This document shows positions 1-64,000 of a DNA stretch of 64,000 nucleotides, piece after piece. The position numbers and the translations under genes are program-made. This DNA comes from Eledone cirrhosa (lineage: Eukaryota): assembly GCA_964016885.1 (NCBI GenBank), contig OZ024743.1, positions 153,140,001 through 153,204,000 on the forward strand, written 5' to 3'. The notes under the pieces are model-generated. The model ran no database searches. It was not told the origin of the DNA and worked only from the letters and a program-made list of their open reading frames with translations. Each line of letters begins with the position of its first letter. Position 1 is the first letter of the stretch.

Positions 1-197
1 CCACAAATGTCCCTCGGAAGTCTCCCCCCTATTGGGGAATTTTTCTTTGTTATTTTATTACATCCTCTGTTTTTTACACGCAGAAATGCCCATTTGTACC
101 GTCCTGTATTGTCCTGTACTGTCCTTAATGTCTACTTTATGTAAACCCTTGTGGTTAATAAAGAAAATATTATTATTATTATTATTATTATTATTAA
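1..197 (+). mobile_element. 3' UTR end of a Tx1-like LINE followed by (TTA)n
   Basis: Matches the 3' UTR at 45628-45661 and the reverse complement of 6850-7030; ends CCCTTGTGGTTAATAAAGAAAAT then (ATT)n. Confidence 0.85.
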
Positions 198-1598
198 ATG
201 TTTATTCTTTTCATTTAAATTTTATATATTAAAAAAAGAATTGGTTTCTTCATCCTAATTTATTTATATTAAATTAATATTACAAATATAGTCAGTTACT
301 TCATTTTCCTAATCAGAAATATCTACCAAATTCCAAAGAGTGATCTAACTAATGAAGGACTATTTTGAAAGAAGTAAGATACACCTCACACATGGGCAAA
401 ATTTCCACCACATTCAGATTTGAATCCACACACCTTGAAGTCCATATAAAAAATGGTTTAAACTTCAGTAAAAGAAAATGGACTACTCTCAGCTTCAACA
501 ATGTGTTTTCCTGTTGTATGAGCAACAGGATAGCATACTAATTAATTGAATGTGTATGCGGCTGAGTATTCCACAGACATGTATACTTGGGTTTCTCTCT
601 TGGGATCCTGTTCTGCTTTAAACTATTTTGGATTTCCTGGTAAATGCTTTTCCTATTTTATTTATATTTGACATCATTATTGACGACATTCATTAGTATT
701 CTATATATTGTATGATTTATTTTCATTGTATTGAACTACTTCAAACAAATTTCCAAATTGTTTGTTTGGTGGTGGATTGACAGAATTGTTAAAGTGTCAG
801 ATGCCGTGGGGCATTGATTCCAGCTTTCTTGCATTCTGAATTTTTGAGTGGAAGACTAAATCAGTTGCTTTGTTTAACAACCCCACCCTGTTCTCTGATT
901 TTCTTTGGTTGTGTGCTTTTGAACCAGGTATCCAGTTTGAGGATAACTGCTTCTCTTGATCTTTTGTTTTGCTACCCATCATCTGAGATAACTTTAGATT
1001 CCATTGTATAAAACCATCCTTTTTAATGCATTTATTTTCAAATTTAAACCGTCCATCATAATTTTAAGTAAAAATCTTTTGTTAAATTATATTTCGAACG
1101 CTAGCTTATTCATGGAAAATTTAGTTATTTTACTCAATCTCTCCAAATTCTTGCTTATTAAAATAAAATCAAGGAATTGCATGAACAACGTATTTTTGTT
1201 AGGAAATGATAATGAAAAAGTTAAATAAAAACATCATATCTAGTGTATAAGTTGAAGATAAACTATTCATTTAATCAGCATACTAATTGTAGTCATCTTC
1301 TTATTATGAATTGCTATCTTAAGATTAATATCTTAAATATGTGGTCTCCATTTTTAAGATGAAGAGTTTGTTGGGGGCAAAATATTGTAGTAATATTGGC
1401 AGGTTAGGAAACTTATGGTTATACCTTTTAATTGGTGTGGTTATTTTTGTGTTGCAACAATTATTTATGGATAGCCAGAATTAGTTTTACATGGGTAAAA
1501 ACTATATGGCACAGGGTGAATTAATTGCACAAAGCATTCAGATCAAAAGATCAACATGTCAAACTGTAGCAAGCCTACTAGAATTGTGATCATACTGT

Positions 1599-1826
1599 TT
1601 AACCCTTTAGCGTTTAAACCGGCTCTATCTGGCCAGAATTCTCTCACCTATTTCTGTTCAAACTGGCTATAACCAGCTTCTCATACTGATGTTAAGTTAT
1701 TGTTCTCAAAATAAATAATATAAAAATCTCATAGATTCGATATTATGTGAGATAATAATGTAAAATAAAGGGTTTACCACAAAATACAACAGTATATATA
1801 GAGTAATGTAAATGCTAAAGGTTTAA
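1599..1826. mobile_element. piggyBac-type MITE
   Basis: TTAA-CCCTTTAGCGTTTA at 1599-1616 and TAAATGCTAAAGGT-TTAA at 1809-1826: ~14-bp imperfect terminal inverted repeats (left one starting CCC) with TTAA flanks. Confidence 0.7.
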
Positions 1827-3018
1827 AATATTTAATCCCTATATTAAAACCAGTCAGAATGTTCTTGAAGAAAACTCGGTTGTTAGATTAAACAGGTTGA
1901 AGAACTACATATTCTATTTTTAGTTATATGTGCACTGTTGTGTGATGGGAGGCTATCACTGTGCTAGGTCTGTCAATGTTATCAACTCCCTATAGAATCT
2001 ATTGTAACTTCATTTCCCTATTTCACTATATTTAGAAACTGTGTTTGGAAAAAACATAGAATCATAACTCATATTTGAGATTCCAATAAATATCTTTATT
2101 GAGAAGACAATGTAAAATTCTTCCATTGTTTTCTCTTTGTTATACAATAATATTGCCATATTGAGCTACTTTCATACAGTAAATTATTTCCCATTTCTCT
2201 AACAGTTTTTAATCCAAAGATATGTAATGCCTTATGGATCTTAGTGAATTGTAAAAGAATTAACTTACATAAAAGTACTTCTCAAGAGAAAATCCAGATG
2301 AATAACAAATAAATAATGACAGCTTTGAACTATAGTACGAATGTTGTTTCTATCTCTAAATAGCAATTTATCGCAGTGAAGTGGGTGTAGAGAGGATCTA
2401 AAATCCAGACACTTAGCTATATTATAGAGAAGAATTTAATCATCTAGATATATCCCACTAGATTATTTTTATGTTATATATTCATTTCTCATAGTGGTTA
2501 TATCTATAGCAAAGTCCCAGAAGATACTGATATGCAAAGATTTAAACAGAGTAACTATTAAAATGTTAAGATGCACAGAAAGGATATGATGCATTTCTTG
2601 TTCATGATTTAATGTTCTTCATGTTCTTGGTGTTTTGCATCTTTTTCATATTCATTTTTTTCTTCTTCTGGTTATTGTCTTTTATCTTTTCCTTCCTTCT
2701 TACTCTGTTATCTTTTCTTCATTTTTTTACTCATTTTTTTCTTATTTTCACATGCTCTTTCCTTCCTGTCTTGTAAATAACACTACTGCTACCACTGATG
2801 TAAAAATGTCCTTTCAGATTTGATAAATTAGGGTTTAAAAGTGAAGGTGTTTAACTTAGAAAGCAACAAAGTACTGCCTAATAACAGTATAAGAATATAA
2901 ATTGATAGTTCATATCTTATGGTAATGTTTTCGATACTTAGTTACCATTAAGTAAAAAGGAACATACCATACTGCATTAAAACAGGAAATATATATATCA
3001 TTGAAGAAAACGCATGTG

Positions 3019-3477
3019 AAGGCGCATGGCTTAGCGCATGGCATTGGGCTTGCAATCAAAAGGTTGTGATTTCAATTCTTGGACTGGGTGATGTGTTGTT
3101 TCCTGGAGCAAGACACTTTATTTCACATTGCTCCAGTTCACTCAGCTGTAGAAATGAGATGATAGGACAGGGGTCCCTATCATTCCACTGTAAAGTGGTC
3201 GTGGAGGTGCCACTGCAAAAGAGTACCCAGCCCACACTGTAAAGTGGACGTGTAGGCGCCACGGAAAAAAAGCATCCAGAACTCACTGTAAATGAGGTTG
3301 GTGTTAGGAAGGGCATCCAGCTGTAGAAATCAAGCCAGAATCAGTTCCTGTATGAGCAAGACATGGTCAGCCAACCGGACACAGCCCACAACAGGATAAC
3401 CAGTCTAACCCATGCTAGCGTGGAAAAACGGACGTAAAACGGTGATGATGATGATGATGATGAGGATGATGATGATG
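3019..3477 (+). mobile_element. tRNA-derived CORE-like SINE with RTE-type 3' tail
   Basis: Decayed A/B-box head; CORE-like GAGCAAGACACTTTATTTCAC...CAGCTGTAGAAATG; tail CGGACGTAAAACG-(GAT)n resembling the RTE 3' end at 52013-52065. Related copies at 46301-46575 and 61420-61750. Confidence 0.75.
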
Positions 3478-3599
3478 AAAACAAGCAGCATAGAGTTCCT
3501 TTAATCAAAGCCAAACTGGGCTACACACAACATCAACAAATAAATTTATAAACCAGAGATTAACGCTTTATACTACAGCATCAACAACATAGTAACAAC

Positions 3600-5230
3600 A
3601 CAGTAACAAGGGGTTAGCCATGTGAGCCCAATGAAAAGCTTCCCCATTTTTTCCTACCATCTGCATCCTCTCTTGGATTTTATTTCCTTCTCTTTCATCA
3701 TTAGCCATATCTTTTTTGGACTGTCCATTCTTGTAATTCCTTCAACATTTATTTCCATCATTCATCTCACCAAGTCACATGATCCAACCATTTCATTCCA
3801 TTTCTATTTATAATATTCTATTTCTACCATCCACTGCTTGATTCAACTCTCTCAGTGATACTTCTCTCATCTATCAAATTGCTATCATTTCTATTCTTTC
3901 CAGCTTTCTTTGCTGCACATGTTGACCATACCTTTCTACCACCTCTTAATCTTCTTCCTCAGTCTATTCATACTCCCTTTTATTATCACCAGATCCTCTG
4001 TATACAGCAAATTCCATGGTAAATCCTCCTTTAAACTTCAATTGTAGTGAACTTAATACTGATGCCTGATTCACTCCAGCCTTTATTTAAAACTTGGTAC
4101 TGTTCCTGTCTTTCATTTCTAATGACTATACATGCTTTCTCATACATTGTCATCACTATTTTGGCAGTATTGGTAGAGAGTCGGACGCCATGCTTTCCAG
4201 CATAGTTACGTCCCTTTACGATCTGAGTTCAAATCCCGCCGAGGTTGACTTTGCCTTTCATCCTTACGGGGTCGATAAAATAAAGTACCAGTAATGCACT
4301 GGGTAATTGCTGGCCTTGTGCCTAAAGTAGAAACAACTATTATAACAAAGCATTTTTTTTCCTCCCAACTCATTCACTGCCAGTGTCACTTCTTCAAATG
4401 GAACCCTATCAACATTTTTCTCTAGATTAACAATCCAAAGAACAAATTCTTCCCCTTGTTCTTATACTTCTCCCGTAACTACCTCACAAGAAGAATTGCA
4501 TCAGTCATTCCTTCTCCTGGCACAAATCGAAATTGCCTTTCACAATTTTCACTGTTTCCCTTATTTGTTTTTCTAAGACTCCTTCAATGCCTTCAATTCA
4601 TGTTCCAATAAATTACATGTTTTATATGAGCCACAGCCTAGAAAATCACCTTTCCTCTTGTACAGAGAGATGAGATTACTCAAGTCTCAAATCATTGTAA
4701 CATAGACTTCTTTCCCCATCAACCTATATCTCTGTCATTTTATTACACTGTCTTTAACATATACTTCACAACACCTCTCAGCCATTCTGAATTTACACAT
4801 TTCATCTTTTTCAATGCTCCCTCAAATTCTTCCTCAGCTATTTTTCCTCTACCAGTTTCAGAAAAGGATTGCTCTCTATGCTGCCATCCCAGGCTTTTTA
4901 TACATCTCTTCTACTTTTTTTTAATTCTATACGAGTCGATAATTTCTCTCCCTTTTCCCTCAAATAGTTCATCTCTGTCACATCCCACCTGTGTCTGACC
5001 CTCTGAATTTATTCATTCTCTAAATATTCTTCTGTATGCTATGCGGTAGTGCCTTTGTCACTTTGTTTTGCAGACCTTCTGTTACCATACTCCTCACTCT
5101 GACATTTACTGAATCTCCCCCTTTTTTCATCAATTCACTTCACAGCTTCATCATCCAACCTCCATGTTTCCAGATGTCTTAATTTTCCTTTTGTACATCC
5201 ACACACACCAACAAACAGCTCTTAATGCCC
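3600..5230 (-). pseudogene. highly decayed RTE-clade LINE RT relic, interrupted by a SINE
   Basis: Minus-strand remnants such as QFRFVPGEGMTDAILLVR and PWNLLYTEDLVII parallel QFGFEPGKSRTDALFLVR and PWELLYADDLVLI of the RTE at 52-54 kb. Confidence 0.6.
4161..4342 (+). mobile_element. tRNA-derived SINE (Meta-like central domain, Tx1-like tail)
   Basis: A box TGGCAGTATTGG, B box GAGTTCAAATCC, central GCCTTTCATCCTTACGGGGTCGATAAAATAAAGTACC; nine related copies in the window. Confidence 0.85.
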
Positions 5231-5559
5231 CATCTTTTAAGGATGTCCAATTCATTCACATTATTTTTTATCATGCTAAATTGTGTGAATAGTTTCTTGT
5301 TGATAACCAATAGAATTCTAAGATAACATATATGTTAAAGCCGACGTTGTCTTCTCTTATTTTATAATCATTTAGGATAACTTATTTTTCTTGAATTAAA
5401 GAAAATTGTCACAATTTAGTTTTTTCCTGTGCAGGCTCAGGCATACCTAGGTGCAGGTATGACTGTGAGGTTAAAGAGTATGCTTCACAACTATGTATTT
5501 TGGAGTTCCATCCCACTCTGATACACCATGCACAAATGCCTTCTACTATGGCTTTATGT

Positions 5560-6600
5560 TGACTAATGCCTTAAAATATTGAATGAAGAAAAGAGGAAAG
5601 TTAATAGAAATAACAATGACGAATGAACAAAACAAAGAAAGTTGTTCGTTGTCTTCAAGGAAGCTGGATTAAGAGAAAACTCCAACAGAAATTGTAAACA
5701 CACAAAATCTAAATTGGAAACAGACCTCCAGTATGCCATGTTAAAACGATGGTGAGGAAATCCATTATATGGCCAATACCTGAAAAAGCTGAATAGAGAG
5801 GAAGTAGATAAGCAAAATTCATAAAATTCAGCTACGAAGAACTGGACCAAAAGCTGAGATGAAAGGCTTTCTAATTGCAGCACAAGATCAAAGCCACCTC
5901 ACCAGAAACCTGCAGAAGTACATAATGAAGCAGAACACATTATGTAATTGAAGAGACAATCAACCATATAATATCTCATTGAACAGTCTTATCCAAAACA
6001 TAATGCATCCACAGTCAGGATAAAGTTGGGATTTACATACTCTGGAAGTTATGCCAACTTTATGAAACACCAACAGAAAAAAGATTGTAGAGAGATACAC
6101 TAAAAACGGTTTCAGAGAATGACAATGCAACCATTCTCCATGATTTACACACAGGTAGGGAGATCAAAGCCAACTGACTGGATATTATAGCCAAAGAACA
6201 CAAAGAAAAAATGTCTTCTAATTGATGTATCAATCCCCACAGTCCATAATATATCTATCAATGAAATGGAGAAAATATTCAAATATAAAGATTTAGAAAT
6301 AGAAATAGCCTGAATGGGGTTGACGAAAACAGAAAAAATATCCAAAATAATAGGTGCCCTGGGAATGATATAAAACTCAGACAGATACATAACCAATACA
6401 CCTGGACTTGCAAATATACACAGCATACAAAAAATAGCACTATTATGCACTGCATGCATATATGAATTGTACTCTAAATACAATTAAAAAATACAACCAA
6501 AAACTACAAGGCACATACCCAAGGCGCACAGAGCTGCACATGGTAATGCAATGTTGACATATAATAATAATAATAGTAAAAATAATAATAATAATAATAA
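5560..6600 (+). pseudogene. decayed 3' part of an R4/Dong-like RLE LINE ending in (AAT)n
   Basis: Frame-broken remnants (PLYGQY, GFLIAAQDQ, CLLIDVSIP, KYKDLEIEI, IIGALG) match the C-terminal RLE region seen at 17019-17471 and 31757-32026. Confidence 0.7.
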
Positions 6601-6782
6601 TTGTTTCTACTTTTGGCACAAGGCCAGCAATTACCTAGTGTATTACTGGTACTTTATTTTATCGACCTCGTAAGGATGAAAGCCAAAGTTAACCTCGGCG
6701 GGATTTGAACTCAGAATGGTAAGGGTCGTAACTCTATGCGTCAAAGCATGGCGTCCGACCTTCTACTGATACTGCCAATCCA
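6601..6782 (-). mobile_element. Meta-like tRNA SINE
   Basis: Reverse complement of the 4161-4342 family; flanked by (AAT)n. Confidence 0.85.
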
Positions 6783-6789
6783 CAATACC

Positions 6790-6828
<39 letters not shown>

Positions 6829-6844
6829 TGCTGTTTCCAATGCT

Positions 6845-7408
6845 CTCTTTATTAACCACAAGGGTTTACACAAAGTAGACATTAAGGACAGTACAGGACA
6901 ATACAGGACAATTCAGGACGGTACAAAAGGGCATTTCTGCGTGTAAAAAAAACAAAAAAACAGAGGATGTAACAAAAAAGAAACAATGAAAAAATCTCCA
7001 ATAGGGGGGAGACTTCCGAGGGCCATCGTGGAGAAAGCCCATTAAAAAAGCCACGGTGACCCTGACCACCAGAGCAAGTGCCCTCTCCCAGTTTTCCACC
7101 TTCAATTTACAGGCACATACTCAGAGTAGATCCATTCACTCAGGCCATTTTTGCCTCTCTCACCCATCTTTCAACAAAATGCTGGGAAGAGAGCACTTAC
7201 TTCTGTACCCTGATTTTCCTTTTCAAATGAAATTTGAAAAAGTTAATTAGGGCATCACCGAAGAGGTAAGTGCTCGTCTTCAGCCCTTTCAGACGCGTCC
7301 ACCATACTATCTCTTTCCCCATGGTCACCAGACAGATAAAAACTGCCCGCCCTTCCCGGCTAAAGAAAGAGGGCGGAGCAATCCTCACGATGGACTCAGC
7401 TGATAGCC
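6845..7408 (-). mobile_element. 5'-truncated Tx1-like LINE (ORF2 C-terminus and 3' UTR)
   Basis: KEIVWWTRLKGLK...FFKFHLKRKIRV motif; near-identical to 45250-45660. Confidence 0.9.
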
Positions 7409-10400
7409 TAATAATGGTTTCGTTATTGGCCACAAGGGCTGACACGAAGAAAAACATTAGAGACGGCTAGAACAGTACAGGACGATACAAAGTGGGTTTT
7501 GGTCGTGTAAACAGGTTATAACAAAATTGTGCCAGAAATTAAAAAAATTCAAACAACAAAAATTCCCCCAAAAGGGGGAAACCTCTGAGGGTTACTTATG
7601 ACGAAAAACCACACAAAAAAGACCACGGCCACCCTGACCACCAGGGCAAGTGCCTTCTCTCAGTTTTCCCACTCTTCACTCAACAGGCGCATACTCAGAG
7701 CAGGCCGGTTCACTTGGAGCAGATTCGCCACTTTCACTCACCTTTCAACAAACTTACTAGAAGACAGCACTTGCTTCTCCACCCTGATTTTCCTCTTCAA
7801 GTGAAACTTGAAAAGGTTAATCAGAGATTGGCTGGAGAGAAAAGTGTCGGTCTTCAACCCTTTCAACCTTGTCCACCACACAATCTCTTTCGCCATGGCC
7901 ACCATGCATATGAAAACTGCCTGCCCTTCCTCCTCTTTAAAGGAGGATGGCGGGGCTATCTGCACAATGGACTCAGTCGATAACCGGATCCGTCCTACAC
8001 GCAACAGCAGCTGTTCGACATAGCTCCACAAGTCAGTAATGCATGGACATTGGACAAGTGCGTGCAGAATGGGTTCGTCAAGCTGTGCGCATCTCGGGCA
8101 GGTACGTCTGACAGCACTTCCGTGCCTGTAGAGTTTATCCCAAACAGGCAGTGCCCCCCGGTAGCACTGCCAAGCAAGGGACTTCTGGAAATTGTCCATT
8201 GTCCCCGGCTCGAAATTCCTCTGGAACAGACTGGTCAGTTCGACTTCGTCGAGGCCCACACCATCTCCGAGTGCGTCATCGCACTTGCCCACCACTAATG
8301 CTCTATAGAACTTGAGAGTTGAAGTTCCACTGATCGCATTGCCCGCTTGGTAGAGGGCAGTGAGTGCCTGACAACATTCCAGGTGCAAGTCACCCAGTCT
8401 CGGTCACTTCTTGATCCAGGACTACAGCTCAGTCAAAGAAACGAGCTGCAGAAAGACACGTCTGATAAACGGCGACCACACATGTTCACCGTTTAGGCAG
8501 AATATCTGGAAATGTCGCAGCCTCAGCGCATGTCTGCGCATCATTAGCCATGGCATGCCCAGCCATCCGTGTAGAGAGTACTGGCAGCAGATATACCGCC
8601 TCACCAACGGAACTTGTCCTCTCCACAAGAATTTGAAGAGGAGCCGTTCCAACTTGGTGAGACGCGGACGGGTAAAGCCACGACGGTCAGGCGGTAGTAG
8701 ATGACGGACGCGATGTACGTATTCGCCACCTCCGCGCGACCTTTCATGGATAGCTTCTTCGCTGCCCATCTTGGGGTGAGACTGGCTACCCTGCTCCTTA
8801 CCTCGTCCCAATTCTTTTTCCACCTGGAGGCCTGGACCAAACCAAAGCCCGAGCAACTTTACCGCCCCATGACGCTATTGGACGGCATTGACTTGACTCT
8901 CCAGGTTCCGAGCTGCAAGCCCACCGAATTTTCCGGGTTAAGTTTGGCTTCTGTCAACCTTTCATATTCCTACAATAAGGTGCCGACCACCTTGATTTCT
9001 TAGATGTCCGACACCATCAGGGTGATGTCGTCCGCATAAGCTGACACAGCCTTTCCACGTCCCGGTTCGAGCGGGATGCCCTACAACAGCTCCATCTTCA
9101 GCAGTAAAGGCTCGAGAGTCAATACGTACAGAAAGGAAGAGAGAGGGCACCCTTGACGGACCGATCGGGAAAGCCGAAATGGTTCCGAGATGTGGCCATT
9201 AACCTTGACCACCGAGCATGTGCGGCTGTGCATTGCAGCGATCCAGCTTCTGAAGACAGGGCTGAAGCCAGATGCTTTGAAGACAGCCTCCAGATACCGA
9301 TGGTCGACCCTATCGAATGCTTTCGATTGATCTAAATTGATCAGTGCCCCACCGAAGCCAGGTTTACACTCTACCCTCTCTATGATGTATCGCATGAGAT
9401 GGAGATTGTCGTATATGGACCTGACTGGGATTGCACAAGTTTGCGCCTCCCCAAGCAAATCCTCGACGATAAGCACCAATCTCTTTGCTAACACCTTGGC
9501 CAAAATCTTAAACTCTCTGTTGAGCAGAGTTATGGGTCTGAAGTTGTCTAATGTATCCCTCTTGTTCTCGTCTTTCCTTATCAGCGTCACCACTTCCCTG
9601 CTCACAGAACTGGAAATACTCCCATTCCGCTGCCAGTTGCAGTAGAGCGCTTGAAGGAGATCGGAGAACAAGTCTGGCATATTTACGTAAAGCTCGTAGG
9701 GCAGGCCATCCAAACTGGGTGACTTGCGTCTCATGCAGCCGACAAGGACGTCCTTAATTTCGGCTGAAGTATTCGGTCTGTCATAGCGCTCAGCGTCCAC
9801 CGTCAAGATGCGTGGCAAGCCGTCAAGGTAGGGACTGAAATCCGCTACTCTCTCCGACCCGCCACTCTCCCCGAACAACCAAGCAAAGTGCTGGCGAAAG
9901 GCCTCACACATCCGCTTGGAATCGCTTATCTCGTGTCCGTCTAGGTCCGCCAAAAACTGAATTGTGGTTTTATTACCATGCTGTGCCTCCGCCACGTGTG
10001 CCCATCAAACAGCTTTGGTTCTCTCGTTTCTCAGCGCACGCACCTTTTCTTTAACAATGCAATCTTCGTGTCTCGCATTGAAGAAATGGTCTAATGCCAT
10101 TCTCGCCGCTAGCATCTCAGTTGCAATGCCACTACAAATAGCCTCGTCTAACTTATCTACCAGCTCCCCCTCCTTTCTATTTTTCTCTAACGCTAGTTCT
10201 TTACTGAACTCTATCGAAGTTACTCTAATCTCTCTTTTGAGAGCCCCCCACTGTTTGTTGTTGATGATCCACCCTGTCAACTTTTTCTTAACTAAATTGT
10301 TGATTCGGTCCCTGTAAGCCTTACGTGCCGGAAACAACATGTTCAGCTTCCAGTAACCCGAGACCAACCTACGCGCTTTATCTAGGTCGACTATACAGAT

Positions 10401-11220
10401 CACAAATTTGTGATCTGAATAGGCGACCGTTTTAAAAGCTGGGCAGCCTACACTATTTCTATCTATTTTCCTAATGAAGATCCTGTCTATATACGATCTA
10501 GATGACCCTATGCGGTTGATCCACGTCCACACTGGCGCATTGGGGAAATCTACTCGATACCTGTCAGGAAGTTTGGAACTGGCTGATTAGGTGCTTGAGG
10601 ATTTTGCACCCCTGCTCCTATCAGCTACCCCCATACAATCCCAGCGCGTGTCTAAGATGCCGTTCCAGTCCCCCGCTAACAGTAAAGTGCGAGACGTACT
10701 CAGAAAGGTTTCCAGGCGTCTAAAGAAGTCCGGTCGTCCAGCCCTAATAGGGGCATAGAGGGCCAGCAGTCTAAAAGTACCACCTTCGCTACTGCTCACA
10801 TCCAGGACCACCAACTTACCGTCCGGGAAGATTGATCTTACCTCGAAATCCAGGCGTTTCTTAAACAGCACTGCCACCCCACCTCCCATTCCTGGCCTGC
10901 TAACAGATGTGAAGATCTGATAGTTGTCGAAAATGGGGGCCAGTGCGCGCCTGTTGGAAATCCTGGTCTCGCTGACGGCAATCAGATCCAATTCCAGAGA
11001 CCTGCGGTCGTTGAGTAGGACCGAGACATTTAAACTTACTACTTTAATATGGCCATGTTGCCAAGCTAAAAGATAGAGGGAAGGTTTACTTACCTCCCGG
11101 GATCTTGTGAAGGTCGGGTGGTTCGACCGCCATAGTTAGTGGGGTTTCTTTAGGGAACCGCTTTAAAAGTCTCGATGTGGGTTTCACATTCGGGGTTCCC
11201 ACGTCTTGAAGAAAGCTCTC
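7409..11220 (-). mobile_element. Tx1-like LINE with decayed ORF2 (APE endonuclease, RT, C-terminal Cys/His motif) and the end of ORF1
   Basis: Consecutive frameshifted ORFs 10587-10991 (IAVSETR, LLAGDWN), 10005-10532, 9081-9995 (FRPITLLN, DQSKAFDRVDH, RQGCPLS) and 7738-8388 (CPRC...HALVQCP). Confidence 0.92.
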
Positions 11221-11235
11221 TCTATAATAATAATA

Positions 11236-11436
11236 ATTGTTTCTACTTTTGGCACAAGGCCAGTAATTATCCCAGTGCATTACTGGTACTTTATTTTATC
11301 GACCCCGTAAGGATGAAAGGCAAAGTTAACCTCGGCGGGATTTGAATTCAGATCATAAAGGGGCGCAACTCTTTGTTGCAAAGCATGGCGTCCGACCCTC
11401 TACCGATACTGCTAATCCACCGCCAATCCACCGCCC
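11236..11436 (-). mobile_element. Meta-like tRNA SINE
   Basis: Family match; CTCTATAATAATAATAAT occurs on both sides (probable TSD). Confidence 0.85.
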
Positions 11437-11438
11437 TC

Positions 11439-11472
<34 letters not shown>

Positions 11473-11474
<2 letters not shown>

Positions 11475-11630
11475 TGTTTCTACTTTTGGCACAAGGCCAG
11501 CAATTACCCAGTGCATTATTTATTTAATCGACCCTGTAAGGATGAAAGGCAAAGTTAACCTTGGCAGGTTTTGAACTCAGAATGGAAAGGGCCTTAACTC
11601 TATACGTGGAAGCATGGCGTCCGACCCTCT
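11473..11630 (-). mobile_element. Meta-like tRNA SINE, 5'-truncated
   Basis: Family match; abuts the (ATT) tail of the Tx1 copy at 11631. Confidence 0.8.
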
Positions 11631-14600
11631 AATAATGGCTTCTTTATTGGCCAGAAGGTCGAACATGGAGAAAAACATTACAGACGGCACTGAATGGCAC
11701 AGACGATACAAAGTGGGTTTTGGCCGTGTAAAAAGGTAATAACAAGAAGATAGAAATATTTTAAAAGATTCAAACAACAAAAATTCCCCAATAGGGGGGG
11801 GGGGGGGCTGCCGAGGGTCACTCGTGGCGAAAACCACAAAAGACCACGGCCACTCTGACCACCAGGGCAAGCGCCCTCTCTCAGCTTTCCACTCTTCAGT
11901 ATACAGGCACATACTCAGAGTGGGCCCGTTCACTCACACCAGACACGCCACTTTCACCCACCTTTCAACAAACTTACTAGAAGACAGCACTTGCCTCTCC
12001 ACCCTGATTTTCCTCTTCAAGTGAAACTTGAAAATGTTAATCAGGGATTTACCGGAGAGGAAAGTGTCTATCATCAACCCTTTCAACCTTGTCCACCACA
12101 CAATCTCTTTTGCCATGGCCACCAGGCAGAGGAAAACTGCCTGCCCATCCTCCTCTTTCAAGGATTATGGCCATCTGCACAATGATAACCGGATCCGTCC
12201 TATATGCGACTGTTCAACATAGCTCCACAAGTCAGCAATTCTCGGGCACTGAACGAGTGCGTGCAAGACGGTTTCATTGCCCTGCGCGCATCTCTGATAG
12301 GCTCGGCTGACAGCACCTCCGTGCCTGTAGAGCTTATCCCGAATCTGCAACGCTCCCCGGTAGCACTGCCAGGCCAGGGATTTCTGGAAGTTGTCCATAG
12401 GCCGCGGGCTGAAAGTTTTCTTGAAGAGAGCGAACAGCTGATCGTCTTCGATATCCAGGGCCTCCTCGAGAATGTCGTCGATCTTCCCTCCACTAGCCCT
12501 CTATAGAACGCAGAGGTGGAAGTTCCACCGATATCAGTGCCCAGCTGGTAGAGGGCGGTGAGCGCTTGGAGACATTCCAGTTTCCAAGCGCTATCCCCCG
12601 GTCTTTGCCTGATCCTAGACTACAGCTCCGTAAAGGAGACGAGCCGGGGAAAAGTTTGTCTGGTATACGGCGACCACACCTGTTCACCGTCAAGGAAGCA
12701 ACAGAGATGTTGCAGCCTTAGCGCATGTTTTCACATCATCAGCCATGGCCTGCCCAGTCCTCCACGCAACGGCTGCTGACAGCAGATGGATCATCTGATC
12801 ATGCGAGCACGTCCCTCTCACAAAAAGCAGGAGAGAATGCGTTCCATTTTGGTCAGAGTTGGGCGGGGGCAAGGTACGACGGTCAGGCGGTAGCAGATGA
12901 CGGACGCGATGTACGCATTCGCTACCTACGCCTGACCTTTCAGAGACAGCCTCCTCTCAGCCCATATCTGGCTGAGAGAGGCCACCCTGCTCGTCACCTC
13001 GCTCCAATTTTTCTCCATCTGTAGATCCGAAGCAAACCAGACCCCAAGCAATTTAACCGCTCCTTCCGCCCAGTGCCCCACGATGCTGTCGGACGGCATG
13101 GACTTGCCTCTCCAGGTGTCGAGTTGCAAGCCCACCTTTTTTCCTGGTTTATCTTTGCTCCTGTCACCGCTTCGTATTCCTTGAGAGCGGTGCCGAGCAT
13201 CTGGACGTATTTGGTGCTCGACACCACCACGGTGACGTCGGCGGCGTAAGCTGACACGGATCTCCCACATCCCAGTTCGTGTGGGACCCCCCTTCATCGT
13301 CTCCAATTTGTACAGTAACAGCTCTAGGGCCAGTACGTACAAGAGGGATGAGAGAGGACAACCCTGGCGGACCAAGGGTATGATGCTGAAAGGCTGCGAC
13401 AGGTGAACATTCACCCTCACAATCGAGCAGATGTCGCTGTGCATCGCAGCGATCCAGCCCCTAAAAACAGGCCCGAAGCCGGTCGCCTCGAGGACCACAC
13501 ACAGGTACCGATGGTCGATCCTATCAAATGTTTTAGATTGATTCAAGTTGAACAGGGCGCCACCCGTGCCAGGTTCCTGAAAAACTCTCTCTATGATGTA
13601 ACGCATGAGATGGAAGTTGTCGTGGATGGATCTGTCTGGAATGGTGCATGCCTGCGCCTCTCCCACCAGATCACCGATGACTAACATTGCTAACACTTTG
13701 GCCAAAATCTTAAACTCTGCGTTTAGCAGAGTTATGGGCCTGGAGTTGTCTATAACGTCCCCCTTGTTCGGGTCTTTTCTCAGCAGCGCCACCGCTCAAC
13801 GGCTCACAATACTTGGAATGCTCCGGATCTTTGCCAGTTGCAGTAGACATCCGCCAAGAGGTCGCCGAACAAGTCTGGCATATACGCATAAAGCTCGTAA
13901 GGCAGACCATCCAAACCTGGCAGTTTACCCTCGTGAAGTCAGACATCGCTTCCCGTATTTCACCTGATTTTATCGGCTTTTCGCAGCACTGCGCTGCGGT
14001 CGTCGAGAGCCACAGCAGTCCGTCGAGGTATGCACCGAAGTCCACACTCCGATCCGGCCCACTGCCGCTCCCGAACAATTGAACAAAGTGCTGTTGAAAA
14101 GCCGCACACATCTGCTCGGATTCGAGCAACATGCCCCCGTTTTGATCAGGCAAAGACCGAATTATGAACTTTTTGCCATGTTGCGCCTCCACCACCCGGG
14201 CCCATTGAACGACTTTCGTCCCCTTGTGCCTTAGAGCACGCGCTCTAGCTCTGACAACGCAGCCTTCATGCTTTGCGTTGAAGAATTGGTCGAGTGCCAA
14301 TCTCGCCGCAAGCACGTCGGTTGCGATGCCTGTGCTAAACACCTCTTCTAGCTTTCTAAATAACTCTCTCTCTACTCTATTTTCTTCTATCACTACTCCT
14401 TTGCTAAACCTTATCGATTCTACTCTAATAACCCTTTCCTGGTTAAACCACTACCTGTTATTGACGATCGCACCCGTCAACGCACGCTTAACTAATTCGC
14501 TAATCCGGTCTCTGTAAGATTTGCGTGCCGGGAACGACACGTTAAGCTTCCAGTAACCGGGCTCTTGCCTATCTAAGTCAACTTCACAGATCACAAATTT

Positions 14601-16765
14601 GTAGTCCGTGTAGTCGACTACTTTAAATTGTGGACAACCTATACTAGCCTTATCTGTTTCTCTACAGAATGCCCTATCTAAATACGAACTGGATGACTCG
14701 ATGCGGTTTGCCTATTCCCACATTGGCACATTCGGATAATACAGTCTATAGCTGTCAGACAGTTCAAAATGTCTGAGCAGGTTGTAGAGGCTTTTACACC
14801 CTTCTACCCTGTCTACTAGCCCCACATAATGCCACATAACACTAAAGAGCGGGACGTTCCAAGAAATGTCTCTAGACGTCTGAAGAAACCTGGCTGTCCT
14901 GCCCTTGCTGGAGTGTAGACGGCTACTAGCCTGAAAGCATTGCCTTCGCTGCCGGTCACGTCCAGCCCCACTGACTTACCTTCTGGGTCCAGCAAGATGG
15001 CCGAGATCCAAGCCTTTCTGAAAAAGCACAGCAACTCCTCCCCCTGGTCCTTGACGGCTGGGAGATGCGTATACATCGTAGCCGCTGAAGATCATCGGTG
15101 CGAAGGCTCGTGCTTCGGAGATTCTGGTATCGCTGATGGCCACCACATCTATGTTTAGTGACCTGAGGTGGTTCAGCATGTGACCCTGCTTCCAAGATGA
15201 CCCCCAGGCCACGTACATGTATACTGCCTATTCTAAGTACCGCCATGTTGGATGAGGAACAGGGTAAGTGAGAAATGATCACTTACCTTGATCTTGTGGA
15301 GAAGGAACAGTAGAACCATCCCTTTGGCTGGACATGGGTGTCTCCAAGACGATATCTTTATAGATTCTCTTGGAGAGTGACCCCCTGATATCCCCAACTG
15401 CGTTGGGGAATTTTTGATTTAATGGTTTGTAGTCTTCGAGTTCAATTTCCACAATGTTAATGTTTTTTTGGTAATGTTCTTGGTGTTGGTGAGGTGTGGT
15501 AATTTACGTCTGAAATATCGGTGTGCTGTTTTATATCTTCCATTAGTCCTTGTGCAATGTTTATGGCTGTGTACTTTTTGGGGGAAGGGGTGGTTTTGTT
15601 GCTGTTTTCTTGTTGTTGCTGTTGGATGTGTGTGATTTGTTGTGTTTGCGATGTTTGTGTTTTTGGTGATGCTGGTGGTGGTGTGGTTGTTGTTGGTGGT
15701 GATGCTTGTGGTGATGATGGTAATGGCGGTGGTGTTGCTGCAAGTCTCCTTGCAGTTTTTATGCTTCTTTCTTTGCCTTCGCTTTTGGAGGGAGAAGCTG
15801 TGGGATTTCTGCGTTTGTTCGTTTTGTTGACAACCGTTTTCCACTCCTCAGCGGCCTCATAATCCATGTCCGACTGTGGGAGGTCGGGGAGGAGTATGAA
15901 TTCTACCCTCTCATTTGTCTTTGTTGTTGTTGTTGTTTTTGGTGGAGCCTGGTCTGCCGTCCTTGGCACAGGTGCAGTTAGTGCAACTGTTTCTGTTGCT
16001 GCAGCTTCCGCCGCTGCTTTTGTTGTCCGTGGCTTTGGAGTGGGTGCCACGGACGTTGTCCTCCTACTGTCTGTAGAAACTTCCGTCTTTTTCGCTGACT
16101 GTTCTGTTTCTGATGGCAGCGGTTCCGGCGTTGGAAGGTGGGGGACCTTGGCTTTTGTTATTTTTTTGTGGGCAGAAATTCCTGATTTGAGACTTTGATC
16201 CACAGTTGAAGCACTTTGGGCGCCTTCCTTCAACAGATATGGGAAGTTGGGAGCCATTCCCGAGGTTTATTACGTCGGGAATAGCGCTGATGCAGTCCTG
16301 GTCAGTTTGGATGAGCATCTCCATTCCAATACCGGACCAGTCCTCTCTTCCCAACTTCTGTACCTGCAGAATGGTTGTTCTATCCTCGATGCCCGCAAGA
16401 ACAGACACGTTCAGCCAAGGCACAGATACGTAGGACGGGACCTGGGTTACCCTGACTTTTGCAAGTTTTTCCCGCAGTAAAACGGGACTAATGTTATGTC
16501 ATCACTCCGTAGGGTCCTCAGTGAGTGCGATTTTGCTTCCTGGGTGGTAGCAAAAAGGACGTCCACAGTAGCATATTTCTTGCCACGGATGATGTGTGTT
16601 TTCCGTGCCCACACAGTTCCTAAGGCCTTCTGGATTTGGGCCTCTGAGGCTTTTTCACACGACGCGATTTCGTGGCAATCGTGCAGTATGACACTGTGCG
16701 TCACTCTTGTTCCTCCAGAAAGTCGGTTGGTTGTTTCAATGACACTGAAAATTCAGTTCTGGTTA
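11631..16765 (-). mobile_element. Tx1-like LINE with decayed ORF1 and ORF2, 5'-truncated in ORF1
   Basis: ORF1 pieces 16447-16704, 16064-16423 (CFNCGSKSQIRNFC, decayed knuckle) and 15457-16257 (P/T-rich); ORF2 pieces 14816-15282, 13710-14393, 12926-13792 and 12994-13257 (SAYAAD). Confidence 0.92.
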
Positions 16766-16769
16766 CCAT

Positions 16770-17640
16770 GTGTCAAGCAACAAGGAGGAAGAGCAACCTT
16801 CATGAAAAATCCCTTCATAGCACCTTCTTTAAGAAAACGGAATTTAGAGATCCACAGACATGGAACTGGTTAAAAAGAGGAGACCTTAAAAAAGCTACAG
16901 AAGGAATGCTAATGGCTGCACAAGAGCACGCTTTCAGAACGAAGTGGCTGAAACACCATATTGACAAGGAGGAGGCTAGCTCACTGTGTAGGATCTGTGG
17001 AGAGAGAGATAGGAGACTGTGGCTCACATTGTATCCGAGTGTAAACACCTAGCCCAGACTCAATATAAAGGCTGGAGACATGATGTGATAAGGAGGGTGA
17101 TCCACTGGCCTCTATGCAAAGTAAACAATTTACCACATTCTGAGAAGTGGTATGAGCATAAGCCAGAGTCGATGATAGAAAACGATCAGGTGAATGTGCT
17201 ATGGGATTTTAGGATACAGATGGACAAGAAATTTGAACACAATAGGCCTGACCTGGTGGTTTTGGACAAGGAAAAAAGATTGTGCCTGATTGTAGATGTC
17301 GCCTGCCCATTTGACAGGAGAGTGCAAGAAAAGGAGGAGAAAATTAACCGATATCAGGATTTAAAGTCGGAGTTAAAAAGGATTTGGAACTGCCATGAAG
17401 TCACGGTCGTGCTGATTGTCATAGGTGCACTAGGTACTATCTCAAAGAGTTTCCAAGGATGGTTAAATTAGTCCAGCCCCGTTTTGGGGGACACTTCAAA
17501 AGCATGCTTGCTGGGAACAGCAAGAACGCTCCGATACGTCCTAAATATCTGAGGCTGCAGGTAGTGGCTTGATATTCATTTCAACAAACTTTCCAGTTAA
17601 ATACCATCAATGACTGTGACTCAAAGAACAATAATAATAA
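16770..17640 (+). pseudogene. 3' part of an R4/Dong-like LINE (CCHC knuckle and PD-(D/E)xK endonuclease) ending in (AAT)n
   Basis: LMAAQE, CRICG...HIVSEC, RHD, LWDFRIQ, NRPDLVV, IVDVACP, RYQDL, IVIGALG in ORFs 16672-17052 and 17019-17471. Confidence 0.9.
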
Positions 17641-17815
17641 TTGTTTCTACTTTTGGCACAAGGCCAGCAATTACCCAGTGCATTACTGGTACTTTATTTT
17701 ATCGACCCCGTAAGGATGAAAGGCAAAGTTAACCTCGACGGGATTTGAACTCAGACCGTAAAGGGACGTAACTATGCTGGAAAGCATGGCGTCCGACCCT
17801 CTACTGATACTGCCA
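17641..17815 (-). mobile_element. Meta-like tRNA SINE, tail-to-tail with the Dong-like element
   Basis: Family match. Confidence 0.85.
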
Positions 17816-18221
17816 TATGACTTACAAAATCAATTTATTCCTATGTAGTTGTATGGAACCATTGAAGGAGAGTAATCAAAGTTCATTATCATGTAACTAA
17901 TTAATTTTATTGTCTGAAAAAATCAAACAATTCCACATTTGTCCTCGAATTTCATTGATGTTCACCCCGTCCCTCCAAACACACAACACATGCATACACA
18001 CACATGCAGACAGAAAGAAAAAACATTCATACACAAAAATAAATGTGAGTGGTTGATGTTTGATCAATATTATATTTGGATAAATAACAAAATAAAACTT
18101 CAAATGTTATATCTTTTATATGTAGTGTTCATCAACTTATCTATGCCAGTTTATAGACTAATATCGGTATACATATGCATGTATTTTGCATATATATTTA
18201 TATATGCATATATACAGACAG

Positions 18222-18342
<121 letters not shown>

Positions 18343-19225
18343 TTGAAATGTTTTTGTTTTAAATTTGGGGAGAGGGCTACAGCCAGCGCCCATGGAATAC
18401 ACAGTTGCATGTTGCACTATACTCGTCCAGATTAAGTCCGCCAGTCTAGAGGAAGCCATGGAAATTGTAAAATTAAAACATAATTTGGTTAACCCCAAGT
18501 CCTAGATCATCATGGCTTGAAGGCACCACGGGGATTAGACTTTTTCTGCACTGAATTTTCCTGTATAGGAGCTTAGCGAATGCTTGGTGCATATGGACAA
18601 CGGAAGGCAGGCCCCACCTAGACACTGGGGTGGCCCAGCGGTTCGCTAAACACCTGAACCGACCTTTGGGCCCACTCTGCATGCACAAATTAGCATTTAT
18701 TTGAACACACACATGCATATAGACTTTCCCATATATGTACTATGGAACAGTACATAACATCTTACACAACGTAAAATTCACGTGTAAGTAAAGACACACT
18801 TATACAATTACAACATGTGAGCACATATCCAACTTGTTCATGCATCCTTGCTTTCGAAATATACCTTTCTGTGGTTGGCTATCTCATCTCTGCAGGCAAT
18901 ATATTAACCATTCACCGGATTTTATTTGATAAATCCTAACTTTCACTACTCTTGTTGCATCTCCAACTGATCCATCTATATTATAGTTTTTAAAATGTAT
19001 TGTTTTCTTTTACACGTATGGGTGGTTGTGTGGCTGTATAGGTACATGTGCATGTGTGTAGGTAAGTGTATATATATATATGTGTGTGGGGTGGGGGGGT
19101 GTATATGTATTTATATATATGTGTATATACGTGTAAGTGTGAGTGTATTATATATGTGTGTGTATTTATATATATATATATATTTGTTTTGCGAGGTTTT
19201 TTATATGAAATCGTGTGTCGAAACA

Positions 19226-19530
19226 AATATTGTTATACTTGGGGAGGGTGAAAGATGGCGTAGATATACATAATAGAGGAACATAATAGCAGCATTGACG
19301 ATGTTGCAGAGGTGCAACGAAAGAACTTTCATAGACTATATATATGTGTTTGTGTCGATATTATATCCGTATTTTTGACCGTTGGTCAGTCAATGGTAAA
19401 CATTGAGGACCAAATGAATTAACTGATATAAAAGATACAGAAGCGAAAACCAACCAAACAGTGAGTGTGTTCTGTTATTAATTCTGGCAATATTATTACA
19501 ATATGATCTTCCTCAAGTATAACAATATAT
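19226..19530 (+). repeat. ~300-bp dispersed repeat (family B) with a decayed hammerhead motif
   Basis: Homologous to 22730-23020; TTGACGA-T-GTTGCA-GAGG-TGCAAC-GAAA at 19295-19322; short inverted terminal segment (19228-19250 vs 19508-19527). Confidence 0.65.
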
Positions 19531-19540
19531 ATATATATAC

Positions 19541-19610
<70 letters not shown>

Positions 19611-19613
<3 letters not shown>

Positions 19614-20786
19614 CTACCATTAATGCGCGGCGTTGCTCGGGGTCAGTAAGTTACCAAAGTTAGGTTGTACCACCCATTTTATGGCAGCATTTTTTTTTTA
19701 TCTGTCAGGCACTGGGTGAATGAATTGCAGACCTGGACTGCCGAAGCAGGAGCTGCGTCAGCAGTGACAATTGTAGTTTCGCCTATGGGTATTATCTCTG
19801 TGCAAAGAAGTGTTGAGATTTATTGTTTCACAATACTTGCGCAACACGCGCGTCGACGATGCCAGCCAAACAACAGAGCTGCGATGGAGTTGTTCTGCAT
19901 GGTTGTCTAATGTGTGTTTTCTAAATTTAAGACAGTAGGGAGGGGTGTGATATGGGGGAGAGATAGCTGCTGTTTCTAGCAGGTTTAGTGACCTCATAGA
20001 GGATATGTTTTCTAAATTTAAGACAGTAGGGAGGGGTGTGATATGGGGGAGAGTTAGCTGATGTTTCTAGTAGGTTTTGTGACCTCATAGAGGATATGTG
20101 TTTTCTAAATTTAAGACAGTAGGGAGGGGTGTGATATGGGGGAGAGTTAGCTGCTGTTTCTAGCAGGTTTAGTGACCTTATAGAGGATATTATTGTGTAT
20201 AGTAAATAAACTGATACTTCTTTCTTCCACGTTCGTTGAGAGATGTTTTAAAAAACATTTATCGCTATTTTTTTTGTTGTTGAATAAATTTATCTGTTGC
20301 TTTTGAATAATTGTTGTTTGGTATGAAATGTAATAAGTTCTCTTCGTTGTCATTGAAGTAAATAAATGTTTGACCGTTCCACACTCAAAAACAAACGTTC
20401 TCTCTCTCTTTCTCACTCTCTTCTCTCTCTCTCTCTCCTTCATTTCTTTCTCTCTTCTTTCTTCCGAGTTCCTAAAGGAAGTTTGTAAGTGTAAGCGTAT
20501 ATAAGAGAAAGTTGCAGCATATATGTAGTTTTATCGAATTTTAAGGGGAGTAGAGAGAGGTTATCAGATTGGATTAGAGGGGTAAACGTCATGTATTTAG
20601 TTTTATCGATTATATCCGTAATTGTGGGTGAGTTGGGAAAAAATAAATAGTCGTTGATCTAAGTTAGACCATTTACATCATTCATACAGACGTTGAGTCG
20701 AATCGGTTTGAAATTGTGCAGAAGTATAAACATGGAACATGCACACATACACACACACACACACAACAATCTGCCTTTTATAGATA
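19611..20786 (+). mobile_element. Helitron/Helentron-type non-autonomous element (HINE/DINE-like)
   Basis: Starts ACTA... with a GC-rich subterminal motif GCGCGGCGTTGCTCGGG; has an internal tandem array; ends (CA)n...CTGCCTTTTATAGATA. Confidence 0.55.
19913..20190. repeat. tandem array, 3 units of ~92 bp
   Basis: CTAAATTTAAGACAGTAGGGAGGGG starts at 19921, 20012 and 20105. Confidence 0.95.
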
Positions 20787-21716
20787 ACTAGCAGTGGTAC
20801 CCGACTTTGCACGGGATAAGGTATTTTGAAACGCGGGCCGCCAACAGACCTAATCGTGGGAAAACTGCATGCCTGGACAATATGTAAAGAAAATAAACCG
20901 AATACTCTGATGGCTGGATTATCTTTAAGGTTTTTCTCAATGAAACAGGAAAAATGCAGGTTTTCACCTAATGCGGGCCCTGGGGTATCAAGAAAATTAA
21001 TTATTTTTATGTGCATAATATATGCCTTGAAATTTCGGGAAATCGGCTAGACGTAATGCCTCCAAAAAGCCCTAAGAAGCTGAAAAAATTAGGTGAAAAA
21101 GTGTTTCACCTAATGCGGGCCCTAGGCCATAAGAAAGTTGGATTTTCTTTGCTTACGGTATGAAGAAGAGACTGACTAATACATAGTTACAATTTCAATG
21201 AAATCGGTCTGACGTAACACCTCAAAAAAACCCTAAAATCTTAAAAAAAACACAGTTTTTCACCTAATGCGTGAAAATAAAGTTGAATTTTTTTATGTGC
21301 ATAACACTCCCTGAAATATAAGTAATACACTTGTAAAGTTTGAAAAAAGTTGGTTGGGTATATCTCGAGTTTTAGGGATTCAAACTCACAGACACACACA
21401 CACACAGACAAACATCCTCAGGGAAGTGACGTAATGCAGACAGCCAGACATACAGACAGATATTATAAGGGCGCGACGTTATATGTATGTATCTATCTAA
21501 AAAGAGAAAGACTAAGAATTATAGAGCGAGATCGCTAAATCGCCTATTGCGGTCCCTAGGGCATAGAAAATTTGAAATTTCTTTCCTCAGAACACTCCCT
21601 CAAACATAAGTATTACATGTGTAAAGTTTGAAAATAGTCGGTTTCGTGGTTCTCGAGTTTTAGGGATTCGAACTCACACACACACAGACAGACATCCTCA
21701 GATGATATATATATAT
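20787..21716 (+). mobile_element. second Helitron/Helentron-type non-autonomous element
   Basis: Starts ACTAGCAGTGGTACCCGACTTTGCACGGG; TTTCACCTAATGCG recurs three times; the 3' module ending (CA)n-GACATCCTCAG is duplicated (21305-21421 and 21592-21701). Confidence 0.55.
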
Positions 21717-21818
21717 CTGTGTGTGTGTTTTTTATTTTGTATTTTAATTATTGGCAACATGACCCTCCCAAAGTATAACAATATTTTAATTTCTTTATCT
21801 CTTTACAATTCATCACCC

Positions 21819-22099
21819 TCTGAAATAGCTATATATATATGAATGTATATATAGTGTATTTTGCAATACACTGTATGCTTAATTAAAAGCATTTCGAAGA
21901 CCTTATGCTATTGTTTTAGAGTAGTGACAGACTCACTTACTTTAATTTTCAGCAAACAGGAGGAGATAAAGCTGACAAGGCCTTGTTTTGCATTTACTGA
22001 TGCTTATCAAAGCCAACTACTCCCCCTGTTTGCTGAAGTAATGGATGTTTGGTTCTTATAGAATTCTAGTAAATAATCAGGAACTGATTATACAGAGCG
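21819..22099 (-). mobile_element. retrozyme-like repeat family A, inverted partial copy
   Basis: Reverse complement of 22232-22490 plus the unit junction. Confidence 0.8.
21947..22038 (-). ncRNA. type I hammerhead ribozyme, U3-A8 core, G12A-mutated copy
   Basis: Minus strand GGCT-TTGATAA-GCAT-CAGTAA-ATGC-AAAA-CAAGGCCTTG-TC-AGCT with a long distal stem I. Confidence 0.75.
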
Positions 22100-22593
<494 letters not shown>

Positions 22594-22656
22594 ATATATA
22601 TATACGAAATTTCTATACATATTTGTATAAAGCTATGCTTGAAGCGAAATTGTATT

Positions 22657-22688
<32 letters not shown>

Positions 22689-22729
22689 GAGAGAGACAAG
22701 AAGAAATAAATTAATTAACTTTACAATGC

Positions 22730-22792
22730 AATGGGAGGACACATAATAGTACCACTGATGATGTCGCAGATGTGAGACAAAAGAACTTTGAT

Positions 22793-22853
<61 letters not shown>

Positions 22854-23019
22854 CTGTATTTTTAACCATTGGTCAATCAATGATAAACATTTATTGCCAA
22901 ATAAATTAACTATGGAGATATAAAAGATACAAAAGCGAAAACCAACCCAAACCAAACAGTGAGTGTGTTCTGTTATTATTTATGGCAATATTATAACAAT
23001 ATGACCCACCCCAAGTATA

Positions 23020-23020
<1 letters not shown>
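22730..23020 (+). repeat. family B repeat, second copy, with a decayed hammerhead motif
   Basis: CTGATGA-T-GTCGCA-GATG-TGAGAC-AAAA-GAACTT at 22755-22788; interrupted by (TA)n. Confidence 0.65.
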
Positions 23021-23076
<56 letters not shown>

Positions 23077-23339
23077 TAGTTATGTGTGTAACAACAGTTA
23101 CAGGTAGCTTGCCATTTAAAGCATTCAATGCTGTTACAATGTCTGTTTCATTTGGGTTGTATTCCAGTGCTATGGCTGTAGTGTTCAGGGTATAAACAGA
23201 TTTAAAAGAGCCGAAGTCAGTGTTGCGGCATACGTACAAACCTTATTTGTACATATGCTTCATAACTGACCTCGCCTCTTTTAGATCAATCCAGCTATCT
23301 CTCTATCTCTCTATGTATCTATCTTTCTATCTATCTTTG

Positions 23340-23929
23340 CACCTCACAGCCCTGTTCAGTGCCCAGGGGTGACTGACCTGTGGAATTATGTTGAACAGCT
23401 ACTGTCACATGTGGGACGCATCCAGTTGTCAGCCGAATCCACCGTGAGGATCATGCCGCTGCCATTAAGAATGAAGGTGGCTATGGCGAAAGAGGTAATA
23501 TGGTGGATGAGGTTAAAAGGACTGAGGGCAAACACCTTTCTCTCATCCCCTTCTTTAAGTACGACTTCAGAAGGAAGGCTGCGAGTTGAGAGAGAGCTGC
23601 TACACCCCAGTAAATCCACTGAAAGGTGGGTGAATGTGGCGAAAATGGCATGAGTGAATGGGCCTTCTCTGTATATAAACCTGTAGGTTGAGGAAAAGAA
23701 ACAGAGGGAAGACGGGAACACCTACAAAACGTGCTCCTGGTGTTGAGGGTTGTTCTATCCACAGGGTGTAAAACAACCCCGCAGTAACGTTCCCCCATTT
23801 AGGAGACTTTGATTGTTTTATTTTGTATATATTTTATTGTTATCCATTATTATTGTTAAACATTTTATGTAAAACCCCCACCGTCACGTCTTGTAATGTC
23901 CCATTTTTGTTTGCACCCGTGGCAAATAA

Positions 23930-23930
<1 letters not shown>
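23340..23930 (+). mobile_element. 5'-truncated Tx1-like LINE between (TATC)-rich tracts
   Basis: ORF 23369-23653 (DLWNYVEQLLS, KEVIWWMRLKGL); AATAAA then (TCTA)n. Confidence 0.88.

Positions 23931-24008
<78 letters not shown>
23931..24008. repeat. (TATC)n microsatellite
   Basis: Direct reading. Confidence 0.98.
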
Positions 24009-24009
<1 letters not shown>

Positions 24010-24242
24010 CCCAATCTAGCTGTCGTCTGTTCTACAGTGTGGATGTCATTCACTTCGCACAGAAGTTTTGTTCAAATTTTTTGAGGAAATTTTGTGAGTT
24101 CAAACTTAATTTTGATACAATTGTGTAGCTTGACCCTCCGTCTGAACTGTCAGGCGGTGGGTCAGCTCATCTTTACCCCTCCTAGAGGTGAAAAACCTGT
24201 TTTAAAAAATTTTGTGTAAAAAATTTCAATCGTCTAACAGAA

Positions 24243-25682
24243 ATGTTAAACGCAGCGAACGAAAATAGTGGTGGGGGGACAGCGGTAAGAGTTGTAAGCT
24301 CGCACGCTTTAGTCCTCCCTTCCTTCCCAACTAACGTCATAGAGAAGGAAGGAAAAATTAAAATAAAAACAGACGAATCTGCGGAGAAAAAATTAAATGA
24401 CGAAAACACAAATCTGGACTTGGATTCCAACAACGAAAAAAAAAAATTTGAAAAATTGCATGACAATACTAATAACACAAACAAAGACACAACAAACACA
24501 AAAATAACAGTTGAAAATAACACCATATCAGAAAACAAAGCAGACGACAAGATTTCATTTGCACAGAAAACAAAGAAAGCTTTGACTTATATAGCGGAAA
24601 ACATTTCAGATGTGGTACGAAGGATCACGGACGCCAAACAATACATAAGTGAAGGAGAGAATGGTATTTTATCGGTAAAAATGCCTCAAGAATTCACGAA
24701 AGACATTGAAAGCCGAACGGTCAAGTTTCGGACCATCAACAACAGTACAAAAAAACCTGAACAGCCTTCTCAAGCAGATATCAAAACAGTACTCACAGAA
24801 GTACTTAATGAAACCACTTTCATAAGAAAAGACAGACTGTATGGAAGCCTAGCAATTATCATGAAGAACGAATCGGCGGCAAAAAAATATGCTTTGTCAC
24901 CGATTCGTTCGAAAAATTTCACCTTTTATCCATCTTATATGGGGAAAAGAACTCAACGCATATGGCTGGATGCAATGATGCCAGATGTGGACTACTGCTG
25001 GCTCATAGCTGGCTTCATCGATCCAGTGAATGACAACGTGATTTCCATTGGGAAAACCACAGGCAATGCGTTCAGTGGAACAGGTATAGAGCTGGTAGTA
25101 CAAATGAAGCCTGAACGCATCGCCCAAATACCCGACAGAATCCTATTAGAGGACCACGGGTATATAAACATCAGCGTGGAGGGGAGAAGGCCGTCCTGCC
25201 ATATATGTGCAGGCAGAGGGCACCTGAAGGCCGCTTGTCCCCAACTCAACAAAAAGAAAACCCTGCTACCAACACCAGCTCCACCACCACCACCACAACA
25301 GATAAACAAACAACAAAACTCAGTCCCACCCAACCCGTCCCTCAGTAAAACCACAACACCACCACAACACAAACAGTCACAACACATTACCCCAAAACAA
25401 AATACAGGCCCACCCAACCTCTCACTCAATAAAACAACACAACCACCGCAGACACAACACACAACACAGTCTAACATAGTGACATCCATCTCCCCCACAA
25501 AGAAAACCAACACGGAAACATTACCAGCAAACATACCTCTTCCCTCCAACACTGAAGATAACCCAACGAATTCGGAGGAAGAAACGGAGTCCTTCAGACA
25601 GATTAAAAGGAGAAAAAGAAAACATGTGCAAAACACACAAGGACAAACAACCCCCACCCAAATCTCAACACAATCCAACTAG
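24243..25682 (+). CDS. Tx1 ORF1 (gag-like nucleic-acid-binding protein with a CCHC knuckle and P/T/Q-rich linker)
   Basis: 479 aa; CHICAGRGHLKAAC is C-x2-C-x4-H-x4-C; homologous to the decayed ORF1s at 16064-16704, 41201-42229 and 56489-57322. Confidence 0.88.
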   Translation: MLNAANENSGGGTAVRVVSSHALVLPSFPTNVIEKEGKIKIKTDESAEKKLNDENTNLDLDSNNEKKKFEKLHDNTNNTNKDTTNTKITVENNTISENKADDKISFAQKTKKALTYIAENISDVVRRITDAKQYISEGENGILSVKMPQEFTKDIESRTVKFRTINNSTKKPEQPSQADIKTVLTEVLNETTFIRKDRLYGSLAIIMKNESAAKKYALSPIRSKNFTFYPSYMGKRTQRIWLDAMMPDVDYCWLIAGFIDPVNDNVISIGKTTGNAFSGTGIELVVQMKPERIAQIPDRILLEDHGYINISVEGRRPSCHICAGRGHLKAACPQLNKKKTLLPTPAPPPPPQQINKQQNSVPPNPSLSKTTTPPQHKQSQHITPKQNTGPPNLSLNKTTQPPQTQHTTQSNIVTSISPTKKTNTETLPANIPLPSNTEDNPTNSEEETESFRQIKRRKRKHVQNTQGQTTPTQISTQSN

Positions 25683-25901
25683 ACAGAAAACACCCCTCCA
25701 GCAACAAACAAAACCAAACCTGCCCCTCCCCTCTTCGAAACACTCACACCATCGGAAAAAAAGACATTACACTATACTTACATCAACAGAAACAATAATA
25801 AATTAAATGAGCTCATATACAATAATCCTTCGGTACAAACCGAAGGCGTAAACTTTGTTTCGTCAGAAAACTACCCACATTTAAAACTAATAAAGATCCC
25901 A

Positions 25902-28900
25902 ATGAACCTCTACCAAAAACTAAAAAAGGATTTTAAGGAGGACGTAGGACCACCCTCTGTCAAACCCATAAACCGCGTCCTACTAAAAAGCTTTCCCCCT
26001 CCCCTTCCCCTCCCCAACACAACTCCAAACACCCCAACCCCACCACACACTGACGACCCCACATCACCACAAGACACCCCTTCACCCAACACCCCCGACC
26101 CCATGGAAGTCGTGCAACCCTGCTTTGGCTCTGCCGCCCACATGGATGTGTTAAGAGTAGGATGTTTGAATGCACGTGGCCTGGGCTCAACTTGGAAGCA
26201 AGCAAAGCTTCTAAATGACCTCAGGTCATGTAGTATAAATGTAATGGTTATCTGTGAGACTCGAATCAGCGTCGTGCGGCAGCTGGCCCCCACCTTCGAT
26301 GACTTTGAGGTGCATGCATCTCTCTGTCAACCTGGAGGTGGGGGTGGGGTTGTCGTACTGCTGCAAAAACACCTGGGTCTTGCCATACAGGTTGTGCACT
26401 CGGACCCGGAGGGTCGTTTGTTGGTGCTAGACGTTGGCAGTAGTGAAAGTGCGGCCTTGAGACTGGTCGCCGTCTACTCCCCTTTCGGAGCTGAACCGCC
26501 CGACTTCTTCCAGCGTTTAGAGACTTTTCTGGGAACGTCGCGTTCCCTGCTTCTAGCGGGGGATTGGAATGACATCCTGGATGCACGTTGGGACTATGCA
26601 GGAGCATGTCCTAATAGAGGGGGGTGTAACAGCCTCAAGGGGTTACTCGACCGTTTTAACTTGGTCGATAGATATCGACTAGATTTTCCAACTGTGCCTA
26701 CCTGGACTTGGAGAAACCACAGTGGTCAATCTAGATCGTACTTAGATAGATTCTTAGTTAGAAGTAAGGATAGGGACATATTAAGCTGTCCAGAAATGCG
26801 CACGGTTGGCTACACGGATCACAAATTAGTGACCTGCGTGGTCAATCTCGAGAAAACACATAGACAGGGTCCCGGTTACTGGAAACTTAATTTGTCTTTA
26901 CCGGAAAAAGAGACTTACAGAAACCGGATTAGCAGATTAGTTAAGGAGAGGTTGACGGGTGCAATCGTCAACAACCGATGGTGGGCATCTCTCAAAAGAG
27001 AGATTAGAACAGAATCAATAAGTTATAGCAAGATGTTAGCTGCCGATAGGAATAGAAACGAGAAAGAATTAACAGGTAAATTAGAAGAGGCAATCAAGAG
27101 CGAAGATGTGGCCAGAGTGCTGGCATCGAGGACGGCCTTGAACCAGTTTTTCGATGCAAAGCACGAAGGCTGCGTCATTCGAAGTAAAATACGTGCTCTA
27201 GGTAATGAGGGGGCCAAAGCCGTTGGATGGGCCCGCGTGACAGAAGCTAAGAGTGGAAATCGATCCACCATCCGGTCGTTGCAAGACGAAGATGGACGGG
27301 TGATCCGGGAGCCTAAGCAGATGTGCGAGGCCTTTCAAAGGCACTTTGCCCGATTGTTCGGGGGAGGCGAGGGTCCGGGCGGGGGCGTGGATTTCGGTCC
27401 ATACCTCGACGGCCTGCCGCGTCTCTCGAGCGAAGAGGCAGAGTCCTGCGAGGGACGAATCTCGGCTGATGAGATCGGAGATGCGCTGAGCCAATGCAGC
27501 AGACGCAAATCTCCAGGTCTCGATGGTATACCTTACGAACTTTATTTAGCAATGCCGGTCTTCTTCTCCGAACTCCTCGAAGCGGTCTACTGTAATTGGC
27601 AGCAGAACGGGAGAATTCCTTGTTCTGTAGCCAAGGGCGTAGTCACGCTGGTGAGGAAGGACGAGAACAAGGGGGATAGTATAAATAATTTTCGGCCCAT
27701 AACCCTGCTAAACACAGAGTTAAAGATTTTGGCCAAGGTGTTAGCAAAGAGGTTGGCGCTTGTCGTGGGTGGCCTGGTGGGAGATGCGCAGACATGTGCT
27801 ATCCCATCCAGGTCCATTCACGATAACCTCCACCTCATGCGATACATCATAGAGAGGGTTGGCAACAAACCCGGCTTCGGTGGGGCCCTGATCAACTTGG
27901 ATCAGTCTAAGGCCTTCGATAGGGTCGACCATGGTTACCTGGATGCGGTGCTAGCGGCGGCTGGGTTCGGTCCTGTTTTCAGAGGCTGGATCACTGCCGT
28001 ACATAGCAACCACATCTGTTCTAGGATCAAGGTGAACGGCTACCTTTCGAAGCCGTTCGAAATCACACGATCCATTCGACAGGGGTGCCCTCTCTCCTCC
28101 CTTCTGTACGTATTGACTCTCGAGCCTTTACTGAGGAAGTTGGAGTTGTTGCAGGGTATCCCCCTGGAACCAGGATTGAGCAAAGCGGTGTCGGCCTACG
28201 CCGATGACGTAACAGTAATGGTATCAACCGACTCGGAGATCGAGGCGATCGGTACCTTACTGGAGGAGTACGAAAGGTTGTCAGGAGCGAAACTGAACCG
28301 GGAAAAATCCATCGGGCTGCAACTCGGAACGTGGAGAGGCAGACCGATGCCTCCTGACGGTGTCGTCGGACACTGGACGGAGGGCCCGGTAAAGTTGCTT
28401 GGGGTCTGGTTTGGACCGGACCTCCAGGTGGAAAAGAACTGGAACGAGGTTACGAACAAGGTGTTTGCACTAACCCAGAAATGGGCCAAGTGTAAGCTGT
28501 CCCTAAAAGGCCGGGCGGAGGTGGCGAACATTTTCATAGCGTCCGTCACTTACTACCGCCTGACTGTCGTGCCTTGCCCTAAGGAAACACTCACCACCAT
28601 GGAACGCATGCTCTTCCAATTTCTTTGGAAGAAGCGTCCTCCTATGGTGAGAAGATCCATCTGCTGCCAACAACCTTCGAAAGGAGGGCTGGGGATGCCG
28701 TGGTTGATGATGCGTAGGCACGCATTAAGGCTACGGCACCTACAGGTATTCCTCACTGGTCAATCGGTGTGGGCTCCGTTCGTGAAACGAGCCTTTCCGA
28801 GACTCGTCTCGCTCACCGAGCTACAGTCCTGGGTCAAGCAAAGATCCGGAAAACTGGGAGACTGGCACACTGAGTGTGCTCAGGCGCTCAGGGCTCTCTG

Positions 28901-29579
28901 GCAAGCGGGCCAGGCCATCGGTGGAGAATCCACCTCATCATTCTATAGAGGGCTGGTGGCTAGCAGGGGCGATGACACCCTTGGAGAGTCGCTGGACATG
29001 GAAGAAGACGAACTGGCCAGCCTGTTCGGTAGGACTTTCGGCCCAGGACCAATGGACAACTTCCAGAAGTCACTGGCCTGGCAGTGCTACCGGGGGGCTC
29101 TACCCGTTCGAGATAGGCTCTACAGACACGGGCGCCCGGGCAGGGATCCCTCAAAAAAGATTTGCCCTAGATGCGTGCGTCACGAAGAAACCGTTGCGCA
29201 CGCATTGGTGCAATGTCCAGGCGTGGCTGATCTGTGGGGCTACGCCGAACAACTGCTGTCGCGGGTGGCGCCGATTAAATTGACCGCCGAGTCCGTGATG
29301 ACAATCAAACCGCCTCCCCTCTTCACAAAGGAAGCAAAGGCGGTTTTTCTGTGCGTAATAGCCATGTTGAAAGAGGTTGTTTGGTGGACACGATTGAAAG
29401 GTCTGAGGTCAGGCAACTTCCTCTCTGGCCATAGTCTGGTCTACTTCTTCCGATATCACTTCGGAAGAAGGATAAGAATGGAGAGAGAGGTGCTTGGCCA
29501 CAGGCAGTTTTATGAAAGGTGGGTGATAGTGGCGAGAATGGCTCGTGTAAATGGGCCTTCTCTGTATACCATCCTGTAG
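25902..29579 (+). CDS. Tx1 ORF2: APE endonuclease, reverse transcriptase and C-terminal Cys/His domain
   Basis: 1225 aa uninterrupted; LNARG, ICETR, GDWN, SYLDR, YTDH, FRPITLLN, DQSKAFDRVDH, RQGCPLS, AYADD, CPRC...HALVQC. The endonuclease begins at about Met 26142. Confidence 0.96.
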   Translation: MNLYQKLKKDFKEDVGPPSVKPINRVLLKSFPPPLPLPNTTPNTPTPPHTDDPTSPQDTPSPNTPDPMEVVQPCFGSAAHMDVLRVGCLNARGLGSTWKQAKLLNDLRSCSINVMVICETRISVVRQLAPTFDDFEVHASLCQPGGGGGVVVLLQKHLGLAIQVVHSDPEGRLLVLDVGSSESAALRLVAVYSPFGAEPPDFFQRLETFLGTSRSLLLAGDWNDILDARWDYAGACPNRGGCNSLKGLLDRFNLVDRYRLDFPTVPTWTWRNHSGQSRSYLDRFLVRSKDRDILSCPEMRTVGYTDHKLVTCVVNLEKTHRQGPGYWKLNLSLPEKETYRNRISRLVKERLTGAIVNNRWWASLKREIRTESISYSKMLAADRNRNEKELTGKLEEAIKSEDVARVLASRTALNQFFDAKHEGCVIRSKIRALGNEGAKAVGWARVTEAKSGNRSTIRSLQDEDGRVIREPKQMCEAFQRHFARLFGGGEGPGGGVDFGPYLDGLPRLSSEEAESCEGRISADEIGDALSQCSRRKSPGLDGIPYELYLAMPVFFSELLEAVYCNWQQNGRIPCSVAKGVVTLVRKDENKGDSINNFRPITLLNTELKILAKVLAKRLALVVGGLVGDAQTCAIPSRSIHDNLHLMRYIIERVGNKPGFGGALINLDQSKAFDRVDHGYLDAVLAAAGFGPVFRGWITAVHSNHICSRIKVNGYLSKPFEITRSIRQGCPLSSLLYVLTLEPLLRKLELLQGIPLEPGLSKAVSAYADDVTVMVSTDSEIEAIGTLLEEYERLSGAKLNREKSIGLQLGTWRGRPMPPDGVVGHWTEGPVKLLGVWFGPDLQVEKNWNEVTNKVFALTQKWAKCKLSLKGRAEVANIFIASVTYYRLTVVPCPKETLTTMERMLFQFLWKKRPPMVRRSICCQQPSKGGLGMPWLMMRRHALRLRHLQVFLTGQSVWAPFVKRAFPRLVSLTELQSWVKQRSGKLGDWHTECAQALRALWQAGQAIGGESTSSFYRGLVASRGDDTLGESLDMEEDELASLFGRTFGPGPMDNFQKSLAWQCYRGALPVRDRLYRHGRPGRDPSKKICPRCVRHEETVAHALVQCPGVADLWGYAEQLLSRVAPIKLTAESVMTIKPPPLFTKEAKAVFLCVIAMLKEVVWWTRLKGLRSGNFLSGHSLVYFFRYHFGRRIRMEREVLGHRQFYERWVIVARMARVNGPSLYTIL

Positions 29580-29899
29580 GTAAAGAAGTAAAGGAGAGGG
29601 GAGCACCTTCTCCATGTGCTCCCCGGGCAAAGGATTGCACACTTTTTCGGGGGTGTGTGCAACCCCCATCACGTCCCCTCCCTTTTGAGGTTATTTTCGA
29701 TTATTTTCATGTTACACCCTTTTTACTCGATTATATGTAAACTCCCCCTTTGTATTTGTCCCTTCTTTTTATGCCTTTATGGTAAATAAAGAAATATATC
29801 TATCTATCTCCCTCTCTCTCTATATATATGTGTGTGTGTATAGAGGTAGAATACTGGAAGGTTATATCCAAAGTTGGTAGAGCACTCAGTCCAAAGGAA

Positions 29900-30730
29900 G
29901 AGTTCGGTATAATAAAAAATTAATTTATATGCACAAGGACTCATGACACCCACCTATGGCCATTAAAAACTTTGTTAAAAAAATTAGCACTAGGATTTCT
30001 AATCTTTCTTCTTACAAAGCCATCTTTGACGATGTTGTACTTTACTATAACACTGTGTTAGCCAACAGTGCCTTCTCGGATAAAATGTCTCGGTCCCCTC
30101 CTGATCACACTACCAGTAAAAGGAAAATAGAAATGCAAACATATTTTGATTCTGCCTACCCTTCTTGCTTAGAACTAATGCAAATAAGACATTTTTAGTG
30201 CTTCTAGATAAACACTTCCCTATAGGGCATATATACAGATCAATCTTTAATAGACAGAGGTTGAAGCTCAGATAATCCTGTGCTAAAAATATGAAAGCCC
30301 ACATCACCCCCAACCCCAACAGCTCTCCCCCACCTGGATGCTCTTGCAGAAATCGGGAATCATGCCCCTCCGACAACAGTATCACATTCCTGCCATCGTC
30401 TAAGAGTCTGAAGTTACCTCCACTCGGCTGAATCAATAGCTGGAGTTCAAAACATATGTAGGACTGTTGGATGATCAGTATAAAGAATGCTTTCTTGACC
30501 ATCAAGCGACTTTTAGACACTGATAAGTTATCGTCCATGGAAAGATCTCACCAAATTGAGGCCATACAGAAATGGCCATACAGTGTCCTGTAAGTTATGC
30601 ATCGATAAAAGAGTGAATATCTTGCAGAGGTTATGTAACAGTAGTTGCCTTAACATGAGAGCTGATTTTTTTAATCGCTGCTCCCATGCTGCAAAGTTTC
30701 TATTATGTAACTGGAAAGATCCAGGATAAC
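29900..30730 (+). pseudogene. decayed Penelope-like element (RT thumb, linker, GIY-YIG region)
   Basis: IKNFVKKISTRISNLSS...IFDDVVLYYNTVLANSAF, then LLDKHFP...IFNR, KTYVG and CSHAAKFLL: the typical motif order of a Penelope C-terminus. Confidence 0.7.
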
Positions 30731-31512
30731 AGAAGTTTAATCCGGACTGAACTGCCACAAATGATCTTTCGTCAAACTTTGTCCACCCTACAACAGTCTA
30801 ATTGAGTTATCTCCCTTGTCATTAAACTACCGACATCTTCAATGCAGAATCCATCCAGCTTATATATTATACTTTTGTTTTCCCTATAACACAAGATGAC
30901 AAAATTGCTGAGCAGATTTACAATTTGATTTCTGATATTTGTTTGGGTATTCCTGTTCCTCAAGACAGGATTGATGTGATATTTGTTTCCTAGTTCAAGA
31001 GAAAGGGGTCAAGTCAGTGTGTGGCAAATATCAGGGAATAAGCCTTAGATAAATAGATAGATATATCCAAATACATACAGGTATGGTTCCATGTAAAGAT
31101 TTAATGCACAAAGGAAGTGACCTATAATGAAAAACAGAATAATATAGTGTTTGGCTGTTGAAGTTAAAACTCATCCTTTCACATTTCTGTGTGGTATTTA
31201 CTCTGAATCAGAATGTTTCATATATTTAACAAGTGACTAATAGAAAACTAACTTCAAATGTATTCAATAACAACAGTTGCAATATAAACATCAGACAAAC
31301 AGATTAATTTCTATGTTTTTATAGATGAACATCTTATTTTTGGCATGAAAGAGCTTCCTTAGATAGCTAAAGTCATTATTTATCAGCTACAAAACGTTTT
31401 TTCCACGTTTTAGTATAGATTTCTCCCATTGTTTTAGTTCACTTATATTCTGCTCATTTTATTAATATTATTATTATTATTGTTATTTTCTTTCATTATT
31501 GTTTCTGAGATA

Positions 31513-31581
31513 CGGGGTCGATAAAATAAAGTACCAGTAATGTACTGTGTAATTGCTGGCCTTGTGCCTAAAATAGAAACA
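31513..31581 (+). mobile_element. 5'-truncated Meta-like SINE with an 18-bp TSD
   Basis: ATTATTGTTTCTGAGATA at 31495-31512 and 31582-31599. Confidence 0.85.
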
Positions 31582-31584
31582 ATT

Positions 31585-34525
31585 ATTGTTTCTGAGATAT
31601 ATGCCGAGTGTCTTCCTGACACCTAGGGCAAATAAATTCAGTGTGCATTGGTAAACCAGTTAATACAGCACATTGATTATAATAATGAAAAAAAAAACAG
31701 TATACATATATACACATGTGCATATGCATATGTAAATACAAGGAAGGATATCAATCTTACAGAGATAGAGCTATTCTCAATACGTGTGCAGTACCATTCA
31801 AAATAATGTTTTGCATCTCGTGCAGAGAGAATAAACCAGGAATCATTCGCAAATATTGTTCTGTTCCTTTCTTGATCATTCCCAGTCCTCCCACAATCAC
31901 TGGTATTGTCACGGCCTTGAGGTGCCACATTTTCTCAATTTCAATAAGAAGATCTTTATATTTTCGTAGCTTGTCAAATTCTTTTGCCACGATATTGTGA
32001 TCACATGGGATGCTCATATTTATCAATAAACAGACCTTGTTATGTTGATCTTTTATAATGATGTCAGGTCTATTTGCTTTTATGGTCCTCTTTTATGTAC
32101 AGGAAAGTCCCAAAGAATTGTTACTTTTTCTCCTTCAGTTACAGCCTCAGGGTGATGATTGTACCACTTGTCTTCAGCTTTGATTTTGTAATGCCGACAT
32201 ATTACCCAGTGTAGATATTAGCCAACGCTGCCACGTCTATATTTGTATTCTACTGGTGCTAAAATTTTACATCCAGAGACTAAGTGATTCACTGTTTCAA
32301 CCCCAGCATTGCAGAATCGGCACTTTGGATTTATTCCGTTTCTCATCACATTGGCCTGGTACTTACGACTCAATAAGCTGTGGTCTCGGGCAGCTAAGAT
32401 GAAGCCTTCACTCTCCACCTTTAGCCCTGAACTACGTAGCCACTGATGGGTGTGCTTTTGGTCAACATCAGCTTGTTTGCTACGGGCCACATATTTGCCA
32501 TGCAGAGGTTTCTGCTGCCAATTTGATGCTAATTGTCCTTGCCCTTTTGCTTTTGCCAATGATTTTATGTGCCTAGCAGTATCGGTTGCAGCAATTTCTT
32601 TAGTCTGTCCAGCCTGGGTATCAAGCATGAGATCAGTAGCGTATTTCTTTCTCTCCTTCAAGATAGAATGAAGCTTCTTACTTCTCTCATGCTTTTCAAC
32701 AAGTTTCAGCATACAGTCGTTAGTTGTTTCAAGATATTTGGCCAGTCCAATGATGGTGGCCGTGTAAGCAAGTTCAAATTGGATCAGGCCCCGGCCTCCC
32801 TGAGTTCTAGGAAGGTAAAGACAATCCACATCTGTTTTTGGGTGGTGCATCCTATTACAGGTCAGTTGCTTATGGACTTTGGTGTCGATTCTTTTGATTT
32901 CACTCATATTCCAGTTCAACACACCGAAGCTATAAGTGACAACTGGGACTGCCAAGGAATTTATGGCTAGGACCTTGTTACGAGCGTTTGGTTTTGATCT
33001 CAGAACTGCACGTAGTCTCCTGTAACATTCTTTCCTTATCTTCTCTTTCATACTTGCATGCTATATGCCAGAGCCCTCATTAATCCCTAAGTATTTATAG
33101 GTTTGTTCCTGCTCAAGTTCCTTTATGATCGTTTTTAGCATCCAATTCAACTGAGTCTGAGTTGACAAGCTTCCCCTTCTTGAAAGTGGCTTTTGCACAC
33201 TTGTCAAGTCAAATCTCCATCCTGATGTCATCGCTAAAAGTTTTTACTGTCCGCAAAAGTCCTTCTAGTTCGTCATTATCTTTGCAATATAGCTTAAAAT
33301 CATCCATATAAAATATGTGGCTTATTTTTTTGTTGTCAATTCTATAACCGTACCCTGTTCTATTAAGCTCGGATGTGAGGGTTATTAAAGCTATGCAGGA
33401 AAGCAAGGGCGAAAGTGAGTCACTCTGGAATGTACCACAGTTGATGTTTATATTCCTAGAGCACTGTACCCCAGTGGAATGAGACAATTGGAGATTTGTG
33501 TTCCATAATGACATATTGTGTTTCGGGAAGTTTGAGATCACAGGTGAGATTTTGAAGATGTCCAGTGATTTCAGAATCCATGAGTGTGGTATGCTGTCAA
33601 AGGCTTTTTGTAATCGATCCATGCAGAACTGAGATTTGTGTTTATTATGACAGTTCTCAAGGATCATACGATTAATCAAAAGATGATCTTTGCAACCATA
33701 TGAACCTCGTCGGCACCCTTTTTGTTCAATGGGGAAAAGATTGTTCTCCTCCAAAAATACATATGCTTTTTCCATGAGAATAGAGGTTAATAGTTTATAA
33801 GTGGTGGGCAAGCATGTTATGGGCCGATAGTTTTTTGGATCTTTGGTTTCGTTGTTCTTTGGTAGAAGGTAGGTTCTTTGGTAGGAGGTAGCAAACAATT
33901 GGTTGCTATCCAATCAGGTGTATTTTTTAGATCTTTCATAATTCTATTAAACAGCTTCACAATATATTGTGAGTGCACGGTAGTGAGGAAAGCCAGAAAT
34001 TTGGCACCCTGTCTCTACCAGATTTCCATTTATGAGATTTATTGCGTGTTGTCCTTAAGTCCGCTATAGAGATGTCTTCCCACGCCTGTTCTTCTAAATT
34101 TGTGTAGGATTTTTCCGGGCGACTAATCCAATCTACATTAGTATTGTATGTCTTCTAATCACTCCAAATCTTATTCCACAAGTTTTCAACTTCTTCTATG
34201 GTCTTCAATAATTATTTTTTTCTTCCCTACTTCTCTATGAAATGACTTGGCATTGGATGAGAACAACTTATTTTGCCTGTAGAAGTTGTCTCGCTTCTCG
34301 AATCTACGAATTCGTTGGGCTTTTGCTTGGACTTTCTGTTGCAGAGTTTCTTTTGTTGAAACTATTGCTTCTCTAGCAGACAGTCCATATTTTCTCTTTA
34401 GCTTTCTTACCTTCTTGGATCTTATATCATTTCCAGCGGTTAACTCACTCAATAAAGATATTTCTCCTCTCATTACGTCAATCTCCTTTTCGATTCTACT
34501 ACTCCAAATTGGTTTATCTCGAAGG
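31585..34525 (-). mobile_element. R4/Dong-like RLE LINE, decayed and 5'-truncated
   Basis: ORFs 34186-34473, 33209-33913 (YRPITCL, QSDSLSP, FYMDD), 32218-33051 (GGRGL, KPLHGKY, CRFC...HLVSGC) and 31757-32026 (KYKDL, VIVGGLG). Confidence 0.92.
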
Positions 34526-34555
34526 TTTTTATTATTATTATTATTATTATTATTG

Positions 34556-37500
34556 TAAATTGTTTAAAACTTGAACCAAATTGTAGATAAAGACACTCTC
34601 CTCCTCGTGAGAGGAGTCTTCTGCCCGTTATTTTGCCCTTCCTGGTTAAATAACCAGTTATTGGGGATTTGTGCCCAATATTCATTTTAAATCGTAAAAA
34701 AACATGGCTACAAAAAAGAATTTTCACAAGTCACTCCCACTCCTTCCGTCTTCTTCTTCCCCAATCGTCATTACGTCATAGAAAAGATTGTCTCTCTCCT
34801 TCCCTTCTCTAAATGTGGTGTCGCCTTTGTCGCCTCTTTCGCAAGCGACGCCATTAAAGAAAAAGAAAAATGTAGTTTCTCGTAGCGTTCTTCATCAAGA
34901 GAACGCGCGTACCGTGGAACATTTCTCCACGACGGCAACACCGAAAGGTGTGTGCCGTAAATACGGAAAGCCATTTCATTCGTCTGACGTCATGAAGAAT
35001 AGCAGCAGCAGCCGTAATAACAGCAGCATCAGCAACAGTGGCAAGGAAAATACTAGTAGCAGCCGCAACAACATCAGCAGCAGCAGCAACAGCAACAGAA
35101 GCAGCAATAGCAACAACACCAACAACAACAGCAACAGCGGCGGCAGCGGTCGTAGTACCAGCTGCAACAACAAAAGTAAAAGCAGCTCTGACGACAACAA
35201 CAACAACAAAGAAAAACCAATCTCGTTTGCAGGTATCGCAAAGAACCTGGAAACCATCCTTATAACAAATGAGCAATTACAGGAAGCAAGGAAGATGGTG
35301 ACGAAAACCGGACACCGAGCTATCTGCAAGGCCGCTGAAGAATTTTTCGAAAACCATCAGCACTGTACGGTCACGTATCGTACAGTAAGCACAAAATCAC
35401 GTAGGGTTGAAAGAGCCACAGAGGCTCAAATACAAAAAGCCTTAGGGTCTGTGTGGTAGCGGAAAACGCATATCACCAGAGGCAAGAAATATGCCACCGT
35501 GGACGTACTTTTTTACCCAAGTCCCCCCCACCCCGGGATGGCTCCTTCTTGGCTGGCCGCGTCTGTCCTCGTCGGAATCGAGGACAAAACAGCCGTACTG
35601 CAAGTACAGAAAAAGTACGAGAAGATTGGGTCGGCACCTCCATTGAGATGTTAATTCAAACCAACCAGGAGTGCATCGAAGCAATCCGGGATGTGATAGA
35701 CTTCGATAACGGCTCACAACTTCCCATAAGTGTTGAGGGCAAACGCCCGAAATGCTTTCGCTGTGGGTCGAAGACTCACCTCAGAGCCTTCTGCAATGAG
35801 AAAACCCTGAGAAAGGAGACCCCCCCTCCTTCCGAAACAGTCTCCACTGCTACCAGCAACAGGACAGGCGGCAAGCAGGAAGGATAGGTCCGTGGCACCC
35901 ATACCCACGCCACGGAAATCAAGAACAGCAGCAGCAGTGGGAGTATTAACAACAACAACCATTATACCAACTGCAGCTGCAACCGAGTCTCCACTGCAAC
36001 CATCACCAACAAGAACAAGGAAAAGAGTGGAGCTGGTACCCCTCCCCGACCTCACTGAATCGGACATGGAGTGTGAGGTGGGAGAGGGATGGCAAAGGGT
36101 CGCAAGAAAGCACAAACGCAGAAGCAGCGCATCGTCGCCTTCGAAAACGGAAGGAAGAAATGAAAAAAGGGTGAAGGCTACTGCAAAGAGCTACTGCAAC
36201 ATCACCACCCACACTAGCACTACCATCACCACCGGCGGAAACCCCACCGCCAACAACAACAACACCACCACAAGCACCAGCATCGCAAACACAACAACAA
36301 AACACACACACCCAGCAACAACGACAAGAAAATAGCAGAACCACACCCCACCCCAAAAAAAGAAATGCACAGAAATAAATACACACAAAAAGAAACTAAT
36401 GACTTACATAATTGAACATACAGGCATTTCACAGCACGACTACATAATACCAGCACAAATCAAAACACCAACGAACATAAGACTGGTAATAATATCACAG
36501 AACATTAAAATGAAATTCACAAACATTAAAATTAAATTCCCCAACGCAGTTGGTGATTTCAAAGACCTAGGAGGGACACTCAACCGGAGAGTATACTCGG
36601 ATATACTAACAGAAGAGCCCACCACCAGCCGAAGGGACGATTCAACGGTCCCTTCATCAGACGATCAAGGTAAGTGATCCTTTCTCACTTGCCCCGTTCT
36701 TCACCCAGCATGGCCGTATTCAGGATCGGAAGTGTAAACGTGCGTGGCTTGAGCTCGGTTTGCAAGCAGGGTCACTTGCTTAACGACCTCAGGTCACTAA
36801 ACATAGATGTGGCGGCGATCAGCGAGACGAGAATCTCCGAAACGCAAGCTTTCGCACCGATCTTCGACGGTTACGAGGTGTACGCATCTCCGAGCCGTCC
36901 GGGAGCGGGGGCGGAGTATGCTGTGTTGTTTCGGAAAGGCTTGGGTCTCGCCATACGGACCATCTTCCTGGACCCAGAAGGTAAGTCGGTGGTGCTGGAC
37001 ATAAGCGGCACCGAAGGCAACGCTTTCAGGCTAGTAGCCGTCTATGCCCTGACAGGGACAGAACCTGCCAGATTTCTTCAGACGTCTAGAGACCTCTTTA
37101 GTGTTAGTGGGCGACTGGAACGGTGTCTTGGATGCACGCTGGGATTGTGTGGGGCTAGTGTATAGGGGAAGAGGGTGCAAGAGCCTCACCAACCTGCTCA
37201 GACGTTTTGAACTGTCTGACAGGTATCGACTGGATCACCCGAATGTGCCAATGTGATCATGGACAAACCGCATCGGGTCATCCAGATGGTATCTCGATCG
37301 GGTTTTCTGCAGAGAACTAGATAAGGCTAGTATAAGTTGTCCATAATTTAAAATAGTCGACTACACAGACCACAAATTTGTGATTTGTGAGATCGACATA
37401 GACAGATTTCATAGACAAGGACCCGGTTACTGGAAGCTGAACGCCTCTTTCCCGGCGCGCAAAGCCTACAGAGACCGGATTAGCGTCTTAGTTAAGCGGG

Positions 37501-40420
37501 TGTTGATGGGAGCGGTCGTCAACAACAGGTAGGGGTTTGACCTGAAAAGGGCAATTAAAGTAGAGTCGATTAGGTTTAGCAAAGGAATAGTGATAGAGGA
37601 AAATAGATTAGAGGGAGAGATAGTCAGAAAGCTAGAAGAGGCGTTTAGGACAGGCATCGCAACCGACGTGCTTGCGGCGAGATTGGCACTCGACCAATTC
37701 TTCAACGCAAAACACAAAGGCTGCGTTGTCAGAGCTAGAACGCGTGCTCTGAAACACGAGGGGACGAAAGCTGTCCAATGGGCCCGGGTTGCAGAGGCCC
37801 AACGTGGCAACAAAGCCACAATTCGGTCTTTGTCTGACAAAAACGGGAGCGTATTGCTCAAACCCGAGCAGATGTGTGAGGCTTTTCAGCAGCACTTTGC
37901 TGAAATGTTCGCGAGCAGCGGCGGGCCGGATCGGGATATGGACTTCAGTGCATACCTCGACGGACTGCCTCGGCTCTCGACGACCGCAGCACAGTGTTGC
38001 GAAAAGCTAATAACAACCGGTGAAATACGGGAAGCGATGACTAACTGCACGAGGGATAAATCGCCAGGTTTGGATCGTCTGCCCTACGAGATTTATGAAT
38101 TTATGCCAGACTTGTTCGGTGACCTCTCGGCAGACGTCTACTGCAACAGGCAGCAGAACGGGAGCATTACCAGTTTTGTGAGCCGCGGAGTCGTGGTGCT
38201 GCTGAGAGAAGACCCGAAGAAGGAGGATGTTATTGATAACTTCAGGCCCATAACTCTGCTAAAAGCAGAGTTCAAGATTTTGGCCAAGGTGTTAGCAACG
38301 AGGTTGGTGCTTGTCGTCAAGGGTCTGGTGGGAGAGGCGCAGGCATGCGCCATTCGGGACAGATCCATACACGACAACGTCCACCTCATGCGATACATCA
38401 TAGAGAAGGTGGTTAAGGAACCTGGCACGGGTGGGGCCCTGACCAAATTGGATCAATCCAAAGCATTCGATAGAGTCGACCATCGGTACCTGGCGGCGGT
38501 CCTCGAGGCAGCCGGTTTCGGGCCCGTTTTCAGGGGTTGGATCGCAGTGATGTACAGCGACATCTGCTCAGTTGTGAAGGTGAACGGTCACCTGTCGCAG
38601 CCATTCAGCATCATGCGTTCGGTCCGCCAGGGTGGTCCCCTCTCGTCCCTCTTGTACGTATTAGCTCTCGAGCCGTTACTGCACAAACTGGGGGCGATGA
38701 GGAGCGTCCCACGCGAACTAGGATGCGGGAAATCCGAATCGGCTTACGACGACGACGTCACCGTGGTGGTGTAGAGCACCAGACACGTCCAGATGGTCGG
38801 CACCGCTGTCAAGGAATACGAAGCGGTAACAGGAGCAAAGATAAACCAGGAAAAGTCGGTGGGCTTGCAGCTCGGCACCTAGATAGGCAAGTCCATGACG
38901 TCCGACAGCGTCGTGGGACGTTGGACGGACGGACCGGTTAAATTGCTAGGGGTCTGGTTCGGACCTGACCTCCAGATGGAGAAAAAATGGATCGAGGTGA
39001 CGAGCAGGGTGGCCTCCCTCACCCAGAAATGGGCCAAGAGGAAACTGTCCCTGAAAGGCCGGGCGGAGGTGGCGAATGCGTACATCGCATCCGTCATCTG
39101 CTACCACCTCACTGCCGTCCCTTGCCCCGGCCCAACTCTCACCAAAATGGAGCGCCTCCTCTTCCGCTTTTTGTGGAAGGGACGCGCTCCCATGGTCAGA
39201 CGATCCATCTGCTGTCAACCCCCGTTGCGTGTAGGACTGGGCATGCCATGGCTGATGATGCGCAAACATGCGCTGAGGCTGCGCCATCTCTGGTGCTTCC
39301 TTGACGGTGAACAGGTATGGTTGACGGTCACCAAGCACGTTTTCCCACAGCTCCTCTCCTTGACGGATCTGCAGTCCTGGATCAAGAAAAGACCGAGGGA
39401 TAGCGCTTGGAAACTGGAATGTCTCCAGGCGCTCATTGCCCTCTGCCAGCTGGGCACTGATGTCGGTGGAACATCCACCTCGGCATTCTATAGAGGACTA
39501 GTAGAGGGGAAGAGCGACGACGTTCTAGGAGAGATCCTGTGCATCGAAGAAGATCAGCTGTTTGCTCTCTTCCGGAGAACTTTCAGCCCAGGGCCTATGG
39601 ATAACTTCCAAAAATCCCTGGCCTGGCAGTGCTACTGGAGAGCGTTGCCGGTTCGAGATAAGCTCTACAGGCACGGAAGTGCCGTCAGCCGAGCCTGTCC
39701 GGGATGTGCGCAGAGCGACGAAACCGTCGTGCACGCACTCGTTCAGTGCCCGACCATTGCTGACCTGTGGAGCTATGTCGAACAGTTGCTGTCGCGTGTA
39801 CGACTGATCTGGTTATCCAATGAGTCCATTGTGCAGATGGTCTCGCCGTCTTCCTTCGAGGAGGACGGGCAGGCGGTTTTCATCTCCCTGGTGGCCATGG
39901 GGAAAGAGATTATGTGGTGGACAAGGTTGAAAGGGTTAAAGACAGATACTTTCCTCTTTGGCGAATCCCTAATTAACTTTTTCAAGTTTCACTTGAAGAG
40001 GACAATCAGGGTGGAGAGGCAAGTGCTGCCTTCTAGCAAGTTTGTTGAAAGGTGGGTGAATGTAGCGAGAATGGTCCGAGTGAACGGGACCGCTCTGAAT
40101 ATACGCCTGTAGTTTGAGAAATGGAAAAATTGAGAGAGGGCGCATGCCCTAGTGGTCAGGATGGCCGTGGTCTTTTGTGTGGTTTTCGCCACGAGTAACC
40201 CTCAGAGGTTTCCCCCCATTGGGATATGTTTCATTGTTTCAATTTTCATTTTTATTGTTTATATATATATATGTTTCTATGTCTTTTTTTTTCTTTTCTT
40301 ATATAAATAATAAAAATGTTTACACGCACAAAACCCACATCGTACCGTCATGTACCGTCCTGTGCCGTTTAATGTTTTTCTTGAAGTCAGCCTTTGTGGC
40401 CAATACAGAAATCATTATAA
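34556..40420 (+). mobile_element. near-full-length decayed Tx1-like LINE between (ATT)n tracts
   Basis: ORF1 pieces 34788-36677 (CFRCGSKTHLRAFC); ORF2 pieces 36674-37165, 37590-38774 and 38895-40112; 3' UTR; flanking (TTA)n at 34528-34555 and 40420-40457. Confidence 0.93.
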
Positions 40421-40457
<37 letters not shown>

Positions 40458-43400
40458 GGCGACCTACGTAGGAAATCGTATCATCGTGAGCTCCGCAAAG
40501 GTTTGTTGTTTTCGTTTGTTTAAAATTGCCATTTATGGAAAATCTTTGTTGTTAACTATTTATAAGGTCACAAAATTTGCTTTCGGAAAAGGACACTCAA
40601 AAAGATTGGGGCCTTGAGCCCAAAATTTAAACTTTTATAATTATCAAACAAAAAAAAATTTCTTTGAAAAAAATCATGGACGACTCACAGTCACACGTTC
40701 CTCACAAACTAACACCTCCCACCGACACCACCATTGTAAATATTACTACGTTTGCCAACACTAAAATTATGAGCAGTAGTAATAATTTAAATTTGTCTCA
40801 AGCAGACATTCATTTCCCGCCATTACCAATGGCTGCAGGTGTTGAAGCCGCCACCCCCACCACCACCACAGCGACAACAGAAACAAAAGAAAAAATAAAT
40901 TATCTCGTGACATCGAAATGGATTTACCCAGAATGGACTCTTCCACACCGAACACCACTGACGCCACCACCACCACCACAACTGAAACTAAAAATAACAA
41001 TAACAAATATAACGATAACAACAACAGCAACAACAACAATGAGAATAAGAAAACCACCCTGAGTTTTGCCAGAGTAGCAAAAAAGTGCGAAACTAAGGGG
41101 GAATGAGATGAAGCCAAGAGAATGGTAAAGAAAGATGGGTATAGGGTCAGCCTCACCCCCACCACCCAATCAAAAATAGGAGCAACGTCGCCTATGCACC
41201 ATGTCTTATCGGACGATTAACATAAAATCGCGCCGAGTGGAACGGGCATCCGAGTCCCAAATCCAAAAAGCTTTGGGACATATGTGGGCAAAAAACCCCC
41301 ACATCAGACGTGGGCAGAAATATGGAACCGTGGACGTGTTCTTTGAAACACCACAGGAGGCTAGAGAACACTCCATGGCCCCATTAAGAAGTGACGTCTT
41401 CACACTCGTCCCAAGATATTGTGGCCAGAGACTTGAGAAGATCAGGGTGACCCACGTTCCACCGGCCATCGAAATTCCCTGACTAATGTCTGCCGTCCAA
41501 GCCGGCATCGAGGCCAACACCAAGATAATCGAAATAGCGAAAGAAAAGCAGGAGAACTGGTCCGGATCTGGGATGGAGCTCCTGATCCAAGCGGAACAAA
41601 AAAGCATTGAAGAGATCCCCGAGATAATAGACCTCACTGACGGCAGCCACCACACCGTAATCGTCGAGGGCAGAAGGCCTAGGTGTGTCGTTTGTGATGA
41701 AGGAACCGACCTAAAGGCTTTCTGCTCTCAGGCTAAAAGGTTGAAGCCACCTCTCTTACCCACCCCAGTGACTCAACCATCAACACCACCAGCAGCAGAA
41801 ATGGCAGCAACAACTGTAGCAGCAACAACAGAAGCAACTGTAACAGCAGCAACCCCAGCAACAGTAGGAGAACCAACACCACCACCACCCAACGCGCCAG
41901 AACTAGCCCCAGCGCCTACACCATCCACCACGCCACAACCAAAACCAACGCCTGTGGAGGATTTTTCACTCCCCGACCTATCGCAACTGGAGACAGATTA
42001 TGACGACGAGGAGTGCGAAACGGTATCAGGAAAAAAGAAAAAAAGAAAAAGAAACCAAAAAAGAAAAAATCCCCTTCCTTCCCCCTCCAAAAACAAAATA
42101 CAGAGGGAAACAAATAAACTGTCAAACAAAAAAGTTAGGACAGCTATGCCACCATCCACACCAGCATCACCAACGTCATCACCCCAAACACCAGCACCAT
42201 CACCATCATTAACCCCAACAACACCATGACCATCACCAACACAAGAGTCACCAAAAAGCGAAACAGAAACAAACCCACAACAAACGCAAACAAAACAAAA
42301 CAACCAAAACGATACTCACTACACAGCATTAAATTTGAACAACAACCAATTATTACACTACATCCAACACAACACCAGCATCACAGAAAAAGATGACACA
42401 ACAACCCAAAAATTCACACCACCTCCACACATACAAATCACTCGCATCACAGAAAACGTACACGACACTAAAACAAAAATTACCCAAAGACATCGGAGAC
42501 TTCCGACAAGCACACTCCAGGAAGATGTATAAGGACATCCTTCTGGAGGAGGCCAGAAGCAGTGAAAAGGATGGAGAAACCATCCTTCCTCTACGAGAAG
42601 GAAGGTAAGTGGTCTTTCCCATCTTTTCCACTCTATTTCCACATGACCTCACTCAGAATAGGCAGCATAAATGCACGTGGCTTGGGGTCGTCATGGAAGC
42701 AGGGCCACCTGCTCAACGAACTCAAGTCACTAAACATAGATGTAGTGGCCATCAGCGAGACCAGAATCTCCGAAGCACGGGCCTTCGCACCGATCTTCGG
42801 CGGCTACGATGTGTACGCATCTCCCAGCCGTCCGGGAGGATCCGGCTACTGGAAGCTAAACGTGTCCTTACCAACGCGCAAGTCCTACAGAGACGGATTA
42901 GCGAACTAGTTAAGCGGGCGTTGACAGGGGCCATCGTCAACAACAAGTGCTGGTTTGCTCTGAACAGAGCGATTAGAATAGAGTCCATTAGGTTTGGTAA
43001 GGCTTTAGCAATAGAGAAAAATAGAGCAGAGGGAGAACTAGTTAAAAAATTAGACGAGGCGCTTAGCAAAGTCATCGCGTACTTGCGGCGAAATTGGCGT
43101 ACTCGCGTACTTGCGTCAAAATTGGCCCTTGACCCATTGTTCAATGCAAAGCACGAAGGCTGCGTTGTCAGAACTAGGGTGCATGCTCTCAGACACGAGG
43201 GGACGAAAGCCGTTCAATGTGCCCGAGTGGCGGAGGCGCGTCGTGGCAACCAAGCCACGATCCGGTTTTTGGTGGACCACGATGGGCACATGCTACTCGA
43301 TCCTGGGCAAATGTGTGAAGCTTTTGAGCGACACTTCGCTCAGCTGTTCGGGAGCAGCGGCGGGCCGGGTCGAGGGATGGACTTTAGTGTCTACCTCGAC

Positions 43401-45661
43401 GGACTGCTGCGGCTCTCGGCCACTGAGGCGGAATGTTGCGAAAACCCGATAACAGCCGCTGAAGTCCGGGAGGCAATGACTGGCTGCACAAGGGGTAAAT
43501 CGCCTGGTTTGGATGGTCTGCCCTATGAACTTTACGTACAGATGCCAGACTTGTTCGGAGGCCTCTTGGCGGACGTCTACTGCAACTGGCAACAGAACGA
43601 GAGAATTCCTCGCTCTGTGAGCCGAGGAGCGGTGGCGCTGCTGAGAAAGGATCAGAACAAGGGGCATAACATAGATAATTTCAGGCCCATAACTCTATTA
43701 ACACAGAGTTAAAGATTTTGGCCAAGTGCTAGCAAAGAGGTTGGCGCTTGTCGTTTGTGCTCTGGTGGGAGAGGCGCAGTCATGCGCCATTCCCGACAGA
43801 TCCATCCACGACAACCTCAACCTCATGCGATACATCGTAGAGAGGGTAGCTAGGGAACCTGGCACGGGTTGGTCTTTGATCAATTTAGATCAGTCGAAAG
43901 CTTTTGAAAGGGTCGACCATCGTTACCTAGCGGCAGTCCTGAGAGCAGCTAGCTTTGGGCCCGTCTTCAGAGGCTGGATCGCTGCCATGCACAGCGACAT
44001 CAACTCTGTGGTGAGAGTGAACGGTCACCTTTCGGAACTGTTCAATTTCATGCGCTCGGTCCGCCAAGGATGTCCCTCTTGTCCCTCTTGTACGTATTGA
44101 CCTTCGAGCTATTACTGCACAAACTGGAGACGTTGAGGGGAATCCCGCGCGAACTAGGATGCGGAAGATCCGTGTCAGCGTATGCGGACGATGTCACCGT
44201 AGTGGTGTCGAACGCCAAACACAGCGAGGCGATTGGCACTACACTAAGAGAATACGAAGCGGTGACAGGAGCAATGATCAACCAGGAAAAGTCAGTGGGC
44301 CTGCAGCTCGGCCCCTGGAGAGGCAGGTCCATGCCGTCCAACAGCGTCGTCGGGCGCTGGACGGACGCACCAGTTAAATTGCTAGGGGTCTGGTTCAGTC
44401 CGGACCTTCAGACGGACAAAAACTGGGATGAGGTGACGAGCAGGTTGGCTTCTCTCACCCAGAAATGGGCGGAGAGGCAGCTATCCCTGAAAGGTCGAGC
44501 GGAGGTGGCTAACGCGTACATCGCGTCAGTCATCTACTACTGCCTGACCGTCGTACCTTGTCCTAAGCCCCGCCTGACTGCGCTGTAGCGTTTGCTCTTT
44601 CGCTTTTTGTGGAAGGGACGTGCTCCGATGGTCAGGCAGTCCATCTGCTGTCAACACCCGCTACGTGGAGGGCTGGGCATGCCGTGGCTGATGATGCGCA
44701 GACACGCACTCAGGCTACGACATCTCCACCTCTTCCTCGACGGTGATCAGGTGTGGTCGCCTTTTGCTAGACGCGTCTTTCCCCAGCTCGTCTCCTTGAT
44801 GGATCTGCAGTCCTGGGTCAAGCGAAGACCGAGAGGGAGAGCTTGGAGACTGGAATGTCTTCAGGCGCTCACAGCCCTCGACCAATCGGGCAATGTGATC
44901 GTGGAAACTCCACCTTGGCGTTCTATATAGGATTAGTGGAAGGGAAGAGCAACGACGTACTTGGAGAAACTCTATGCGTCGACGAAAATCATCTAGCCAA
45001 TCTCTTTGGAAGAAATTTCGGGCCGGGTTCTATGTACAACTTCCAGAAATCCCTGGCCTGGCAGTGCTACCGAGGAGCTTTGCCAGTTCGGGATAACCTC
45101 TACAGGCATGGAGGTTTAGTCAGCCGGACATGTCCGACATGCGCGCAGGGCGACAAAACCGTCCTGCACGCACTCGTCCAGTGTCCGAGCATTGCTTACT
45201 TGTTGGTTTATGTCGAACACCTGCTGTCGCGTGTAGGACGGATCCAGCTATCAGCTGAGTCCATCGTGAGGATTGCCCCGCCCTCTTATTTTAGTCGGGA
45301 AGGGCAGGCAGTTTTTACCTGTCTGGTGGCCATGGCGAAAGAGATAGTATGGTGGACACGTTTGAAAGGGCTGAAGTCGAGCACTTACCTCTTCGGTGAT
45401 TCCCTGATTATTAACTTTTTCAAATTTCATTTGAAAAGGAAAATCAGGGTAGGGAGGGAAGTGCTCTCTTCCCAGCATTTTGTTGAAAGATGGGTGAGAG
45501 AAGCAAGAATTGCCCGAGTGAATGGGCCTACTCTGAGTATGTGTCTGTAAATTAAAGGTGGAAAACTGGGCGAAGGCACTACTTGCCCTGGTGGTCAGGG
45601 TCACTGTGGCTTTTTAATAGGCTTTCTCCACGAATGTCCCTCGGAAGTCTCTCCCCTATTG
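40458..45661 (+). mobile_element. decayed Tx1-like LINE with its 5' end, a deletion in the endonuclease (~42838) and a truncated 3' UTR
   Basis: 5' UTR shared with 55668; ORF1 pieces 40664-42608; ORF2 pieces 42643-45550. Confidence 0.92.
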
Positions 45662-46300
45662 TGAACAGATAATCTGGTTCTTGAGGGACAAATCCATTTC
45701 CATCACTCTGACTGCATTTACTTGGGGGTAAACACATGTGTGTGGTGAGGGTGTTGCTGTAATCTGTCTCCAAATACATGAGATTATGTCTCATCAGGCA
45801 GCGAAGCAAATCTATAGGTGTTTCAATCCATTCCACTGTAACACTAGTGACACTCACCAATATATAAAATGAAATCCCTGCACAACAGCACAAAATTAGA
45901 TGATTTTAATGTTATGACTCTGAGCGAGATGTCTCCATCTATCTCAATGTGCCAGAACAACATAAGATTAAAAGTTTTTATGTTGTGTGGTGCTATGTAG
46001 CAAACTTTCGTGCTATGTAGCAAACTTTCGTGTGATAAGCCTATAATACTTTGAAGAGGGAAGATTGACCACATATACCACAAACGCTTCCATAGAAGAT
46101 TTTAAAGAAATGTTTATTGGCCATGCCATTTCTCAGTATGGTGATATGTCATAGCCTGCGAGTTAACTTCACCTTTCAATTTGTGATTAGTTCCGTTGGG
46201 GATAACTCAAAAGGAGCCTGTTAACCAAAAAAACTATGCACACCAGAAAAACTAAAAGCTCCTATTCAGTAGGAGATCACTGCAATACCTCAAATCCCTA

Positions 46301-46790
46301 TCATCATCATCATCATCATCACCGTTTTACGTCCGTTCTTCCACGCTAGCATGGGTTAGACGGGTTGTCCTGTTGTGGGCAGTGTCTGGTCGGCTGACCA
46401 TGCCTTGCTCATACAGGAACTGATTTGGCTTGATTTCTACAGCTGGATGCCCTTCCTAACACCAACCTCATTTACAGTGAGTGCTGGGTGCTTTTTCGTG
46501 GCACCTACACGTCCACTTTACAGTGTGGGCTGGGTGCTTTTTTGCCATGGCACCTCCACGACCACCTTGCGGTGAGTGGTGTGGGGGCATATTGTCTATA
46601 TGCTTCAGCTTGTACCCATGGGAGGTCGGGTACTCTGTATTACTGCGTGACGCCAGAGGTCACGGTCGTGTGTCATTGCCTTTGAGAGGTGTAATTGGGT
46701 AAGGTCGGCTTTTATCACCTCATCCCAGGTCATCTTGCGTCTCCCCACTCCGCAGTTTCCATCGACTTCTATATAATGTACAATACAGAA
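46301..46790 (-). mobile_element. RTE 3' coding fragment joined to the 3' half of the CORE-like SINE
   Basis: GRRKMTWDEVIKADL...DRDLWR (46605-46790), followed on the minus strand by a close match to 3190-3470 ending in (GAT)n. Confidence 0.75.
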
Positions 46791-47431
46791 CTTCCACACT
46801 AGGTTACTACAAGTATGTAAGTGAAACAATGAGAAGCATTTGAATGATGTTATTTAAAAGACTAAATGAACTTATATGTTACTTACATATTTATAGATGA
46901 CATATTTATAGATGATAAGCCCTGTTGTATGCATTTAGACTATAAAGGCTGCTTATGTATCACATTTGCCAACATTGTATTCATTTAAAAATCATTAGCT
47001 TTCTTGCCATGCTACTCTATGGTACTGTTTACAGAGAGACTCACATATATTTCCATTTGATAAATGGAAAGCCATCCAGAGTGTTGAGACAGTTATTTAG
47101 TCATTGTTTAATAACAATATCAAAAATTATAAATAAAATAGAATAAACTGAATGTTTTTTCAATGAAATATTTAAATAACTGAATAAATGAATATATAAA
47201 ACAGAATGGAGAAATATATTAACAAGACAGGAAGCAAACACAGTTCAATACAGATTGTATTTATAATGAAATGCAATGCAGAGGAATTCATTTTCTTTCT
47301 ATAAACATGTTTACAAGGAGATTACAAAGTTGATAGCTCCATATATATATGTATATATATATATATAGACACACACACATACATATATATACAGACACAC
47401 ACACATACATATATATACATATATGTGTATA

Positions 47432-47499
<68 letters not shown>

Positions 47500-49590
47500 C
47501 ACACAGACACCCATTGCACATGCATATATATATATACATTGCAATTTTCAATATTAATATCCATATCAATGTCTCTGGATCTGCATAAATCCATACACAT
47601 TTATGAACGTGCACCTAAGCACAATTCTGTATGTTCATAAATATTAATGGTAATTTAGAAATGTTCTTTCTAGTCTACTTTGGTCCCTTATGCTATGTAT
47701 ACTAGCTGTACTTACTGTTATAAAATTAATGTTAATGCATTTTAGAACGGTTGTTTAGTTGTGAAATGAAAAATAAATGCCAGTCTATTACTCATAAAAC
47801 TACTCGATAAAACTTCTTATTCTCTCAACAAATAACTGGTGTGAATATACCATCACAGTGGGTATGTGTTCAATAGTTTAAAGTTCAATAAAATATATGA
47901 GACTATTTAAGATTTAAATATCTTTCAAATGGATTTTTATGGATATAAGGTTCAGATAAATGTTTGGGTTGATCATCATCATCATCACCACCACCACCAC
48001 GACCACCACCATCATCATCATCATCATCGTCGATTAACGTCTATCTTCCATGCTAACATGGGTTAGACTGTTTTGTCCCATTTAGAGGCAAGTTGGGTCG
48101 GGTGACATTGAAATGTTTTTAAAATGTATTTGAAAATACAAACAAACCAAACCAAACCATGTAAGTACCTGATGAACTTATATTGTTTAAAGTACATATT
48201 TTCATTCATTCTTTGATTTGGAATCAGTTTTGTCATAAACAAATATCATATGTGCAACATAAGAAATGTTTGGAACTAATAAAATTATTCTAAATGAAAT
48301 ACATATGTAAAATATAAAATAAATCCAAACACAAAATTCAGATATAAAACATGCCTGAATATTTTCAAACTAAAATGTGTTTGGTTCACATTTGAGGCAT
48401 CAAACTATTCCACTGCCATCTCAGTCCTTTTTGTTCTAAATAAATCTTGGGAAAATCTATAATGTGGATATGGAAATCTCCCAAGCAGAATATTTTGTTG
48501 CAAGAAAAATGAGAAACTGTGTGACAAAAAAAATTTTACTTTATCTGAAGCTTTGGGCAAAGAAAAACTAAACTATAGAAAAAATAGAAAATAAGACCTC
48601 TAAATATCATATAAGTTTTTATCCAATTCAAATAAACTCAATCTAGTTACAAGCTTAAACCTTCACTTTCAAAACTGATCTTAATTTTGATTTCTTGTAT
48701 TGTAGAGGTCAATATTTGCACAATTTAATCTTATACAATATATGACTGATATTTATAATTTGTTTTGTTTTTGACCTCAAAAAGAGGAAACATAAACTTG
48801 ACCATGGTTTGGATTTGAAATCAATGTAAATGGAGAGGTGTAAATACTCTAAAATATTTAACCCTACACTATCACTTCTGCCTATATCAGGCTTTGGAAA
48901 AGAAATACTAAAATATATTTAGTCTGGTGCTTCAATAATTCTGCCAATTTGTGTAGAATACATTTATAATTATAATGTATACTAGATTTTTCTCTCTATT
49001 TCAGGAGCTGTGTTATTTCTTACATTCAACATTGGAATTTTATTTTTGGATTTCTCAATTCTACAGATAATACTTAGCTTTAGGTGTTCTGAAAATCACA
49101 GACAACTGATAGATACTATGTTCTAATTCATCGTCTTATATTTAAGCATTATATGACTATTGAAAGTTTTATCTCCATTGAGTACATCATGAAATCTAAC
49201 TTTGACACTGATCTCTAAATCTGATACATTGGAAAGGCCAAACGGGTTATTAATCATAAATTTCAAATTTATAAGAACTAGACACACACTTTCACATACA
49301 TGTATAGTCACACTTTCACTCCCATACACATATGTATATATACAATTATATATATATGTGTATGTGTGTGTGTATGTGTGTGTGTGTGTGCGTGTGTATG
49401 TGTGTGTGTGTGTGTGTATAAACACTAAACAGTATACTTGTATATCCATTCATTCCATTCTTTTACACAGTCTCCCTTTATGTATTATTGTGTGTCCATG
49501 AGAATGTGTATATCCACATGTGTTCAGCTATATATTAGGAAATGTAAAAATACTGAAAAAAGTATTGGCAGACACAGACACTCACACTAT

Positions 49591-49672
<82 letters not shown>

Positions 49673-49773
49673 GCACACACATACACGCACACACATATAT
49701 ATGTATATATATATATATGAGATGATATGGTATATATATATATATATGATATGTAATATATATGTATATGATA

Positions 49774-49850
<77 letters not shown>

Positions 49851-50373
49851 CGTGTATGTGTGTGTGTGTGTGTTTATATATGCACACTCATATATCTATA
49901 TATGAGATCATAAATGTGATATATTGACATTTCACAGTATCCATCCATTATTCATATGCATATGTAGTGTTTATATATGCATGAATTATCTTTACAAAAT
50001 TGTGTGTATGAATATGTAACTTCCTTTTTAGGTATAATATTGTTGCAAGGCTTTATGCCCATTGAAGAAATCTACATCATTTTCAATTATATTCTTTGAT
50101 ATGTTTGCTTGTGTTAGATAGGATATCAAGCAGGTCAGATTGTGGAGCTATTTAGAGGTCTCCCTATATAACAAGCTGTACAATTATTTGGAATTTTCAA
50201 ACAAACTTTTCTTAATATTTAAATACAGAACCACCCACAAGAAAATGGTGTCATAGGAATTTACAAGACCTTCTTGTTGAAATGCCTGATTATATGTAGT
50301 AGTGGTTAGAAACTGATGCATGCTGGAGGAGAAGACTTCTGGCCAAGAGGTTAGAGATCAAAAGTTAAAGTTG

Positions 50374-51030
50374 TCTTCTTCTTCTTCTTCTTCTTCTTCT
50401 TCTTCTTCTTCTTCTTCTTCTTCTTCTTCTTCTTCTTCTTCTCCTTCTTCTTCTTCTTTGCCCACTATTCCTCAGGAAAGGAGGGAGCAACCTTTTTCAA
50501 AGGATCCAGTTGGATCCCCAAATGAGACCAGTTGAGCTCCTGTATGTTATCAAACCATCTTGCTGTGGGGTTTACACTTGGGTCTCCTGCCTATTGATTT
50601 TGTGCCCAAATCTGTCCAGTAATTCTTTCTTGAGAGATTCTAACGATATACCCGTAGTGTTGGAGCAGTGATCCTTCAATTTGGAGAAATAGCAGCACTA
50701 CATTGAGTGACTTTCTGATTTCTGAGATATGCACTCTATCAAATAATGTTACTCCAAAGATCCTTTGGAGGATCCCCATTTTGGCCACTTTTATTCGCAA
50801 TCATATTCTTTTGGTCATTACCCAAGATTCCTGACCATAAGCAAAAGTTGGCATGAATACCAAATTGAAGATAGCAAGTTTGGCATTTACACCTTCCTCC
50901 CTTCTTCTGATTACTAAATGCTGAAGCTGGCACAGTTCCTGTGATTGTTGCACTTAATTTAGCCTCCTGCTTTCTATCATCATGAACATGGCCCCAAGAT
51001 ACTTGAACTTCTCCACATGCATGTCTGTTC
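50374..51030 (-). pseudogene. decayed RTE (Expander/Rex3-like) 3' fragment ending at a (TCT)n/(AGA)n tract
   Basis: KFKYLG, YGQESWVMT, MGILQRIFGVTLFDRVHISEIRKSL; (TCT)n at 50374-50457. Confidence 0.7.
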
Positions 51031-51031
51031 C

Positions 51032-51580
51032 TGGCCATCTAGAAAAATGTGAGAGTATACATTATAAACATAACTGCTTCAAATCCTAAATTGACAATAA
51101 TAAAGTTGATATAGAGGCAGCTAGAATGTTTAGTGAATGCTGATGTTTGACACATTGAATATTATATACATGCATCTGTGAATTTCTCGTACTTTGAGTG
51201 GCACTTTTGTGTAAGTTCCACATAATATTCAATGTGTCAAACTTCAGAATTCACTACACATTCTAACTGCATCTATATCATCATTATTATTGTCAACTTA
51301 CGGATGGTGAATTGGCAGTATCGGTAGAGTGTCGGACGCCATTCTGAGTTACGGCCCTTGCCATTCTGAGTTCAAATCCCACCGAGGTTAACTTTGCCTT
51401 TCATCTTTACGGGGTCAATAAAATAAAGTACCAGTAATGTACTGGATAATTTGCTGGCCTTGTACCAATAGTAGAAACAATTATTATTGTCAACTTACGA
51501 TTTAAATCAGGAATTGAAGCAGTTAGTTATTTATATATGTATGTATATAAAGCATACTCTCACATTTCCTATATTGGCCA
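51032..51580. mobile_element. palindromic MITE-like element interrupted by a SINE
   Basis: 51091-51163 is an imperfect inverted repeat of 51221-51296; the outer arms 51032-51085 and 51508-51580 also pair. Confidence 0.65.
51303..51479 (+). mobile_element. Meta-like SINE with a ~20-bp TSD
   Basis: ATTATTATTGTCAACTTACG at 51283-51302 and 51480-51499. Confidence 0.9.
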
Positions 51581-51724
51581 GTACATAGACACACAAATGC
51601 ACACACACACTTATATGGATACATATATATATATATATGTAAAAGGTAAACAGAAATAACAGCACAATCGATACAGTATATGGAAGGAATATATTAGGTT
51701 AACGCTTGATATAGCAGGAAGAGG

Positions 51725-51757
51725 GTCTTAACGTTTCGTACGCTAGTCCTTCATCAG

Positions 51758-51760
<3 letters not shown>
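51725..51760 (-). ncRNA. minimal type I hammerhead remnant (Penelope-type)
   Basis: Minus strand CTGATGA-A-GGAC-TAGC-GTAC-GAAA-CGT-TA; palindromic AACGTT stem III; stem I not intact. Confidence 0.55.
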
Positions 51761-51801
<41 letters not shown>

Positions 51802-52012
51802 TCAAGGTGGTCCATAATTAGCTCACTAGCCTGCTGTTAAGAAATGTGAATAAAAAAGAAATCATAATGACATTGTACTGTATTTTAAAAGTAGTACATA
51901 GGCAATTCATATAAGTTTATATATTGATGCTAAATATTAGAAATGCAGTCGGTTTACAAGGCCACAATTATCATTTATTTGTAATCAGTAAGAAAATGAT
52001 GGCTAACTCTGT

Positions 52013-54470
52013 ATCATCATCATCATCATTTTACGTCCGCTTTTCCCTGCTTGCAAGGGTGGGACAGATCTTATTCAGCACAGCATCTCTCCACTTGTCA
52101 CGGTCCTTTGTCATCTCCACCGTGAGCTTCAGCGATCTAAGGTCTGTTCTCACCACCTCTGCCCATGTTTTTCATAGTCTACCTCTACCACGTGTTTCTT
52201 CAACTGTCATTTCCTGGCACTTCTTCACCCATCGGTCATCCTCCATGCGCATCACATCTCCATACCACCGCAGTCTCCTCTCTCACACACTACATTATAT
52301 CCCTCACAGACACAGTTTCTCTCTCAACACATCCATGCTGCGTCGTTCACGCACATTGACATTGCACATCCAATGGAGCATGCTTGCCTCATTTCTCTCC
52401 AGCCGTCGCATATCCTCTGCAGTTGCTGCCCATGTCTCACTACCATGCAGCATCGCGCACCTCACGGAGGCATCATATAACTGGCCTTTCGTACGCAGGG
52501 AGAAACCCTTCTTCGTCAGCAGAGGAAGCAGCTCCCTAAACTTCTTCCAACTCGTCCTTATTCTAGATACTATGGCCTCGGACCCCCCCCCCCCCACATG
52601 CTAATCTGATCACCTAGGTACCGGAAGCTATCAACCACTTCTATAGAACCTACCTGCCTTTCAAAAATGTGTCTACCAATGAGAATTCTACTGTTAAATT
52701 TCCCTGTACGTCTACAGCATACGTATTTTTCCCTACCGGATAGTATGCCTGCTATCCCGCTACATCTCTTATGTACCCAAGATCTGCATTGTGTACATTT
52801 TATAGAACTTATGCCAGTTCCTTTTTTGCATATCGAACATGGCCATTTCCTGACGGAATCAGAGTTTTGTTCTCTTTTCTACTGATCAACACTTTTGTCT
52901 TAGCTAAATTCACTCTCAGTCCTCTTAATTCCAACTGCTGTTTCCATAGCCAGAATTTATTCTCTAGCTCCTCTACTGATTCTTCTATAAGAACCAGATC
53001 GTCAGCATAGAGAAGTTCCCATGGACAGCCAGTCTTAAACTCCTCTGTTATGGATTGGAGGACTATAATGAACAAGAGCGGGCTGAAGACCGAACCCTAC
53101 TTGTATCTGGAATTCCTCACTAAACTAATTTCTACCCTCACTTTATTGACAGCACCTCTGTACAAAGCTTGCACTGTCCTCACAAGCCATTCCTCAACAC
53201 CTTGTTTCCTCAGAGACCAACAGATGACATATCTGGGTACCCCATCAAGGGCCTTCTCTAGGTCATCAAAAGCTAAGTATAGTAGCTTATTCTTCTCTAA
53301 CAACCGCTCTTGTAGTTGTCTCACTAAGAAGAGGGCATCTGTTCTACTTTTCCCAGGCTCAAAACCAAACTGCATCTCATCTAGTTTGACCCTTTCTCTA
53401 ATTAGTTGTGCTAATATCCTTTCTGCCACTTTCATAACCTGATCCATCAGCTTTATGCCCTCTATAATTGCTTCTCTCCAGAGCATCGCCTTCATCTTTG
53501 TAACAATTTATGAGTATACTGCTGCACCTGTCTTTGGGTATGACACCGCCATATATAGCTTGATTGATGATGCGTGCAACCAGTTTAGTGCCTATGTCCT
53601 CTGATGCCTTCAGCAACTATCCCCGATGGTCCAGCAGCCTTACCATTCTTCATTTCTTTAATTGACTCTCGTACCCTATATTCGTCAATCTCACTAGCTG
53701 GTCCCTCTGTTGGGTCTACTGGGGGTAATTTCTCTCTGTCCCATTCATTCTCCACATTCATCAGTCTCTCATAGTGACATTTCCAGGCCTCCTTCTTTTG
53801 ATCATTCGTGACACTAAGTACACCGGCAGCATTCCGGACACACTTATCTCCAACAACATCCTGATTTGCACTGACACACTGCCTTGCAATGCGGAACACC
53901 GCACGTCTTTGATCTTCCCGTCGCAGAACATTGGCAAACCTCTACTCTCAGCCTTTCTGCGTGCTAAGTACACCTGATGTCTAGCTTCTCTCCTAGCGGC
54001 TGTGTATCCGTCGCTACTCCCACCATTTCCAAGCCTTCCATGCCAGTCTTTGTCTCTAATGGCCCTATCTACCGTGCTGTTCCAACACCAGGTCACTCTC
54101 TGTCTGGTTAAAGCTCTGCCCCAACCACAAGTTTCTTCAGTAGCCTGCAGTAAATTGTCACGTAAGAAATTCCAGTTATTTTCTGTCAGACAACTCTAAA
54201 TCGTCTTCTTTTTCGTCATACACGTCTTGAAGGGCTTTCCTAAATTTATATTTTAATGAAAGTCTTTTAGCTTCCAGACCTTTCTTTTCCACACCTTCCT
54301 GTATGTCTAATTCTTTCTCATGCTTACTGAGATATTACTAACGACTACCCTATGCTGTGGGGTACATGCTTCCCCAGTGTATGCCTTAGTATTTGACACC
54401 ATCTGTCTGTCTCGGTATCTAACTAGCAGGAAGTCAATCTGGCTTATGTGCTCACCATTATGGACAGACA
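52013..54470 (-). mobile_element. RTE-clade LINE, decayed and 5'-truncated
   Basis: ORFs 53585-53899 (KAAGPSG), 53097-53495 (QFGF, AFDDLEKALD), 52809-53075 (LLYADDL) and 52304-52597 (MLHGSETW); tail CGGACGTAAAAT(GAT)n. Confidence 0.92.
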
Positions 54471-54477
54471 TGTGATA

Positions 54478-55460
54478 GGCCTATAGTTGATTCGGTCTTT
54501 CATTACCAGAACTGTGGTCCCTTTTGTCAATCACTCTGGTACTTCACACGATATCAAGCAGTCATTGAACATTGTTGTCAGTTTCGGGTGGAGGGATGTT
54601 TATATTTTTAATCGAATACCCTTGCACACCATCTGGACCTGGTGATTTCCAGTTGGTTATTTTTTTGGCCTGCCCTTTAAGAGTTTCAACTGTGATACTC
54701 AAATCAGGTTGTTGGTGTGCTGGTTCACTAATTTCCTTTTTAACTGTTTCAATCCACACTGCCTGACTATTATGTTCAACATCCTGCTCCCATATTCCTC
54801 TCCAGAATGACTTAGTTTGTTCAGCCTCAGGGATCACGTTGTTGCCTCTTTCTTTCCCTTCAAGCTGACCAAACAACATCTTCTGGCTGTTGTCAAACAT
54901 GCGGTTCTGTCTATACTGACTAACTCTGTTCTCATACCGCCTAATCTTTGCCCTTTTTGTATAATGCGTTGCTTCAGTTCCTCTATGATAATATTTAGCT
55001 TTTTTCCCCTAGTTTTGTATTTTATTTTCAATCTATCTTTAGTGTATATGTTTTGTAATGTCCCATTCAGTAAGGACTCAAGCTTTCCAATGTCTTTTCT
55101 CATTTCCTTGATTTGACCATTCAGTCGTTTCTTCCACCAAGGTTCTAATCTTTCTTGGTTGTTGTTTCCTCTCGTTTTTATGACAAGTAATTTCCTCACC
55201 GCACTTGTGGTTGCTTTGAGGATATTGTTGCATTGGTTAAGGTTCCTTGCCTCATGGCATGGGATGACTTTGTTTACCTTAGCTGTTGTTTCTTTTAACT
55301 TTTTCCTGTCTTCAAATCTTAGGTTCATAGGTTTTCCACTATCGTTATTCATTTCATCTACCACTAAGTTCAGGATATCAACCAAATCTTGCCCTAGCCC
55401 GTCAGCATTCAATTCCTCAATGGCCGTATCTTTGTTCCTCAATGGCTGTATATTTGTTCC
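54478..55460 (-). pseudogene. internal fragment of an R4/Dong-like LINE (region upstream of RT)
   Basis: EPWWKKRL, IEELKQRI, FWRGIW, NWKSPGPDGVQGY; parallels 33900-34500. Confidence 0.8.
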
Positions 55461-55477
55461 AGAATTATTATTATTAT

Positions 55478-55655
55478 TGGCAGTATCGGTAGAGGGTCGG
55501 ACGCCATGCTTTCCAGCATAGTTACGTCCCTTTACGATCTGAGTTCAAATCCCGCCGAGGTTGTCTTTGCCTTTCATCCTTACGGGGTCGATAAACTAAA
55601 GTACCAGTAATGCACTGGTTAATTGCTGGCCTTGTGCCAAAAGTAGAAACACTTA
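55478..55655 (+). mobile_element. Meta-like tRNA SINE in (ATT)n
   Basis: Family match with intact A and B boxes. Confidence 0.88.
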
Positions 55656-55667
55656 TTATTATTATTA

Positions 55668-58295
55668 GCGACCTACAAAGGAAATCGTATTATCGTGAGC
55701 TCCGCAAAGGTTTGTTGTTTTCAGTTGTTTCACATTGCCAGTTATGGAAAATCTTTGTTGCTAAGTGTTTATGAGTTCACATATATTGCTTTCTGAAAAG
55801 GACAGTAAATAATAGTGGGGCCTTGAGCCCAAAATTTTAAACTTTTATAATTATCAAACAAAAACTTTCTTTGAAGAAAAACATGGACGACACCCAGCCA
55901 CACAAAGCTGACAGCCTTCCTAACAAACCAACACCTTCCACCACCACCAACACCACCATTGTAGACATTACTACGTTTGCCAACATTAAAAATATAAGCA
56001 GTGGCAATAATTTAAATTTGTCACATGCAGACATTCATTTCCCGCCATTACCAATAACTGCTGGTGTAATGCCCCCCCCCCCCCCACTACCATCACAGCG
56101 ACAACAGAAACAGCAAAAAATAATTATTATCTCGTGACATCGAAATGGATTCACCCAGAATCGACTCTCCACGCCGAAAACCACTGACACCACCAGCACC
56201 ACCACAACACCTGAAACTAAAAATAACAATAACAAAAATAACAATAACAACAACAGCAACAACAACAACATCAACAGCAGCGCAAAACAAAATGTGTCGT
56301 TTGCCAAAGCAGCCAAGAAGAGCGAAACAATCGAGGTAATTAAATGAATTAAATGAATGGTAAAAAAAGATGGGTACACCACCATCTAATAAAATGGAGC
56401 ATCGAGCCTATCCACCGTGTCATATCAGATGATAAACACAAAATCACGCCGAGTGGAACGGGCATCCTAGTCCCAGATATAAAAAGCTTTGGGACATGTG
56501 TGGGCGAAAAAAACCCACATCAGACGTGGGCAGAAATATGGAACTGTGGACGTGTTCTTTGGAACCCCACAGGAGGCCAGAGAGCACTCCATGGTCCCAT
56601 TAAGAAGTGACGAGTTCATACTCGTCCCAAGCTATTGTGGTCAGAGACTCGTGAAGATCAGGGTGACCCACGTTCCGCCGGACATCGGAATTCCCTGGCT
56701 AATGGCTGCCGTCCTCGCCGGTATCAAGGCCAACACGAAAATAATTGAGGTAACAAAAGAAAAGCAGGAGAACTGGTCCGGATCTGGGATGGAGCTCCTG
56801 ATCCAAACAGACCAAAAAAACATTGAGGTGATTCCAGAGGTGATAGACCTCAATGACGGCAGCCACCTCACCGTAATCCTTGGGGGCAGAAGGCCTAGGT
56901 GTGTCATTTGTGGAGAAGGAACCCACCTAAAGGCCTTCTGCCCTCAGGCTAAAAAGTTGAGGCCACCTCTCCTACCCACCCCAGTGACTCAACCATCAAA
57001 ACCACCAGCAGCAGAAATGGCAGCAAGAACAGAAGCAACTGTAGCAGCAACAACCCCAGCAACAGTATCAAAACCAACATCACCACCACCCACCGTGCCA
57101 GAATTAGCACCAGCGCCTCCACCATCCACCATGCCAGAACCAAAACCAACGCCTGTGGCGGATTTTCCACTCCCCGACCCATCACAACTGGAGACAGATT
57201 GTGACGTTGAGGAGGAGTGGGAAATGGTATCAGGAAAAAAGAAAAAGAAAAAAAGAACTCCAAAAATAAAAAAATCAACTTCCTTCGCCCGCCAAAAACA
57301 AAATGCAGGGGGAAACAAATAAGCAACAAACAAAAAAGTTAAGACAGCTATGCCACCACCCACACCAGCATAACTAGCCCCATTACCACAAACACCAACA
57401 CCATCACCATCATTAATCCCACAACCACCATCACCAACACCACAAAAATCACCAAAAAGCGAAACAGAAACAAACCCACAAGAAACGCAAATAAGACGAA
57501 ACAACCAAAACGATACACACTACACAGCATTAAATTTGAACAACAACCAATTATTACACTACATCCAACACAACACCAGCATCACAGAAAAGGAGTACAC
57601 AACACCCCAAAAATTCACACCACCTCCACACACACAAATCACTCGCATCACACAGAAAACGTACACAACACTAAAAGACAGGTACCGTCTGGATTTCCCG
57701 AATGTGCCAATGTGGATATGGACAAACCACATCGGGTCATCCTGATCATATCTAGATAGGTATTTTGTAGGGAAATAGATAGGACTAGGATAGGCTGTCC
57801 ACATTTCAAAATGGTCGACTACACGGATCACAAATTCGTGATCTGTGTGGTTGACTTAGATTGGCTTCATAGGTAGGGACCCGGCTACTGGAATCTAAAC
57901 GCTTCATTAACAGCGCGCAAGGCCTACAGAGCCCGGATTAGCGAACTAGTTAAGCAGGCGTTGACGGGGGCCATCGTCAATAACAATTGCTGGTTTGCTC
58001 TGAACAGATCGATTAGAATAGAGTTCATTAGGCTTAGTAAGGCTTTAGCAATAGAGAAAAATAGAGCAGAGGGAGAACTAGTTAGAAAATTAGACGAGGC
58101 GCTTAGTAAAGGCATCGCGACCAATATACTTGTGGCTAAATTGTCCTTGACCAATTCTTCAATGCAAAGCACGAAGGCTGCGTTGTCAGAGCTAGGGTGC
58201 GTGCTCTCAGACACCAGGGGATGAAAATCGTTCAATGGGCCCGAGTGGCGGAGGCGCGTCGTGGCAACAAAGCCTCGATCTGGTGTTTGGTAGAC
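55668..58295 (+). mobile_element. 5' part of a Tx1-like LINE, with a deletion across the ORF1/ORF2 junction (~57677) and 3' truncation
   Basis: 5' UTR matches 40458; ORF1 56489-57322 (CVICGEGTHLKAFC); endonuclease C-terminal remnants at 57680-58290. Confidence 0.9.
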
Positions 58296-58671
58296 TATGG
58301 CGGAGAAATGCTACCTAATCACGGCAAATAATTCAGAGTCCCGAAACTAATACGAAATAATAATTCAGAATCCCGAAAACGAATACTAATACTATATATA
58401 AGGGTGCCGCTACGATACAAAAATTATAGTACAAACTACATAAATGCTCGTACGATATATAGTATACTTGCTTGACCTCCTGCCCTTAGGATCCTGCTGT
58501 AGTTGGCACTATCAACGCACGACTGGGTTTCCTCCACTCCCTCTCCCTCTTTCTTCTACTGGCAGGTTCAGCTACCCCTTCCTTCCACAAATTGCCATGA
58601 TAGAATTATGTGTCTCAACAACAAACTTTTGACCAATCCTTGTGACAATCACTTTTACCATATATGGAATT

Positions 58672-58767
58672 ACCCCCTGAGAAGCTCGGCTATTCATATA
58701 CCAGGATAAAAATGTTCATTTAGTCCAGAATTAGCCGTCGAAACGGCTTGAGCTCAGCCGTCGGGGT
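58672..58767 (+). ncRNA. type I hammerhead ribozyme motif with an altered core
   Basis: ACCCC-CTGAGAAG-[CGGCTATTC...GAATTAGCCG]-TC-GAAA-CGGCT-TGAGCTC-AGCC-GTC^GGGGT; stems I, II and III all pair. Confidence 0.7.
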
Positions 58768-58866
58768 CCTACTCGTTCCTATATATATATATATGATATA
58801 TACATATATTTTTACATATATATACACACACATATATATATATATGATATATACATATATATATAC

Positions 58867-58931
<65 letters not shown>

Positions 58932-59234
58932 GTCTAACCCATGCTCGCATGGAAAGTGGACGTTAAACGAGGATGATGATTATATGAGTACTATAACAAA
59001 TATGATGCTAGAGAGGAATACAAGAAGAAATATAATGCAATAAATTTAACAGCCACAATATTTATTAAATATCCATAATCCAAATATAAAATGTAATATA
59101 TAAATCAAATTCAAACTAACTATAGAAGTAATGAACACAAAAATTCTCATAAAATGGAACACAAAATGCATAAACTACCACTTATAATATAGTTCAAAAA
59201 CATTAAAATAAAAATAAAAACCTACCAATAAATA

Positions 59235-59423
59235 ATTGTTTCTACTTTTGGCACAAGGCCATCAATTACCCCAGTGCAATACTGGTGCTTTATTTTATCG
59301 ATCCCGTAAGGATGAAAGGCAAAGTTAACTATGGCGGCCTTTGAACTCAGAACATAAAGAGCCGTAACTCTATGCTGCAAATTATGGTGTCTGACGCTCT
59401 AGTGATACTGCCAATTCACTGCC
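59235..59423 (-). mobile_element. Meta-like SINE with a TSD
   Basis: Family match; TACCAATAAATA at 59223-59234 and 59426-59437. Confidence 0.85.
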
Positions 59424-60014
59424 TTACCAATAAATATTGAACCATAACTATATTAATTGTTGAACAGCTACAAATGACCAATGTGACTTCTAAATTTGAT
59501 TTCAAACGTGGAAGTTTTAAAGTTCATGGCTTATCATGCATTTTACAAAGAGCAATTGTAATGCACTATACAACTCACAATAGAGCAAAACATCATTTTT
59601 AATTAGTTCATTGTTTTAACAAAATTATGTTTTACTTTTACATATGTGTTTCTTTGTCATTTTTTCTGTGAACAAATTACCAACTTGAATGAAAAGATTA
59701 AAAAGAAAGGAAAATTTCAATCAGTATTAAATTGTAATGTAATTATTGTTTTCATAATTTAAAATTACTAGTTAATTTATATTTATTGTCTAATTTATAT
59801 AAATATTAAATGTACAGTTTCTTTATGTCTAGTTTGCTAAATAATATAAACTATAACTTATGAGTTATCAAAAAGCATATCGAATAAAATGATACACCTA
59901 TATTGCCATTTGCAGTATTGGTATCAGCTTTTTATTCTCATACAGTTATTCTATTGGAATTTCAATGCCTGAAATTGGCTCTACTATCTATTCATCTATC
60001 TATCTCCCTCTCCT

Positions 60015-60101
<87 letters not shown>

Positions 60102-60149
60102 GAAAGAAGAGTAACATGGTTGGCTGTACAATAAGGGCTTTATTCACAA

Positions 60150-60260
60150 TTGCTGACAATTGTTTCGTTGATCTGGTAGGTTTAGAGCTCGCTGATCGGT
60201 TGATGTTGCGTCAATCGATCTCCAATGCTTTGTTTACAATCAGTCAATACATCAGAGCGA
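60150..60260 (-). ncRNA. decayed type I hammerhead motif with a long stem II insert
   Basis: Minus strand TCGCT-CTGATGTA-TTGACTG...CAGATCAAC-GAAA-CAATTG-TC^AGCAA; palindromic ACAATTGT stem III. Confidence 0.5.
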
Positions 60261-60414
60261 GTGGATATGAGAATAATACGCAAGGCATGGCTTTTATAGA
60301 AGAGTGGTGTTAGACCAGAACAATAACATCAGTAACAAAATATCTAGATAATGAAAACCATCCACAAGAGTTAGAGTACTCTAAGTGGATTACCTATAAC
60401 AATAACTTGTTATC

Positions 60415-60451
<37 letters not shown>

Positions 60452-61419
60452 AAAAAAAGGAGAAAGAATGACTTCACTTGTAGTTCTGAACAATTCAATT
60501 TAATTTTGTTATGAATTTACAATTTGGTTTTGTTGATCTAGTAAGTTCATTGTTAACTTCGGTGGGAGATTTTTTTAAAGATTCCTGGTTAACTTTCCTG
60601 GAGAACTTTCTTGCATTAGTCTGTGGCGATTGTCAAACTGATCTCAGGTTGTGTTGTGATGTGTGACTCTATATATAAAATATTTGGATGTGTCGGAGGG
60701 GGAGGGGGGTTAATGAGTGTGGGAGTGAAGGAGTGTTAATGAAGATTTAAAGGAATTAAAGCATATATATAGATATATATAGAGAGTAAATAGTGAATGT
60801 TAACAGCAATATAATTAATTGGGAGTGGAGGAGTTGAAGTGTGTTGGCGTGTTTAAAGAGTGTTTAGAAAAGGGTCGTAAATAAGGATAGTTTAGGAATA
60901 TTTGATAGAAATGTATGTTGTTGATATTGGTTAGGAAGGGGAGGTGGGGGGAATCATTCTAGCTCACGTATTTACTTCTCTACATGTAAACATACATACA
61001 GCCCATATACATAGACACACACACACACACACTTATATATATATATACAGAAGTAGTAACACAACAGTTAGTTCATATTTGAAAAGGGAAGTAAGGTTCT
61101 ATACAAAACAGTGGTGATAGAGAAAAGTGAAATTGGAAATAGCATGGAAATTATATTTAAGGTTCTGTTTTTCTTTTTTTCCTTTCATTCGCCAAAGTGA
61201 CATTATTGAAAAAAATGAGAGGGACAATTCTTTTAGAAAAGAGTTTTTATAATGTACATAAAGTATATAAAGTATAACTGGTTTTGATGTATTAGTAAAA
61301 TTCATCTTATCAAATGTTGAGTATTACAATTAAAAAGAATTAATGAGAATTAAAAACTAAAATTTAGAGATTTAAAATTAAGTCCTGAGGCAAGTTGTTT
61401 TTCATCTTCCTTATACATT

Positions 61420-61750
61420 CATCATCATCATCATTTTACGTCCGCTTTTCCCTGCTTGCAAGGGTGGGACGGGAACTGATTCTGGCTTGATTTCTACAGC
61501 TGCATGCCCTACCTAACACCAACGTCATTTACAGTGAGTGTTGGGTGCTTTTTTGCCGTGGCATCTCCACGGCCACTTTGCAGTGGAATGATATGGACCC
61601 CAGTCCCTATCATCTCATTTCTACAGCTGAGTAAACTGCAGCAATGTGAAATAAAGTGTCTTGCTCAAGGAAACAACACATCACCCGGTCTGAGAATTGA
61701 ACTCACAACTTTTCGATTGCAAGGCCAATGCTCTAACCACTAAGCCATGT
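61420..61750 (-). mobile_element. CORE-like tRNA SINE with an RTE tail
   Basis: Reverse complement of the 3019-3477 family; its last ~45 nt are essentially identical to the RTE 3' end at 52020-52065. Confidence 0.82.
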
Positions 61751-61984
61751 ATGTATGTATATTAAGGAAAACTCTGATATAACACCCGCAACCCTGATGC
61801 TATCCAATGATGTTGACTTGTTCTTCTTTTTGGTAAATATCAATTTGGTTAAGAGAGTGGGACTGGCTTTGTGCAGTGCCTTTGCTCACTATAAAAGCTT
61901 CACGGCACAGGCATTGCTTTATATCTGGAGATCTCTCTGCACTTGTCGTCACATGGTACCATGGGCCCAGCACTATGTGTCAAT

Positions 61985-62128
61985 AATTGTCACAAGTGTA
62001 GTGTTTGTACCAGAGTTTTCAAGTCGCTGGCTGGACTAAAAAGTCACACTCGTTCAGCGCATCGGTAGGGATTATTCTACATGGATATAAAGTAGTGGCC
62101 GTACTCGAAAACGAGTTGGCAGCCACCA
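61985..62128 (+). pseudogene. probable 3' end of an RTE-like LINE with a terminal C2H2 finger
   Basis: CSVCTRVFKSLAGLKSHTRSAH-stop, then a short UTR with a CTCG-AAAA-CGAG hairpin and (TA)n. Confidence 0.5.
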
Positions 62129-62132
62129 TATG

Positions 62133-62215
<83 letters not shown>

Positions 62216-62280
62216 CTTAGAGTTTAGACTCAATGGGATCATTTACAATCATTTCAGCTCTAGGAATCGCTTCTGAGCAG

Positions 62281-62588
62281 TATAAATTAATATTTGATGA
62301 ACATTTACATGTTTTAGTTGCAATTGACTAATAAGATCGCTAGAGTGAAAAATCTTAATTCAACAACATAAAGTCTGCCTGTACGATCTAAAAAATAATA
62401 AATCAATACTCACAGACTTATATGGGCAAAAAGCCCATATGGCTTTTTGCTCATATGAGTCTGTGAGTATTGATTTATTATTTTTTAGATCGTACAGGCA
62501 GACTTTATGTTGTTGAATTAAGATTTTTCACTCTAGCGATCTTATTAGTCAATTGCAACTAAAACATGTAAATGTTCATCAAATATTA

Positions 62589-62595
<7 letters not shown>
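62281..62595. repeat. near-perfect 315-bp palindrome (155-bp arms, 5-nt centre)
   Basis: 62281-62435 is the reverse complement of 62441-62595, with two mismatches seen near the centre. Confidence 0.95.
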
Positions 62596-62641
<46 letters not shown>

Positions 62642-62660
62642 GTTTATATATTTATTTATA

Positions 62661-62779
62661 TTTTCAGCAAACAGAGGTGATAAAGCTGACAGAGCATTCT
62701 AGTAATAATCAGGAACTGATTATACAGAGCAGTTGCCGGTCAAGCAAAAATTGAAAATTGGAATTGGTGCTCTGAAATA
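62661..62779 (-). mobile_element. family A inverted partial copy with the ribozyme core deleted
   Basis: Minus strand joins ...ACTAGAAT directly to GCTCTGTCAGCT... Confidence 0.75.
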
Positions 62780-63120
62780 TATATACATTCATATATATAT
62801 CGCTATTTCAGAAAACCAATTCCAATTTTCAATTTCTGCTTGACGCCCAACCGCTCTGTATAATCAGTTCCTGATTATTACTAGAATTGTATAAGAATCA
62901 AACATTCATGATTTTCAGCCAACAGGTGGAGTACTTAGCTTTGATAAGTACCAAAAAGTACGAAACAGAGCTCTGTCAGCTTTATCTCCCCTGTTTGTTG
63001 AAAATTTAAAGTAAGTGAGACTGTCACTACTCTAAAACAATAGCATAAGGTCTTCGAAATGCTTTTAATTAAGCATACAGTGTATTGCAAAATACACTAT
63101 ATATACATTCATATATATAT
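62780..63120 (+). mobile_element. retrozyme-like repeat family A, one complete unit (period 320 nt)
   Basis: ATATACATTCATATATATAT at 62781 and 63101; collinear with 22181-22490. Confidence 0.82.
62911..63005 (+). ncRNA. intact type I hammerhead ribozyme with a U3-A8 core; predicted cleavage after C62977
   Basis: AGCT-TTGATAA-GTAC-CAAAAA-GTAC-GAAA-CAGAGCTCTG-TC^AGCT plus distal stem I ATTTTCAGCCAACAGG/CCTGTTTGTTGAAAAT. Confidence 0.85.
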
Positions 63121-63165
63121 ATATATATATTAATAAATGGAAACTATATTAATAAAACCATAATT

Positions 63166-63210
63166 ATTTTATTATATATATTTCAAGGGCGCGCTTTCAT
63201 CAGATAAAAT
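63166..63210 (-). ncRNA. minimal type I hammerhead ribozyme with a canonical core
   Basis: Minus strand ATTTTAT-CTGATGA-AAG-CGCGCC-CTT-GAAA-TATATA-TA^ATAAAAT; stem I is a perfect 7 bp. Confidence 0.78.
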
Positions 63211-64000
63211 ACAAGATTTGTTTTATAAATATTGACATAACCGTGGAAAAACAACTTCGACGGTTGAAAGATCACTGGATAGTGGAACAAATTTTTTATT
63301 GAGGGTAATTCAAAGTTCTGTGTGATTATGCAAATGAATGTCCGAAAGATTGAAAAAACATCCGTTTATTTAAATTATACTGTTGGAAGAAGAGAGAGAA
63401 AAAAGAGAGAGAAAAGCGAGAAAGCAAAATGAGAGAAAAAAAGAGAGAAAAAAGAAAGAGGGAAAAGAATATTATTATATGTAGAGTTATAGTGGAGAAA
63501 TAAAGTGAAGAAAGAAAGAGCGAAGAAATAAGCTTATTAAAGGATGAGTTTGTATATCGTAAATACGTCATATGTTCATGTTAGATATTTATGTTACGTA
63601 TATTTACTTATAATTGTTAAATTTTACTATAGTAAGTATATATAAAGTTAGATATATAGGAAAAATAAAGAAAAAAAAAAGATATATTAAAACAAAGATA
63701 TATTAAAAAAAAGATATATTAAAACATATTAAGATATATTAAAATATATCTACATATATTAAAATATATTACAAATGGAGCATAGATATAAAGATAGATA
63801 TATGAGAGTATAATGGGTATATCATGTTATAGATGTTAAATTATTTAAATTAAATTAAATTAAATTAATTGAGTCTATAAAATAACTTATATATTTAATG
63901 TTTTACATTGGAAAAATATTGAAAATCCGAGTTTTGTTTATTTATTAATTATTATGAGATAAGTTTGACAATGATATGTTTAAAGATATATTTCGCCATA

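Follow-up and report, generated by a model that had tools for sequence, protein, structure and literature searches.

The 64,000-nucleotide window of Eledone cirrhosa DNA analysed here (contig OZ024743.1, positions 153,140,001 to 153,204,000) contains a hammerhead motif with an unusual core, and raises the questions of whether it is a genuine self-cleaving ribozyme, what kind of element carries it, and how a U3-A8 pair came to stand at positions 3 and 8 of the core. The parts of the motif are listed below, the first line resting on the letters, a structured scan, the HH9 alignment and pair counts, and the others on the sequence.

62911..63005, plus strand: type I hammerhead with a U3-A8 core
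62937-40/62978-81, plus strand: proximal stem I, AGCT/AGCT
62941-47, plus strand: core UUGAUAA (DNA TTGATAA)
62948-51/62958-61, plus strand: stem II, GTAC/GTAC
62952-57, plus strand: loop II, CAAAAA
62962-65, plus strand: GAAA (G12-A15.1)
62966-75, plus strand: CAGAGCTCTG
62976-77, plus strand: TC, in the hammerhead 3' of CAGAGCTCTG
62965-76, plus strand: palindromic stem III of the hammerhead

The letters and coordinates in the preliminary description of this motif hold on the sequence, which has a Watson-Crick 3-8 pair, GAAA and an NUH site (UUGAUAA, GAAA and GUC) as in other type I hammerheads; the predicted cut at this GUC site falls after C62977 (C17). The motif is closed by a long distal stem I, in which the window copy departs from the majority of copies at 62920 and 62998, and none of 200 shuffled sequences is equally stable (z = -6.3). 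In a structured scan of both strands it is the sole U3-A8 match in the window, and it is absent from the output of the canonical scan, bearing out the earlier statement that a CUGANGA pattern would miss it. Comparison with Rfam, which had been proposed as a check, yields a match to Hammerhead_HH9 (RF02275) at 62924-62999, although its score of 24.7 bits lies below the gathering score of 52 and does not place the motif in that family; the E value is 0.088 with the whole window as query and 0.00048 with 351 bases. The likeness to the HH9 consensus, in sequence alone, extends to the two elements of a possible tertiary contact, loop II (CAAAAA here, and CAAHHA-like in most copies) and the UAC-like strands of the stem I internal loop, and the type I topology is shared, whereas the proximal stem I of four pairs with U-U mismatches and the mobile, multicopy context are not. 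Many Rfam microRNA matches in the window also fall below threshold and are microsatellite artefacts.

The hammerhead lies within a repeated unit, overlooked in the preliminary description, that is inserted twice in the window, both times head-to-head and both times ending in (TA)n. The full unit below was delimited by BLAST against other loci and by the tandem period, and the partial unit preceding it by sequence and its match to the unit 3' end.

62802..63118, plus strand: one full retrozyme unit, ~320 bp, non-coding, with its 3' end running into (TA)n
62780..62801, plus strand: last ~20 bases of the preceding unit (partial tandem)
62655..62779, minus strand: inverted head-to-head arm of the 62802-63118 insertion (unit positions 3-89 at 62779-62693 and 169-209 at 62695-62655)
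21818..22099, minus strand: minus arm of the second insertion, a 5'-truncated unit with a short tail and a hammerhead at 21947-22038
22100..22496, plus strand: plus arm of the second insertion, with a partial unit (22100-22177), a full unit (22181-22496) and a long (TA)n end

The unit is 317 bp long in the window, the tandem period is ~320 bp (320 at locus L100), and no open reading frame of at least 150 amino acids was found over it. A genome search (1,796 contigs, 3.0 Gb in all) gives 284 matches to an exact 31-mer of the core and 1,704 to a degenerate U3-A8 pattern, with none for the reversed-pattern controls, which argues that the motif does not arise by chance. A further pattern adds 534 matches that do not overlap the set of 1,704 (reversed control 0), such that the core boxes are kept in at least 2,238 copies. 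The 40 matches that were scored are 97-98% identical across the 181-base query. Three contig sets from one sample, which may not be independent of the assembly, likewise have the unit as highly repeated; the variants listed for it include paired positions 62949 and 62960 but no core position. Dispersed copies occur together with 26 distinct natural tandem pairs containing two intact cores, and with arrays of ~12 to more than 20 units at three loci. At the array loci L144, L147 and L150 the units are more diverged than the dispersed copies, and the L144 array contains blocks in inverted orientation and a repeatedly occurring unit with an internal deletion; this suggests later amplification at the DNA level. 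Short, non-coding and carrying one type I hammerhead per repeat, the unit occurs both in tandem and dispersed, in a genome that also contains autonomous Penelope-like elements, and has the attributes of a metazoan non-LTR retrozyme.

The copy at 62802-63118 is a young and probably passive monomer with an intact core. Its inverted arm has an internal deletion that takes out the 5' half of the hammerhead, and the hammerheads of the second insertion are also damaged. These are the two homologues that had been offered as evidence of covariation; their places and their stem II and III letters were given correctly, but it was not mentioned that the copy at 21947-22038 (minus strand) has AAAA for GAAA, equivalent to G12A (plus-strand position 21989), and that the copy at 22291-22384 (plus strand) has a broken stem II, GTTT/ATGC. 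As both appear inactive, the evidence for covariation has to come from other loci, where compensatory changes do occur in stems I, II and III and at the 3-8 pair.

Other repeats surround these insertions. A canonical minimal hammerhead with a CUGAUGA core, a palindromic TATATA stem III and an 8-bp stem I is present at 63165-63211 (minus strand), near the 3' end of a different high-copy repeat that lies tail to tail with the unit across (TA)n and is probably a Penelope terminal fragment. Directly to the left of the unit insertion, at 62381-62640, an inverted repeat gives way to unique sequence that ends at (TA)n, a layout resembling another Penelope-type insertion. Short 3'-end copies of another abundant Penelope-like family are located at 19492-19594, 21747-21790 and 22959-23026, each beside TA-rich sequence, and this family is also found downstream of a GIY-YIG gene in locus L100. 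The window further contains an unbroken 1,298-codon frame at 25683-29579 (plus strand) with endonuclease, reverse transcriptase (RT) and zinc-binding domains, similar to LINE ORF2, which is preceded by a 496-codon frame without a Pfam match (24192-25682, plus strand); several diverged copies are present elsewhere in the window.

The manner of insertion was characterised in 133 insertions (149 clusters in the fetched loci, less 4 at locus edges and 12 duplicates), drawn from loci that were the best BLAST or pattern matches and not a random sample. Tandem units are present in 67, a head-to-head junction in 64 and a tail-to-tail junction in 2, while 44 consist of a single piece. The outer 3' ends are fixed, with 178 of 195 at the end of the unit, of which 76 continue into TA repeats, 68 into a tail and 34 into other sequence. 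The tail is ~30 nt long and is made up of the next unit's opening 20-32 bases, with TA following it in 65 of the 68. Single-orientation insertions are commonly truncated at the 5' end (56/68), and among the 50 two-arm insertions one arm is tailed in 41 and neither in 9; both arms are never tailed, against an expectation of 8.4 (p ~1e-4). In 11 of 52 comparisons the distance between the two arms is smaller than that to the nearest other copy, a measure that takes a minimum and thereby favours the outside copy; against the median of five other copies it is smaller in 16 of 52. A single RNA template for both arms is not supported by these figures.

This combination of a fixed 3' end, 5' truncation, an inverted 5' arm, a one-sided tail and a (TA)n target matches what is described of EN+ Penelope-like elements (Neptune and Naiad, Craig et al. 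2021, PMC8557442; Poseidon, Frangieh et al. 2024, PMC11167929), and so supports a Penelope-type insertion. In the portions of those papers used here, these elements have 5' truncations, partial tandems, an inverted truncated 5' copy, a tail of 30-40 bp that is optional and mostly one-sided, targets that are AT-rich or microsatellites, and an internal start of reverse transcription. We therefore regard it as very likely that the motif is the type I hammerhead of a ~320-bp non-LTR retrozyme mobilised by Penelope-like elements. The life cycle envisaged draws on the self-cleavage and subsequent circularisation of tandem retrozyme transcripts (PMC7229834) and on the Penelope descriptions above. Dimeric hammerhead cleavage has been described (PMC6155905). 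Tandem copies would be transcribed, neighbouring hammerheads would pair through their palindromic stem III and then cut, and a host ligase would close the unit-length RNA into a circle. A Penelope RT/GIY-YIG endonuclease would then nick (TA)n DNA and reverse transcription would start internally on the RNA, from either of two fixed positions (~140 and ~170 bases 3' of the cut, ~30 bases from each other), to give 5'-truncated, tandem and head-to-head copies, with U3-A8 as a tolerated compensatory swap. With the genomic 3' end ~140 bases beyond the predicted cut, the template must extend across the cut site, as would be the case for a multimer or a circle; two adjacent internal start sites would together account for the fixed end, the presence of a tail, the inverted arm and the tandem arrangement.

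Conservation of the hammerhead fold was assessed in an alignment of 23 rows hand-picked from 164 distinct cores, with relatedness among the rows inflating the counts. In this alignment 95.3% of 793 cells pair, compared with 39-51% in slid controls, and changes on both sides are seen in 15 of 35 pairs, a number reached by 18 of 500 shuffles; the covariation involves all three helices with stem I open, as in a type I hammerhead. Among subfamilies stem II takes the forms GTAC/GTAC, GCAC/GTGC, GCAT/ATGC and GCTT/AAGC, and stem III has two main forms. Within the U3-A8 clade the 2.1-1.1 pair occurs as U-A and as C-G; the paired changes in stem II and at 2.1-1.1 inside this clade argue that the fold stayed constrained after the swap.

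Leaving positions 3 and 8 free in the searches separates two core types. Among the first 100 matches listed in one search there are 98 U3-A8, one C3-A8 and one U3-G8, and among the first 100 listed for the 534-match pattern 98 are U3-A8, two are C3-A8 and none is C3-G8. A sister subfamily differs, with 90 C3-G8, five U3-G8, four C3-U8 and one A3-G8 in the first 100 listed of 214. Two sister subfamilies with the canonical cores CUGAUGA and CUGAGGA were found through whole-unit similarity, with no requirement for the core; their catalytic boxes are intact with a GUC or GUU site, and C3-G8 sister subfamilies are 73-82% identical to the U3-A8 subfamilies. In a tree of 55 of the 182 real units a single branch parts U3-A8 from C3-G8 with support of 100/100; the tree has no outgroup and is used for this split only, as the subfamily labels inside the U3-A8 clade are partly wrong owing to a loose motif. 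The swap thus appears to have arisen once in the family, in a direction (C3-G8 to U3-A8) that we infer only because C3-G8 is the canonical state. The median divergence of units from their own majority is 2-6% in all eight subfamilies measured, which indicates that both core types were mobile recently. The lack of variable core positions among subfamily majorities is circular, the classifier having required an intact core, and was set aside. In one of the C3-G8 sister subfamilies (L105, L109 and others) stem II has U10.1-U11.1 at its base, the site reads GUU and the palindromic stem III spans 7 nt; this subfamily has nonetheless been amplified to at least 214 copies.

Folding predictions add a competing structure, identified from minimum free energy (MFE) folds and pair counts.

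62937-43 with 62966-72, plus strand: predicted inactive helix between the stem I 5' strand plus U3-U4-G5 and the 5' part of the stem III palindrome

In the window copy the active fold lies 2.9 kcal/mol above the MFE, and the MFE folds of 105 intact copies from nine subfamilies have the core paired, with U3-U4-G5 sequestered, in 95. The MFE of the 26 natural tandem pairs contains a double hammerhead in 12, a single hammerhead in none and neither in 14, with the double form in all four pairs of the window's subfamily. These same figures, the 12 of 26 and the 2.9 kcal/mol, also count against the mobilised retrozyme as the best explanation. For the 26 matching circles the alternative pair probability exceeds 0.5 in 16, and that of stem III in none. 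A single copy is accordingly predicted by these models to prefer the inactive helix, with the core locked in monomers and circles while tandem dimers can form the double hammerhead. This differs from the animal retrozymes of PMC7229834, for which the part of that report used here has most circles predicted with the ribozyme unblocked. Of nine predicted retrozyme dimers in Xenopus, only one cleaved in vitro (bioRxiv 10.64898/2026.07.22.740005), which likewise weighs against the mobilised retrozyme.

Position 3 could on this basis have a dual role, pairing with position 8 in the active fold and otherwise locking monomers and circles through the alternative helix, from which dimers escape, and the history of the family would then be one of co-evolution of an on/off switch; we put this forward tentatively, as a possibility that is more doubtful than not. 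Of the cells in the 23-row alignment, 95.9% can pair in this helix, with position 3 as U-G, U-A or C-G and position 2.1 as U-A, U-G or C-G, and changes in stem III, loop III and 2.1-1.1 following the change from C3-G8 to U3-A8 would have kept it paired. Against such a lock, the changes in the helix are few and all transitions, amplified stem III variants break it, the folding software lacks tertiary energies, and three palindromic strands may give rise to it as a by-product. The signs of an in silico 3-8 swap are also mixed, the gap to the active fold being raised in four of nine subfamilies and lowered in five, and U3-A8 as a simple weakening of the alternative helix was rejected on these grounds.

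The same predictions bear on whether the hammerhead is instead a catalytically silent relic, kept as an RNA structure to which the Penelope enzyme binds. Sequestration of U3-U4-G5 in most intact copies would favour this, as would the stem III variants breaking the 15.4-16.4 pair that are shared by at least 13 of the first 100 matches listed for the degenerate U3-A8 pattern. A lizard Penelope hammerhead offers a precedent, since in the available text on it a protein is needed and insertion in vitro proceeds without hammerhead cleavage (PMC11167929), findings that also weigh against the mobilised retrozyme. A relic is nevertheless unlikely, given that the 3-8 pair has changed on both sides and that intact catalytic boxes with a GUC or GUU site persist in subfamilies recovered with no core requirement. 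Folding software, moreover, omits the tertiary contacts that stabilise active hammerheads.

Penelope-like elements are abundant in this genome, with 10,596 first-look candidates in a GIY-YIG search, of which 150 were scored, and they have RT and GIY-YIG frames, (TA)n ends and a cysteine motif ahead of the nuclease as described for Neptune-type elements. The unit differs from EN+ Penelope-like elements in its lack of an ORF and its length of ~320 bp, and a BLAST of the unit against 40 loci around GIY-YIG matches or an array found no autonomous partner or coding element sharing its sequence. No unit copy extends into a shared RT/GIY-YIG ORF among the fetched loci, and where a copy has a Penelope RT (L045) or a GIY-YIG gene (L062) beside it, the two are best taken for separate insertions. 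A young autonomous Penelope-like family with RT and GIY-YIG (L081, G000:C1:145867001-145877000, ORF 8121-5308; also at L082, L086, L087 and L095) has a U3-A8 minimal hammerhead with a UUGAAAA core and a CCGG palindrome in both terminal repeats, at 3951 and 8930 (minus strand), and no sequence link to the retrozyme unit. A related family at L061, L062, L064, L068 and L099 has a UUGAUAA hammerhead-like motif 3' of the GIY-YIG gene, with a stem II of GCAT/ATGC flanked by a U-U mismatch and with an internal TA run followed by a tail; its likeness to the retrozyme core is superficial.

These terminal-repeat hammerheads (UUGAAAA in the L081 relatives, UUGAUAA-like in L061, L062 and L064), and the Penelope-type character of every insertion mark, also favour a rival reading in which the unit is the pseudo-LTR of an autonomous Penelope-like element and its copies are the 5'-truncated 3' ends. 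We consider this very unlikely, because the longer copies repeat the ~320-bp unit head to tail, up to at least 20 units, and none in the fetched loci enters a shared ORF, the 40-locus comparison returns only separate unit insertions, and the ribozyme is of the extended canonical and not the minimal type of those elements. Co-option of the window copy as a host regulatory ribozyme, which HH9 in vertebrates and the best Rfam match with its identical loop II might bring to mind, can be dismissed as most improbable for one of hundreds of near-identical young copies, which has two private stem I substitutions and sits among microsatellites and other mobile fragments.

A mobilised non-LTR retrozyme, the preferred reading, brings the unit close to those described in other metazoans (Cervera and de la Pena 2020, PMC7229834; Li, Clavereau and Pollet 2026, bioRxiv 10.64898/2026.07.22.740005), which in the available parts of these reports combine a non-coding unit (150-450 bp) and a canonical type I hammerhead with a low GC content, a palindromic stem III, arrangements from monomers to long arrays, and coexistence with Penelope-like elements. 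It departs from them in having U3-A8 in most subfamilies and, as far as those descriptions extend, in the frequent head-to-head arms and the Penelope tail; it is also known here from DNA, with the RNA predicted. The same two reports already contain animal retrozymes and their proposed Penelope origin. Nor is the U3-A8 core pair itself new, and the rarity implied in the preliminary description does not stand: it was found to be natural and active in vitro in 2011 (Perreault et al., PMC3088659), and in 2014 a descriptor derived from a Schistosoma Penelope element gave ~1,300 matches in Schistosoma mansoni, reported as Cercyon-related minimal hammerheads (Cervera and de la Pena, PMC4209133). Relative to the U3-A8 hammerheads in the accessible text of those papers, the present one is of the extended type, with a loop II and a stem I internal loop, in a non-autonomous unit, and has homologous C3-G8 sister subfamilies in the same genome. 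Literature searches on cephalopod hammerheads, U3-A8 and tailed or inverted retrozymes listed no description of the family, which Repbase, Dfam or the supplements of papers may hold. What goes beyond published work is the set of homologous C3-G8 and U3-A8 subfamilies with one switch on the tree, together with the predicted lock of monomers and circles from which tandem dimers could escape.

The ribozyme variant is thus ordinary, and its value lies in a natural experiment in which C3-G8 and U3-A8 subfamilies have both been mobile recently, the matched subfamilies allowing a direct test of the cost of the swap in a real mobile element. Descriptors restricted to CUGANGA, and the Rfam thresholds, miss more than 2,000 copies in this genome. 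The one-sided tail and fixed 3' ends provide genomic support for the Penelope-driven mobilisation of retrozymes that has been proposed in the literature, and the locking helix, if true, would address the question raised in PMC7229834, within the part of that report available, of what stops the circles of animal retrozymes from cleaving themselves.
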